Source: Candidatus Omnitrophota bacterium
Lineage (GTDB): Bacteria; Omnitrophota; Gorgyraeia; Gygaellales; Profunditerraquicolaceae
Assembly (NCBI GenBank): GCA_043823435.1
Contig: JBDRAV010000015.1
Location: 1 to 48,612 of the forward strand
Direction: 5' to 3'
DNA length: 48,612 nucleotides
Under the pieces are notes generated by a model that worked only from the letters and a program-made list of their open reading frames with translations, was not told the DNA's origin and did no database searches. Numbering within the stretch: the first letter of the stretch is position 1; every line of letters starts with the position of its first letter. The position numbers and the translations under genes were made by a program. Shown in pieces: positions 1-48,612 of the stretch.

Positions 1-623
1 GCCTTACGCCAATTTTCATAACGCTCGGTTGAATAAAAAAGAAATGGGCCGTTGGGATAGGTAGCAGTTGAGGCTTCAAAATCCGGGATGAAGAGGAATT
101 GCAGGTTAGAGTTAAGCTTCGGGGCATAATTAATATTCGCCATCCATAAGGGAATGCGCATATCCACAAAATCCTGCAGCCAGTATTCGGTCAAATCTAC
201 AGGGTTGACTCTATCTAAGATCGTGATCCCGTCTGCCTGGCCCCAGGCCACCTGTTGTTTACCCATCCTCAAGAACCACGGACCATTCGTATAGTCTAAA
301 TAGCAATCCCTGAGCCAGTCCGTACGCTGCACATGACCCTGATAATGCTGGCCGTCGTCATATTTATCCCTGAAGCCATACACGGAGTCATACCAGTATC
401 TTGCCTTGGCAAAGAACACCAGGTCCTTATCAAACACGTATTCGCCGGAAAGCTGGGCAATATTTTTGAATTTTGTAAGGTCGCTATTAAAATCCTGTAT
501 CCGTATTGAGGACTCATTCTTTATGTAACCGGCGAGCGTAAGATTATCTTTGAGATCGCCGGCAAATACAAAGGAATGGCACAAAAGTATCGTTATAAAA
601 ATAGGTAAAAATCTTCTCAACAT
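1..623 (-). CDS. DUF1302-like outer-membrane beta-barrel protein (runs off the left edge; C-terminus missing)
   Basis: Not in the ORF track. Manual translation from ATG at 623 (strong GGAGG SD) gives MLRRFLPIFITILLCHSFVFAG...LRDCYLDY...LRMGKQQVAWGQADG...DRVNPVD...RIPLWM: signal peptide plus the GKQQVxWG motif. Context next to LolA-like and MMPL genes fits. Confidence 0.75.
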   Translation of the reverse strand, partial: MLRRFLPIFITILLCHSFVFAGDLKDNLTLAGYIKNESSIRIQDFNSDLTKFKNIAQLSGEYVFDKDLVFFAKARYWYDSVYGFRDKYDDGQHYQGHVQRTDWLRDCYLDYTNGPWFLRMGKQQVAWGQADGITILDRVNPVDLTEYWLQDFVDMRIPLWMANINYAPKLNSNLQFLFIPDFEASTATYPNGPFLFYSTERYENWRK

Positions 624-643
624 TTTCCTCCTCCCTCCTTTCT

Positions 644-1528
644 TTACCAGCGTGAACGGCTAAGAGCCGTTTCGGTAAATTCTTCTTCGGATATACCCTG
701 GTTTATCTTTACGGTCTCGTTGATTATCTCTGTGGTATGCCCGGACCTTAAGTTTTTACCCTCTAAGTATATCTGGATAGGGAATTCTTTTCCGCTTACG
801 TCGTAAACCCGATGCTCCCGGAAGAGGGTCTGGAACTTATTTCCGTTGGCGTCAAATTTCTCTTCATAAATATTGGTGCCATATTCTTTATCCACCCACA
901 CGAGCCTCTTGGCATAATACCAATTAGCTCTTTTGGGGGTTGCTTCGATCACATAGCAGGGCGTATCTTTATAGTAGGTCTTCTTCATAAAATCTGAGGT
1001 GTAGCCGGAGAAACTATCCTCCTTCACCAATTTATAGCTCTCATCCTCAAAACGGCGTGTGCTGATATCTTCAACCGTAAAATCAGACCCTAAGAATGAA
1101 TCGTCCGATTGTGAAGCGGAAACTTTCCTGATCTTCTTCAGCGACGGGAGCCACAGCCACACGTCCTGATCCCTCTGGGGATTAAGATATGTCCAACTGA
1201 GGCTACTCAAACCTTTTACCTGGGTAGGGCCGGTAAAAACGGTCAAGTCCTTATAGGCTATGCCGTCAGATTTTCTGCCCAGGTTAATCCTTTTACGTGC
1301 CGTGGATCTTTCTCTGGTAGACCCGGATCTGTCAACAAAGTATGCCTTGCCCGTATACTGGACATCATGGGCAAAAAGGGTATACTTATTGAAATACATT
1401 ATTCTCATAATATCATCCGCGCTCATGCCTGCCTTGGGCGTATAAACATTGAAATACTCCAATTCCGCTGCGAATGCGTAGCCCGCAAGAAGAGCGATTG
1501 CTGCGATCAAAAACGCAATTTTCTTCAT
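644..1528 (-). CDS. Outer-membrane lipoprotein-sorting protein (LolA-like/DUF1329-related)
   Basis: Signal peptide; motif WLWLPSLKKIRKVS...SFLGSDFTVED. Confidence 0.8.
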   Translation of the reverse strand: MKKIAFLIAAIALLAGYAFAAELEYFNVYTPKAGMSADDIMRIMYFNKYTLFAHDVQYTGKAYFVDRSGSTRERSTARKRINLGRKSDGIAYKDLTVFTGPTQVKGLSSLSWTYLNPQRDQDVWLWLPSLKKIRKVSASQSDDSFLGSDFTVEDISTRRFEDESYKLVKEDSFSGYTSDFMKKTYYKDTPCYVIEATPKRANWYYAKRLVWVDKEYGTNIYEEKFDANGNKFQTLFREHRVYDVSGKEFPIQIYLEGKNLRSGHTTEIINETVKINQGISEEEFTETALSRSRW

Positions 1529-1550
1529 CTCCTCCTCCTCCTCCTTCCTT

Positions 1551-3884
1551 CTATCTTGTTAAAAACTTTGGTTTAAGTGTCATAATCATCGCCGGCAGGA
1601 CCCCCAGTGTTCCTATGGCATTAAAAAATATGAAGAACGCCAATAGCGCCCCTAACCTCGCCTGCAGAAGTATGCTGGAAAAGATCCAGGTAGCTATACC
1701 GATGGTCAGGGTAATACCGGTGAAGAAGACTGCTTTGCCCGACGATGACATTGTCTCGATAAGCGCGTCTTTTAATTCTATCTTGCCACCTCCTTCCTTT
1801 AATTCGTCTTTTATGCGTGATACGATATAGATACCGAAGTCGTCGCCGAAGCCGATCCCTAATGCCACCACGGGGATCATCTCCTGCGTAAGGCTTACGT
1901 TTAAGAAACCTAATATTCCGAACACGAGTAGAGTCCTGAACAATAACGGTATCATTAACAGCCACCCCGAAACCAGCGACCCGTAGGCGAAGACAAGGCA
2001 TAAAAAGACCAGGGCCGCAGTAAGGAGCGAATTCGCCGAGAGCATGGTAGCCACGATCTGATTGACGGCGGCGAGCATCCCGATAGTCCCTCCGGCATAA
2101 TAAAAGTCCGCCTCTTTCGTCTTGTGGTTTGCCTTGATCCAATCCTCCGTCTTCCCGATCACATTATTCATAGTTGATGCCTTATGATCCTTAAGGTCCA
2201 CCTTGATGTTAGCGTATTTATAATTAAAGTTAACCACCGGGTCAAAATCACCCGGGAATCCGGTCAAAGAATATAAAAACAGGTATTCGGCGATAGTCTG
2301 GTCATTATCGGGGATCTTGAATTCCCGGGGGTCACCCGCGAACATAGCCATATTCATCCCTTTTATATATTCTACCAGCGAAAGGCTGCGGCCAACGCCG
2401 TCCACTTCTTTTTCCAGATAACGCTGCAGGCTGTCCATTTCCCTCAGGACCGTATTATTCAAAAACGCATCCTGCCCTTTTCCTTCCACAAATATGTAGT
2501 AAGGATCGGTAGTGGCAAAATGCTCACTGATAAACCCTTCTGCCCGGTTATAAGGGCTATTTCCGTAAAGCAGAGAGGACCCCGGTTTCTTATCTCCGAC
2601 CTCAAGCCTGCTCATCCCCAATACGGCGATCCCCGTTAACAGAAAGAAACCTGCAATGGTCATCCAGCGCGACCTCCTGTTCACCGCTAACCTGGCAAAA
2701 TACCCGAGTATTCTATTAGTGAGCGTGGTCCTCTCTTCTTTGATAACCTCCAGGCGCCTGGGAGGGGCCATGAAAGACAGCATATTAGGGACTAAAATAA
2801 CCGTGCTGAAAAACACGCTTAATATCCCGAAGCCTATGGCGATGGCAAGGCTCCTGACCATTCCCAGCGGGACTATCAGTAACGCAAAAGGCGCAATACC
2901 GTCGGTAAGCAAACCTGTAAAGGCCGGGATGAACAGAGAATGGGTAATATTTATGGCTGCGGCCTTGGAATTACGTTTATGTTTACTCATATATTCATAA
3001 TAACGCTTGATAAACTGTACGGAGTGGCTTACCCCCAGGGCAAAGACTAAGAATGGCGCGAGCACAGTGGAAGGTGTAAGTTTATATCCAAAAAGAACGG
3101 TCATCCCTAATCCCCAGAGTGTAGCCATCCCCGCAGACATCAAAGGAAGCATGACCCCGCGCTTGGACTTGAATACATTGTATAAAACAAGTGCCACCAC
3201 CAGCAAGGTAACCAGAAAAAGGCTGCTCATGCGCGGCAGATAAAAATCGAGCCAACCCTGGAGAACGGGCTGGCCCGTAATATAAATATTATGGTTTTTA
3301 TCCTCGTATTGCTTCTTTATATCCTGTAAGACATTAAAGATCTTTCTTGCCGAAATATCGGATTCAAAATCTGCCTGAATTAGCGTCGCCTTAAAGTCCT
3401 TTGATACGATGGGACCCAGCACAAGGGGGCTCCTTTTAATCTTATACTCAAGCCTCTTAATCTCTTCCGGCGTCCTGGGCGGGTCATGCATCATCCATTC
3501 CGTAACGAAACCTTCTTCGTTGGCTTCAATGTATTTTACTTTACGGGCTGAAAGGGAAACGACCCTCGCCGCATTTATGCCTTCAGTCAGGTAAAGTTGA
3601 TTGGTGATCCGCCAGACCTTATCCAGGGTAACCGGGTTAAGGACAGTGCCGTCTTTCGCTTCTAAGGCGATAGAGACCTGATTAAGTCCGCCAAAGATCT
3701 CGTTGAGCCTCTTCTGGATCTTAAGGTAAGGGTGTTTTAAGGGATAAAAATCCCCGAGGTTTGTCTCAAAACTAAGGTTCTTTAATTGATAGGCAAAAAA
3801 GAGGCTGATGATAAGGCATAAGCCCAGAAAACCGTACCTGTACCTTATCAACCCGTGACTAAACCAATTCAGGAACTTATTCAT
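1551..3884 (-). CDS. MMPL/RND-family transporter
   Basis: Two repeats of TM + periplasmic domain + 5 TM; GIGFGDDFGIY and SSGKAVFFTG motifs. Confidence 0.85.
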   Translation of the reverse strand: MNKFLNWFSHGLIRYRYGFLGLCLIISLFFAYQLKNLSFETNLGDFYPLKHPYLKIQKRLNEIFGGLNQVSIALEAKDGTVLNPVTLDKVWRITNQLYLTEGINAARVVSLSARKVKYIEANEEGFVTEWMMHDPPRTPEEIKRLEYKIKRSPLVLGPIVSKDFKATLIQADFESDISARKIFNVLQDIKKQYEDKNHNIYITGQPVLQGWLDFYLPRMSSLFLVTLLVVALVLYNVFKSKRGVMLPLMSAGMATLWGLGMTVLFGYKLTPSTVLAPFLVFALGVSHSVQFIKRYYEYMSKHKRNSKAAAINITHSLFIPAFTGLLTDGIAPFALLIVPLGMVRSLAIAIGFGILSVFFSTVILVPNMLSFMAPPRRLEVIKEERTTLTNRILGYFARLAVNRRSRWMTIAGFFLLTGIAVLGMSRLEVGDKKPGSSLLYGNSPYNRAEGFISEHFATTDPYYIFVEGKGQDAFLNNTVLREMDSLQRYLEKEVDGVGRSLSLVEYIKGMNMAMFAGDPREFKIPDNDQTIAEYLFLYSLTGFPGDFDPVVNFNYKYANIKVDLKDHKASTMNNVIGKTEDWIKANHKTKEADFYYAGGTIGMLAAVNQIVATMLSANSLLTAALVFLCLVFAYGSLVSGWLLMIPLLFRTLLVFGILGFLNVSLTQEMIPVVALGIGFGDDFGIYIVSRIKDELKEGGGKIELKDALIETMSSSGKAVFFTGITLTIGIATWIFSSILLQARLGALLAFFIFFNAIGTLGVLPAMIMTLKPKFLTR

Positions 3885-5382
3885 TCTGGCTCTTTCTCAG
3901 TTTTTCTTTATCAATCTTTCCGGCACTGTTTTTGGGAAGGACCGGTACAAATTCAAAGTGATGGGGAACCTTAAAATGCGCCAGCTGCCCGCGGCAGAAG
4001 TAACGTAAATCTTCTTTGGTAAGCCTGCTGTCATCTTTTAAAACCACAAATGCCTTGGGTACCTCACCGCGTAATTTATCGGGTATACCTATAGTTGCCG
4101 CTTCCGCTACCTCCGGATGTTTATGCAAGACAGCCTCTACTTCCGGCTCAAAGACGATCTCGCCGCCCACCTTTATCATCTCTTTTTTTCTGCCTGCAAT
4201 ATAAATAAAACCTTCACTGTCAAGCCTTCCCAGGTCTCCGGTATGGAACCAGCCGTTACGCATGGCGTAAGCGGTAGCCTCCGGATCCTTATAATAGCCG
4301 TCGGTAACTACCCAACCCCGCACCACTATCTCGCCTATGCCGCCATGAGGGGCTTCTTTATCATTTTCATCAAATATCTTTACCTCTATCCATGGGGCAG
4401 GCCTGCCTACGCTCTCCAGTTTATCTGAACCCATAGGAATAACGGTAGTAGGCGCATTGGTCTCGGTCAGACCCCAGCCATTCAGAAAATGCGCCTGTGG
4501 GCAATACTGATGAAACCTGCGCAGGGCATCGGAAGAGCTGGCTGCGCCAAAACTGACTATCCAGCGCAGGCTGGAAAGATCCAAATCTTCAAATTCCTTT
4601 AATTGCAAAAGTGCATAATACATAGAAGGCACAATCCACAGGCAGGTAACGCGGTATCTCTGAATATTCTTTAAGAACTCTAAAGGCGTAAAACGCTCCA
4701 TCAATATCATGGTCAGGGCAAAGGCGATATTGTTCTGCAGGTAAACCAACCCCCCCAAATGCGACAGGGGGAGCGCGCATAAAATAATGTCGTCCTCCTT
4801 AAAATCTACAAAATACTTCATCGCCTCAGCCGGCGCTCCCAGCTGCAGATAGTTCACCAAGACGCCTTTTGGTTTACCCGTAGTACCGGAAGTATAAAAG
4901 ATGATCGCGTAATCCCTGTTATCTATCAGCGTATCAGGGGCACTTTTCTTACCTTTCTTGAACAACTCCTCAAAGGATAAGAAAGGCCCTGACCCCTGAG
5001 AGACAACGATATTCTTCAGGCCAGGGCAGCGCTCTTCAATGGAAGATAAAGAAAGCGAGGACCTGGGTTTGGCGATCAATGTCCTGGCCTGCGAGTGAGT
5101 AATACAGGAGACCAGCTCCTCCTCCGTGAGCATAAAATCCAGAGGAACGACGGTCAACCCCAGGCACCACGCAGCCAGGTAACTGTAAACATATTCGGGG
5201 GAATTGGGAAGATAAATAGCAATTTTATCCTGCCTCTTTATCCCTAAGCCTTTCAGGCCATCTGAGAGCTGAAAGACGATATCCCTTAACCGGGAAAAAG
5301 ATATGGTAAGGTTTTGAAAGACTAAGGCGGGCTTATCCGGATTAACTTTAGCCTGATTTTCCAGAATCCTAGCTACATCCAT
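3877..5382 (-). CDS. Long-chain fatty acid--CoA ligase (adenylate-forming family)
   Basis: YTSGTTGKPKG, WGLTE, WFHTGDLG and PKNSAGKI motifs. Start moved to MDVARIL (5382), downstream of the promoter and operator. Confidence 0.88.
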   Translation of the reverse strand: MDVARILENQAKVNPDKPALVFQNLTISFSRLRDIVFQLSDGLKGLGIKRQDKIAIYLPNSPEYVYSYLAAWCLGLTVVPLDFMLTEEELVSCITHSQARTLIAKPRSSLSLSSIEERCPGLKNIVVSQGSGPFLSFEELFKKGKKSAPDTLIDNRDYAIIFYTSGTTGKPKGVLVNYLQLGAPAEAMKYFVDFKEDDIILCALPLSHLGGLVYLQNNIAFALTMILMERFTPLEFLKNIQRYRVTCLWIVPSMYYALLQLKEFEDLDLSSLRWIVSFGAASSSDALRRFHQYCPQAHFLNGWGLTETNAPTTVIPMGSDKLESVGRPAPWIEVKIFDENDKEAPHGGIGEIVVRGWVVTDGYYKDPEATAYAMRNGWFHTGDLGRLDSEGFIYIAGRKKEMIKVGGEIVFEPEVEAVLHKHPEVAEAATIGIPDKLRGEVPKAFVVLKDDSRLTKEDLRYFCRGQLAHFKVPHHFEFVPVLPKNSAGKIDKEKLRKSQNE

Positions 5383-5422
5383 ATTCTTAACGTGCTCAAA
5401 GACTCCAAAAGGAAGGTTGAAA

Positions 5423-5442
5423 TATAGTAAAATTTTACTATA
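5423..5442. promoter_or_regulatory. Perfect 20-bp palindrome, likely repressor operator
   Basis: TATAGTAAAATTTTACTATA lies just downstream of the predicted -10 box of the ligase operon. Confidence 0.6.
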
Positions 5443-5455
5443 CAAATTTTTATAT

Positions 5456-5485
5456 ATTATATACGAAAAAAACGGAAGGTGTCAA
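5456..5485 (-). promoter_or_regulatory. Sigma70-type promoter of the acyl-CoA ligase/MMPL operon
   Basis: TTGACA-18 nt-TATAAT on the minus strand. Confidence 0.7.
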
Positions 5486-5544
5486 TGATTTTTTTTAGGT
5501 ATAAAAGTCGAAGATATTGCGCGGGTTAGGTTATTTCTTAAAGA

Positions 5545-6759
5545 TTATAAATAGACTATGTCTTCCTGATGATACAACGAAAGGAAGAGTAACATATAAT
5601 CCCTCAGGTGCCGCGTAAGCAGGAAGTTACTCTTTATATGCTCCCTGCCGTTTTCACCAAGTTTCTTCGCATACGCTGGGCTGTTCAAGAGCTGCTTTAT
5701 GGCAAAGGCAGTTCCTTCTACTGAATGGCAGAGGAGACCGGAATATTTGTGTTTTATCTGCAGGGGTATCCCCCCGACATTAGAGGCGACCGTTGGTTTC
5801 CCTTTCCAGAGCGCTTCCGCAACAGTTAAGCCAAACCCCTCCTTAAGAGACTTCTGGATGATCACGTCAGAGGCCCTCTGCAGGGCATTGACTGCTATGT
5901 CATCCTGCGGTAGCAGTAAAATATGTATATCTTTATCCTGGCGCGATTTCTCTTTTATTTCTTCAAGTACCGTTAACCCTTCAGGGTCATCCGCTGCCGT
6001 ACCACCTGCCAGGATCAAACGGCAATCAATATATCTCTTTACCTGTTTATATGCCTCTATAACACCCATGGGGTCCTTAAGGCGGTCAAAACGCGATATT
6101 TGTGTCAATATGGGCTTATCTTTAGGGATAGCGTATTTCTTTAAAACCGCGTCTATTGTCTCGCTAGGCAACTCCTTATTCTTATCGCTCAAAGGGTCTA
6201 TGGAAGGAGAGATCAGGAACTGTCTGATTGATAATCTCGGGGAAAAACTCGGTGCCGAAAAGACCGCGGAATCGTATTTGGCAATAAAATCCATCAGGAA
6301 CTGCCAGACCCTCTGGTTAGGACTGGATACATCTATGTGGCAGCGCCAGACCCATTTATTTTCCGATTTTTTCTTTACTAACGCAATCGGCTGGGGGTCA
6401 TGGATAAAAACAATATCGCTTGAGGTATTTAGTTCTTCGATGTTGCGCTGGCTTGTTTCTATGAAGATGTCGAAATCGTGCCGGCCTATATCTTCCCGCC
6501 TTCCGTGCAGGGCATTGTGGAACTTCTTAGTTACATCAAAGAACTGCTCCCCTCCTTTTATTACATCCCAGCGGCTATCCACTCCCAATTCTTTTAATAG
6601 AGGATTCATACGGCTCAATATCTCCGCTACCCCTCCCCCTACCGGAGTTGAATTAATATGCTGTATGGATTTCCCCTTTAATTTCTCAGCGATGAGCCGC
6701 ATGTCATTTATCACGGATTCGCCTACTATAGGGATATATTCTTCTATATTATTTGCCAT
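5545..6759 (-). CDS. treT: Trehalose synthase TreT-like GT4 glycosyltransferase
   Basis: HINSTPVGGGVAEIL, FIHDPQP, WRCHID, SRFDRLKDP and EGFGLTVAEALWK motifs. Confidence 0.85.
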   Translation of the reverse strand: MANNIEEYIPIVGESVINDMRLIAEKLKGKSIQHINSTPVGGGVAEILSRMNPLLKELGVDSRWDVIKGGEQFFDVTKKFHNALHGRREDIGRHDFDIFIETSQRNIEELNTSSDIVFIHDPQPIALVKKKSENKWVWRCHIDVSSPNQRVWQFLMDFIAKYDSAVFSAPSFSPRLSIRQFLISPSIDPLSDKNKELPSETIDAVLKKYAIPKDKPILTQISRFDRLKDPMGVIEAYKQVKRYIDCRLILAGGTAADDPEGLTVLEEIKEKSRQDKDIHILLLPQDDIAVNALQRASDVIIQKSLKEGFGLTVAEALWKGKPTVASNVGGIPLQIKHKYSGLLCHSVEGTAFAIKQLLNSPAYAKKLGENGREHIKSNFLLTRHLRDYMLLFLSLYHQEDIVYL

Positions 6760-6760
6760 A

Positions 6761-7432
6761 TTAATTCTTAATCCTTTTCATGATTATCTTGAGGAGTACA
6801 TTCCTTAATTCTTCCAGGGTATAGGTATACGGGTCAAGCCTTGAAATCTCTTCCGCTAATTCGGTATACCCCAGAGATGTCCCTATCCAGTTAGAAAAAT
6901 CATTATTGCCTCTTTCAAGCCTCAGGCGCGACTCAAAGATATGAAAATAGATGGAATCTATGGTGATCTTTTTTAATACCTCGCAGAATTCTTTCAGGTC
7001 ATTGACAACATAGTTCGTGGGTATGACGAAGCTTACTGATTTCATGAAATAGAACTCTTCACTGTTCTTTGTGAATTTAAGCGTTGCCAGGGGGTTAGCT
7101 TTCAGGTAATCCTCGATCGTATCTACTATCTTCTTCCTCAAGTCGCGTATTGTAGAGAACTGGATAGTATCGATACTCGCGAGTTGCTCCGCGAGCTCAT
7201 CCTCTGCGAGCATCTGGCTTACCCAGTAGGCAAAATCATTGGGCGGCTCCGGGGAAAGATACTGATGCTGCTGTAGAAACCTGTGGGTGTGATGATAGAT
7301 ACATGAACCCGGGACTGTTTTAATAAATTCCAACAGCTGGGTTAAAGTAGTGGCCCTTAAACCCGTTAATTCGGATAAGTGCAGCCTGGTAAAGAATCTA
7401 AACTGATATTTGGCTTCTTTTAATTCAGGCAT
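6761..7432 (-). CDS. DUF5752-family protein (TreT-associated, internally duplicated)
   Basis: Two repeats (SCIYHH...NDFAYWV / SIYFH...NDFSNWI). Start MPELKE overlaps the otsB stop. Confidence 0.75.
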   Translation of the reverse strand: MPELKEAKYQFRFFTRLHLSELTGLRATTLTQLLEFIKTVPGSCIYHHTHRFLQQHQYLSPEPPNDFAYWVSQMLAEDELAEQLASIDTIQFSTIRDLRKKIVDTIEDYLKANPLATLKFTKNSEEFYFMKSVSFVIPTNYVVNDLKEFCEVLKKITIDSIYFHIFESRLRLERGNNDFSNWIGTSLGYTELAEEISRLDPYTYTLEELRNVLLKIIMKRIKN

Positions 7433-8297
7433 TATTTTTTTTATTCTTGGCCGCCAGGATCCTGTTGAGTAATTCGAAGGCCTCCTTGGTATCTTCAAGA
7501 TAATACCTGGCGTGCGATTGTCTGGTGGGAGTGCCGACAAATACGGTCAGCCCCTTATTTTTTAGCACCTCAAAAGCATCTTCGTCGGTAAGATCGTCTC
7601 CTATATATAAAGGCAGAATCTTCTCTTCCCCCCGGCTCACCTGTTGCCTTGCCAGAAGCCAGAGGACGATCTTGCCCTTATCCCATTCTATAGGCGGCCT
7701 GACCTCAAGCACCTTTTTCCCCAGCCCCACCTTGATATTATTCTTCAACAAATACGATATTGTCGCTTCGCGGAATGAATCTTTTATAAAAGGGATATCT
7801 TTTTCTTTGGCGAGCCGAAAATGAAAAGAAAGAGAAAAAACCTTATTTTCCACAAAGACCCCTTCCACTGAAACAAACTTCTCTTTAAGTTTTGTTTCGA
7901 TATTCTGTAATATCCTCTGGTACCTGGCAGAAACGCTATGCCTGAATTTAATCTTGGGCCCTTCTATCTCCAGGCCGTGATTCCCGGAATAAATTATGCC
8001 TTTTATCCCGACCATCTTTTTAATATCTTCCAGGCTCCTGCCGCTTATAACTGCCACTTTACAGTCCGGCCTCCGCGATAAACCCTCTAAAACACTCTTT
8101 GTTTTCAGAGGAATATTCGCATCCTTAGGCTTATCTGCTATGGGGGTGAGCGTTCCGTCGTAATCTAAAAAGAGCATGATATACTTGTCGCTCAGTTCTT
8201 TTTTAAGCTTATCCCAATCTTTAAAAATATGCTTCATTATTTTTAACGGATATTTAGGTACGACCTTCCCGTCCGGCCTTATTTCTTCTAAGCGCAT
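7425..8297 (-). CDS. otsB: Trehalose-6-phosphate phosphatase (HAD family)
   Basis: FLDYDGTL, ISGR, GNHG, WDKG and YIGDDLTDEDAF motifs. Alternative start at 8237. Confidence 0.9.
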   Translation of the reverse strand: MRLEEIRPDGKVVPKYPLKIMKHIFKDWDKLKKELSDKYIMLFLDYDGTLTPIADKPKDANIPLKTKSVLEGLSRRPDCKVAVISGRSLEDIKKMVGIKGIIYSGNHGLEIEGPKIKFRHSVSARYQRILQNIETKLKEKFVSVEGVFVENKVFSLSFHFRLAKEKDIPFIKDSFREATISYLLKNNIKVGLGKKVLEVRPPIEWDKGKIVLWLLARQQVSRGEEKILPLYIGDDLTDEDAFEVLKNKGLTVFVGTPTRQSHARYYLEDTKEAFELLNRILAAKNKKNNA

Positions 8298-8300
8298 CTA

Positions 8301-9779
8301 TCATTCCTTGAATTCAAACTTCAACAGTTCTGAGATTATCTTGCCTGCCCAGCGGAAGATATTGTTCTGCTGAATTATCTGGCGCATCCTTACCACGCGC
8401 TTCCTGCGCTCATCATCAGGCATGGTCATCGCGGCAAATATGCCTTCGCTGGATTGCTTGCGGTCATACGGATTGATCATCACGGCATCAGTCAATTCCC
8501 GGGCTGCGCCTGTAAACTGGCTTAAAACGAGCATGCCGCTCTCGTCTGAACGGCTGGATAAGAATTCCTTTGCCACAAGATTCATCCCGTCGTGCAGGGA
8601 ACTTACGATACAGATGTCTCCCAGCAGGTAAAAAGCCAGGAGTTCTGCAAAAGACAGGTGCCGCCTGACCAGTATAATGGGCTTCCAGCCCTCTGTAGAA
8701 TGCTTCCAGTTTATCTCTTCTACCAGCGCGTTTATCTCATCATTGAGGGATTTATATTTAGGTATATGAATACGGCTAATCTCTCCCATCTGCAGAAAGA
8801 CAAATTTTTCTTTCAGTTCGCTGTGGTCCTGGAGCAGAGAGTCAATGGCCAGGAGCCTCTCCGGGATACCCTTGGTATAATCGATGCGGTCAAGACCAAG
8901 CAGAACCTTAAGCCCGGAAAGACTGAACTCCTCAACCAAGGATTCCCGCGCTTTTGCCACAGTCTCTGAACCGGCAAGCTCATTGACGCCTTCAAAATCT
9001 ACGCTGATAGGATAAGGCCTGACCAGTGTTTCGTGGCTCTTACGGATTATGGAGAAACGTTCACGGTTAATCTTGCTTTCCAACTCACGGTCTATAGCAT
9101 CAAAGAAATTATCGCGGTGATAACGGATATGAAAACCCAGGAGGTCATTGGAGAGCAACCCTTCCAGTATCTCTTTCTTCTGCGGGCATATCCGGAAGGT
9201 CTCATAATTAGGCCAGGGTATATGCCAGAAATGGGCTATGATCAACTGGTTCGGGGCCATCTCTTTCAGAAATTTAGGCAGGAGGCAAAGGTGGTAATCC
9301 TGTATCCAGACAAAGGCCTTCCTGCCGGCTAATTCCTCTATTACCGCCCTGGCAAACTTCTGATTGACCTTCACGTAGTATTCCCAATCCTCTTCCCTGA
9401 ATGTCGGCCTCTGGAATGCCATATGGCATAAAGGCCAGAGCGCCTCATTTGAATACCCGTAATAATAACCGTTCTCCTCCTCTTTGGAGAGCCATATGCG
9501 TTTTAAAGTATATGAGGATTTATCAGGGGGTACCTTTATCTTGCCGTGCTCATCGCTAACCCTGTGGTCAGCCTCTCCGTTTCCGAAAGCGACCCAAGTA
9601 CCGTTACAGGCCTGCATAACAGGATCTAAAGCAGTGATGACGCCTCCGGCACCGCGCTGATATTCAATCTTGCCTTTTTTGAATATATGGATATAGGGCT
9701 GCCTGTTGGATACGACGACAAACATATAATCGCCCATCTTATCTTTAACCAGATTCTGCAGATCTTTCTTCGTCCACAT
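8301..9779 (-). CDS. otsA: Trehalose-6-phosphate synthase (GT20)
   Basis: VVSNRQP, WIQDYH, FWHIPWP, DRIDYTKG and DGMNLVAKE motifs. Confidence 0.92.
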   Translation of the reverse strand: MWTKKDLQNLVKDKMGDYMFVVVSNRQPYIHIFKKGKIEYQRGAGGVITALDPVMQACNGTWVAFGNGEADHRVSDEHGKIKVPPDKSSYTLKRIWLSKEEENGYYYGYSNEALWPLCHMAFQRPTFREEDWEYYVKVNQKFARAVIEELAGRKAFVWIQDYHLCLLPKFLKEMAPNQLIIAHFWHIPWPNYETFRICPQKKEILEGLLSNDLLGFHIRYHRDNFFDAIDRELESKINRERFSIIRKSHETLVRPYPISVDFEGVNELAGSETVAKARESLVEEFSLSGLKVLLGLDRIDYTKGIPERLLAIDSLLQDHSELKEKFVFLQMGEISRIHIPKYKSLNDEINALVEEINWKHSTEGWKPIILVRRHLSFAELLAFYLLGDICIVSSLHDGMNLVAKEFLSSRSDESGMLVLSQFTGAARELTDAVMINPYDRKQSSEGIFAAMTMPDDERRKRVVRMRQIIQQNNIFRWAGKIISELLKFEFKE

Positions 9780-9793
9780 ATCCTTATCCTTTT

Positions 9794-10096
9794 TTATCTC
9801 AAACGCATGCTTATTTCTATCAGCGTCCTTACCAGAAATGACTTCAGGAACATTATCCCCAGGAAAGCTATTATCGGAGAGATGTCTATACCGAAACGAA
9901 AACCTAATGGCAAAAACTTTCTTATCGGATAAAGTATAGGCTCCGTAGTCTTATATAAAAACTGCACCACGGGATTGTAAGGATCAGGGTTTACCCAGCT
10001 GATTAACGCGCGCACGAGTATAAGCCAATAGAGCATGGTCAGGGCGATATCCATGATCCTCGCCAAGGCAACCAAAAGATTGGATAAAACAAACAT
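9794..10096 (-). CDS. yggT: YggT-family membrane protein
   Basis: ISWVNPDPYNP...TEPIL...IDISPIIA motif. Confidence 0.88.
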   Translation of the reverse strand: MFVLSNLLVALARIMDIALTMLYWLILVRALISWVNPDPYNPVVQFLYKTTEPILYPIRKFLPLGFRFGIDISPIIAFLGIMFLKSFLVRTLIEISMRLR

Positions 10097-10101
10097 GCTA
10101 T

Positions 10102-11157
10102 TTATTTCTCCTGTTCGTAGTTTATCGCCCTGATCGGGAAAGGAATCACAATACCCTCTTTGGTATAACGTTCGTGCAGCCTCTTGACAAATTCATGCTT
10201 AACCAGATACTGGTCAACAAACTCCTTCGCCCTCAGGATTACGGTAAAATCAATGCTGGAACTGTTAAAGGTGTGGTACCTGATAAAGGGGTCAAAAGCG
10301 GGGACGCCTCCAGTGACTTCTTTCATCACTTCTTTGCCCACTTCACAGGTAATCTTTTCGACTTTCTTTAGATCGCTTTTGTAATGTACGCCTACATTTA
10401 TCAGTACTGCCATCTCTTTGTCCGGCAAACAGTAATTGATCACGATAACCTTGGTCAATTTCTCGTTGGGGACCAATACTACATTATTAGGCAGCATCCT
10501 TATCTTGGTCGTGCGCCAGGTGATATCCATGACATACCCTTCATTCCCGGAATCCAGCTTTAGATAATCCCCCACCCTTATCTGCTTTGCCATAATAATA
10601 TGGAATCCGGAAAAAAAGTTAGAGAGCGTATCCTGTAAGGCCAAGGCCACGGCTAGCCCGCCTACGCCCAAAGTAGCCAGAATAGGGGTTATAGAGATAC
10701 CCAGGCTATTTAAAATAATCAGGATACCTACGCAGAAAATAATAATCCGGCTGATATTTTGGGTAAGCGAGGTTACCGGCAGGGTTGTCTCTACCTTGCT
10801 GGAGTAGATTTTTATAAGTTTGGCGGATATGTTTGCAAAGACTAAAGTTACGGAAAAGATGCCCAGTATAAGCAAGATTTTATTGACTGTATGGGTTAAA
10901 TCCTGCGGAAGTTTTGAGAATTCCAGGGCAAAATAAATACCCAACATCAGGAACCATATAATGAACGGGCCCTTGACCGCAGTGATAATCGCGTCGTCAA
11001 CCTGCGATTTAGTATTTCTGGCCCAAAGGGTAAACCGTTGAAAGATAACCTTGCGCAGGATATATCCTAACAGCATAGTTACCAATAAGATTAACGCGGG
11101 AAGGAATATCTCAAATAATTTCTGTCCTGAAACGGAAAGATCAAGATACTGTAACAT
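10102..11157 (-). CDS. mscS: Small-conductance mechanosensitive channel (MscS family)
   Basis: LGVGGLAVALALQDTLSNFFSG, VGD, ITWRTT, VPN and IPFP motifs. Confidence 0.9.
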   Translation of the reverse strand: MLQYLDLSVSGQKLFEIFLPALILLVTMLLGYILRKVIFQRFTLWARNTKSQVDDAIITAVKGPFIIWFLMLGIYFALEFSKLPQDLTHTVNKILLILGIFSVTLVFANISAKLIKIYSSKVETTLPVTSLTQNISRIIIFCVGILIILNSLGISITPILATLGVGGLAVALALQDTLSNFFSGFHIIMAKQIRVGDYLKLDSGNEGYVMDITWRTTKIRMLPNNVVLVPNEKLTKVIVINYCLPDKEMAVLINVGVHYKSDLKKVEKITCEVGKEVMKEVTGGVPAFDPFIRYHTFNSSSIDFTVILRAKEFVDQYLVKHEFVKRLHERYTKEGIVIPFPIRAINYEQEK

Positions 11158-11181
11158 AGATAGGCTCCTTTGCTATAGAAC

Positions 11182-11216
11182 AAAAAACCACCACCCTATA
11201 ATCCTAAAGATGGCGG
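11182..11216 (-). terminator. Intrinsic terminator hairpin in the mscS leader (attenuator)
   Basis: Minus strand CCGCCATCTT-loop-AGGGTGGTGG followed by TTTTTTGTT, between the promoter and the mscS SD. Confidence 0.7.
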
Positions 11217-11239
11217 CCCGAACATATTAAAAGAGGCTC

Positions 11240-11290
11240 TTAAATTCTTCTCCCCGGACCCCCCAAGGTAATTATGCTGTTTTCCCTCAT
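11240..11290 (-). CDS. Putative 16-aa leader peptide MRENSIITLGGPGRRI
   Basis: Manual translation. Starts about 10 nt after the -10 box and covers the 5' arm of a possible antiterminator. Confidence 0.45.
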   Translation of the reverse strand: MRENSIITLGGPGRRI

Positions 11291-11300
11291 TACTGTAATT

Positions 11301-11328
11301 ATTATACAGCATTTTGAATAAAACGCAA
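11301..11328 (-). promoter_or_regulatory. Promoter of the mscS-trehalose operon
   Basis: TTGCGT-16 nt-TATAAT. Confidence 0.6.
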
Positions 11329-11373
11329 CCTTTTCTCAAAATAATTTTTTGTAAGAAAGTTAATGCGCGGTCT

Positions 11374-11667
11374 TTAGGTAACTTCTTCTATGGGCAGGAC
11401 GAATGCCTTAACGCCTTCTTTACCTAGCTTCTTACGCAGTTCTTTGATGCAGGAGATCAGCTGGCGGGATTCTTTTTCTTCACAGGCAATATAAAGAAGA
11501 CTATTCCTCCCCGGCCAGATATCATTGCCTAAATGGGTGCCGGAAGTGGTACCCTTACCGAACGTGCCCGTGGCCTTGGTATAATTTTCTAACCCGCAAG
11601 CAGATAAAACCTCCATTACTTCGGTATCTACAGCCTCATTGTAAGAAACCATTACCATCTTATTCAT
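11374..11667 (-). CDS. PG0541-family transporter-associated PII-like protein
   Basis: NYTK...G.G..SGTHLGNDIWPG.N motif; lies downstream of an RND permease as is typical for this family. Confidence 0.75.
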   Translation of the reverse strand: MNKMVMVSYNEAVDTEVMEVLSACGLENYTKATGTFGKGTTSGTHLGNDIWPGRNSLLYIACEEKESRQLISCIKELRKKLGKEGVKAFVLPIEEVT

Positions 11668-11673
11668 ATCTTT

Positions 11674-14600
11674 TTACCCCCCCTTCTTAACCCTTGCCTC
11701 CATTACCGCGTAAAGCGTAGGCACAAATAACATGGTAACAAGCGTAGAAACAGCCAGGCCGCCGATCATAGTTGTGCCTAACGGCTGCCAGACCTCCGAA
11801 CCTTCCCCCCTTGAGAGCGCCAAAGGCAAAAGGGCTGCTATGGTGGTGATCGTAGTCATCAGGACCGGCCTTAAACGCTCCTTACCTCCGCGGGTTACCG
11901 ACTCCAATACAGAATAACCCCTGGCGCGCAGTATATTGATATAACTTATAAGCACTATTGCATTATTGACCACGATACCCATGAGCATGATTATGCCGAG
12001 GAAACTGATAACACTAAGGGTCGTACCGGTCAAAAGAAATGCCAGGAATACCCCGCTGAAAGTAAACGGCACGGCGAACATGACGATAAAAGGGTCTAAG
12101 AGCGATTCAAACTGGGCAGCCATGACCATATATACCAGGACGATACCCAGCATAAGCAGAAGGGTAAGATCCTTAAAGGCCTTGGACTGCTCTTCTGCCT
12201 CGCCTCCGAAATTAAGCATGATATCGTCGGGCAAGACTATCTTATCCAACCCCTTCTTTATATCTTCCCTGACCTTTCCTGCCGAACGGCGAAAGACGTT
12301 ACACTCTACCTTGACTACCCTCTCGCGGTTCTTACGCTCTATCTCGACCGGTCCGGTTACTTCGAAGACCCGGGCGAAGTTGGCAAGACGCACGTGTCTT
12401 CCCGTAACCGGAGAAACCAGCGCCAGACTGTCGATATCCTCTATCTTAGAACGCGACCCTTCTTCAAGCCTGACATAAATGTCGTAAGTCTCGCCCTTCT
12501 CGCGGTATTTACTGGCTGTCGAGCCTTCGATAAATGTCTTGATGCTGGAGGCAATAGTATTCATATCCAGCCCCAAGTTAGCCGCTTTCTCCCTGTCTAC
12601 GGCTATCCTTAACTCGGGGCGGTTTATCTCTCTTGAGATACTCACATCTACCGCTCCGGGGACACTCTCCACCATCTCCTTTATCTCCTCGGCCAGGGCA
12701 TTAGTCTCTATGAACGAATGCCCGATGATCTCAAGCTGTATTGCCTTACCCCCCATACCGGTGATCATCCTGCCTATGGGGTTACCGGTAGTAATATCTA
12801 CCTTTAGCACACCCGGTATACGCCTTACCTGCTCCCTGAACGCCTGCCCTACCTCAAAAACAGAGCGTTTTCTTTTTTCTTTAGGCACCAGCTTTGCCCC
12901 GGCGACGATTATATGCTCCCCTGACTGCCCGGCACCCATAGCCCTGGCAGCCCCGGGAGTAGTCCCGGGCCTGCAAAAGATCAGCCTCGCCTCAGGGACA
13001 TACTTTTGTAAGATATCCTCTATTCTTCTGGAAACCTTATCGGTCTCTTCAAGCCTTGTACCCAAGGCAAGGTTGATAGTGGCGCGGATATCCCCGGTAT
13101 CCTCCTCGGGGATGAATTCATTGCCGATAAAACGGGTGGCAAACAGGCTGAAGATAAAGGCCCCCAGGAATCCGAAGATAACCATCTTCTTATGCCCCAA
13201 ACAAAAGGCAAGGGCCCTGGCGTAAAGATCCTCCGCGTGTTTAAACCAGTTCTCGGATATCTCGTATAGTTTCTTGAGCATGCCCTTAGAACTGGCTTTT
13301 TCCTCATCGACCTCAGAACGGGTCTTGACCTTAAAGAATTTTGAACAAAGCATAGGGGTAAAAGTCACGGCGGTAAAAAGGGAGGCCAGGAGCGTCACTA
13401 TAACAATAACCGCTAATTCCCCGAACATGATCCCGACGATACCGCTGACCAATAGCATGGGCATAAAGATAACTACGGTAGTCAGGGTAGAGGCACCTAT
13501 CGCAAGCAGCATCTCGGAGGCCCCAAAGATAGCGGCTTCATGCGGCCTTTGGCCGCGCTCAAAGTGGCGATAAACGTTATCTACGATGACAATGGCATTA
13601 TCCACGACCATACCGCAGGCGATAGCCAGGGAAGAAAGGCTGATGGTATTTATGGTGCTGCCACTTGAGAAGAGGTATATAAAAGCGATCAGGAGCGAGA
13701 AAGGGATAGTCAGGGCGATGATCAGGCTACTCTTGAATTGCCTTAGGAAAAACCAGACTACCAGGATAACAAAGAATATCCCATACCATAGCGCTGATGT
13801 CAGCGAATCAAGGGCGTTAATAATATCCTGGGAGCTATCAAATATGGTAAACATCTTCACATCGGAGGGAAGACTATTCTCCAGCCCCTTCAGCCTCTCT
13901 TTGACGCGCGTTGCTACTTCTACGGTATTGACCCCGGTCTGTTTCTGGATAGACAACAGGAGGCCTAAGTGCCTGTTAATCCTAACATTCATAGTTACTT
14001 CCTTAAAACTATCCTCGATCCTGGCTACATCCTTAAGATAAACCGATTTACCGTCGCGTTTGCCCAAGATGATCAGGTTCATCTCCTCGGGGCTGGCGAA
14101 CTCTCCTGGCAGGCGCAGAAGATAATCCGTGAGCCCTGATTTTATGCTGCCCAGGGGCTGGGTGATATTCTCCTTGTTGATAGCATCCTCTATATCCAAT
14201 ATAGAGAACCCGTATCCTTCCAGCCGCTCCCGGTTTATCCAGACATTTATCTGCCTCTCAAGCCCCCCGTATAGCTGCACCGTCCCCACTCCCGGAAGCT
14301 GCCTGAGCGCATCCCCCACCCTCTTATCTATCAGGTCATAGAGTTCGGAATATGACTGCTCCGCGGTTATCCCCATGAAAAGAATCGGGGTCATCGCGGT
14401 ATTGAATTTATAGATAAAAGGATTATCCATCTCATCCGGGATATCGGGAAGGAAGCGCTTGGCGCGCTCTATACGGTCGCGGATATCATTGGAGGCTTCA
14501 TCCAGATTGGTCCCCCACTTGAATTTCAGGGTAATCAAAGAGACCCCCTCCAAAGAACGGGAAGTGAGCTTATCCAGGCCGGGAGTAGTCGCAAGCTGGT

Positions 14601-14805
14601 TCTCCAGAGGGTCAGTCACTTTTATCTCGACGTCTTCGGGGCTTGCCCCGAAATAAGAAGCGATCACGGTGATCGCCGGAGGCTCAATTTCGGGCATCTG
14701 GTCAATCCCTAAACGCGAGAGGCTATAAAGGGCAATAATCAGGATAGCCGAAAAGATCATTAAATTGGTAACCGGCCTTTTAACGCCGAATTCGGGAAGA
14801 TTCAT
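11674..14805 (-). CDS. RND efflux permease (AcrB/AcrD/AcrF family)
   Basis: 1043 aa; GMVVDNAIV, GIVVNNAIV and RLRPVLMTT motifs. Confidence 0.95.
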   Translation of the reverse strand: MNLPEFGVKRPVTNLMIFSAILIIALYSLSRLGIDQMPEIEPPAITVIASYFGASPEDVEIKVTDPLENQLATTPGLDKLTSRSLEGVSLITLKFKWGTNLDEASNDIRDRIERAKRFLPDIPDEMDNPFIYKFNTAMTPILFMGITAEQSYSELYDLIDKRVGDALRQLPGVGTVQLYGGLERQINVWINRERLEGYGFSILDIEDAINKENITQPLGSIKSGLTDYLLRLPGEFASPEEMNLIILGKRDGKSVYLKDVARIEDSFKEVTMNVRINRHLGLLLSIQKQTGVNTVEVATRVKERLKGLENSLPSDVKMFTIFDSSQDIINALDSLTSALWYGIFFVILVVWFFLRQFKSSLIIALTIPFSLLIAFIYLFSSGSTINTISLSSLAIACGMVVDNAIVIVDNVYRHFERGQRPHEAAIFGASEMLLAIGASTLTTVVIFMPMLLVSGIVGIMFGELAVIVIVTLLASLFTAVTFTPMLCSKFFKVKTRSEVDEEKASSKGMLKKLYEISENWFKHAEDLYARALAFCLGHKKMVIFGFLGAFIFSLFATRFIGNEFIPEEDTGDIRATINLALGTRLEETDKVSRRIEDILQKYVPEARLIFCRPGTTPGAARAMGAGQSGEHIIVAGAKLVPKEKRKRSVFEVGQAFREQVRRIPGVLKVDITTGNPIGRMITGMGGKAIQLEIIGHSFIETNALAEEIKEMVESVPGAVDVSISREINRPELRIAVDREKAANLGLDMNTIASSIKTFIEGSTASKYREKGETYDIYVRLEEGSRSKIEDIDSLALVSPVTGRHVRLANFARVFEVTGPVEIERKNRERVVKVECNVFRRSAGKVREDIKKGLDKIVLPDDIMLNFGGEAEEQSKAFKDLTLLLMLGIVLVYMVMAAQFESLLDPFIVMFAVPFTFSGVFLAFLLTGTTLSVISFLGIIMLMGIVVNNAIVLISYINILRARGYSVLESVTRGGKERLRPVLMTTITTIAALLPLALSRGEGSEVWQPLGTTMIGGLAVSTLVTMLFVPTLYAVMEARVKKGG

Positions 14806-14812
14806 CTTTTCT

Positions 14813-15700
14813 CTACTTTTTAGTTTCTTCTATTTCCACGCTTACCGGACTATTTTCCTTGAGCCTCTGTTGTCCCATGATTACAACGAGGTCCCCTTCT
14901 TTCACGCCTTCGCGCACCTGGTAATACGGCCCTTCGCGTAACCCTAAACTTACTTTTCTTAAAACCGCCTTATTATCCTTTATCAAATATACATATAGGT
15001 CCGGCTCCTTACCCATCACCGCTTCTTTCATGATGGCCGGGACGTCTTTATGCTCCTTCAGGACCAGCCTTACTCTCGAAAACATGCCGGATTTTAAGCG
15101 GTGTTGAGGATTATCTACGGTTATCTCGACCGGGGCTGAACGCGTTTCTAAATCCACAACGGGGCTCACCTTGGTCACGATACCGAGGAACTCTTCTTCA
15201 GGATATGCATCCACACCGATCGTGGCTGACTGCCCTAAAGAAACCTGGGGAAGATATTTCTCCGGCACATCCAAATCTATCTTTACCTTATCCATGTCTA
15301 CCACTAATGCTACGGGTGTCTGCGTCGTCACATTCTCTCCGATATCCACGTAAACCCTTCCCACAATTCCGGTCAGAGGGCTTTCAACAGGAGCCTTCTC
15401 AAATTTAAATCCGACCTCATCGCGGTCAATGTATAAAATAGGCTCCCCCTTGCTAACGTGGATCCCGTCCTCTTTTATCTTCTCGATAATCTTTCCGTTT
15501 ACCCTGGGATAAACCATTGCTTCATCCTTGGCCTTGATGTTGCCGACATACTCCAGTATTTCAGAAAGATCCCTGAGTTCAACCCGCATGGCCTTTACCG
15601 GAACCGCTTCCGCGGTTTTGGATATATCTTCTTTCTTGGCGCAAGCCGCTAATGAAAAAAGGCAAAGCGCTATGATTAAAACCAGATTGATCTTTTTCAT
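14813..15700 (-). CDS. RND periplasmic adaptor (membrane fusion protein), lipoprotein
   Basis: LAAC lipobox; lipoyl and beta-barrel motifs (SPLTGIV, LKSGMF). The alpha-hairpin is very short. Confidence 0.88.
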   Translation of the reverse strand: MKKINLVLIIALCLFSLAACAKKEDISKTAEAVPVKAMRVELRDLSEILEYVGNIKAKDEAMVYPRVNGKIIEKIKEDGIHVSKGEPILYIDRDEVGFKFEKAPVESPLTGIVGRVYVDIGENVTTQTPVALVVDMDKVKIDLDVPEKYLPQVSLGQSATIGVDAYPEEEFLGIVTKVSPVVDLETRSAPVEITVDNPQHRLKSGMFSRVRLVLKEHKDVPAIMKEAVMGKEPDLYVYLIKDNKAVLRKVSLGLREGPYYQVREGVKEGDLVVIMGQQRLKENSPVSVEIEETKK

Positions 15701-17277
15701 CCTTCCTCCAATTTCACGTTATTTTTCATAAGCGTCCGGCCTTCTGACCTGTCCAGATTAATAAATGCGATATTATAATCTATCACCGCCTTTAAATAAT
15801 CAAGTTCGGCCTGTGTCAATTTCTCCTGGTAATCCAGCATGTCGTGGGTAGAAACCTGACCCGCAGCGTAGCGCTCTGTCTGCGCCGCGTAATTCTGTTT
15901 CTCCTTTTCACTGGAAAGCCTGGCGGCCTCAACCTGCCGCGCCTGTATGTCAACGGCCCTGACCTTGTCCCTTACTTCCAGGATGATATTCTGCTCTAAC
16001 CTTTTAAAAGCCAGGAGCGCCTGTGCCTTTTCCAGCTTGCGCTGCCCTAACTTCGCGCGTTCAGCCGTGCCCCAGGGCAGGCTTATCTGTAAACCTACGC
16101 TCCAGTCGCGATAATTACTATTTGCATTTTTCAGCGCTTCCCGATATTCATCACCCAGACCGTTTAGACCGAAACTGGAAACCAGATCTACCGTAGGAAA
16201 GAGCGCATTCCTGGCGGTAACTATCCTTATATCCCTGTTTTTTAAAGCGAATTTTTGCGAATTATAGTCAGGCCGGTATACAAAGGCATTCTTTAAAGAC
16301 TCGACCAGGTCTACCTTTTCTTCCTTGAAATCCGGTTTTGGGTCTATTAACTCCACCTTCGCGTTCCAGACCTCGGGGTCATCCACCAAATTAGTGATCA
16401 GTTTGAGGTCATCCTGTGCCTTCTTGAGGCTTGCTTCCGCGCCAAGGATCGCCTTTTCCCTTTCGGCAAGGGCCGTCTCGGTTTCCAGGAGGTCGACCGA
16501 ACTCAATAATCCTTTTTCATAACGCGCGTTATTTATCCTAAAGAGTTCCTGCGCGCGCCCCAAAGAAACCTTAAGCAACGCGTAATTCTCCAGATAATAA
16601 ATGTAGTCGTAATAAGCCGTCTTAGTGCGGCTGATAATATCCATGACCTTATCTTTAAAGGTTTCTACCGAAGTCTGTTTATTATTGCGGGCGATAATAA
16701 TATCCGCGCGGTTAACAAGCACACCGAACCCCTTAAAAAGCGGCTGGGTTATGGTAATCTTCGGCTCTGCAGAATAATAGGGGTTAAATATCTGAAAAGA
16801 GGAACTGCTCTTATATCTCTGGCCGAATAATTCCACGTCGTATTCGGTGCCGGTAATCAATTTCCCCGAAACCGATGTATTAAAAGTGGTGTCATGCGAA
16901 CCGAAGGTGCTGGCGCCTGCCCCTTGCAGACCGGAAGTGGCGATCTCGGTATTATCGTGAACTGTAAAATCCACGCCGAAGACGGGTTCAAAATCCGCCT
17001 TGGCGATATTTACGTCGGCCTCTCTTAATTCAGGCTCAATACGCTCTATTTTGATCTCGGAATTATTCTTTAAGGCATAGGCGATGCAATCTACCAGGCC
17101 GATCTTTAATATCCTGTCCTGGTTGGATGAGGCAATAAAGATGGCTTTCTCTATCTCTCTTTGCCTCTCCTCTTCGGCGGCGCTTGTAAACTTTGTGCCG
17201 GCGGCAAAAGAATTGCGGCTTAATAACAATAAATTTATCAGCAAAAGAAACAGGGCTCTCTTCATTATGCGGTTCAT
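15697..17277 (-). CDS. TolC-family outer-membrane efflux protein
   Basis: Signal peptide; two OEP repeats (ALKNN, QPLF, RYEKG; FPTVDL, RYAAG). Confidence 0.9.
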   Translation of the reverse strand: MNRIMKRALFLLLINLLLLSRNSFAAGTKFTSAAEEERQREIEKAIFIASSNQDRILKIGLVDCIAYALKNNSEIKIERIEPELREADVNIAKADFEPVFGVDFTVHDNTEIATSGLQGAGASTFGSHDTTFNTSVSGKLITGTEYDVELFGQRYKSSSSFQIFNPYYSAEPKITITQPLFKGFGVLVNRADIIIARNNKQTSVETFKDKVMDIISRTKTAYYDYIYYLENYALLKVSLGRAQELFRINNARYEKGLLSSVDLLETETALAEREKAILGAEASLKKAQDDLKLITNLVDDPEVWNAKVELIDPKPDFKEEKVDLVESLKNAFVYRPDYNSQKFALKNRDIRIVTARNALFPTVDLVSSFGLNGLGDEYREALKNANSNYRDWSVGLQISLPWGTAERAKLGQRKLEKAQALLAFKRLEQNIILEVRDKVRAVDIQARQVEAARLSSEKEKQNYAAQTERYAAGQVSTHDMLDYQEKLTQAELDYLKAVIDYNIAFINLDRSEGRTLMKNNVKLEEG

Positions 17278-17732
17278 TTAACGGCCGGATTATCTCTGGT
17301 CAGTATCTCCTTTATGCGCACCAGTATTCTCAGGTAGTCCCGGCGGTCATCTTCGCGAATACTGCCGAATATATTTATAATCATCTTCCGGCGCTGTTCG
17401 TTAACCCTCCTTACCAGTTCGCTGCCTCTGGCCGTCAGTTTTATCTTAATTATCCTTCTGTCTTCTGGATTATAGACCCGGGCAGCATAGCCGGCGTTGA
17501 CTAACCTCTCCACGATACCCGTCATCGCTGCGGTAGTCACATGCATGAAATGCGCGATATCCGTCATTCTCGATTCGCCCTGCCTGTTCAAGAAGTCCAG
17601 GATCAGGAATTGGGGGAGGGTGATCTTCCCTTTATATAATTCATTCGCCTGGCGCCGGGCAAAACCCTGGATGACCCCAGGCATAACCTCGCTCATCTTA
17701 TCCGCAAATTCCAGTAAGGAGCTTTGGGACAT
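17274..17732 (-). CDS. MarR-family transcriptional regulator
   Basis: ITLPQFLIL...MTGIVERLVNAGY...EDRR...LTARG; first gene of the efflux operon. Confidence 0.9.
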   Translation of the reverse strand: MSQSSLLEFADKMSEVMPGVIQGFARRQANELYKGKITLPQFLILDFLNRQGESRMTDIAHFMHVTTAAMTGIVERLVNAGYAARVYNPEDRRIIKIKLTARGSELVRRVNEQRRKMIINIFGSIREDDRRDYLRILVRIKEILTRDNPAVK

Positions 17733-17807
17733 AGTTAATCCTCTTAATAATAAGTACTATTGATTATTAACTATGTTAAGTATATTCGAAAAAGCGTTAA
17801 ATGTCAA
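17730..17807 (-). promoter_or_regulatory. marR promoter with inverted repeat (putative autoregulatory site)
   Basis: TTGACA(17802-07)-17 nt-TATACT(17779-84). 10-bp inverted repeat CATAGTTAAT (17730-39) / ATTAACTATG (17766-75). Confidence 0.65.
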
Positions 17808-17893
17808 GAACTTTAACTGTGGGAATTTATGGTTTTAAAGGGGGTCTCTAGGAATGGAAACCACTACTGCGGCCAGAAAAAGCGACATTCAGC

Positions 17894-18409
17894 CTAAAGC
17901 GTATTTATTAACCTGATGAGGAATTTATGTTCAGTCTCAACCATCTGAAGGTTATGCTCTAAAATGTAGGTTAATGATGGCGGGTCCTTCTTTCTTAAAG
18001 AGGCAAGCGTCTGTTTCAGGCCCTCTGCGAGCCTTACCAAGACAACCGTGCGTGCGCACAACCTGCGTTTTGCGATATGCGGATTCATATAATCCAGAAA
18101 ATAAAGGCTTAAATCCAGGCTGAACTGCGGACGTTTAAAATCAAGCAGGCTCTTGGTAAGCAATTGGCTAAACCTGTCTTTGCCTTTTCGGGTCAGGGCA
18201 TAGGTAAGGCGCTGCGGGCGCCTCCCTGCCTTGCTTATCTTTTTGGTTACCAGCCCTTCTTTCTCCATGATGCGTAAAGGATAATATATGGATTTCAGGT
18301 CTACGCCCGCGAATAAGGATAAAATCTTCCCGATCTTTTTCTTTATCTCGTATCCGTGTTTCGGGCTCTCTTTAAGCAGGCCGAGCAGGATTAATTCATG
18401 CCCCATCAT
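17894..18409 (-). CDS. PadR-family transcriptional regulator
   Basis: ILLGLL...HGYEI...SIYYPL...EGLV...YALT.KG motif. Confidence 0.88.
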
Positions 18410-19353
18410 CCTATGACACCTATTCTTCTGAATTTCTGATACCTTAATTTAAGTAATTCCTCTTTTTTTAACGTGTCCAATTCATCTAGATTGCTGTTTA
18501 TAGCTTTTTTTAAGGTCTGGCCCATAGCCTGCGGGTCTGTATGCGCTCCCCCTAAAGGCTCGGGTATCACCTCATCAATAATATTCATCTTTAAGAGGTC
18601 AGGGGCGGTTAACTTTAATACCTCTGCTGCCTGGGGGGCTTTTGATCCATTCTTCCATAATATCGCCGCGCAACCTTCGGGCGAAATAACAGAATAATAG
18701 GCATTCTCCAATACAGAAACCCTGTCCGCAACTCCTATCCCCAATGCCCCTCCCGAACCGCCCTCTCCGATAATAACAGCCACAAGGGGCACGGCCATAC
18801 TGATCATTTCTCTTAAATTAAGCGCGATCGCCTGTGCCTGGCCGCGCTCCTCTGCGCCCACTCCGGGATAGGCTCCGGGGGTATCGATAAACATCACCAC
18901 CGGCAAATTGAATTTTTCCGCCAGCCGCATTAACCTGAGGGCCTTACGGTAACCTTCAGGGTGGGCACAACCAAAATTGCGGCTCAGGTTCTCTTTAGTA
19001 TCCCTGCCTTTCTGATGCCCGATAACTATGATCTTTTTGCGGCCGATCTTGGCAAACCCCCCAATCATAGCTTTATCGTCAGAAAAGGTGCGGTCGCCGC
19101 GCAATTCAATGAAATCTGACATGATCATATTGATGTAATCCTGGGTGTAAGGCCTCCGCGGATGCCGGGCTATCTGCACCTTTTGCCAGGCGCTCAGATT
19201 GCCATAAGTATCATGCCTTAACCGTTCTAATTTCTCTTCAAGGCGCTTTACCTCGGATGAAAGGTCGATCTTCTTGTCCGAAATAAACCCCCTTAATTCC
19301 TGGATCTTCTTCTCCAGCTCTATAATTGGTTTTTCAAAATCCAATCCGCTCAT
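18406..19353 (-). CDS. accA: Acetyl-CoA carboxylase carboxyltransferase alpha subunit
   Basis: [33 protein letters not shown] and [13 protein letters not shown] motifs. Confidence 0.97.
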
Positions 19354-19386
19354 TCTGGATAATGTTCGATGGCCTATTGTTAAAGA

Positions 19387-20199
19387 TTAGTCGATAATCG
19401 TCACTTCTGTCCCGATAGGAACTATCATATATAATTCCTTTACTTCGGGATTAGACATGCGTATGCAACCCTGGGTGACCTGTTTACCCAGGTTCTGGGG
19501 GTCTATGGTGCCGTGGATACCGTAACCGGTCAGGTCGAATCCCAGCCAGCGGCTACCGAGTACATTCTCAAGGCTGTCTGGCGCTACCACTAATCCGGCC
19601 TTAAACCAGGTAGGATCAATAAGCTTATTGATAATCTTAAAATTGCCTACGGGGGTAGAGTTATTCACTCCCGTGGAAACGATATAGGTCTTGATAATCT
19701 CTTCGCCAGTCTTCAGGATAAGCGTATTCTGTGACTTATCCACAACGATGCTAAAAGGCGCTATCCATACCTTAATTTTCCTCCCGGGGATGATTTTATC
19801 GTCTTTGAGGTTATTGCTCTTCATGATTAATTCAACTGTGGTATTGAATTCTCCGGCGATTCTATTCAGTGTATCCCCGGACTTTATCTCATAAAGCATG
19901 CCTCCGGGAGTCAGCATAGGAGAAAACAATAGCTTAAGGTTTATCTCTTCCGACTTTTTCTCCCAATTCATCACTTCGGGAGAATTCGGAAATTCATGGA
20001 TTAACCGCTGATAGAGCGACTTTGCCTCCAACAGCCCTCCTTTCAGTAAGGACTCTGCGGCCTGCGCCGATAGAGTGGATGAAGAAACAACCTGGCCCGC
20101 ATTTATATGTGTGTTTAGTTTTATCTTACTTATGGCCAAAAGCAGGAAAATGATAAAGACTAAAATTGAAGCAATTGTTATCAATAATCTCTTGTTCAT
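19387..20199 (-). CDS. L,D-transpeptidase with LysM domain
   Basis: N-terminal TM, LysM (GDTLNRIA), catalytic YGIHGT...TQGCIRM. Start set at MNKRLL after a GGAG SD. Confidence 0.9.
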   Translation of the reverse strand: MNKRLLITIASILVFIIFLLLAISKIKLNTHINAGQVVSSSTLSAQAAESLLKGGLLEAKSLYQRLIHEFPNSPEVMNWEKKSEEINLKLLFSPMLTPGGMLYEIKSGDTLNRIAGEFNTTVELIMKSNNLKDDKIIPGRKIKVWIAPFSIVVDKSQNTLILKTGEEIIKTYIVSTGVNNSTPVGNFKIINKLIDPTWFKAGLVVAPDSLENVLGSRWLGFDLTGYGIHGTIDPQNLGKQVTQGCIRMSNPEVKELYMIVPIGTEVTIID

Positions 20200-20241
20200 A
20201 GAAAAGCTCCTTTCGTAATAAACGGGCTGCTTACGCAAGCG

Positions 20242-20293
20242 CCCCGCTCATCTAACAGTGTGGTCCCGCCCTATATTTACATGATTAGCGGGG
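20242..20293. repeat. Dispersed palindromic element, homologous to 40081-40140 (inverted)
   Basis: 16-bp exact match TTACATGATTAGCGGG (20277-92) to the reverse complement of 40081-96. Terminal CCCCGCT...AGCGGGG stem. Confidence 0.7.
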
Positions 20294-20313
20294 AGGGACG
20301 AGTTCAGTCAGAC

Positions 20314-20760
20314 TTAATGTAACCAGAAGGCAACTACTACGCCTAATAAGGCCCCTGCAAATACCTCTACAGGTGTGTGTCCGATAAATTCAAGCAGCCG
20401 GCCTTCAGAGGTCCTGCCCTTCCAATAAATATCCTCCATCATATTATTTAATATACGGGCCTGCTTTCCCGTAGACCTGCGCACGCCCTGCGCGTCAAAC
20501 ATCACCACTATGGCAAAGGAAGCGGCCAGGGCAAAATAAGCACTATCAAAGCCGTATTCAAGGCCAAGTATGGTGGCTAAAGACGCGGCCCCTGCGGCGT
20601 GACTGGACGGCATACCGCCTGTACCTATTAGCCAGCGGAAATCGAACCTCCTCTGACGGATTACGCCTATGATTACCTTTATGGTCTGGGCGATTATCCA
20701 TCCATAAATGGTAACTATAAAGACCTTATTCTTACTTACCTCGATGAACATTTCACTCAT
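20314..20760 (-). CDS. Divergent PAP2-family protein (DUF212)
   Basis: GGMPSSH, VMFDAQGVR and GHTPVEV motifs. Confidence 0.9.
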   Translation of the reverse strand: MSEMFIEVSKNKVFIVTIYGWIIAQTIKVIIGVIRQRRFDFRWLIGTGGMPSSHAAGAASLATILGLEYGFDSAYFALAASFAIVVMFDAQGVRRSTGKQARILNNMMEDIYWKGRTSEGRLLEFIGHTPVEVFAGALLGVVVAFWLH

Positions 20761-21377
20761 TATTTGCTATGGTAGGTGGGCATTACTTCTATTTTAATCT
20801 TGGCGCCGGTAAAAGTAGATTCTCCGTCTCTCACTAAATAGCCCCTGTTTCCTGCGATGGCCCTTTTGCTTTCGGTTATCTTATTAATTATTGACTTTGC
20901 CTTCTGCGTCCTGATTTTTACTTCCCTGATTGTTTCCTTAAGTTCCGAGAGAGAACTTAAACGCGCCTTGAGGCCGTCTCTTTCCTGAGAGACCCAGTTT
21001 AATTTAAGAATAATTTTACCTTTTTCTTCTCTGAGCGCGGCATTTTCGGTCTTAGCAAGCGCAATCTGCTCTATTATCTGCTCAATGGTCTTCTGTGAAT
21101 TCTGGAGGTTTATCTGAAGCTGCGTAAGTTTTTCTGTATCAGCCATTAGTTCATCTTTTAGCGCCGAATTTTCCTTTGCCAGTGCGTTCTGCAATTCCTT
21201 TTCTTTCTGGACCCTTTCTTCTAAAGCCAGGACCTGCTCTCCTGCCTGATTTAACTCATTCAACAAAACATATTTTTCTCTCGCCATCAAAAGGTATTTA
21301 AAAAGGCTGAAAATAGTTATACCGAGCAGAAAGACAACCAGTACAATCTTATAGCTTTTTAAGCGTTTTGGGTCCAT
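20760..21377 (-). CDS. Membrane-anchored coiled-coil hypothetical protein
   Basis: N-terminal TM, long heptad region, C-terminal GNRGYLVRDG. Confidence 0.7.
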   Translation of the reverse strand: MDPKRLKSYKIVLVVFLLGITIFSLFKYLLMAREKYVLLNELNQAGEQVLALEERVQKEKELQNALAKENSALKDELMADTEKLTQLQINLQNSQKTIEQIIEQIALAKTENAALREEKGKIILKLNWVSQERDGLKARLSSLSELKETIREVKIRTQKAKSIINKITESKRAIAGNRGYLVRDGESTFTGAKIKIEVMPTYHSK

Positions 21378-21490
21378 AGAATTTTTATTATATAATAAGC
21401 ACCCTGAAAAGCAAGCCTTTTTTAGGCGTAAATTCTCTGTTAGAAAGCTTATTGTCTTGCGTCTATTATGGCAGAAAGGAAATTATTAAA

Positions 21491-23071
21491 ATGCTATCCA
21501 GAATATTCAGTTTCGGGCTATGGGGCATGGAAGCGTATCCTGTTGAGATCGAAATAGATATCTCAAGAGGCTTGCCGGCTGTAACTTTAGTCGGCCTTGC
21601 GGATACGGCGATAAGAGAAAGCAAAGACAGGGTTAAGTCTGCCATCAAGAATTCTGGCTTTACTTGGCCTGCGGAAAGGATTACGGTGAGCCTAGCGCCT
21701 TCTGATATAAAGAAAGAAGGCGCGTCTTTCGACCTGGCGATTGCATTGGGGATACTCGCCGCAAGCCAACAGCTAAATGGCGAGAGATTGAATAATTATT
21801 GCATTCTGGGCGAATTGTCACTGGATGGATCGCTCAGGCCTTCTAAGGGTATATTACCCATAGCCATAGCAATGGCTAACTCCCTGTATGGCAGAAGGAT
21901 AGATAAAATTAAAGATATGATTGTATCTTACCAAAATGCCAGAGAAGCGGCTATAGTTTCAGATATACGCGTTTGGCCGAAGAAGACACTAAAAGAAACA
22001 GTGGAATTCTTGAATAATCCCGATACCTCCAGACCCATGAGAGTAAACTTAGGCGAGTTATTCAATGAGAGGATTGAATACGGAGTAGACTTCTCTGAGG
22101 TCAAAGGGCAATACCTGGCCAAAAGGGCTTTAGAAGTGGGTGTGGCCGGAGGTCACAATATCCTGATGATCGGCCCGCCGGGTAGCGGGAAAACCATGCT
22201 TGCCAAAAGAATTCCTACTATTCTACCCGACTTAACTATTAATGAGGCATTAGAGGTAACTAAGATACATTCCGTAACGGGGATTTTACCATCTAAAGAA
22301 GGCATAATAAGCAGGCGCCCATTCCGCTCACCCCATCACACCAGCTCAAGCATAGCACTGATAGGAGGAGGGTCTATACCCAGGCCCGGAGAAATCAGCC
22401 TGGCGCATCAGGGGGTATTGTTTCTGGATGAGCTTCCGGAATTCCATCGCGATTGCCTGGAGGCACTCAGGCAGCCCCTGGAAGACGGGTCTGTACGCGT
22501 CTTGCGGGTGGCAAAATCTTTTACTTTCCCCGCAGCATTTATGCTGGTCTGCGCAATGAATCCCTGCCCCTGCGGAACGCTGGGACAACTGAAAAGCCCC
22601 TGCCGGTGTAACACCACTCAGATTGCAAGGTATCACGCGAAACTCTCTGGGCCGCTGTTAGATAGGATAGATATACACATTGAAGTGCCGGCTGCAAGGT
22701 ATCAAGAACTATCCAGCAACCTGCCTGCTGAGGCTTCTGTTCAAATTAGAGAGAGGATAAATAAAGCTAGAGTTATTCAACGAGAGAGATTTTCCGCCGC
22801 AGGCGGATCCGCCTTCGGCGGAAAAAATGAAGGCATTATGTTTAACGCGCAGATGAGCCATAAACAGGTTCGTAAGTTTTGCCCCCTGGGTAAAGAAGAA
22901 AACGAATTGCTTAAAATGGCTATGACTGAATTAAATTTTATCGCAAGGGCTTATGATAAGATATTGAAGGTGTCAAGGACGATTGCGGATTTGTCAGGGA
23001 ATGAAGAAATTAATACTGAGCATCTTTCAGAAGCAATACAGTATAGGAGCTTGGATAGGCAGTGGTGGTAA
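21491..23071 (+). CDS. comM: YifB/ComM Mg-chelatase-like AAA+ ATPase
   Basis: LVGLADTAIRES, GPPGSGKT, RPFRSPHHT, GEISLAHQGVLFLDE and SGPLLDRID motifs. Start MLSRIF. Confidence 0.93.
   Translation: MLSRIFSFGLWGMEAYPVEIEIDISRGLPAVTLVGLADTAIRESKDRVKSAIKNSGFTWPAERITVSLAPSDIKKEGASFDLAIALGILAASQQLNGERLNNYCILGELSLDGSLRPSKGILPIAIAMANSLYGRRIDKIKDMIVSYQNAREAAIVSDIRVWPKKTLKETVEFLNNPDTSRPMRVNLGELFNERIEYGVDFSEVKGQYLAKRALEVGVAGGHNILMIGPPGSGKTMLAKRIPTILPDLTINEALEVTKIHSVTGILPSKEGIISRRPFRSPHHTSSSIALIGGGSIPRPGEISLAHQGVLFLDELPEFHRDCLEALRQPLEDGSVRVLRVAKSFTFPAAFMLVCAMNPCPCGTLGQLKSPCRCNTTQIARYHAKLSGPLLDRIDIHIEVPAARYQELSSNLPAEASVQIRERINKARVIQRERFSAAGGSAFGGKNEGIMFNAQMSHKQVRKFCPLGKEENELLKMAMTELNFIARAYDKILKVSRTIADLSGNEEINTEHLSEAIQYRSLDRQWW
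22793..22822. repeat. 30-bp in-frame double-palindrome insertion in yifB
   Basis: TCCGCCGCAGGCGGA+TCCGCCTTCGGCGGA, encoding SAAGGSAFGG between QRERF and KNEGI. Confidence 0.8.
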
Positions 23072-23072
23072 A

Positions 23073-24698
23073 CTATTTATGGAATACTTCTTTTAGGATT
23101 ACATTTGCGATATTCTCGGCCAAAAGCCAGTTGCCCTCCTCTGTGCAATGTCCGAAATCGCCGCCAAATATATCTATAAAATATGTACTGAAGCCGTCTG
23201 TCTTAATAGCATCTTTGAATATCTGCTCATTGTCTACGAAAACAATACCTTCTTGCTGGCCTTCAAATATCCTCTTCAAAGGCTCTACACTACGCATGGG
23301 ATATTGCACACAGACCAATCCTATCTTCTTTTTATCTAAGATTTCTTTAAACCTACGGTAGTTGTTAACTGTAACAGGGTTATAATATCCTAATCTCAAT
23401 CTATTCACCTTGTTAGCGTATTCTTTTGTCAGTTCTGATTTACCTATTTCTTCGTATAATACCGAGATTGCTCCATACGCATTGCCGTCTTCAGGCTTCA
23501 GTTCTATGGCTTTTTGGAATGACTCTATGGCCTGGGGGTATTTGCCTTTAGACTGATAAACAAACCCTAATCCATAGTATGCAGTACCGTCTTCAGGGTT
23601 CAGCTCTATGGCTTTTTGGAATGACTCTATGGCCTGGGGGTATTTGCCTTGAACTCGATAAAACCACCCTTGATCTCGATAAGTCCGCCCTAATTCACGG
23701 TATGCATCGCCGTCTTTAGGGTTCAGCTCTATGGCTTTTTGGAATGACTCTATGGCCTGGGGGTATTTGCCTTGAACTAGATAAAGCCACCCTAATTGAA
23801 GACATGCACGGCCCCCTTCAGGGTTCAGCTCTATGGCTTTTTGGAATGACTCTTCGGCCTGGGGGTATTTGCCTTGATCTCGATAAAACCACCCTAATTC
23901 AAGGTATGCATCGCCGTCTTTAGGGTTCAGCTCTATGGCTTTTTGGAATGACTCTTCGGCCTGGGGGTATTTGCCTTGAACTAGATAAAGCCACCCTTGA
24001 TCTCGATAAGTCCGCCCTAATTCACGGTATGCATCGCCGTCTTTAGGGTTCAGCTCTATGGCTTTTTGGAATGACTCTACATCTAAAACAGGCTCAGAAT
24101 AAGCTTCTTTTAACCCGACTCCTGGAGGATAAGTCTGGATTTTCTTGGAGCCTTGCCTGTCTTTGTCAGGTTTATAAAGTCCTGTTTCCTTGGCTTTAGT
24201 TAAGATATGCAACCAAAGAAGCCTTGATAGTTTATAAATTCTGAAGGATTTAAAGAAAAGCCAGATATTTGAAGTAGTGTCTATTTCATAAGGGAGATGT
24301 CCTCCTCTATCATTTATCCCCATCATCGTAACTACCATATCAGGGTGATAGTTATTGATATTAGATTCAAGTTGCCCTAAAAGTTGCGATGTATTAGCTG
24401 CGATGCTCCCCCTGTTTATTACATTAAATTTTATACCGATGTTACGCTGGTTTAATATCTCTTCAAGAAAAGCAGGGTATTCTCCTGCAGTGGTAGACTC
24501 ACCTATACAAAGGATTCTGTAGGTGCCTTTTTGTTTTATGGTTTGACAGTTCCAGTATTCTTGTAGAGATAACAGGGCAAGCCCGCCCAGGCGTAAAGCT
24601 ATTTCTAAAATTATAAGAAATAAAAATAGTCCGAATATAACCAAAGTTATTTTTGTTTTAAGGGCTGTTTTTGGTTTGGCTGGATTATTCTTTTGCAT
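23073..24698 (-). CDS. Membrane-anchored SGNH-like hydrolase/acyltransferase split by a TPR array (paralog 1)
   Basis: TM; CIGESTT, INRG and GIND blocks; about 6 TPRs; C-terminal DFGHCT (DxxH). Confidence 0.75.
   Translation of the reverse strand: MQKNNPAKPKTALKTKITLVIFGLFLFLIILEIALRLGGLALLSLQEYWNCQTIKQKGTYRILCIGESTTAGEYPAFLEEILNQRNIGIKFNVINRGSIAANTSQLLGQLESNINNYHPDMVVTMMGINDRGGHLPYEIDTTSNIWLFFKSFRIYKLSRLLWLHILTKAKETGLYKPDKDRQGSKKIQTYPPGVGLKEAYSEPVLDVESFQKAIELNPKDGDAYRELGRTYRDQGWLYLVQGKYPQAEESFQKAIELNPKDGDAYLELGWFYRDQGKYPQAEESFQKAIELNPEGGRACLQLGWLYLVQGKYPQAIESFQKAIELNPKDGDAYRELGRTYRDQGWFYRVQGKYPQAIESFQKAIELNPEDGTAYYGLGFVYQSKGKYPQAIESFQKAIELKPEDGNAYGAISVLYEEIGKSELTKEYANKVNRLRLGYYNPVTVNNYRRFKEILDKKKIGLVCVQYPMRSVEPLKRIFEGQQEGIVFVDNEQIFKDAIKTDGFSTYFIDIFGGDFGHCTEEGNWLLAENIANVILKEVFHK
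23480..24080. repeat. Near-identical intragenic tandem repeats encoding TPRs
   Basis: TTCAG(C/T)TCTATGGCTTTTTGGAATGACTC at 23497, 23599, 23722, 23824, 23926 and 24049 (periods 102, 123, 102, 102, 123). Confidence 0.9.
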
Positions 24699-24786
24699 AA
24701 CGCTTTAATTATACCACTTCCATTTAAAATGGTATGGATTTAAGGCAGGGTGTCTACTAATTCCCACTCAAATGTTGTATTGCGTT

Positions 24787-24885
24787 CACAGCATCCTGAT
24801 GATCGGGCCTGCCGGTAGCGGCAAGAGTATGCTGGCTAAAAGAATGCCCACACTTTACGCAATCCAATATGGTTATGGAAAGTAG
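24787..24885 (+). pseudogene. Internally deleted yifB/comM 3'-half remnant
   Basis: Translates HSILMIGPAGSGKSMLAKRMPTL-YAIQYGYGK*. The first 23 aa are 18/23 identical to YifB HNILMIGPPGSGKTMLAKRIPTI, and AIQY matches the YifB C-terminus. Confidence 0.8.
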
Positions 24886-24891
24886 CAATAT

Positions 24892-26385
24892 CTATTTGCC
24901 AAATACTTCTTTTAATATAACGTTTGCAATATTCTCGGCTAAAAGCCTGTTCCCCTTCTCTGTGCAATGCCCGAAATCGCCGCCAATCATATCACGAAAG
25001 TATTCTTCGTAACTTCCCTTCGCCATAGCCTCCTTAAATATTCTCTCGTTATCAACGAATATTATTCCCGCTTGATTTTGAAATATTACTTTCAGGGGCT
25101 CAATGGAGCGTACGGGATATTGCATGCACACAAACCTAACTTTACGTCTATCTAATATTTCTATAAACCTTAAGTAATTATTCCGGGTAACAGGATTATA
25201 ATTTTCAAAACGTAACTGTTTAACTTTGTCATAATACCTCTGCACGTCTTTTCTGTCATTCGTTATCATGTTTAAACTCGCTAGCGCACCATAATACCGA
25301 TCCGTATTATCCGGGTCTATTTTTATGGCTTTATTTAATACCTCTACGGCCTCAGCAAATTTATTTTGCTTCTGATAGCAATGTGCCAATTCGATATATG
25401 CCCAGCAGAACCCGGGGTTTAGCGCTATAGCGTTGCGAAGAACTTCTTCTAATCGTAATAAGTCACCGCGTATTTTATACACATATAAACCTAATTCAAA
25501 ATATGTTGTTGCATTTTTAGGATCGGATTCTATTGCTTTTTTAAACATTTCCTCTGCCAGATCCATTTTATTGTACCGGGTATAAATGAACCCCAGATTA
25601 GAATAATACCAGGGGTTACCCGGATTTAACTCCAAGGCTCTCTTAAACAGCCTTTCGGCTTCGGAAAATTTATAGCGGGTTATATAAAATTGGCCTAATG
25701 CATCATAGGCGTGGTCGTCAGATGGATTCATAACTATCGCATCTTTTAAGGCATCTGCTTCTGTATTGTCATATTGAGCCTGCACATTTTTTTCAGATGG
25801 AACGGACGTATTGCTGAAAGGGCGGGCAATTGGGGAGGGGGCGTCGTTACTATTTTTATTGCGTATTCTTAATTCATGCATTTTGTTAGTGGCGTGCGCC
25901 CAGAGAAGACATATCAACTTATATACCTTTAAAGAATTAAAAAACTTCTTATTATTTGAATTCCCGATAGACGCATAGGGAATGTGTTTACCTGCGTCAT
26001 TGAGCCCTATCATTGCAATAACCATGTCGGGTTGATAAGAGTCAATGTTGCTTTCCAGTTTTTCCAGGATCGCAGAGGTATTAATTCCTGGCACTCCTTT
26101 ATTAATGACTGAAAAACGTATGCCTGCATTTCTTTGATTTAATATTTTTTCTAGCAATACGGGGTAGATATTAGCCGTCGTAGACTCACCTATACACACG
26201 ATCCTATAGGTTCCCTTTTGTTTGAGCGAAGACAAATTTCTGTATTCCTGCATGGATAGGAATATAAATCCGCCTAGGCGCAATGTTACTTCAAGCATGA
26301 TAACTAATAAAACTAATCCGAATAATATAAGAATTATTTTCTGACGTAGATTCGCTTGTATTTGAACGCGGTTATCTATACGCAT
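24892..26385 (-). CDS. SGNH-like/TPR membrane protein (paralog 2)
   Basis: Same architecture as 23073-24698 (CIGESTT, INKG, GLND, diverged TPRs, DFGHCT). Confidence 0.75.
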   Translation of the reverse strand: MRIDNRVQIQANLRQKIILILFGLVLLVIMLEVTLRLGGFIFLSMQEYRNLSSLKQKGTYRIVCIGESTTANIYPVLLEKILNQRNAGIRFSVINKGVPGINTSAILEKLESNIDSYQPDMVIAMIGLNDAGKHIPYASIGNSNNKKFFNSLKVYKLICLLWAHATNKMHELRIRNKNSNDAPSPIARPFSNTSVPSEKNVQAQYDNTEADALKDAIVMNPSDDHAYDALGQFYITRYKFSEAERLFKRALELNPGNPWYYSNLGFIYTRYNKMDLAEEMFKKAIESDPKNATTYFELGLYVYKIRGDLLRLEEVLRNAIALNPGFCWAYIELAHCYQKQNKFAEAVEVLNKAIKIDPDNTDRYYGALASLNMITNDRKDVQRYYDKVKQLRFENYNPVTRNNYLRFIEILDRRKVRFVCMQYPVRSIEPLKVIFQNQAGIIFVDNERIFKEAMAKGSYEEYFRDMIGGDFGHCTEKGNRLLAENIANVILKEVFGK

Positions 26386-26473
26386 TGGCCTAGTTTTTTA
26401 CAGCACAGTGTCCTGGATAAACATATATGAACCCTCCTACTCATTTTTTATTACTTGGCCGGAAGGGGCAATC

Positions 26474-26704
26474 TCAGTAAGCTTCTTGGTCTCTGCCCCG
26501 GAAACCTTCGTAATTGATGCGTATGAAATCGCGCCAGCTATTCGGGATAAACTCAAATTTAAGAACCGGATCCTTACTAAATCGGTATATAGAACTTTCC
26601 TTTTTTACCATAATTCTCAATGCCGCCTCGCTTGTCAATAAACCGAAAACAACACCGGTAAATATATACAACCATACATAAGAAAATGCGGTCCTCTTTT
26701 TCAA
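26474..26704 (-). pseudogene. Truncated N-terminus of an SGNH-family membrane protein
   Basis: EAALR...IYRFSKDPVLKFEFIPN...INYEGFRG resembles the N-terminus of 31908-32897 (EIILR...IYRRSLDPYLRYELVPG...INSDGFRG) but stops before the GDS block. Confidence 0.6.
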
Positions 26705-26706
26705 TT

Positions 26707-28740
26707 TTATCGATACGGATAATGCCCCTTTTGTTGTTCTCGCAACGATTCCAGAAACTCCGGGTCTACCCGATTCCCTAGCTTGATTACCTCATCGCAG
26801 TGCTCAACCGCTAAGTCGTATTCTCCCTTTTGATAATAGAATACCGCCAAATTGAAGTGCGCTGTTGAAAACCCCGGATCAAGTTGCACTGCTTTCTCCC
26901 ATAGCCCTATCGCCTTATCGATCTCTCCGGTATCCGCATACACCGATGCCAAATTATTAAATGCCTCGACATACCCCGGGGCAATACGAATTGCTTTTTC
27001 ATAAGCCTCTATAGCATCATCCTTTCTGCCGCTCCTGTCATAAGCATCGCCGAGATTATAATATGCCTGCGGCATATCAGGATTAAAATGTATCGCCTTC
27101 CTGCACGAATCTATCGCCTCATGGTTATTACCGATAATTATATATGCGTTACAGAGACTGTTGTGCGCATCAGGGTAATAAGGATTAAGCCCTATCGCCT
27201 TTTTATATTCCTCGATAGCCTCCCTGATTCGTCCCAAGTTAAGATATATATTGCCCAGTTTATAATAGCTAAGCGGCATGCGCGCAAACTGGGGTTTAAG
27301 CGCCATGGCTTTATACAAAGCGATGGCTTCTTCGGGCCTGCCGGTGTTCGCGTAGGCCGTAGCGAGATTATTGTAGGCTTCTGCGTAATCCGGCTTTACT
27401 TCTATGGCCTTTTTATACAAGACCACTGCTTCTTCGGGCCTGCCGGTGTTCGCGTAGGCCGTACCGAGATTATTGTAGGCTATCCAGGCCCCCGGATTCT
27501 TTTCGATTAATCCGCGCCAAAGCGTAAAATTATTCTTGTAATTCCCGGTCAGGGCCATACTTTCTGTAACCATATAAATCGTTATAAGCATAAATAACCC
27601 GGCAATGATGAATCTATTGGGAAGCGCTCTAAAAAAAGGAATTTTTTTGCTTAACTTATCGTACAGGAAACCTATGGTTGCGCAAAGCAATAACAGAAGA
27701 GCCGGAGTGGAAAGATAACTGAAGTGGTCTGCGACAAAAGAGAATACCATCCCGTACACGTTCAAGAAGCCCATCACCGGGAAGATGGAGATTATGTAAA
27801 AAAGGAAAAGCGCTAACGCGCCACGGCCGACCCTCTTTCTGTAACGCGTAAGTCCGGCTAAAACTAAGATAGCAGCAAAGGGAAACAACCATTGCCACCA
27901 CATCCCGGCATCCACTGCCCAGCGCGGATAGAAAAATATAAAGTTAAAAGGAAAAAGGGTTTTGTGAATATAAAAAAATATTACCCTGCCTGACAGGAGA
28001 AAACGCTCCATAAAGGTTAAGCCAAACCCCTTTCCTTGCGCCCCGACATTATAAAATTCTAAATAAAGAGTGTACAGCGCGCTGATGAGGCCTATGGCCG
28101 CAAAAACAGCCCAGGATTTGATTTCCCGTAGCGTAACTTTTCCGTCATGCCACCATTTATATAAGGCAGGAAAGGATATAAAACATACGGCAATGGATTT
28201 ACTTAACAAAGCGCATATAAACATTATAACCGTCAGCAGGTAATCCCTGATTCTCTGCGTGCGGTCAAAGCGCAGATATGACAATACCGCCAGCAGAAAG
28301 AAAAAAAGGCTCAGAAGGTTTTTCCGTTCGGTAATCCAGGCCACGGTCTCTACCTGGATTGGGTGGATGGTAAATAATAAAGCCACCGGCAAGGCAAGGC
28401 GGGCATATAATTTGCGCACTACCCAAAAGACCAAAAGCGCATTTAAAATATGCAAAAGCAAATTCACAACATGGTACCCGAAAGGATCCACCCCCCATAA
28501 TTTATGCTCGATCCAGAAAGTCGTGAAATCAACGGGGTAATATTGGTACATTCTTCCGGTAAGCCAGATGACCCGTAACCCGTCTGCCTTCTGGAACCAT
28601 GGGCTTTTATATATATTGACGTCGTCGTCCCAGATGAAACCATTCTGCAGGGAAGGGATATAAATTACAAGACAGAGGAATACGATCAGAATGAGCTGAC
28701 AGAATATTTTATATTGCGGATATTTAAGGTTGTAATTCAT
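26707..28740 (-). CDS. TMTC-like GT-C glycosyltransferase with C-terminal TPRs
   Basis: FIWDD, GYHVVNLLLH, HPIQVETVAWITERK, LLSK and ADHFSYL motifs; about 8 TPRs, two of them near-identical at DNA level (102-bp period near 27327/27429). Confidence 0.82.
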   Translation of the reverse strand: MNYNLKYPQYKIFCQLILIVFLCLVIYIPSLQNGFIWDDDVNIYKSPWFQKADGLRVIWLTGRMYQYYPVDFTTFWIEHKLWGVDPFGYHVVNLLLHILNALLVFWVVRKLYARLALPVALLFTIHPIQVETVAWITERKNLLSLFFFLLAVLSYLRFDRTQRIRDYLLTVIMFICALLSKSIAVCFISFPALYKWWHDGKVTLREIKSWAVFAAIGLISALYTLYLEFYNVGAQGKGFGLTFMERFLLSGRVIFFYIHKTLFPFNFIFFYPRWAVDAGMWWQWLFPFAAILVLAGLTRYRKRVGRGALALFLFYIISIFPVMGFLNVYGMVFSFVADHFSYLSTPALLLLLCATIGFLYDKLSKKIPFFRALPNRFIIAGLFMLITIYMVTESMALTGNYKNNFTLWRGLIEKNPGAWIAYNNLGTAYANTGRPEEAVVLYKKAIEVKPDYAEAYNNLATAYANTGRPEEAIALYKAMALKPQFARMPLSYYKLGNIYLNLGRIREAIEEYKKAIGLNPYYPDAHNSLCNAYIIIGNNHEAIDSCRKAIHFNPDMPQAYYNLGDAYDRSGRKDDAIEAYEKAIRIAPGYVEAFNNLASVYADTGEIDKAIGLWEKAVQLDPGFSTAHFNLAVFYYQKGEYDLAVEHCDEVIKLGNRVDPEFLESLREQQKGHYPYR

Positions 28741-28915
28741 ATTCCCGCGTGCCTTAAGAAGATTTAAGAATTCAGGGCGTACTTTATAACCGCACTCAAT
28801 TACCTAATCGCAATGCATGATAGCTGAATCGCATTATCCCGCATAATAGTATACCGCCGAAATATTCGCATGAACCGAAGTCGAACCCGGGTTGATTTCC
28901 AGGGTTCTTTTGCAT
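28741..28915 (-). pseudogene. C-terminal remnant of a TMTC/TPR paralog
   Basis: Manual translation CKRTLEINPGSTSVHANISAVYYYAG*CDSAIMHCD*VIECGYKVRPEFLNLLK aligns with the end of 26707-28740 (...AVEHCDEVIKLGNRVDPEFLESLR); two in-frame stops. Confidence 0.7.
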
Positions 28916-28941
28916 CAGAAGAATGGATATAAACGGGAGTG

Positions 28942-29622
28942 TTACCTAGGGAAAATCCTGCTGATTGCTTCCTGCTTGGCATAACATATCAGCTCATCGC
29001 CTGTCACAACCACTACGTCCCCGTGCGGGGCTCCGATAAACTCTATTTTTTTACCGGACTTCCGGTAGATGGCAAGAATAAGGATCTCATTCGATTGCGA
29101 TTTCAAGTCTTTTATCGGCCTTCCGCTTAAAAGGTTGTTTTCCCTAACGGTAATCTTCGCTATGGCATACCCCTCGCCCAAACCGAATAATTGTTCGTAA
29201 TCATAGATGCGCAATGTCGTAAACTTCTCAAGGGCCCTGGTTATAATGGCCTTCATCATATTATAAATATGCCTTGAGCGGGCGATGAAGAATATGCCCA
29301 AAAGGCCTAATAACAGAACCTCTCCCCTTACAAGGGCATGCTTTCCTGTCTGCCCGACAAATGCTAGGACCAACGTTGCAATGGCGGTCGTCACCCCGGC
29401 GCTTCCCAGAAGAATAAGGATCCTGATGATGCGCCTGCGCACAGGATGTGTAACTATCGCCTCTGACTCTACGGTAGTATAACCCACCCCGGAGAATGCC
29501 GATTGTGCCTGAAAAGAGGCTATTTCCGGAGATAGCCCCGTAAGCTCAAGGGCAATAGCACCTATCCTTACTACGATAATAGAAAGAGCTATGATTATCA
29601 ATAAACTGAACAATGCAACCAT
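28942..29622 (-). CDS. Membrane protein with C-terminal TrkA-C (RCK-C) domain
   Basis: ALELTGLS..IASFQAQSAFSGVGYTT.ESE...HPVRRRII motif. Start MVALFS after an AGGAG SD. Confidence 0.8.
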   Translation of the reverse strand: MVALFSLLIIIALSIIVVRIGAIALELTGLSPEIASFQAQSAFSGVGYTTVESEAIVTHPVRRRIIRILILLGSAGVTTAIATLVLAFVGQTGKHALVRGEVLLLGLLGIFFIARSRHIYNMMKAIITRALEKFTTLRIYDYEQLFGLGEGYAIAKITVRENNLLSGRPIKDLKSQSNEILILAIYRKSGKKIEFIGAPHGDVVVVTGDELICYAKQEAISRIFPR

Positions 29623-29660
29623 CTTGCTTGCTCCTTTCCTCAATAAGCCGGGGAACAATT

Positions 29661-31790
29661 TTATACAATAGCGTTCTCCTGGTCGGAATCTTTTAAGAAC
29701 AGTACAGAGGTGTTGATCTTCCCAAAGACACTCCTCATCCACGGCATATCGTATTCCTTGGCTATCCCGAAGATATTTATATCTGCCAAGGGGGCATCCG
29801 ATATCACATCGTTGAAAGAACCGATAACCGCAATGATCTCCGTCTCGCTTGTTAACCTCATTAATCTTTTAAGTCTACTAAGATATGCCTGCGCTTCCCG
29901 TTGTTCATTATTATCACCCACGACCTGAATAATACGCAACATAGCTTCCCAGTTCTTTTCCAGCTGCAGGCCGACCAGAATTGCTAAATGGATATTCGGG
30001 CTCCCCCTCCTGACCCACAGATTAATGGCCTGCTTCTGGCCGAGCCCTAATTTATGGTGCAGCATGAAGATGATGATGCCAAGACCCAATGCTTCGGCCT
30101 CTACGATGAAATTCTTGACCTTTGTGTCTTTATCCTGATTTGAGCCGATCTTCATAAATAAGGTATTCGGTGAAAGCGTTAGCCCCGTTAAGGTCTGGGC
30201 CACTGTTGTCGCACCTTCAAGAAAATCCGTGGAATCAACAACCGATGTAGAGACATAAACGCCATCCTCTCTTAACGGCGTGTTTAATAGCGTAAGCGCA
30301 TCCAGGGATTCTTTTTTTACGGCTACCCTATCTTTAAGGCGCCTGTCAACAATGGTAAACAAATCAACCCTTCCCCGGGGATAGACAATCGCTTTTATGA
30401 AATCTACTGTTCCCAACCAATCCTTTGGCTCTTCAACCGGGATGAGAAGGTTCGGCTTCCATATCTTCGGATGGTAAGGAAGCTGCGAGGCGACCCTGGT
30501 CGCCTGTTCGGCAAAAAATATAAATATCCCTTTACGGATATCCGGAAAATTATGCTGAGTGCGCCTGCGCACAAGCAGGATATAGATAAATATGGTTACG
30601 GTGATGGCGATAACGCTAAAAAGCTGATTAATCAGGAACATCGCATATACACAACCAATCCCGCCTATCAGGGAGACAATAATAGGTATCTTGAATGTAG
30701 GGCGAAAACTTACTATGCCGGTGATCTTCTCGATAAAAACGGTTATATTCAGCGTCCCGTAAGTAATCAGGAAGAACATGGTCAGAATACTCGCTATGGC
30801 GTTTAGCCTACCCAGAGCGATCGTAAGCAGAGAGATGAGTGCAGTCAAAAGGATTGCCGTAGTCGGTTCCCCCCTGCGGTTTACATATTCAAAAGAAGAA
30901 GAGAACGGGATTGTCCTGTGTTTGCCCAACGCCAAAAGCGTCCGTGGCGAAGCCACAAACATACTGAGCGCGGAAGAAAGGGTCGCGCCCATAATCCCCG
31001 CGATGACAATGGGACGCCAGCGCGCAAGGTTAATGACTATTGTGGTATTATTTACTAAATCCCTGGGACTGGCAGTATAGGCAAACCAGAAAGATAAGGC
31101 AATATATATGCAAAAGGTAACACCGATGGCAAGAAGCGTACCTATGGGAATATCGCGTTCGGGCTTTTTTAGTTCACCGGACATACTGACTCCGGTTAGG
31201 ATACCCGTTACCGCCGGGAAGAATATTGCGAAGACCCCCCAGAAACCGACCTCTCCTATGCCATGCAGAAAAGCAACCGGCTCTTGGGCCCTGGCATTGC
31301 CCAGAAATATCGACAAAAGAGAAAAAGCGATAATCCCCAAGATAATATACTGGATCCTGAAAGCCAGTTTTGCGCTAAGATACGAGATAACCAGAACGAT
31401 ACCCCATGTAATCAAGGAGACAAAAATAAAGTTGTACTGCGGAAAGACCGAAACCCAGCATTCGGTAAAACCGATGATATAAAAGGCGACTGAGATTGCC
31501 TGGGAAAGATATAAAGGAATGCCTATTGCACCCCCTACTTCAAGGCCCAGCGACCTTGAAATTATCGAATAGGCTCCTCCCGTACCTATCCTGATATTGG
31601 TAGTAATGCTCGCGATGGATAAGCCAGTGCACAGCGTAATCAGGTTGCTTATAATAACAATGGCCAGCACCCCGGCTAAGCCCACCTGGCCGACCGCCCA
31701 CCCCAGGCGCAAATACATCACGACCCCCAGGATACTTAAGACCGTGGGAATGAATACCCCGTCAAAGGTCCCGAATCTTTTAGTTTCCAT
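29661..31790 (-). CDS. Cation-chloride cotransporter-like (SLC12/APC) permease
   Basis: FGTFDGVFIPTVLSILGVVMYLR, GGAYSIISRSLG, FAIFFPAVTGI and WKPNLL motifs. Confidence 0.87.
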   Translation of the reverse strand: METKRFGTFDGVFIPTVLSILGVVMYLRLGWAVGQVGLAGVLAIVIISNLITLCTGLSIASITTNIRIGTGGAYSIISRSLGLEVGGAIGIPLYLSQAISVAFYIIGFTECWVSVFPQYNFIFVSLITWGIVLVISYLSAKLAFRIQYIILGIIAFSLLSIFLGNARAQEPVAFLHGIGEVGFWGVFAIFFPAVTGILTGVSMSGELKKPERDIPIGTLLAIGVTFCIYIALSFWFAYTASPRDLVNNTTIVINLARWRPIVIAGIMGATLSSALSMFVASPRTLLALGKHRTIPFSSSFEYVNRRGEPTTAILLTALISLLTIALGRLNAIASILTMFFLITYGTLNITVFIEKITGIVSFRPTFKIPIIVSLIGGIGCVYAMFLINQLFSVIAITVTIFIYILLVRRRTQHNFPDIRKGIFIFFAEQATRVASQLPYHPKIWKPNLLIPVEEPKDWLGTVDFIKAIVYPRGRVDLFTIVDRRLKDRVAVKKESLDALTLLNTPLREDGVYVSTSVVDSTDFLEGATTVAQTLTGLTLSPNTLFMKIGSNQDKDTKVKNFIVEAEALGLGIIIFMLHHKLGLGQKQAINLWVRRGSPNIHLAILVGLQLEKNWEAMLRIIQVVGDNNEQREAQAYLSRLKRLMRLTSETEIIAVIGSFNDVISDAPLADINIFGIAKEYDMPWMRSVFGKINTSVLFLKDSDQENAIV

Positions 31791-31907
31791 TGTTAACCCT
31801 TATTAGTCTGATAACCGCCTTTATTTTCTCTTCTCTATGATAGCATATATGCAAATCATGCCCACCGCAATAAATATCCTTTCCGGAATTCGCCTTTACG
31901 CTGGATC

Positions 31908-32897
31908 TCATTCAGCTATAACCCTGCTTGACTTGAGGAGGCTGTAAATATACCGGGATGATATTTTAAGCGCGAAGGCGTTCTTATGACTTTCGTCATA
32001 TTGATAATTTATGGCCACTACCTGCGGAGTCATCCCCAGCCGGTTGAATTCATCTATCAAATCTATAAATATTATATTCGGGGAATTAACACTTTTTACC
32101 AGCTCATGCAATGGCCAATAAGGATAACCTTCTTTAAAGTCTTTCACCATAATGCTGGATACGGGGAATATCACCACCACAAGCTTGGTGTTTTTAGCCG
32201 CGCAAATACCAGCCATCTCCAGCATCGCCTCTTTGACATGCAGAAAATACTTGGGGCGATGGTAATAATAATAATTATCCACCTCCGTATTTATATTAAG
32301 CCCCTTCCTTTCCCTTCTTATCATCGCCTTCTTTATGCGGTAGCTAAAATAACGCACCAGGGCGCTATGGCGCATAAAGAAGTTTTTATTGAAATAATAT
32401 TCCCCCGGCTCAGGGTCATTCAAGACATAATTTAATATAATCAGGTCGGGATCGTATTTCAGGCCTTTGTTTTTGAGCATCTCCAGCTCCTGAAGGATAT
32501 TATATCCTTCTACGCCGAAATTAAGGATCTCGTATTTAATTGAACCGGGGCTTTTGTTCAACATTTCCTCTAATTGTGCGGCTAAACTCTCATTTTGCCG
32601 AAGCATAAAAGAGAAAGTCTCGGAATCTCCGAGCATAATTATGCGGAATGTGCCTGCGGGCTTGGCTATGGAATATTCCTCTCCGCGGAATCCATCGGAG
32701 TTTATCGATATATTAGCGCTTTTGGCTCCCGGGACAAGTTCATAGCGCAGGTACGGGTCAAGGCTTCTTCTATAGATCGGCCTCTTTACCCATCCACTCA
32801 TCTCCCAGGAAAAGCGCAGTATGATTTCGGCAGAAAATAATACGATAAAAACAGCCGCTGCTGAAATAAGGATATTGCTTATTAGTCCATTTTTCAA
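31908..32897 (-). CDS. SGNH/GDSL hydrolase family membrane protein
   Basis: LGDSETF, NFGVEGY, YVLND and DESHKN motifs. Confidence 0.85.
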   Translation of the reverse strand: MKNGLISNILISAAAVFIVLFSAEIILRFSWEMSGWVKRPIYRRSLDPYLRYELVPGAKSANISINSDGFRGEEYSIAKPAGTFRIIMLGDSETFSFMLRQNESLAAQLEEMLNKSPGSIKYEILNFGVEGYNILQELEMLKNKGLKYDPDLIILNYVLNDPEPGEYYFNKNFFMRHSALVRYFSYRIKKAMIRRERKGLNINTEVDNYYYYHRPKYFLHVKEAMLEMAGICAAKNTKLVVVIFPVSSIMVKDFKEGYPYWPLHELVKSVNSPNIIFIDLIDEFNRLGMTPQVVAINYQYDESHKNAFALKISSRYIYSLLKSSRVIAE

Positions 32898-32906
32898 TTA
32901 AGCCAC

Positions 32907-34346
32907 CTAAGGCAATGTAACAGTTAAAAGCGTCTCTGGCGGGCTTACAATAAGCATCCTGTCTTTATACTTTAATGCGGTACGGCATCGTGCTTTCACG
33001 GATTGTTCAAGCCCCAAGAAGTCTTCTTCACTTATATAGCAAAGCCTTGTTTTAGTGTAAGGAGCGGACAATTCGTTCTCCAGAAGAACCCTATCCTTAA
33101 TATATCTGACGCGGGATAATTCTTGAGAATAAAACAAGATGGATGCCATATCCTGTTTATACGCGATAAACTCGTATTCGGGCAATTGTTCTAATACCTT
33201 ATCTATGGCCGGGGCCATCCGCACTATCTCGTCAAAGCGTTTACTACGGATATTCAGAGGGAGACAGAGCATAGCGATACCGGATATAATCAAAATGTAT
33301 TTTAACCCGGAGGCTACCCTAGCCTTAACCGGTTCTTTGATAATCCTGTCGCAGGCCAACCCTACCAGCAATGAAACAGCCGGATACATCGGGAGTATAA
33401 AATAGTGAATTTTCTGCCTGCCGAACGAGAAGGCCAGCGGAAAGATAAGCGCCCAGATGATCAAAAGATAAAATTCATAGTTTTTATTAGCGCGGGCCTC
33501 CCTAACCGCCAAGTATCCGCCGTAAACAGCAAGAGGCAGAAGATAAAAATATTTGTTTATTATCGCCTGCATATAATAATACCAGGGGACATTAAAGCCG
33601 GGGGAGTTCAAAAGATGCAGAAAGTTGCAGTTAAGCCATGGGATAAATAAGGTTCCTTTGTCAAACCAAACCCATAATAAAACCGGTCCGGCCGCGCATA
33701 ATAACCCCAGGATAAAAAGCGGGCGGAATAGCTCTTTTATCTTCCGGAGCATAAGTATATAAATAAAAACGATCACCAGGGGGGCAAGCCCCGAAACATC
33801 CTTGCTTAATATGGCAAAAGCGGTGAATAGACCGAATAAAAGATAAAACCTGCGGGAACGCCTCTGGGCAAGGATAAAGGCAAGAATTGCCAGGGTAATA
33901 AATAAACTGACCGGCAGATCCATCCGGCACTGCCGTGAAAGGCGCACGATATGATTGGTGATGAGAAAACTTATGCCCGCAAAAAACCCCGTCCATTGAT
34001 TCTTAAGCAATTTTCCGAAACAAAATATAACTCCTACCAACAGAAGCCCGCTCATCATAGAAAATAACTTCGCCGTAAATGTAGTTACTCCGATAAACTT
34101 GAAAAAGAGCGCGGTAACCCAGATGCATAACGGAAAATGATAATAAAATACCCCCTGGTAGACGGGGTCATAAAGCCCGAGCCACCTATTCGTACGCAAG
34201 ATCTCTTTCGCCACTGCAGCGTAGTTACAGGAGTCCACATCCAACCCTCCGGGGACCCAGGCATAAGCAAAAAACAATATTGCCCCCATCCATAAGAGTA
34301 TAAACAATAAATAGTACTGCTTTATTTTGGCTATCAATCTATCCAT
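32907..34346 (-). CDS. ArnT/PMT-like (GT83/GT39) membrane glycosyltransferase
   Basis: Multiple TMs; DSCNYA..AKEI, RMDLP, LSK and HYFILPMYP motifs. Confidence 0.8.
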   Translation of the reverse strand: MDRLIAKIKQYYLLFILLWMGAILFFAYAWVPGGLDVDSCNYAAVAKEILRTNRWLGLYDPVYQGVFYYHFPLCIWVTALFFKFIGVTTFTAKLFSMMSGLLLVGVIFCFGKLLKNQWTGFFAGISFLITNHIVRLSRQCRMDLPVSLFITLAILAFILAQRRSRRFYLLFGLFTAFAILSKDVSGLAPLVIVFIYILMLRKIKELFRPLFILGLLCAAGPVLLWVWFDKGTLFIPWLNCNFLHLLNSPGFNVPWYYYMQAIINKYFYLLPLAVYGGYLAVREARANKNYEFYLLIIWALIFPLAFSFGRQKIHYFILPMYPAVSLLVGLACDRIIKEPVKARVASGLKYILIISGIAMLCLPLNIRSKRFDEIVRMAPAIDKVLEQLPEYEFIAYKQDMASILFYSQELSRVRYIKDRVLLENELSAPYTKTRLCYISEEDFLGLEQSVKARCRTALKYKDRMLIVSPPETLLTVTLP

Positions 34347-34352
34347 TGGCCG

Positions 34353-34868
34353 CTATTTTGAAACTGGTTCTTCCGGGTTACGCTCCCCTTCCAGCTCCTT
34401 CTCTATATAGGAATTCAACTCGCCCTTTAATTTCTGTATACGCGCCCCATCTTTTGCGTCCCGTTCCTTTTGTATCTGTATGACCTTCTCCCTATACTCG
34501 GGGTTATGCTCGTATTTATAGTCTGAAATTGCTATGGAAGGAAGGCGAAATATCCCGCCTGTGAATTTTAAAAACATGGCCGCCCTGCCCCAGGTAGCGC
34601 CCTTAAAATTGTTCTCGATATAACCCATCTGCTTATAGTAATGCTCTACCGTACCTTTACGCTCTTTGAATCTTTCGCGGGCCAACCCTAGATTCGGCAC
34701 GCTGCTACCCTTACCTATAGTGTATTCCGGTATTGTATAACCGTCCCGTGAAACCACGTAACCTTTATTATAAGGCTCTTTACCGCGGTGAAATTTATAG
34801 TTCGCGCAACCCGACAAAAATAGCGCCAATAAAATTAACAGGATCGTCTTTTTCATGCTCTTCTCCAT
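34353..34868 (-). CDS. Hypothetical lipoprotein
   Basis: Lipobox LFLSGC; the start could be 34856. Confidence 0.7.
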   Translation of the reverse strand: MEKSMKKTILLILLALFLSGCANYKFHRGKEPYNKGYVVSRDGYTIPEYTIGKGSSVPNLGLARERFKERKGTVEHYYKQMGYIENNFKGATWGRAAMFLKFTGGIFRLPSIAISDYKYEHNPEYREKVIQIQKERDAKDGARIQKLKGELNSYIEKELEGERNPEEPVSK

Positions 34869-34878
34869 TTCTAATCGC

Positions 34879-35433
34879 TTACTTGATCAAAGCGAGGGTT
34901 TCGCTGCGCGTCTTCTCGTTCTCCTTAAATATCCCCCTTACCGCTGAAGTAACGGTCATTGCCCCGGGCCTTTTTATTCCACGCATGGACATACACATAT
35001 GTTCCGCTTCGATAACTACCATGCACCCTTGAGGTTTAAGTTTTGACATGATGATTTCGGCGATCTGAGTAGTCAATCTCTCCTGGACCTGAGGCCGCTT
35101 TGCCAGGATATCAACCACGCGTGCTAATTTACTTAAACCGGTCACACGTCCTCCCTTGGGTATATAGGCGATATGCGCCTTGCCCAGAAACGGGAGCAGA
35201 TGGTGCTCACAGACACTATACAGGGATATCCCTTTCAGCAGGATTATCTCTTCGTGCTTCTGGTCTAAGATAACCTCCAGCTCCTTACGGGGGTCCTCTT
35301 TCATACCCGAGAATATTTCTTCATACATTTCTGCGACGCGCTCCGGGGTATTTAAAAGGTCCTTCCTTCTAGGATCTTCCCCTATCGCTTCCAGTATATC
35401 CCTGACCGCCTTTTTAATCTTTTTCTTATCCAT
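34879..35433 (-). CDS. folE: GTP cyclohydrolase I
   Basis: [28 protein letters not shown] and HMCMSMRG motifs. Confidence 0.97.
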
Positions 35434-35510
35434 TAGGCCTCCGTATTCAATGAGTAGATAGCTTACGCCTCTTGTTTAAATTATAGCGGGATCCGTAAAT
35501 TATGCCCTAC

Positions 35511-36962
35511 TTATTTCCCTATGCAGAACTGAGAAAATATCTTATTTAACAGATCTTCCGAGAATCTCCTTCCCAAGATATCATCCAGATAGCCAAGCGC
35601 GTCTCTTAAATCCTGGGCAACAAATTCCTCCGATAATTTATTATCCAATGAATTAACTGCTTCGGCAATAAGTTTTTGCGCCTTTTTAACCGCTTCGATA
35701 TGCCGAAGGTTGCTGACTATTACCGGCTCGGCGGGATCGACCTCTCCCTGACAGAATAAATCTACGATCGCGCCCTCAAGCAGGTCTATGTTCTTATTCT
35801 TCTTGGCAGATATATTGATTACCCGCCTGAATCTTTTACGTATCTTATCATCTTCTATCTTCGGCTTTAAGTCCATTTTATTTATTACCGCCAGGGTCTC
35901 CTTCTTTTTTATTGTTCTTATGAGCACATCATCATCTCCGGTAAGCCTCCTACTGCCGTCAAAGAGCAGTATCACCAGGTCGGCTAAACCGATATACCTC
36001 TTTGAGCGCTGGACTGCCTTCTTTTCTACCAGATCCCGCGGCTCGATGATGCCTGCGGTATCGACAAACCTTACGGGTATACCTTTTATATCAATAACCT
36101 CTTCGATTGTATCCCGCGTTGTCCCGGCAAGCGGGGTAACGATAGAGCGTTCCTGTTTTAAGAGTGCGTTTAAAAGTGATGATTTACCCGCATTGGGCTT
36201 CCCGCAGATTACCGCATTTATACCTTCGCGGAATACCCTGCCCTGCCTCGAACCGTCAATGACGCCCTTTAGCTCACTGTTTATGGCACGCAATTTCTGC
36301 GCGGTCTTACCCGGGTCTACCCCTATGATATCTTCGTCAGGAAAATCAATATTTGCTTCTAACGCGGAAAGTATATCCAAGAGCGCCCTCCTTATCCTAC
36401 ATATCAGGGCGGATAAAGCTCCGTGCAGCTGCTGCGCGCTCATCTTTAAAGCAGAGTCTGTCTTGGCACGGATAATATCCAAAACAGCTTCTGCCTGGGC
36501 CAGATCAATCCTTCCGTTTAAGAACGCACGCCTGGTGAATTCTCCCGGCCCGGATAACCGGCAGCCGTTTTCTAAAATCAGCTCTAAAACTTCCCGCAAC
36601 GGCAGAATGCCTCCGTGGCAGTTTATCTCTACGATATCCTCTTTGGTATAAGATTTAGGCGCGCGCATCACGGTCAAGATAACCTCATCTATAATTTTAG
36701 TTCGTGAGTTCGTGAGTTCGTGAGTTCGTGAGTTTAATTTATCTAACTTTAGAACTTTAGAACTAGAGAACGGACGAACAATCCAGCCATAATGCGTAGT
36801 ATAGGTCTTATAGGTAGAGGGCGGTCTTTTATCGCGGGAAATAAATATCCTGTCCGCAATGGCTAAGGCCTCTTTCCCGCTTATGCGCACAATGCCAATA
36901 CCCGACTCTCCAACACCTGTAGCAATCGCCGCAATAGTATCATTAATATTATATCCGGGCAT
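35511..36962 (-). CDS. mnmE: tRNA modification GTPase MnmE
   Basis: DTIAAIAT, EINCHGG, GKPNAGKSS, GTTRD, DTAG and FCIGK motifs. Confidence 0.96.
   Translation of the reverse strand: MPGYNINDTIAAIATGVGESGIGIVRISGKEALAIADRIFISRDKRPPSTYKTYTTHYGWIVRPFSSSKVLKLDKLNSRTHELTNSRTKIIDEVILTVMRAPKSYTKEDIVEINCHGGILPLREVLELILENGCRLSGPGEFTRRAFLNGRIDLAQAEAVLDIIRAKTDSALKMSAQQLHGALSALICRIRRALLDILSALEANIDFPDEDIIGVDPGKTAQKLRAINSELKGVIDGSRQGRVFREGINAVICGKPNAGKSSLLNALLKQERSIVTPLAGTTRDTIEEVIDIKGIPVRFVDTAGIIEPRDLVEKKAVQRSKRYIGLADLVILLFDGSRRLTGDDDVLIRTIKKKETLAVINKMDLKPKIEDDKIRKRFRRVINISAKKNKNIDLLEGAIVDLFCQGEVDPAEPVIVSNLRHIEAVKKAQKLIAEAVNSLDNKLSEEFVAQDLRDALGYLDDILGRRFSEDLLNKIFSQFCIGK
36699..36771. repeat. Facing 8-bp tandem arrays inside mnmE
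   Basis: (AGTTCGTG)x4+AGTT, a 10-nt spacer, then AACTTTAG, AACTTTAG, AACTAGAG, AAC. Confidence 0.85.
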
Positions 36963-38314
36963 CTCTGAATTCACCCACCACAAATAATGATCCGCAAACC
37001 AGTATTAAATCTTCCTTTTTACCGATACGTAACGCAAGCCGCCTTGCCTCATCCACGCTATCAGTTATGTGAACTTCTTTTGCGTCAAAATATTTGGCTA
37101 AATCCGCGGGTTCGCTTGCGCGAGGATTTCCGGACTTGGTTAAAATAACTTTATCTGCCAGGTTATAAACTTCACTGCATATCCCGTTTATATCTTTATC
37201 TGCGCAAATACCTAAAACAAGGATCAGCTTCCTGTATTCAAAGATCTTCTTAACCGTCTCTTTTAATGCCCGCGCCGAAGCAACATTTTGTGCTCCGTCC
37301 AAAACAACCAAAGGATCAGTAGATATAACCTCACACCGCCCCGGCCAGAGAGTACTATAAAGGCCGCTTCTTATGGCATCGTGGCCTACATTTATATTAT
37401 GCAACCTCAGGGCCTCAACGATTCCCAAGGCCACCGCCGCATTTATTATCTGGTGGGTTCCCAGCAGCTTTATCTTCAAATCCGGGTACTCTGCATAAAC
37501 CCCCCTGATGTCGAACCCGTTCCCGTTTTCCCGATAGGTGATATCCCTGTTTATCTCATATAAGCTTGCGCCTGTTTCTTTGCATCTTTTTCTTATAACC
37601 TGCGCGGCTTCTTCTTCCTGCGGCGCGCTGATTACGGTGATCCCTTTATTTTTTATTATCCCCGCCTTCTCAAAGGCTATATCTTTTAAAGTCGGCCCCA
37701 GATACTGCGTATGTTCATAACTCACCGGCGTTATCCCAGCGACTAAATGGTTAAGCGCATTAGTAGCATCGAGTCTTCCTCCCATTCCGGTCTCTAAAAC
37801 CGCAAAATCAACATCATTTTCCTTAAAATAAATAAGGGCCAAAGAGGTATAAAATTCAAAAAAAGAGAGCGGGCCGTATTCCGAATATTTATTGTAATCC
37901 TCTGCAGCCGGCTTTAACCTTTCCACTAAAGATGCAAGCACGCCTTTAGGGATCATCCCTTCAAAATCATCCTGCACCTGGTGCCGACCTAATCGGGCAC
38001 CTGGTGCCCGATGGGTTTAGCAGACGGTACTGTAATATACGGATTCTTTCCCGGAAATCCGAAAGATGGGGAGAAGTGTATAGCCCGACCTTATATCCGG
38101 CCTCTCTTAATATATAAGCAACGAAGGCACAGGTTGAGCCCTTGCCTTTTGTGCCTGCAATATGCAGGTATTTTAAGCCCTCCTGGGGATTATCTATAGT
38201 GCCCAAGAAACCTTTAATCCGCTGTAATTTAAAAGACTTCCCGTAATGATAATCGGAGATCTTTTCGTAATCGGCTAAAGATTCTAGGTATTGGATTGTT
38301 TGCAGGTAGGTCAT
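36949..38314 (-). pseudogene. folC: Folylpolyglutamate/dihydrofolate synthase split into two frames (37967-38314 and 36949-37977)
   Basis: N part has HIAGTKGKGS and YTSPHL..FRERI; C part has ETGMGGRLDATN, EKAGII, WPGR and GSLFVVG. The frame break lies inside a palindromic insertion. Confidence 0.8.
37971..38012. repeat. Two GCACC-T-GGTGC palindromes at the folC break
   Basis: CCTGCACCTGGTGCCGA and the perfect ATCGGGCACC-T-GGTGCCCGAT. Confidence 0.75.
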
Positions 38315-38318
38315 AAAG

Positions 38319-38370
38319 GAGCGTACAATTTATCTCTCCCTTCGGGAAACATAAATTGTATGTGCGAATT
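38319..38370. repeat. Intergenic hairpin element E1 (CAATTTAT...ATAAATTG family)
   Basis: GAGCGTACAATTTAT-CTC-TCCC-TTCG-GGAA-AC-ATAAATTGTATGTGCGAATT. Confidence 0.7.
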
Positions 38371-38372
38371 TA

Positions 38373-39929
38373 TTAATGTTTGAAGTGTCTGATTCCCGCG
38401 AAGACCATCGCAATCTTATATTTATCGCAGGCCTTGATAATCTCTGCGTCGGATATCGAACCTCCAGGCTGGATTATGGCTTTTACCCCTGCCTTCGCTG
38501 CTTCTATAACGGCATCTGCTTTAGGAAAAAACGCATCGGAAGCCAGACAAGAATTTCTGCTTAATTTTCCTGCCTTCATCTTCGCTATCCTTACTGAATC
38601 TACTCTGGACATCTGACCTGCCCCTATACCTACGGTCTTTCTCCCGCGCGTTAAAACAATGGCATTGGATTTCGTATGCTTAGCCACTATCCATCCAAAG
38701 ATAAGGCTTTCCAGTTCCTTTTTGGTCGGTTTCTTTTTAGTGGCTACTTTAAGGCTGTTTAAATCCAACGTGGATAGATCCTTGTCCTGAAGTAAAAGTC
38801 CGCCGCTTACGCGTTTAAGCTCATGGTCAGCTATAGGCTCCAACTCATCCAGCTCCAATAAACGCAGGTTCTTCTTATCTTTAAAGAGATCCTCCGCGCC
38901 TTTATCGAATCCCGGGGCAATGACACACTCAAGGAACCCGCTTCTTGCGATAGCCCTGGCGGTTTTAAGGTCCATCCTTCTGTTCAACGCCACTATCCCT
39001 CCGAAAGCAGAAAGGGGATCGCATTTATGCGCATCCAGAAACGCCTTTTCAAGGTTACCGTCTTCTGCCGCGCCGCAGGGATTATTGTGTTTTGCAACTA
39101 CCGCCGCGGGTTTATGGAACTCCCGCACCAATTCATAAGTACTATTTAAGTCCAGGATATTGTTAAAAGAGAGCTCCTTACCTTGCAGCTGTTTCAGATT
39201 TATTAGACCCCTGGTTTTACCTTTTTCTTTATAGAATGCCGCTTTCTGGTGGGGATTCTCTCCATATCTTAGATCCTGTATTTTTTCAAAAGATAAATTC
39301 AGCTCATGCGATAACCCCTTAGATGAAGGTTGCCCCTTGAAATAACTGTTCAAATAATTATTGATGGTGTTGTCATAACGCCCCGTATGGGCAAAGACCT
39401 CTATGGCTAATTCCCGCATTAATTCTACGCTTAAGGCGCCATTATTTTTCTTCAATTCTTCGATAACACGGCCATAGTAAGAGGGGTCGCATATCACCGC
39501 TACGTCCCGGTGATTCTTGGCGGCAGAACGCAGCATTGACGGGCCGCCGATATCGATATTCTCAATCACCTCTTCTATGCTTACGCCGGGCTTCTGTGTT
39601 GTTTTTTCAAACGGGTAAAGGTTCACCACCGCCATATCGATAAGCCCGATATCATGCTCTTTGAGGCTTTGCATATGCTGAGGGTTATCCCTTAAGGCGA
39701 GCAGGCCTGCGTGTATCTTAGGGTGCAGGGTCTTGACTCTCCCGTCGAGCATCTCCGGAAAACCCGTATATTCAGAAACCTCCTTTACCTGTATGTTATT
39801 ATCGCGTAATAATTTTGCCGTTCCGCCCGTAGAAATGATCTCTACGCCTAATTTATTTAACTCCCTGGCAAATTCTAAAATCCCGCTCTTATCAGAAACA
39901 CTGATTAATGCACGCTTAACTTTAACCAT
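38373..39929 (-). CDS. purH: Bifunctional AICAR formyltransferase/IMP cyclohydrolase
   Basis: ALISVSDK, GRVKTLHP, IDIGGP, LRYGENPHQ, SDAFFP and RHFKH motifs. Start MVKVKR. Confidence 0.97.
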   Translation of the reverse strand: MVKVKRALISVSDKSGILEFARELNKLGVEIISTGGTAKLLRDNNIQVKEVSEYTGFPEMLDGRVKTLHPKIHAGLLALRDNPQHMQSLKEHDIGLIDMAVVNLYPFEKTTQKPGVSIEEVIENIDIGGPSMLRSAAKNHRDVAVICDPSYYGRVIEELKKNNGALSVELMRELAIEVFAHTGRYDNTINNYLNSYFKGQPSSKGLSHELNLSFEKIQDLRYGENPHQKAAFYKEKGKTRGLINLKQLQGKELSFNNILDLNSTYELVREFHKPAAVVAKHNNPCGAAEDGNLEKAFLDAHKCDPLSAFGGIVALNRRMDLKTARAIARSGFLECVIAPGFDKGAEDLFKDKKNLRLLELDELEPIADHELKRVSGGLLLQDKDLSTLDLNSLKVATKKKPTKKELESLIFGWIVAKHTKSNAIVLTRGRKTVGIGAGQMSRVDSVRIAKMKAGKLSRNSCLASDAFFPKADAVIEAAKAGVKAIIQPGGSISDAEIIKACDKYKIAMVFAGIRHFKH

Positions 39930-39944
39930 TAATTTCTCCTTAAT

Positions 39945-40157
39945 GAGCACACAACTTACGAACCACCTGTCTGCTCCTGTCATCAGATAAACAGGTGGGT
40001 GTGAGTAAGTTATAAGTGCGAATTAATACCTGCACCTATTGGTGCAGGTATAAGTTCAGCCATGCAATTTATGTTCACTTCCCGCTAATCATGTAATAAC
40101 GGCGGGGTCCCGGCCGATAACCTAAGTTAGGGTAGCGGGGTTCCATAAATTGCGGCT
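39945..40157. repeat. Cluster of three stacked palindromic elements
   Basis: E2 at 39945-40024 (ACAACTTAC...CCACCTGT/ACAGGTGG...GTAAGTTAT); hairpin ATACCTGCACC-TATT-GGTGCAGGTAT at 40026-51; E3 at 40058-40157 (GCAATTTATG...CATAAATTGC) with a nested CCCGCTA element. Confidence 0.75.
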
Positions 40158-40161
40158 TCAC

Positions 40162-40863
40162 TTATTTATTAAAACGGAAATTTACCAGATCGGCGTCCTG
40201 TATCACGTAATCTTTCTGCTCCAGGCGCAACTTTCCCTGTTGCTTGGCCTGGCTTTCCCCACCTGCCTGGATGAAATCGGAAAAAGCAATGATCTCCGCG
40301 CGGATAAAACCCCGCTGGATATCGGAATGTATGACGCCTGCCGCCTCCCAGGCAGTTGTGCCCTTCCTGATCAGCCATGCGCGAGTCTCCTTTTCTCCGG
40401 CAGTAAAAAAACTGATAAAACCGCTCTCTTTAAATGCCCTGGATAATAAACTATCCTGTTCTCCTGATTCCTCTTTCTTCGCGACTATAACGGGCTTATT
40501 AGTTAGAAGCCCGTATCCGGAGATCATCTTTTTTTCTTCCTCGCTTAAATCTAAATTAAAAATAAATTCCTCTTTCTCCAGGGCTGCTTTCAGTTTACCC
40601 AATAGTATCTTTTCGTTTTCCTGCTCACTACGATTGATGCGCGTTTCAACAAATTCCAGGTCTTTCAATATTAAGTCCATCCGTGATTCACTCAATACCA
40701 ATATCGCATCTGCATCCTGCGCGGCGTCTTCACTTGTCAGCTCAAGCTGAAGATAGGTCTTTTTCTTAGCCTTTACTAATTTATCTACTTCATCAAGGCG
40801 GGTATCTTTTATATTATGTTTTCCAGAAGGGATATCAGGGATAGAGAATATTGCGATCTTCAC
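40162..40863 (-). CDS. YchF-like protein retaining the TGS/DUF933 domain but lacking G1/G3 motifs
   Basis: SFFTAGEKETRAW...AAGVIHSDIQRGFIRAE...RLEQKDYVIQDAD..FRFN; only 233 aa; no GxxxxGKS. Confidence 0.8.
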   Translation of the reverse strand: MKIAIFSIPDIPSGKHNIKDTRLDEVDKLVKAKKKTYLQLELTSEDAAQDADAILVLSESRMDLILKDLEFVETRINRSEQENEKILLGKLKAALEKEEFIFNLDLSEEEKKMISGYGLLTNKPVIVAKKEESGEQDSLLSRAFKESGFISFFTAGEKETRAWLIRKGTTAWEAAGVIHSDIQRGFIRAEIIAFSDFIQAGGESQAKQQGKLRLEQKDYVIQDADLVNFRFNK

Positions 40864-40876
40864 TTTTATCTAATTA

Positions 40877-42832
40877 TTATTCTTCTTCGTGTTTTTTCGT
40901 GGCCTGGTATTGATTAATAATATTCGCGGCGATCTTATGGGGGGCCTCTTCATAATGTGAAAACCGCATGGTATAGGCCCCTCGTCCTCCGGTGATGGAA
41001 CGCAAATCATTGGCATAAGTAAACATCTCGGCCAAAGGAACCCGGGCCTTTAAAACCTGGCTTTTTCCTTTGACCTCCATACCCATTATGCGTCCGCGCC
41101 TGGAGTTGATATCTCCCGTTATGCCGCCCAAGGATTCCTCGGGGATAACGATCTCCACATCCATAACCGGCTCTATGAGCGCAGGTCCTGCGCTCATAAT
41201 CGCCTTCCTTAAAGCCATGGATCCGGCGATCTGAAAGGCCATGTCTGATGAGTCAACTTCATGATAAGAGCCATCTACTAGCCGTACAAGTATATCTACT
41301 ATAGGATACCCTGCCACCGCACCCTCCAGACATGCCTGCCTTATGCCTTTCTCCACCGAAGGTATAAAGTTCCTCGGGATGGCTCCGCCAAAGATCTTAT
41401 CGATGAACTCAAAGCCCTTGCCTCTCTCTAAGGGCTCTACCTCAATCCAGCAGTCGCCGTATTGTCCGCGGCCTCCGGACTGACGCTTAAACTTGCCCTG
41501 GACCTTAACGCTCTTGCTGATAGTCTCTTTATAAGAAACTTTAGGAGTCCCTAATTCTACCTCTACATTAAATCTTTTTCTCATGCGCCCCACCATAACA
41601 GCCAGATGCAAATCCCCTAATCCGGATACAATCAATTCCTTGGTCTGCGGATCATGGGTAACTTTAAATGTGGGGTCCTCGGAAGCAAGTTTACTGAGCG
41701 CTCCGGAGATCTTCTCTTCATCCTGCCGGGATTTCGGCTTTACCGATGCGGATATGGCCGGTTCAGGGAAAATAATAGGGTCAAAGAGAATTTGATTCTT
41801 CTCATCGCAGAGGGAATCCGACGTAAAGGTCTCTTTCAGTTTGGCAATAGCTATTATATCCCCGCAGGAAGCAGCCTCCACCGCCCTCTGTTCTTTACCC
41901 TGTAGAATATATATCTGCCCTATCCTCTCTTTTGTTTTTCTGTTTACATTATAAAAGCCCGTATTCGAAGAAAGCGTACCCGAGAAAACGCGCAGGCACG
42001 TTAACTGGCCGACATAAGGATCGGATATGCTCTTGAATACAAATGCCCCGAACGGGGCATCTTCCTTTAATATGACCTCTTTTACATTCTCTGCGTTCAA
42101 AGGATCGTGGGCATCGATTTTCGGCCTCTCTGCAGGCGATGGCAGACAGGCAATAACCGCATTTAATAACTCTTCTACGCCTTTGTCATTCAACGCCGAG
42201 CCAGAAACCACTGGAAAGATCCCGCGCTTGCTTACTGCCTGGCGTAAACCCTGGCTTAATTCTTCGTTGGAAAGCTTTTCTCCCTCCAGATACTTCTCAA
42301 TTAAACTGTCATCGTTCTCCGCGATAACCTCAACTAAATCAGGGTCATCCAAAGAAGTTATGGCTAATGCCCTATCAGAAAACCGCTCTTTTATATCGGA
42401 GAGCACATTGACGGCATCCGCGCCCTCCTTATCCAGTTTATTTATAAATACAATGCATGGTAAACCAGCTTCCTCTAAAAGCGCCCAGGCCCTTTCAGTA
42501 CCTACTTCCACGCCACCGCTGGCATCTACCACTATTACCGCGGCATCTACTGCGCGTAACCCGGAAATCACCTCTCCCAGAAAATCCGCATATCCGGGGG
42601 CATCGATAATCTGGATCCTTGAACCCTTATAATCGCAAAAAATTATGCCGGAATTAATGGAACTTTTTCTTTCTATCTCGTCAAATCCATAGTCGCTTAT
42701 TGTAGTTCCGTCGGAAACAGCGCCTTTCCTTGTGGTGGTTTTAGCGAAATAAAGCAGGCTTTCCGACAGCGTGGTTTTTCCTGACTGGGCATGGCCTAAG
42801 AGGATAAGGTTTCTTTTATTATGCACATCCAT
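40877..42832 (-). CDS. Elongation factor G-like protein (EF-G2 type)
   Basis: GHAQSGKT, DAPGY, NKLD, GLGDLHL, RQSGGRGQYG and YHEVDSS motifs. Confidence 0.9.
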   Translation of the reverse strand: MDVHNKRNLILLGHAQSGKTTLSESLLYFAKTTTRKGAVSDGTTISDYGFDEIERKSSINSGIIFCDYKGSRIQIIDAPGYADFLGEVISGLRAVDAAVIVVDASGGVEVGTERAWALLEEAGLPCIVFINKLDKEGADAVNVLSDIKERFSDRALAITSLDDPDLVEVIAENDDSLIEKYLEGEKLSNEELSQGLRQAVSKRGIFPVVSGSALNDKGVEELLNAVIACLPSPAERPKIDAHDPLNAENVKEVILKEDAPFGAFVFKSISDPYVGQLTCLRVFSGTLSSNTGFYNVNRKTKERIGQIYILQGKEQRAVEAASCGDIIAIAKLKETFTSDSLCDEKNQILFDPIIFPEPAISASVKPKSRQDEEKISGALSKLASEDPTFKVTHDPQTKELIVSGLGDLHLAVMVGRMRKRFNVEVELGTPKVSYKETISKSVKVQGKFKRQSGGRGQYGDCWIEVEPLERGKGFEFIDKIFGGAIPRNFIPSVEKGIRQACLEGAVAGYPIVDILVRLVDGSYHEVDSSDMAFQIAGSMALRKAIMSAGPALIEPVMDVEIVIPEESLGGITGDINSRRGRIMGMEVKGKSQVLKARVPLAEMFTYANDLRSITGGRGAYTMRFSHYEEAPHKIAANIINQYQATKKHEEE

Positions 42833-42875
42833 AATAAATTCTCCTTTTGCTCTAAGATTAAGATAAGGAATCTCT

Positions 42876-42904
42876 ATTATATAATACTACGGATATGGGG
42901 TCAA
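42876..42904 (-). promoter_or_regulatory. Promoter of the EF-G-like gene
   Basis: TTGACC-17 nt-TATAAT. Confidence 0.6.
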
Positions 42905-42920
42905 GGACAAAAAGGACGGA

Positions 42921-44108
42921 TTACTCCAAGTACGTGTAGATCTTTCCTTTATAGTTACGCAGGACGTACTTTCCTTTTGCCTGGGAGAGCACGTAGTTCG
43001 GGCCAACCGGTATCTTCCCGCCTCCGCCCGGGCCGTCTATAACGTAAACAGGCACGGCGTATCCTGAAGTGTGGCCCCTTAATTTCTCTATTATATTTAT
43101 GCCTGTGGCTACGGGCGTGCGGAAATGCTGTGTCCCCTTTACAGGGTCGCACTGATAGATATAATACGGCCTTACCCTTATCTGCAGCAGTTCATGCATC
43201 AGGCGTTTCATGATATACGGACGGTCATTTATCCCTTTTAAGAGCACGCTCTGGCTTCCCAAGGGTATACCGCTGTCGGAGAGCATATCGCAGGCGATCT
43301 TACAGCGCTTAGTAATCTCTTTGGGGTGGTTAAAATGGATACTGATCCATATAGGCGAATATTTTTTAAGCATATTCACCAGGTTATCGGTAATGCGCTG
43401 CGGGAGGGTTACGGGGACACGGGTACCTATTCTCAAGAATTCCACGTGCGAGATAGAGCGCAACTTCTGGATTAAATCCTCAATTTCTTCATCCTCCATT
43501 ATAAAAGGATCGCCGCCTGATATAAGAACATCCCTGACCTTCCTGTTTGATTTTATATATTCAATTGCCGCATCGAACCTGCCGGAAGAACTATCTTCAA
43601 TATGTTCTCCGACTAGCCTTCGCCTTGTACAGTGACGGCAGTACATCGCGCAGGACTCGGTAGCCAATAATAACACCCTGTCGGGATAACGGTGTACCAT
43701 ATGCGGAGCCGGGGAATCCCTGTCTTCGGCGCAAGGGTCAACCATCTCATGGGGCCCAACGGAGAATTCAGAGGACAATGGGACAGCCTGGCGCCTAATA
43801 GGACAATTAGGATCTTCGGGGTCGATTAAAGCCGCCCAGTAAGGGGTTATTGCCATAGATAATCTTCCGCTTGCCTTTTTTATTCCTGCTTCTTCATCGG
43901 GAGTGAGTTTGATTACCTGCGTAAGCTCTTCTTTACCGCGGATCCTGCGTTTTAATTGCCAATGCCAATCCTCCCAGTCCAGAGGATTTACGTCTTTATA
44001 TAAAGCTATCTGCTGGTAATCCTGAGACTTCCTTGATGTAGTACGGGTTTGGGCCGGGGCCTCTTGCGCTATCTTATGACTCTCTACTACTGTGGCGTTA
44101 TTAATCAT
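42921..44108 (-). CDS. kamA: KamA-family radical SAM lysine 2,3-aminomutase
   Basis: HRYPDRVL, CAMYCRHC, ISGGDP, YQCD and PLP-lysine motif GGGGKIP. Start MINNAT after a GGAG SD. Confidence 0.85.
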   Translation of the reverse strand: MINNATVVESHKIAQEAPAQTRTTSRKSQDYQQIALYKDVNPLDWEDWHWQLKRRIRGKEELTQVIKLTPDEEAGIKKASGRLSMAITPYWAALIDPEDPNCPIRRQAVPLSSEFSVGPHEMVDPCAEDRDSPAPHMVHRYPDRVLLLATESCAMYCRHCTRRRLVGEHIEDSSSGRFDAAIEYIKSNRKVRDVLISGGDPFIMEDEEIEDLIQKLRSISHVEFLRIGTRVPVTLPQRITDNLVNMLKKYSPIWISIHFNHPKEITKRCKIACDMLSDSGIPLGSQSVLLKGINDRPYIMKRLMHELLQIRVRPYYIYQCDPVKGTQHFRTPVATGINIIEKLRGHTSGYAVPVYVIDGPGGGGKIPVGPNYVLSQAKGKYVLRNYKGKIYTYLE

Positions 44109-44109
44109 T

Positions 44110-45108
44110 TTAGTTTCTCCCTCTTTCAAAGGCATTCATTAATATCGCCTCTATTATATCTTCATATTTCATTCCTGCGGCATAAGCCATAATAGGAAAA
44201 TTCGATTCCGTAGGGTTAAGCCCGGGGAGAGGATTTATTTCCAATACGTAAGGGATATTATCTCTGCTGAGCCGTATGTCTGTGCGCGACATATCAAAAC
44301 ACCCCACTGCCTGGTGGGTCTTTAAGGCCACGCCCTTGACCCGCTCTTCCGTTTCTTTATCCAAACGCGCCGGGCAATGGAATGTCGGCACGAGGCCATA
44401 CTCGGTGTTCCCCTGATATTCTTTCATTCGCCAGGAATAAAAATACTCTCCGCTCTTCTGGCAATCCGAAAAGTCTATCTCTAAAATAGGCAATATCACT
44501 GCTTTCCCGTTTTCTAAGATGCCTACGGTAAGCTCTTTACCTTTTATAAATTCCTCCACAAGGACCTCCTGTTTATACAGCCCCTGTATCTCTTTGATTT
44601 TTCTGATAAGGCCATCTCTCGCATTGACCACGTTGGATGCGTTTATACCCTTGGCCGATCCTTCGCGGTTAGGTTTTACGATAAGCGGGAATTTTAAATC
44701 AGCTTCTAACTCTTCGCTACCCCGGGTAAAAACCTGAAAACGGGGGGTAGGTATATCTTCTGCTTTTAATATCTTCTTGGTGAGCGCCTTATTCAGGGCC
44801 AGGGCCAAAGAGAATGTGTTTGAGCCTGTATAGGGGATATCCAGATAATCCAGTATGGCGGGTATCTCTGACTCGCGGAATTTTCCGCATTTTCCTTCCG
44901 CGATATTAAAGACTATATCCACGCGGTTTTTCTTAAAATAATAAAAAAGGTTCTGCTGTTCGACATCCACGAGAGAGACGTCATGTCCCATGTTTTTAAG
45001 GGCGCAGGATATCGCGTTAATGGTCTCTTCGGAGTCAAACTCCGAAAAATAGTCCAGGGGTTTAGTCTCGTCTTTCTTCTTTAAATTATAAGTTAAGGCG
45101 ATCTTCAT
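44110..45108 (-). CDS. D-Ala-D-Ala ligase-like ATP-grasp enzyme B
   Basis: FNIAEG, PYTGS, VKPNREGSAKG, RTDIR and LEINPLPG motifs; lacks the N-terminal GGxSxE of true Ddl. Confidence 0.85.
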   Translation of the reverse strand: MKIALTYNLKKKDETKPLDYFSEFDSEETINAISCALKNMGHDVSLVDVEQQNLFYYFKKNRVDIVFNIAEGKCGKFRESEIPAILDYLDIPYTGSNTFSLALALNKALTKKILKAEDIPTPRFQVFTRGSEELEADLKFPLIVKPNREGSAKGINASNVVNARDGLIRKIKEIQGLYKQEVLVEEFIKGKELTVGILENGKAVILPILEIDFSDCQKSGEYFYSWRMKEYQGNTEYGLVPTFHCPARLDKETEERVKGVALKTHQAVGCFDMSRTDIRLSRDNIPYVLEINPLPGLNPTESNFPIMAYAAGMKYEDIIEAILMNAFERGRN

Positions 45109-46098
45109 CTAATTCAGATTGTGCCTCTTGAGCGCGCTCTCAAGGATCCTGCCTATCATCTTAGCGTAAGAGATCCCGATTTCTTTAGCCACGACCATGA
45201 ATACGTCTCCCGTCGATAAAGAAGGAAGCGGGTTTATCTCCAGCACAAAAGGGTTGCCTCCCCTATCCACCCTGAAATCCACCCTCCCGAAATCCCGGCA
45301 CTCTACGGCATTGTAAGTCTTCAAAGCGAGATCCGATATTTTCTTCGCAAGATCTTTATTGATGCGCTGAGGACAGATATATTCTAATCTATCGGAGCGT
45401 ATGCGCGCAAAGGTATAAAATTTATCGTTTAGTTTAAGCCTTCCGTCTATTTTTATCTGTACGATAGGCATCGCTTCCGGAGGATCATTGCCGACTACTG
45501 CAACGGTAAATTCCTGCCCGGAGATGAATTCCTCGATCAAGGCGGGCTGCTTGTATGTATTTATTATATATTCTACCTGGGTCTTCAAGTCATCCTTGTT
45601 TTCTACGCGGGAGTTCTCGGTCAGGCCTTTAGATGAGCCTTCAAAGCGCGGCTTTACAATAAGAGGAAACTTAAAATGATTGGTATTTAAAAGGCTGTCT
45701 GAAGTCTTTAATTCAAAGAATTTCGGGGTAGGGATCCCTTCGGCGATAAAGACCTTCTTGGCCATGATCTTATCCAAGGTAAGGCTCAATGTCATGGCAT
45801 CTGCTCCCACAAAGGGAATACCCGCCATCTCAAGCAATATCGGCACCTGAGATTCCCTGTTTCTACCTTCAAGGCCTTCAGAGATATTGAATACAATATC
45901 TACGCCTAATTTATCTATCTTTTCCAAGAGGTTTAATACGTTGCCGATCTTTTTTACCTTGAAACCGCAGGTTTCGATGGCAGAAGCTATGACGCCTATG
46001 GTCGAGGGATGGTCAAACTCGGCATTGGCATCAGGCGGATCATCCTTCTTGAATTCATAATCTGTCTTTAAATCGTAAGTCAGGCCGACCGTTCTCAT
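45109..46098 (-). CDS. D-Ala-D-Ala ligase-like ATP-grasp enzyme A
   Basis: FNISEG, VKPRFEGSSKG, RVDFR and LEINPLPS motifs. Confidence 0.85.
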   Translation of the reverse strand: MRTVGLTYDLKTDYEFKKDDPPDANAEFDHPSTIGVIASAIETCGFKVKKIGNVLNLLEKIDKLGVDIVFNISEGLEGRNRESQVPILLEMAGIPFVGADAMTLSLTLDKIMAKKVFIAEGIPTPKFFELKTSDSLLNTNHFKFPLIVKPRFEGSSKGLTENSRVENKDDLKTQVEYIINTYKQPALIEEFISGQEFTVAVVGNDPPEAMPIVQIKIDGRLKLNDKFYTFARIRSDRLEYICPQRINKDLAKKISDLALKTYNAVECRDFGRVDFRVDRGGNPFVLEINPLPSLSTGDVFMVVAKEIGISYAKMIGRILESALKRHNLN

Positions 46099-46106
46099 AT
46101 GAATAT

Positions 46107-46137
46107 AAAAAAGGGCTCTTGTATTTGAAGAGCCCTT
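46107..46137 (-). terminator. Terminator-like hairpin immediately upstream of the ATP-grasp operon start
   Basis: AAGGGCTCTT-7 nt-AAGAGCCCTT followed by a T-run on the minus strand. Confidence 0.6.
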
Positions 46138-46214
46138 AAGTTTTCACCTGATTTTCTCAATTTAATGTATTTAACCCCCTTAAAAACTTTCTTCTATATG
46201 TTCTCCTATCTTAT

Positions 46215-46243
46215 TTTTTATCACAACATCTTGTCTTTGTCAA
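46215..46243 (-). promoter_or_regulatory. Promoter of the ATP-grasp/kamA operon
   Basis: TTGACA-17 nt-TAAAAA with extended TGn. Confidence 0.5.
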
Positions 46244-46413
46244 GTATTTTTTGTTTTCGGTAGAACCAGTTATATTTTTATCATCCGACGGAGAAATGGA
46301 AGATTTAACTATACGGGCGTGGTAAAAGAGCACGAAAGATTAATTGGTCTGCGCCGTGACTTGCTGCGGCTAAATAATTATTTTATCCGGAGTAATTTTG
46401 CGCAGGGTAAACT

Positions 46414-46690
46414 CTATTTGCCCAAGAGCGCCTCCAGTATTGCGCTGGCAATATTCACGGCAAGCAATCGTTTGCCTTTATCCGTGCAGTCCCCGCCGAA
46501 CATATCCTTAAAATAGGCTTTGTACCTTTTTTTTCTTCGCCTTCTCTCTGAAAATTTTATCGTTACCAGCAAAGATAACTCAGGAAGCATCTTTTTTAAA
46601 TATTATGTTCAAAAGAATAATGCTTCGCATGAGTACTATACTCATACGGATTTTACCTTGCGTCCATCTAAATTCTCTTTAAGTTTAATC
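46414..46690 (-). pseudogene. Decayed C-terminal remnant of a third SGNH-TPR paralog
   Basis: LKENLDGRKVKSV*V*Y...MRSII...VIFAGNDKIF...YFKDMFGGD-CTDKGKRLLAVNIASAILEALLGK*; contains stops, a frameshift and a deletion of FGH. Confidence 0.75.
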
Positions 46691-46792
46691 ACAGGCATCT
46701 CCTGGCACTGGTTTCTTTAGGCATTGTTTTAACCCTCTTGCGCAACAAATACTATTTTATTTGACTGGGTTGAAGTTTTAGATTAAAATTAT

Positions 46793-47914
46793 ATGATAAT
46801 GCTTACGATTCTTTTAATCCTGATCTTCATCCGGCCCTTTATTTCATCCCTGGCCTTCCCTTGCCTTAATTCCATCTATTCTGCCCTGCTCCTATCTTTT
46901 TTAATTATCTGGCTTGCATTTAAGAAAACCCCCTTAAACAAATTCAAAAACCTAAGTTATCCTCTGATTTTATTCTTGTTATCCGTAATTATCTCGGTGA
47001 TTTTTTCAAACGATAGACTTAGCAGCCTCAAAGAGCTCTATAAGTATATAAGTGCATTATCATTATTTCTTATTGCTGCAGCTTTAAGCTGGAATGACAA
47101 AACGCGCGTTATCCGCACCCTCGTTCTGGCCGGGTTCGTTATCAGCCTGTTAGCCATTTATCAAAGCCTCTTCGGCTTCCGACACATTTTAGACTATATT
47201 GCTCAACAAAGAATATCCGACCCTTTTGTTTTGGATTATATCGCTCGAAGGCGGGCGTTCCTGCCTTTTGTCACACCTAATATATTGGCGGGTTATCTGA
47301 TTATGGTAATCCCGCTTACAACGGTTTATAAGAAAGGCCTCTGGCTGGCAGTTCCTTTGTCCATAGCCCTTTTGCTCACCAGGTCAATCGGAGCGCTGCT
47401 GAGCCTCTCTCTGGCTTTAGGCGTGTATTTTTTCCTGCTGACCAGATTCAAAAAAAGAAATGCCGTACTCCTCTTGGTGATATCAGTAATTATCGCTTTG
47501 GTATTTATAACAAGGTCTTACTACGCAAAGGAGCATTTGCGACCCGTTTTCTCAGCGCTGATGAGGCTAAACTATTGGAAAGATACTCTGAATATAATTG
47601 CAAGACACCCTTTGGCGGGGATTGGAATAGGCAACTTTACCCTTGTAAATTCCCGTTACGCCCATAACTCCTACCTGCAGATCTGGGCGGAGATGGGGAT
47701 CCTTGGGGCGTTATCCTTCATCTGGCTGTTCATCGCCGTGTTTAAAGCCGCGGTCAGAAACAATAAAGATTGGCCCGCGGCAGGACCGATGGCCGGACTC
47801 TTCATAGCAAACGCCGCGTTTCTTCTCCATAACCTGCTTGACTTTAGCTTTTACCTCCCGGAGGTCAGCTTTATCTGGTGGATCATCCTCGGGTTATTGG
47901 CAAGCTCTGTTTAA
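46793..47914 (+). CDS. O-antigen ligase (Wzy_C)-like membrane protein
   Basis: PNILAGYL, LLTRS, RLNYW, GIGIGNF and AHNSYLQIWAEMGILG motifs. Confidence 0.87.
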   Translation: MIMLTILLILIFIRPFISSLAFPCLNSIYSALLLSFLIIWLAFKKTPLNKFKNLSYPLILFLLSVIISVIFSNDRLSSLKELYKYISALSLFLIAAALSWNDKTRVIRTLVLAGFVISLLAIYQSLFGFRHILDYIAQQRISDPFVLDYIARRRAFLPFVTPNILAGYLIMVIPLTTVYKKGLWLAVPLSIALLLTRSIGALLSLSLALGVYFFLLTRFKKRNAVLLLVISVIIALVFITRSYYAKEHLRPVFSALMRLNYWKDTLNIIARHPLAGIGIGNFTLVNSRYAHNSYLQIWAEMGILGALSFIWLFIAVFKAAVRNNKDWPAAGPMAGLFIANAAFLLHNLLDFSFYLPEVSFIWWIILGLLASSV

Positions 47915-47942
47915 AAAGAGAAAATTTATCGTACAATCACAG

Positions 47943-48075
47943 GTATCTTATGTCATATTCGGCGGCTTTGCTGCTCTGGCTTCAGCTTTTGTATGGGCAT
48001 TTGGCTCTATTTTATTCCGGAGGTTGGGAGATGAAATTCCCCCCTTGGCATGAACCTGGAAAAAGATATAATAAG
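47943..48075 (+). pseudogene. DMT/EamA transporter N-terminal remnant
   Basis: GGFAALASAFVWAFGSILFRRLGDEI then a frameshift in a C-run to PLGMNLEK; no continuation. Confidence 0.55.
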
Positions 48076-48260
48076 GAATATGCTCAAAAACGCTACACAA
48101 TGTCTTCTCGGAATTATAGATAGAGATAATGACTGCTACTTTGGACTAGACTAAAATGCTGAAAAAGGCTTGAAGCAAGAGAAGAAGCTTTGGCAGGCGC
48201 TCTTTAAAAACTTAAAAATACGACATTTCTATTTTGGCTTGACAGTACCTAAAAATGTAT

Positions 48261-48289
48261 TTGACATTTTATTCATTATTAACTAAAAT
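48261..48289 (+). promoter_or_regulatory. Sigma70-type promoter
   Basis: TTGACA-17 nt-TAAAAT. Confidence 0.6.
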
Positions 48290-48361
48290 TACAGTATGCT
48301 TTTTTAAGTCTTGTGATCTATGTTAGTAAGATCGAAACCCCCCCCTTAACAAAAACAGATA

Positions 48362-48612
48362 ATGGCCCTTTCAAGAGAAAAACTACCGGTTAAGACCTTT
48401 CAAGCCTTATTCCCCGTAATCTACGGAGCCTGCTTTTATTCCTGGATCATAATCTCAGAGAAGATCTTACGCAACCTGAAATGCCCGGGTTACGTCCCGT
48501 ATCTTTTCTTCCTGCCCATTGTTGCAATGGAGCTCTGGTCAACATATTATTTCCTGCCTCAAGAAAAGGCTCGAAAGGTTAAGGGCAATTTAAAGGCATT
48601 TGTAACCGGCAC
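48362..48612 (+). CDS. Hypothetical membrane protein (runs off the right edge)
   Basis: Open frame MALSREKLPVKTFQALFPVIYGACFYSWIII... with hydrophobic segments, downstream of a good promoter. Confidence 0.55.
   Translation, partial: MALSREKLPVKTFQALFPVIYGACFYSWIIISEKILRNLKCPGYVPYLFFLPIVAMELWSTYYFLPQEKARKVKGNLKAFVTG

Follow-up and report, generated by a model that had tools for sequence, protein, structure and literature searches.

A putative attR-type scar beside yifB/comM in an Omnitrophota genome points to serine-recombinase elements inserting at the Walker A codons

Elements anchored in conserved genes

SCC elements use large serine recombinases and one conserved target gene, and they leave recombinase-less remnants in tandem. 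The elements that we describe here in yifB (comM) appear to share the large serine recombinase, the single conserved target and the recombinase-less remnants; SCC, however, lies at the extreme 3' end of its target gene, carries no long tail and belongs to another phylum. In the ssrA islands of Dehalococcoides, as described in PMC3146451, the gene for a serine recombinase of ~540 residues lies next to attL, the 3' end of one conserved single-copy target gene is repeated at the boundaries, a conserved non-gene motif stands just upstream of each repeat, and islands occur in tandem, some of them without integration genes; the same source names the SCC elements of rlmH/orfX and their ccr-less pseudo-SCC remnants. 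The recombinase gene beside the left junction, the target with its repeated 3' end, the motif, the tandem arrangement and the lack of integration genes in some copies all have counterparts at yifB. The ssrA target, however, is the last 20 bp of the tmRNA gene, which stays whole (PMC3146451), whereas here the target lies in the middle of a protein-coding gene, which is split; and, unlike in the ssrA islands, the whole yifB appears to carry a replacement tail, which is about 300 codons long (168 at a second site). Decayed elements that lack integration genes and persist at a target with newer ones alongside are described as CIMEs and their accretion (PMC5704250), and the present loci resemble them. 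A CIME keeps both attL and attR (PMC5704250), whereas the window (the whole 48,612-nt stretch analysed) holds what we read as an attR-type scar only, its left side being a restored gene; integration and transfer genes are absent between yifB and the scar, where SGNH-TPR 1 is the sole gene.

comM itself is an established target for Tn7-like and Tsy elements, which insert at its Walker B codons (PMC10293859, PMC11014353). As with Tn6022 (Tn7-like) and Tsy, the coding sequence of an ATPase motif of comM serves here as an anchor that spans species, and the gene is interrupted. Tn6022 and Tsy, however, reach Walker B through TnsF, Tn6022 with 5-bp duplications and Tsy with a tyrosine recombinase (PMC10293859, PMC11014353), whereas the sites here are the Walker A codons (residues ~235-240) and the CPCG codons (residue 372), with Walker B (GVLFLDELPEF) near residue 320, and the probable enzyme is a large serine recombinase; unlike in Tn6022 and Tsy, the gene is restored at many loci. 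Tn7-type protein families other than TnsF gave no match among the 57 proteins scanned. The tycheposons of Prochlorococcus, too, integrate successively at one site, push older elements inward and leave partial target-gene copies and degraded elements, but they use tRNA targets and tyrosine recombinases and their partial copies are short (10.1101/2020.12.28.424599).

The yifB locus and its recurrent junction

The window comes from G000, a genome of 786 kb that is 58% complete and holds one full yifB alone. As the preliminary description had it, this gene ends 1 nt from the stop of the convergent SGNH-TPR 1 (coordinates 23071 and 23073), and a second yifB piece begins with the His codon CAC at 24787, in register with 22154 of the intact gene. 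The piece translates to HSILMIGPAGSGKSMLAKRMPTL, jumps in frame to YAIQYGYGK and ends in a stop codon at 24883-24885, with 6 nt between this codon and that of SGNH-TPR 2, which again agrees with the earlier account. Aligned with intact yifB, it is identical at 53/69 nt and 18/23 residues, and 12 of the 16 differences fall at third positions. The similarity exceeds chance; the 32-aa piece matches Pfam Mg_chelatase (E 6.6e-8), is recovered in a whole-genome protein search (E 3.6e-5) and emerges from a repeat search of the window as a 66-nt direct repeat of 79% identity, and upstream of the CAC homology to intact yifB stops abruptly. Against all yifB compared, the 69-nt fragment scores 46-57/69 nt each, a range in which the nearest relative is not distinguishable, and its 23 codons are about equidistant from every yifB, its own gene ranking 17th of 75.

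Table 1. Features of the yifB locus in the window and their proposed identities
Feature	Position	Strand	Remarks
Intact yifB/comM	21452..23071	+	539 aa; domains ChlI, Mg_chelatase, Mg_chelatase_C
Putative attachment site within yifB, His235 to Walker A codons	22154..22185	+	Same position split in G059 and G108 (serine-recombinase elements) and in G001 (insertion)
yifB 3' part, possible incoming replacement tail	22164..23071	+	By analogy with G147
SGNH-TPR paralog 1	23073..24698	-	TM segment; SGNH domain split by TPR insert
Module left half	24704..24738	-	Extended -10 box and palindrome; generic promoter type
Module right half, putative last ~48 nt of mobile element	24739..24786	+	Aligns with right ends of G059 and G108 elements and with scars of other genomes
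Putative element arm (P half-site) CACAGCATCC	24787..24796	+	Mimic of yifB His-Asn-Ile codons
Displaced piece of the resident yifB, Walker A, approximately residues 238-257	24797..24855	+	Differences mostly synonymous
Displaced yifB C-terminal stub, AIQY...stop	24856..24885	+	Remains after ~270-codon internal deletion
SGNH-TPR paralog 2	24892..26385	-	Former convergent neighbour of resident yifB tail
12-mer CACAGTGTCCTG	26404..26415	+	Third site unsupported
Short SGNH gene, truncated N-terminal stub, 76 aa	26474..26704	-	Matches N-terminal part of intact short SGNH genes (window and relatives); no Pfam match
PMT_2 glycosyltransferase with TPR repeats	26707..28740	-	Probably an older convergent neighbour of yifB

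A third site, proposed for the 12-mer upstream of paralog 2, did not survive. The 12-mer is present, but the search pattern had been composed after seeing it; neither the module described below nor further yifB similarity accompanies it, 19 nt separate it from the beginning of paralog 2, whereas the genuine piece has 89 nt between it and the paralog before it, and it is followed by the truncated short SGNH stub. With the third site failing, the supposed array in the window comes down to one scar.

How widely does the junction recur? In the relatives, all Omnitrophota of one GTDB family (G denotes genomes, L metagenome loci), the same conserved ~90-nt module always precedes the displaced fragment. 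The order of module, CAC and yifB 3' sequence is found in register in G000, G009, G128 and G173, with varying genes to its left (SGNH-TPR, radical SAM, GT2, sulfatase). The G128 copy matches its own intact gene at 105/105 nt from the CAC onwards and at only 16/60 nt upstream. Units lying between intact yifB and a displaced, decaying 3' copy were counted in 3 genomes among 40 relatives searched, 37 of which gave a yifB match, and then in 8/40 further genomes, 38 of which had been picked for two or more yifB matches. The Walker A codons of yifB are supported as a recurrent insertion point in this bacterial family. A model of the module gave 24 matches that reach the core, in 17/151 family genomes, and metagenomes yielded 24 stretches with the junction pattern, 7 of which run on into recognisable yifB. 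For Omnitrophota, 176 complete genomes are reported in a 2026 preprint (10.64898/2026.06.07.730766). Fresh displaced copies are 100% (G128) and 94% (G021) identical to their own genes over 35 aa each; that of G173 is heavily decayed, its module being retained, and internal deletions like the one in the window occur in the decayed copies of G173, L151, L162 and L166.

Within the module, the left half carries a predicted near-leaderless promoter, whose extended -10 box, TGGTATAAT, occupies 24708-24716 on the minus strand and is separated by 10 nt from the ATG that begins paralog 1, and a palindrome, CCATTTAAAATGG (24720-24732); the right half carries the arm motif ATTGCGT at 24779-24785. Copies of the left half only are scattered in the relatives, with one more in G000 at C17, and module arrays also occur away from yifB, as at G127:C31 downstream of a Ski2-like helicase gene. 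Compared with the arm of the host itself, the 10 nt that follow the module show 2 differences in G000, 3 in G059, 1 in G009 and 1 in G108. Judged from this comparison, the first 10 nt of the fragment (24787-24796) are element arm that mimics the His-Asn-Ile codons, and the crossover is likely to lie ~10 nt downstream of the base that begins the CAC, corresponding in intact yifB to the likely crossover point CT at 22163-22164. Recombination at the GGH/Walker A site, as originally suggested, thus holds as regards the recurrent insertion point, but probably not as regards a crossover at the CAC itself.

The module gave no significant match in an Rfam search (best E 0.15), and we dropped the reading of it as a structured RNA. 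Nor does the label integron-like hold: in G000 there is no IntI (the integron model stays below its cut-off, and the only tyrosine recombinases score as XerD and XerC), no conserved hairpin stands at the boundary (the consensus fold of 10 modules has -1.45 kcal/mol and 8 pairs with essentially no covariation), and the cargo is preceded by a predicted promoter of its own.

The 24 cargo proteins of 11 related loci include no recombinase and one IS200-like Y1 transposase. The expectation of surface-modification genes was right in part, but AbiE, SieB and transporters, besides the IS200-like gene, are carried in the relatives as well. The gene-plus-module unit with SGNH-TPR 1 recurs in G169 and in the metagenome locus L163, and a convergent SGNH-TPR gene also abuts yifB in G079, G085 and G169. 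An obligate linkage of the two was rejected, the closest homologue found (68% identity) having no yifB within 6 kb; a tandem SGNH-TPR pair in a Planctomycetales MAG likewise has no yifB within 6 kb. The PMT_2 gene is directly convergent with yifB in G007, G013, G087 and G179 and lies beside displaced yifB tails in G002, G021 and G049, and is therefore the probable older convergent neighbour of yifB.

Recombinase-bearing elements and replaced yifB tails

At the same position, yifB is split at residues 235-242 by an 11.7-kb element in G059 and a 16.5-kb element in G108. The right end of both is the right half of the module; their left ends carry ACGCAATAT, the inverse of the right-end ATATTGCGT, and the ends, once joined, form inverted repeats around a ~22-nt centre. 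In each element the first gene, next to the left junction, encodes a 541-aa protein with Resolvase, Recombinase and Zn_ribbon_recom domains, and these two large serine recombinases are 58% identical. An insertion junction in G001 shows the same left-arm motif, and the splits in G059, G108 and G001 lie within about 12 nt of each other. We thus have two candidate serine recombinases that are predicted to target short coding sequences of high conservation. Of the predicted attP-like inverted arms, the right one alone remains in the window; at the left boundary there the yifB reading frame is continuous, with no element left arm, and attL is not retained. PF00239 found no large serine recombinase in the window or in 58%-complete G000, whose only tyrosine recombinases are XerC and XerD. 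The absence of a recombinase in cis, noted at the outset, accordingly describes the remnant in the window but not the system, the elements of G059 and G108 carrying one at this very site.

Other enzymes were considered. G000, G147 and G049 each have only two Xer-like tyrosine recombinases, and a Xer-type mechanism was rejected; inspection of the junction, by eye only, showed no dif-like sequence. The extra tyrosine integrases of G128, G173 and G009 were set aside, no yifB piece or module adjoining them. Near such integrases, a weak partial match in L139 (E 0.0018) is the sole exception.

We therefore favour, at a probability of roughly 0.6, a reading of 24739-24885 as the attR-type scar of integrative elements that insert into the Walker-A-coding part of yifB/comM by means of a large serine recombinase. 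We envision that such an element inserted at the Walker A codons and split the gene. The scar would then consist of the element's last ~48 nt including ATTGCGT, of the 10-nt arm imitating His-Asn-Ile and, past a crossover at CT/TG (about 24796-24798), of the old resident yifB 3' part, which would since have lost about 270 codons. yifB would have been restored by a second 3' part arriving with the convergent SGNH-TPR 1 and its promoter, and the element body and recombinase would have been lost, so that we infer in the window the remnant of a serine-recombinase element. Some observations count against this reading, among them the lack of such a recombinase in the window and in 58%-complete G000, and the module arrays away from yifB. 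After insertion by a serine recombinase the gene is normally left split, with attL plus attR, and the restored left junction therefore needs a further step; close relatives of the G108 recombinase (at least 41% identity) occur in only 3/204 family genomes; and the reading does not account for the fusion of the element end with a promoter half of generic type.

That a tail can indeed be exchanged is seen at a second site, Cys372. The intact yifB of G147 agrees with that of its congener G146 at 282/300 nt before the Cys372 core and at 250/450 nt after it, whereas the displaced copy, which sits downstream of the cargo, agrees at 399/450 nt with G146 and at 252/450 nt with the intact gene of G147 (as protein, it is 89% identical to G146, whereas its own gene, at 56%, takes rank 50 of 75). 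In G147 the tail of the intact yifB is foreign and the displaced one belongs to the host, which supports the initial proposal of a replacement tail and a displaced one. A clean switch from host to foreign sequence is seen at Cys372 only and not at the Walker A site, where the sole congeneric pair (G173 and G171) is too diverged. In G009 and G127, contigs end at Cys372. By analogy, the tail of yifB in G000 may have come in as a replacement. The trees bear on this in two ways. The 5' half of yifB places G000 in its genus clade (SH-aLRT 95), and the 3' half places it in a 9-row clade that includes two genomes of other families (SH-aLRT 99); the AU test rejects the latter clade on the 5' half (p 0.00027, for a group chosen after inspection of the tree). 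The topologies of the separate trees thus differ as anticipated, but on the 3' half the AU test keeps the genus clade (p 0.28), and a foreign tail is to that extent not evident for G000. Among pairwise yifB breakpoints with strong support, 71/275 fall at residues 360-399, those in pairs involving G000 lie near residues 373-403, and G035 shares with the G000 group only the last ~170 residues.

Alternative routes and significance

How else might a whole gene and a displaced tail come to flank the same cargo? Conceivably, yifB 3' part, cargo and module are mobile together as a circle, and a serine recombinase acting in trans joins the attR-type site of this unit with an intact attB. The product would be an intact hybrid gene and a new attR with the host tail, and the process would be reversible and could build arrays. 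Several observations fit: both G147 junctions fall within the same 11-nt core despite tails that are only 56% identical in DNA, exact direct repeats flank a 3-gene unit in G128, module ends are repeated in arrays (L167, G127:C31, G079:C3 and, with its two tails, G103), and no cargo set includes a recombinase. Serine recombinases are, however, normally blocked from pairing attR-type sites with attB, and the scarcity of genomes with a close relative of the enzyme weighs here too. We regard this route as possible but doubtful, and hold just as tentatively the corollary that the recombinase-less units of yifB tail, cargo and element end are a distinct mobile cassette, swapped in trans at comM through attR-type x attB recombination.

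A route without a dedicated enzyme, which follows the initial proposal, seems less probable still. Circles would be excised by homologous recombination between yifB 3' copies and would re-enter other genomes where yifB is most conserved (Walker A, CPCG), through homology that may be long or short, and the module-CAC junction would descend from a single founder; it is this combination as a whole that we consider improbable. It would agree with the homology of junction and flank in all carriers, with the mosaic yifB breakpoints and with the short stretch that G035 shares. Against it, the incoming and resident tails of G147 have no exact run longer than 11 nt and two runs of that length, the event having taken place in the one at the junction; the arm preceding the crossover departs from host sequence; and it is at this very junction that serine-recombinase elements with inverted-repeat ends are found.

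A single tandem duplication of yifB 3' half and SGNH-TPR gene, local to this lineage and followed by decay, with no mobile element involved, would suit the shared layout of both units and the 82% identity of the last 112 nt at the paralogs' 3' ends, but is very improbable: the same junction and ~90-nt flank stand beside unrelated genes in other genera, the exact G128 copy and the G059 and G108 elements contradict it, the paralogs are only 42% identical overall, and the differences between fragment and gene are mostly synonymous, so that most of the divergence arose while both copies were functional.

The favoured reading, insertion by a large serine recombinase, would add to comM two more anchors in conserved motifs, the Walker A and CPCG codons, another class of enzyme and an uncultured phylum. 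It also makes the aftermath visible, the restored gene having a foreign tail that is 168 to about 300 codons long, and in the dated series of scars one could read how mobile elements have been in conflict with a gene of natural transformation. yifB trees in this family would be mosaic because of insertions with tail replacement. If the doubtful reading of a trans-swapped cassette were true, cargo could pass between diverged Omnitrophota with comM remaining functional, and a mobile element would effectively include the tail of a housekeeping gene.

The second yifB piece and its junction module

The source MAG (G000; 786 kb, 58% complete) contributes the window as one entire contig, in which an intact yifB/comM gene and a second, displaced yifB piece each face a convergent SGNH-TPR gene (see the table). 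The two SGNH-TPR proteins are 42% identical. The second piece, as stated in the preliminary description, is real: it covers the Walker A region over 23 codons in register with position 22154 of the intact gene, jumps in frame to AIQY and then stops, and it is recovered by the Pfam Mg_chelatase model (E 6.6e-8) and by a genome-wide protein search (E 3.6e-5). The tail-to-tail spacings reported with it also hold. Alignment with intact yifB gives identity at 53/69 nucleotides and 18/23 residues, with 12 of the 16 differences at third positions; by a hand count from the codon table, 11 changes are synonymous and five are replacements, which argues that most of the divergence accrued while both yifB sequences were functional. 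A third site of this kind had been proposed at 26404. The 12-mer is indeed present, but it lacks the module and any further similarity, differs in its spacing from the start codon, and is followed by what is left of a short SGNH gene, a truncated stub.

Features of the yifB locus and related sequences in the window
Feature	Position	Strand	Remarks
Intact yifB/comM	21452-23071	+	539 aa
Palindrome in yifB	22790-22825		18+18 nt, 94% complementary, in frame
SGNH-TPR 1	23073-24698	-	1 nt past end of yifB; ATG at 24696-24698
102-nt TPR units	23479-24085		five to six, in SGNH-TPR 1
Extended -10 box	24708-24716		10 nt from ATG of SGNH-TPR 1
Scar	24739-24885		sole scar in window; probably restored yifB and SGNH-TPR 1 to its left, old tail adjoining SGNH-TPR 2 to its right
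Second yifB piece	24787-24885	+	begins CAC; stop codon 24883-24885
CACAGCATCC	24787-24796		read as element arm
SGNH-TPR 2	24892-26385	-	6 nt from stop of second yifB piece
Pseudogene fragment	46417-46689	-	matches C-terminal 93 residues of SGNH-TPR 2; four stop codons

Several further features of these genes deserve mention. The yifB palindrome encodes the extra residues SAAGGSAFGGK, which are missing from the proteins of two relatives (G002 and G021), and looks like an in-frame hairpin repeat. The TPR units of SGNH-TPR 1 reach 90-98% DNA identity, which suggests recent repeat expansion or homogenisation; SGNH-TPR 2 has no such near-identical 102-nt repeats. Given the short distance between the -10 box and the ATG, the SGNH-TPR 1 mRNA is predicted to be nearly leaderless.

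A module of about 90 nt precedes the yifB fragment in G000 and in three relatives, G009, G128 and G173. In G128, whose contig terminates within the repeat, the copy equals the intact gene over 105/105 nt from CAC exactly, and upstream identity is only 16/60 nt; in G173, the module is well preserved and the yifB copy is full of deletions. The left half of the module contains a palindrome and, 10 nt away from the leftward gene's ATG, an extended -10 box; it is of a generic promoter type, because copies of this half alone are dispersed in the genomes of relatives. The right half is invariably accompanied by at least the initial few bases of the core. A sequence model of the module finds matches in 49 of 151 family genomes (E <= 0.001), and 24 matches from 17 of these genomes extend to the core. 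The junction pattern also occurs in 24 metagenome stretches (including the G128 contig itself and another that appears to be the same as the G009 locus), seven of which continue into recognisable yifB, the others keeping only about 14-35 nt of yifB or jumping to the CPCG region. Neither a conserved fold nor a significant Rfam match was found for the module. The two-gene layout of the window recurs in a metagenome locus (L163), and a unit of SGNH-TPR 1 type gene plus module is present, decayed, in G169.

Serine recombinase elements at the Walker A site

In G059 and G108, the Walker A site is where yifB is interrupted: the 5' part runs to residue 242 in G059 and 240 in G108, both 3' parts begin at residue 235, and 11.7 kb and 16.5 kb, respectively, lie between the halves. 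In both, the yifB 3' part follows the right half of the module, and ACGCAATAT after the 5' part is the inverse of the right-end ATATTGCGT. Joining the element ends yields an inverted repeat around about 22 nt, centred on the CT of ATC/CTG, 10-11 nt past the first base of CAC. An insertion in G001, which carries an uninterrupted version of the gene on another contig, has the same left-arm motif and diverges immediately after CT. In the 10 nt of the scar before CT, differences from the host codons number three in G059, two in G000, one each in G009 and G108, and none in G128. On this comparison, CACAGCATCC is taken as an element arm imitating yifB, and the second piece, described earlier as starting right at the His codon, would only seem to do so.

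Each element opens with a gene for a 541-aa protein whose domains are Resolvase, Recombinase and a zinc ribbon; the two proteins are 58% identical. The earlier view of an array with no recombinase in cis does not stand for the system as a whole. Among 24 proteins scanned from the cargo between intact yifB and the displaced pieces, none is a recombinase. Close relatives of these recombinases are rare, being confined to G108, G059 and G204 (41% identical) among 204 genomes, of which 38 encode any large serine recombinase (E <= 1e-30). A search of the 58%-complete G000 genome returned XerC and XerD only. The G108 element additionally has a gene for a tyrosine recombinase (559 aa, HTH_17 domain; L188 3557-5233, minus strand) and nuclease-like genes of the HEPN and PBECR types, and that of G059 codes for a DNA methylase and a KAP-type NTPase.

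Tail replacement, the Cys372 site and possible routes to gene restoration

Replacement of the yifB tail is real. A breakpoint scan of 2775 yifB pairs gave strong support in 275, with 71 of these breakpoints at residues 360-399 and only seven at 220-259. In the strongest case, G147 against its congener G146, the intact genes share 282/300 nt before the core TGCCCGTGCGG (Cys372) and 250/450 after it, and the displaced copy of G147, downstream of cargo, matches G146 at 399/450 nt and its own intact gene at 252/450 (protein identity 89% and 56%, its own gene ranking 50 of 75). Displaced copies are similarly unlike their own genes in G173 (rank 51 of 75), G049 (46) and G179 (53); the G128 and G021 copies hardly differ from their own genes. 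The core idea of the preliminary description, an incoming tail and a displaced one, is thus borne out by the switch in G147, but not for G000 itself, where an AU test does not reject a native 3' half; pairs including G000 have breakpoints near residues 373-403.

How might the exchange occur? The longest exact run shared by the incoming and resident G147 tails is 11 nt, and ordinary homologous recombination therefore looks unlikely at that junction. G147 and G049 have homologous flanks before the Cys372 junction; judged by eye, these resemble the class I element end. They could mark either a second recombinase specificity or an internally deleted class I scar. Contigs of two genomes break exactly at residue 371/372 (G009:C148 end, G009:C42 start, G127:C48 end); this is where the second junction class lies, and the breaks may conceal unassembled elements. 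For the conversion of a split gene into a whole gene with a right-end scar, three routes are candidates: recombination that restores the gene from an intact allele, a route put forward for comM in A. baumannii (PMC11472951), exchange of an attR-type site with the intact site through the recombinase, or insertion of circles by short homology.

Module ends also form arrays in relatives (L167, G127:C31, G079:C3, G086:C55, G019:C7 and the two tails of G103). At G127:C31 (L170 2363-5229), a Ski2-like helicase gene is followed within 3 kb by three module ends, and no yifB was seen nearby. The cargo of this array includes two pilin-like genes and an ORF6N gene, and two units are exact duplicates.

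yifB as a hotspot and its relation to known islands

Across the family, accA, LysM/YkuD, PAP2 and a coiled-coil gene are kept upstream of yifB, whereas the downstream genes change from genome to genome. A same-strand yifB 3' piece follows intact yifB in three (G002, G009, G021) of 37 relatives with a match (40 searched), and further such pieces were found in eight of 40 additional genomes (G049, G087, weak, G103, with two tails, G128, G147, G164, G173 and G179), a biased sample, since 38 of the 40 were chosen for at least two yifB matches. The displaced piece adjoins a convergent PMT_2-TPR gene in G002, G021 and G049, and such a gene lies directly against yifB in G007, G013, G087 and G179. Nearly all cargo genes are directed at yifB. 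They include SGNH/GDSL genes, radical SAM at three loci, sulfatase at two, GT2 plus PMT_2, AbiEi/AbiEii together with an HTH gene, a Na/H exchanger alongside PTS EIIA, SieB and an IS200-like gene. In six genomes (G005, G006, G036, G028, G040, G027), the orientation of yifB is reversed with respect to the conserved genes upstream of it, and in G020 a decayed N-terminal piece (residues 1-189) lies beside an inverted intact copy (together loci L070, L072, L029, L058, L075, L084 and L071).

Tn6022 and Tsy are known to target the Walker B codons of comM (PMC10293859, PMC11014353). In the literature outside subscription journals and supplements, we found no element with a serine recombinase at the Walker A or CPCG codons of this gene and no replacement of its tail. 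The closest analogues are SCC elements and their remnants, cis-mobilizable elements (PMC5704250) and the Dehalococcoides ssrA islands, which are tandem, in some cases without integration genes, and have a 540-residue serine recombinase adjoining attL (PMC3146451). We regard the window system as a variant of this known kind of island, for which the idea of incoming and displaced yifB tails was partly right.
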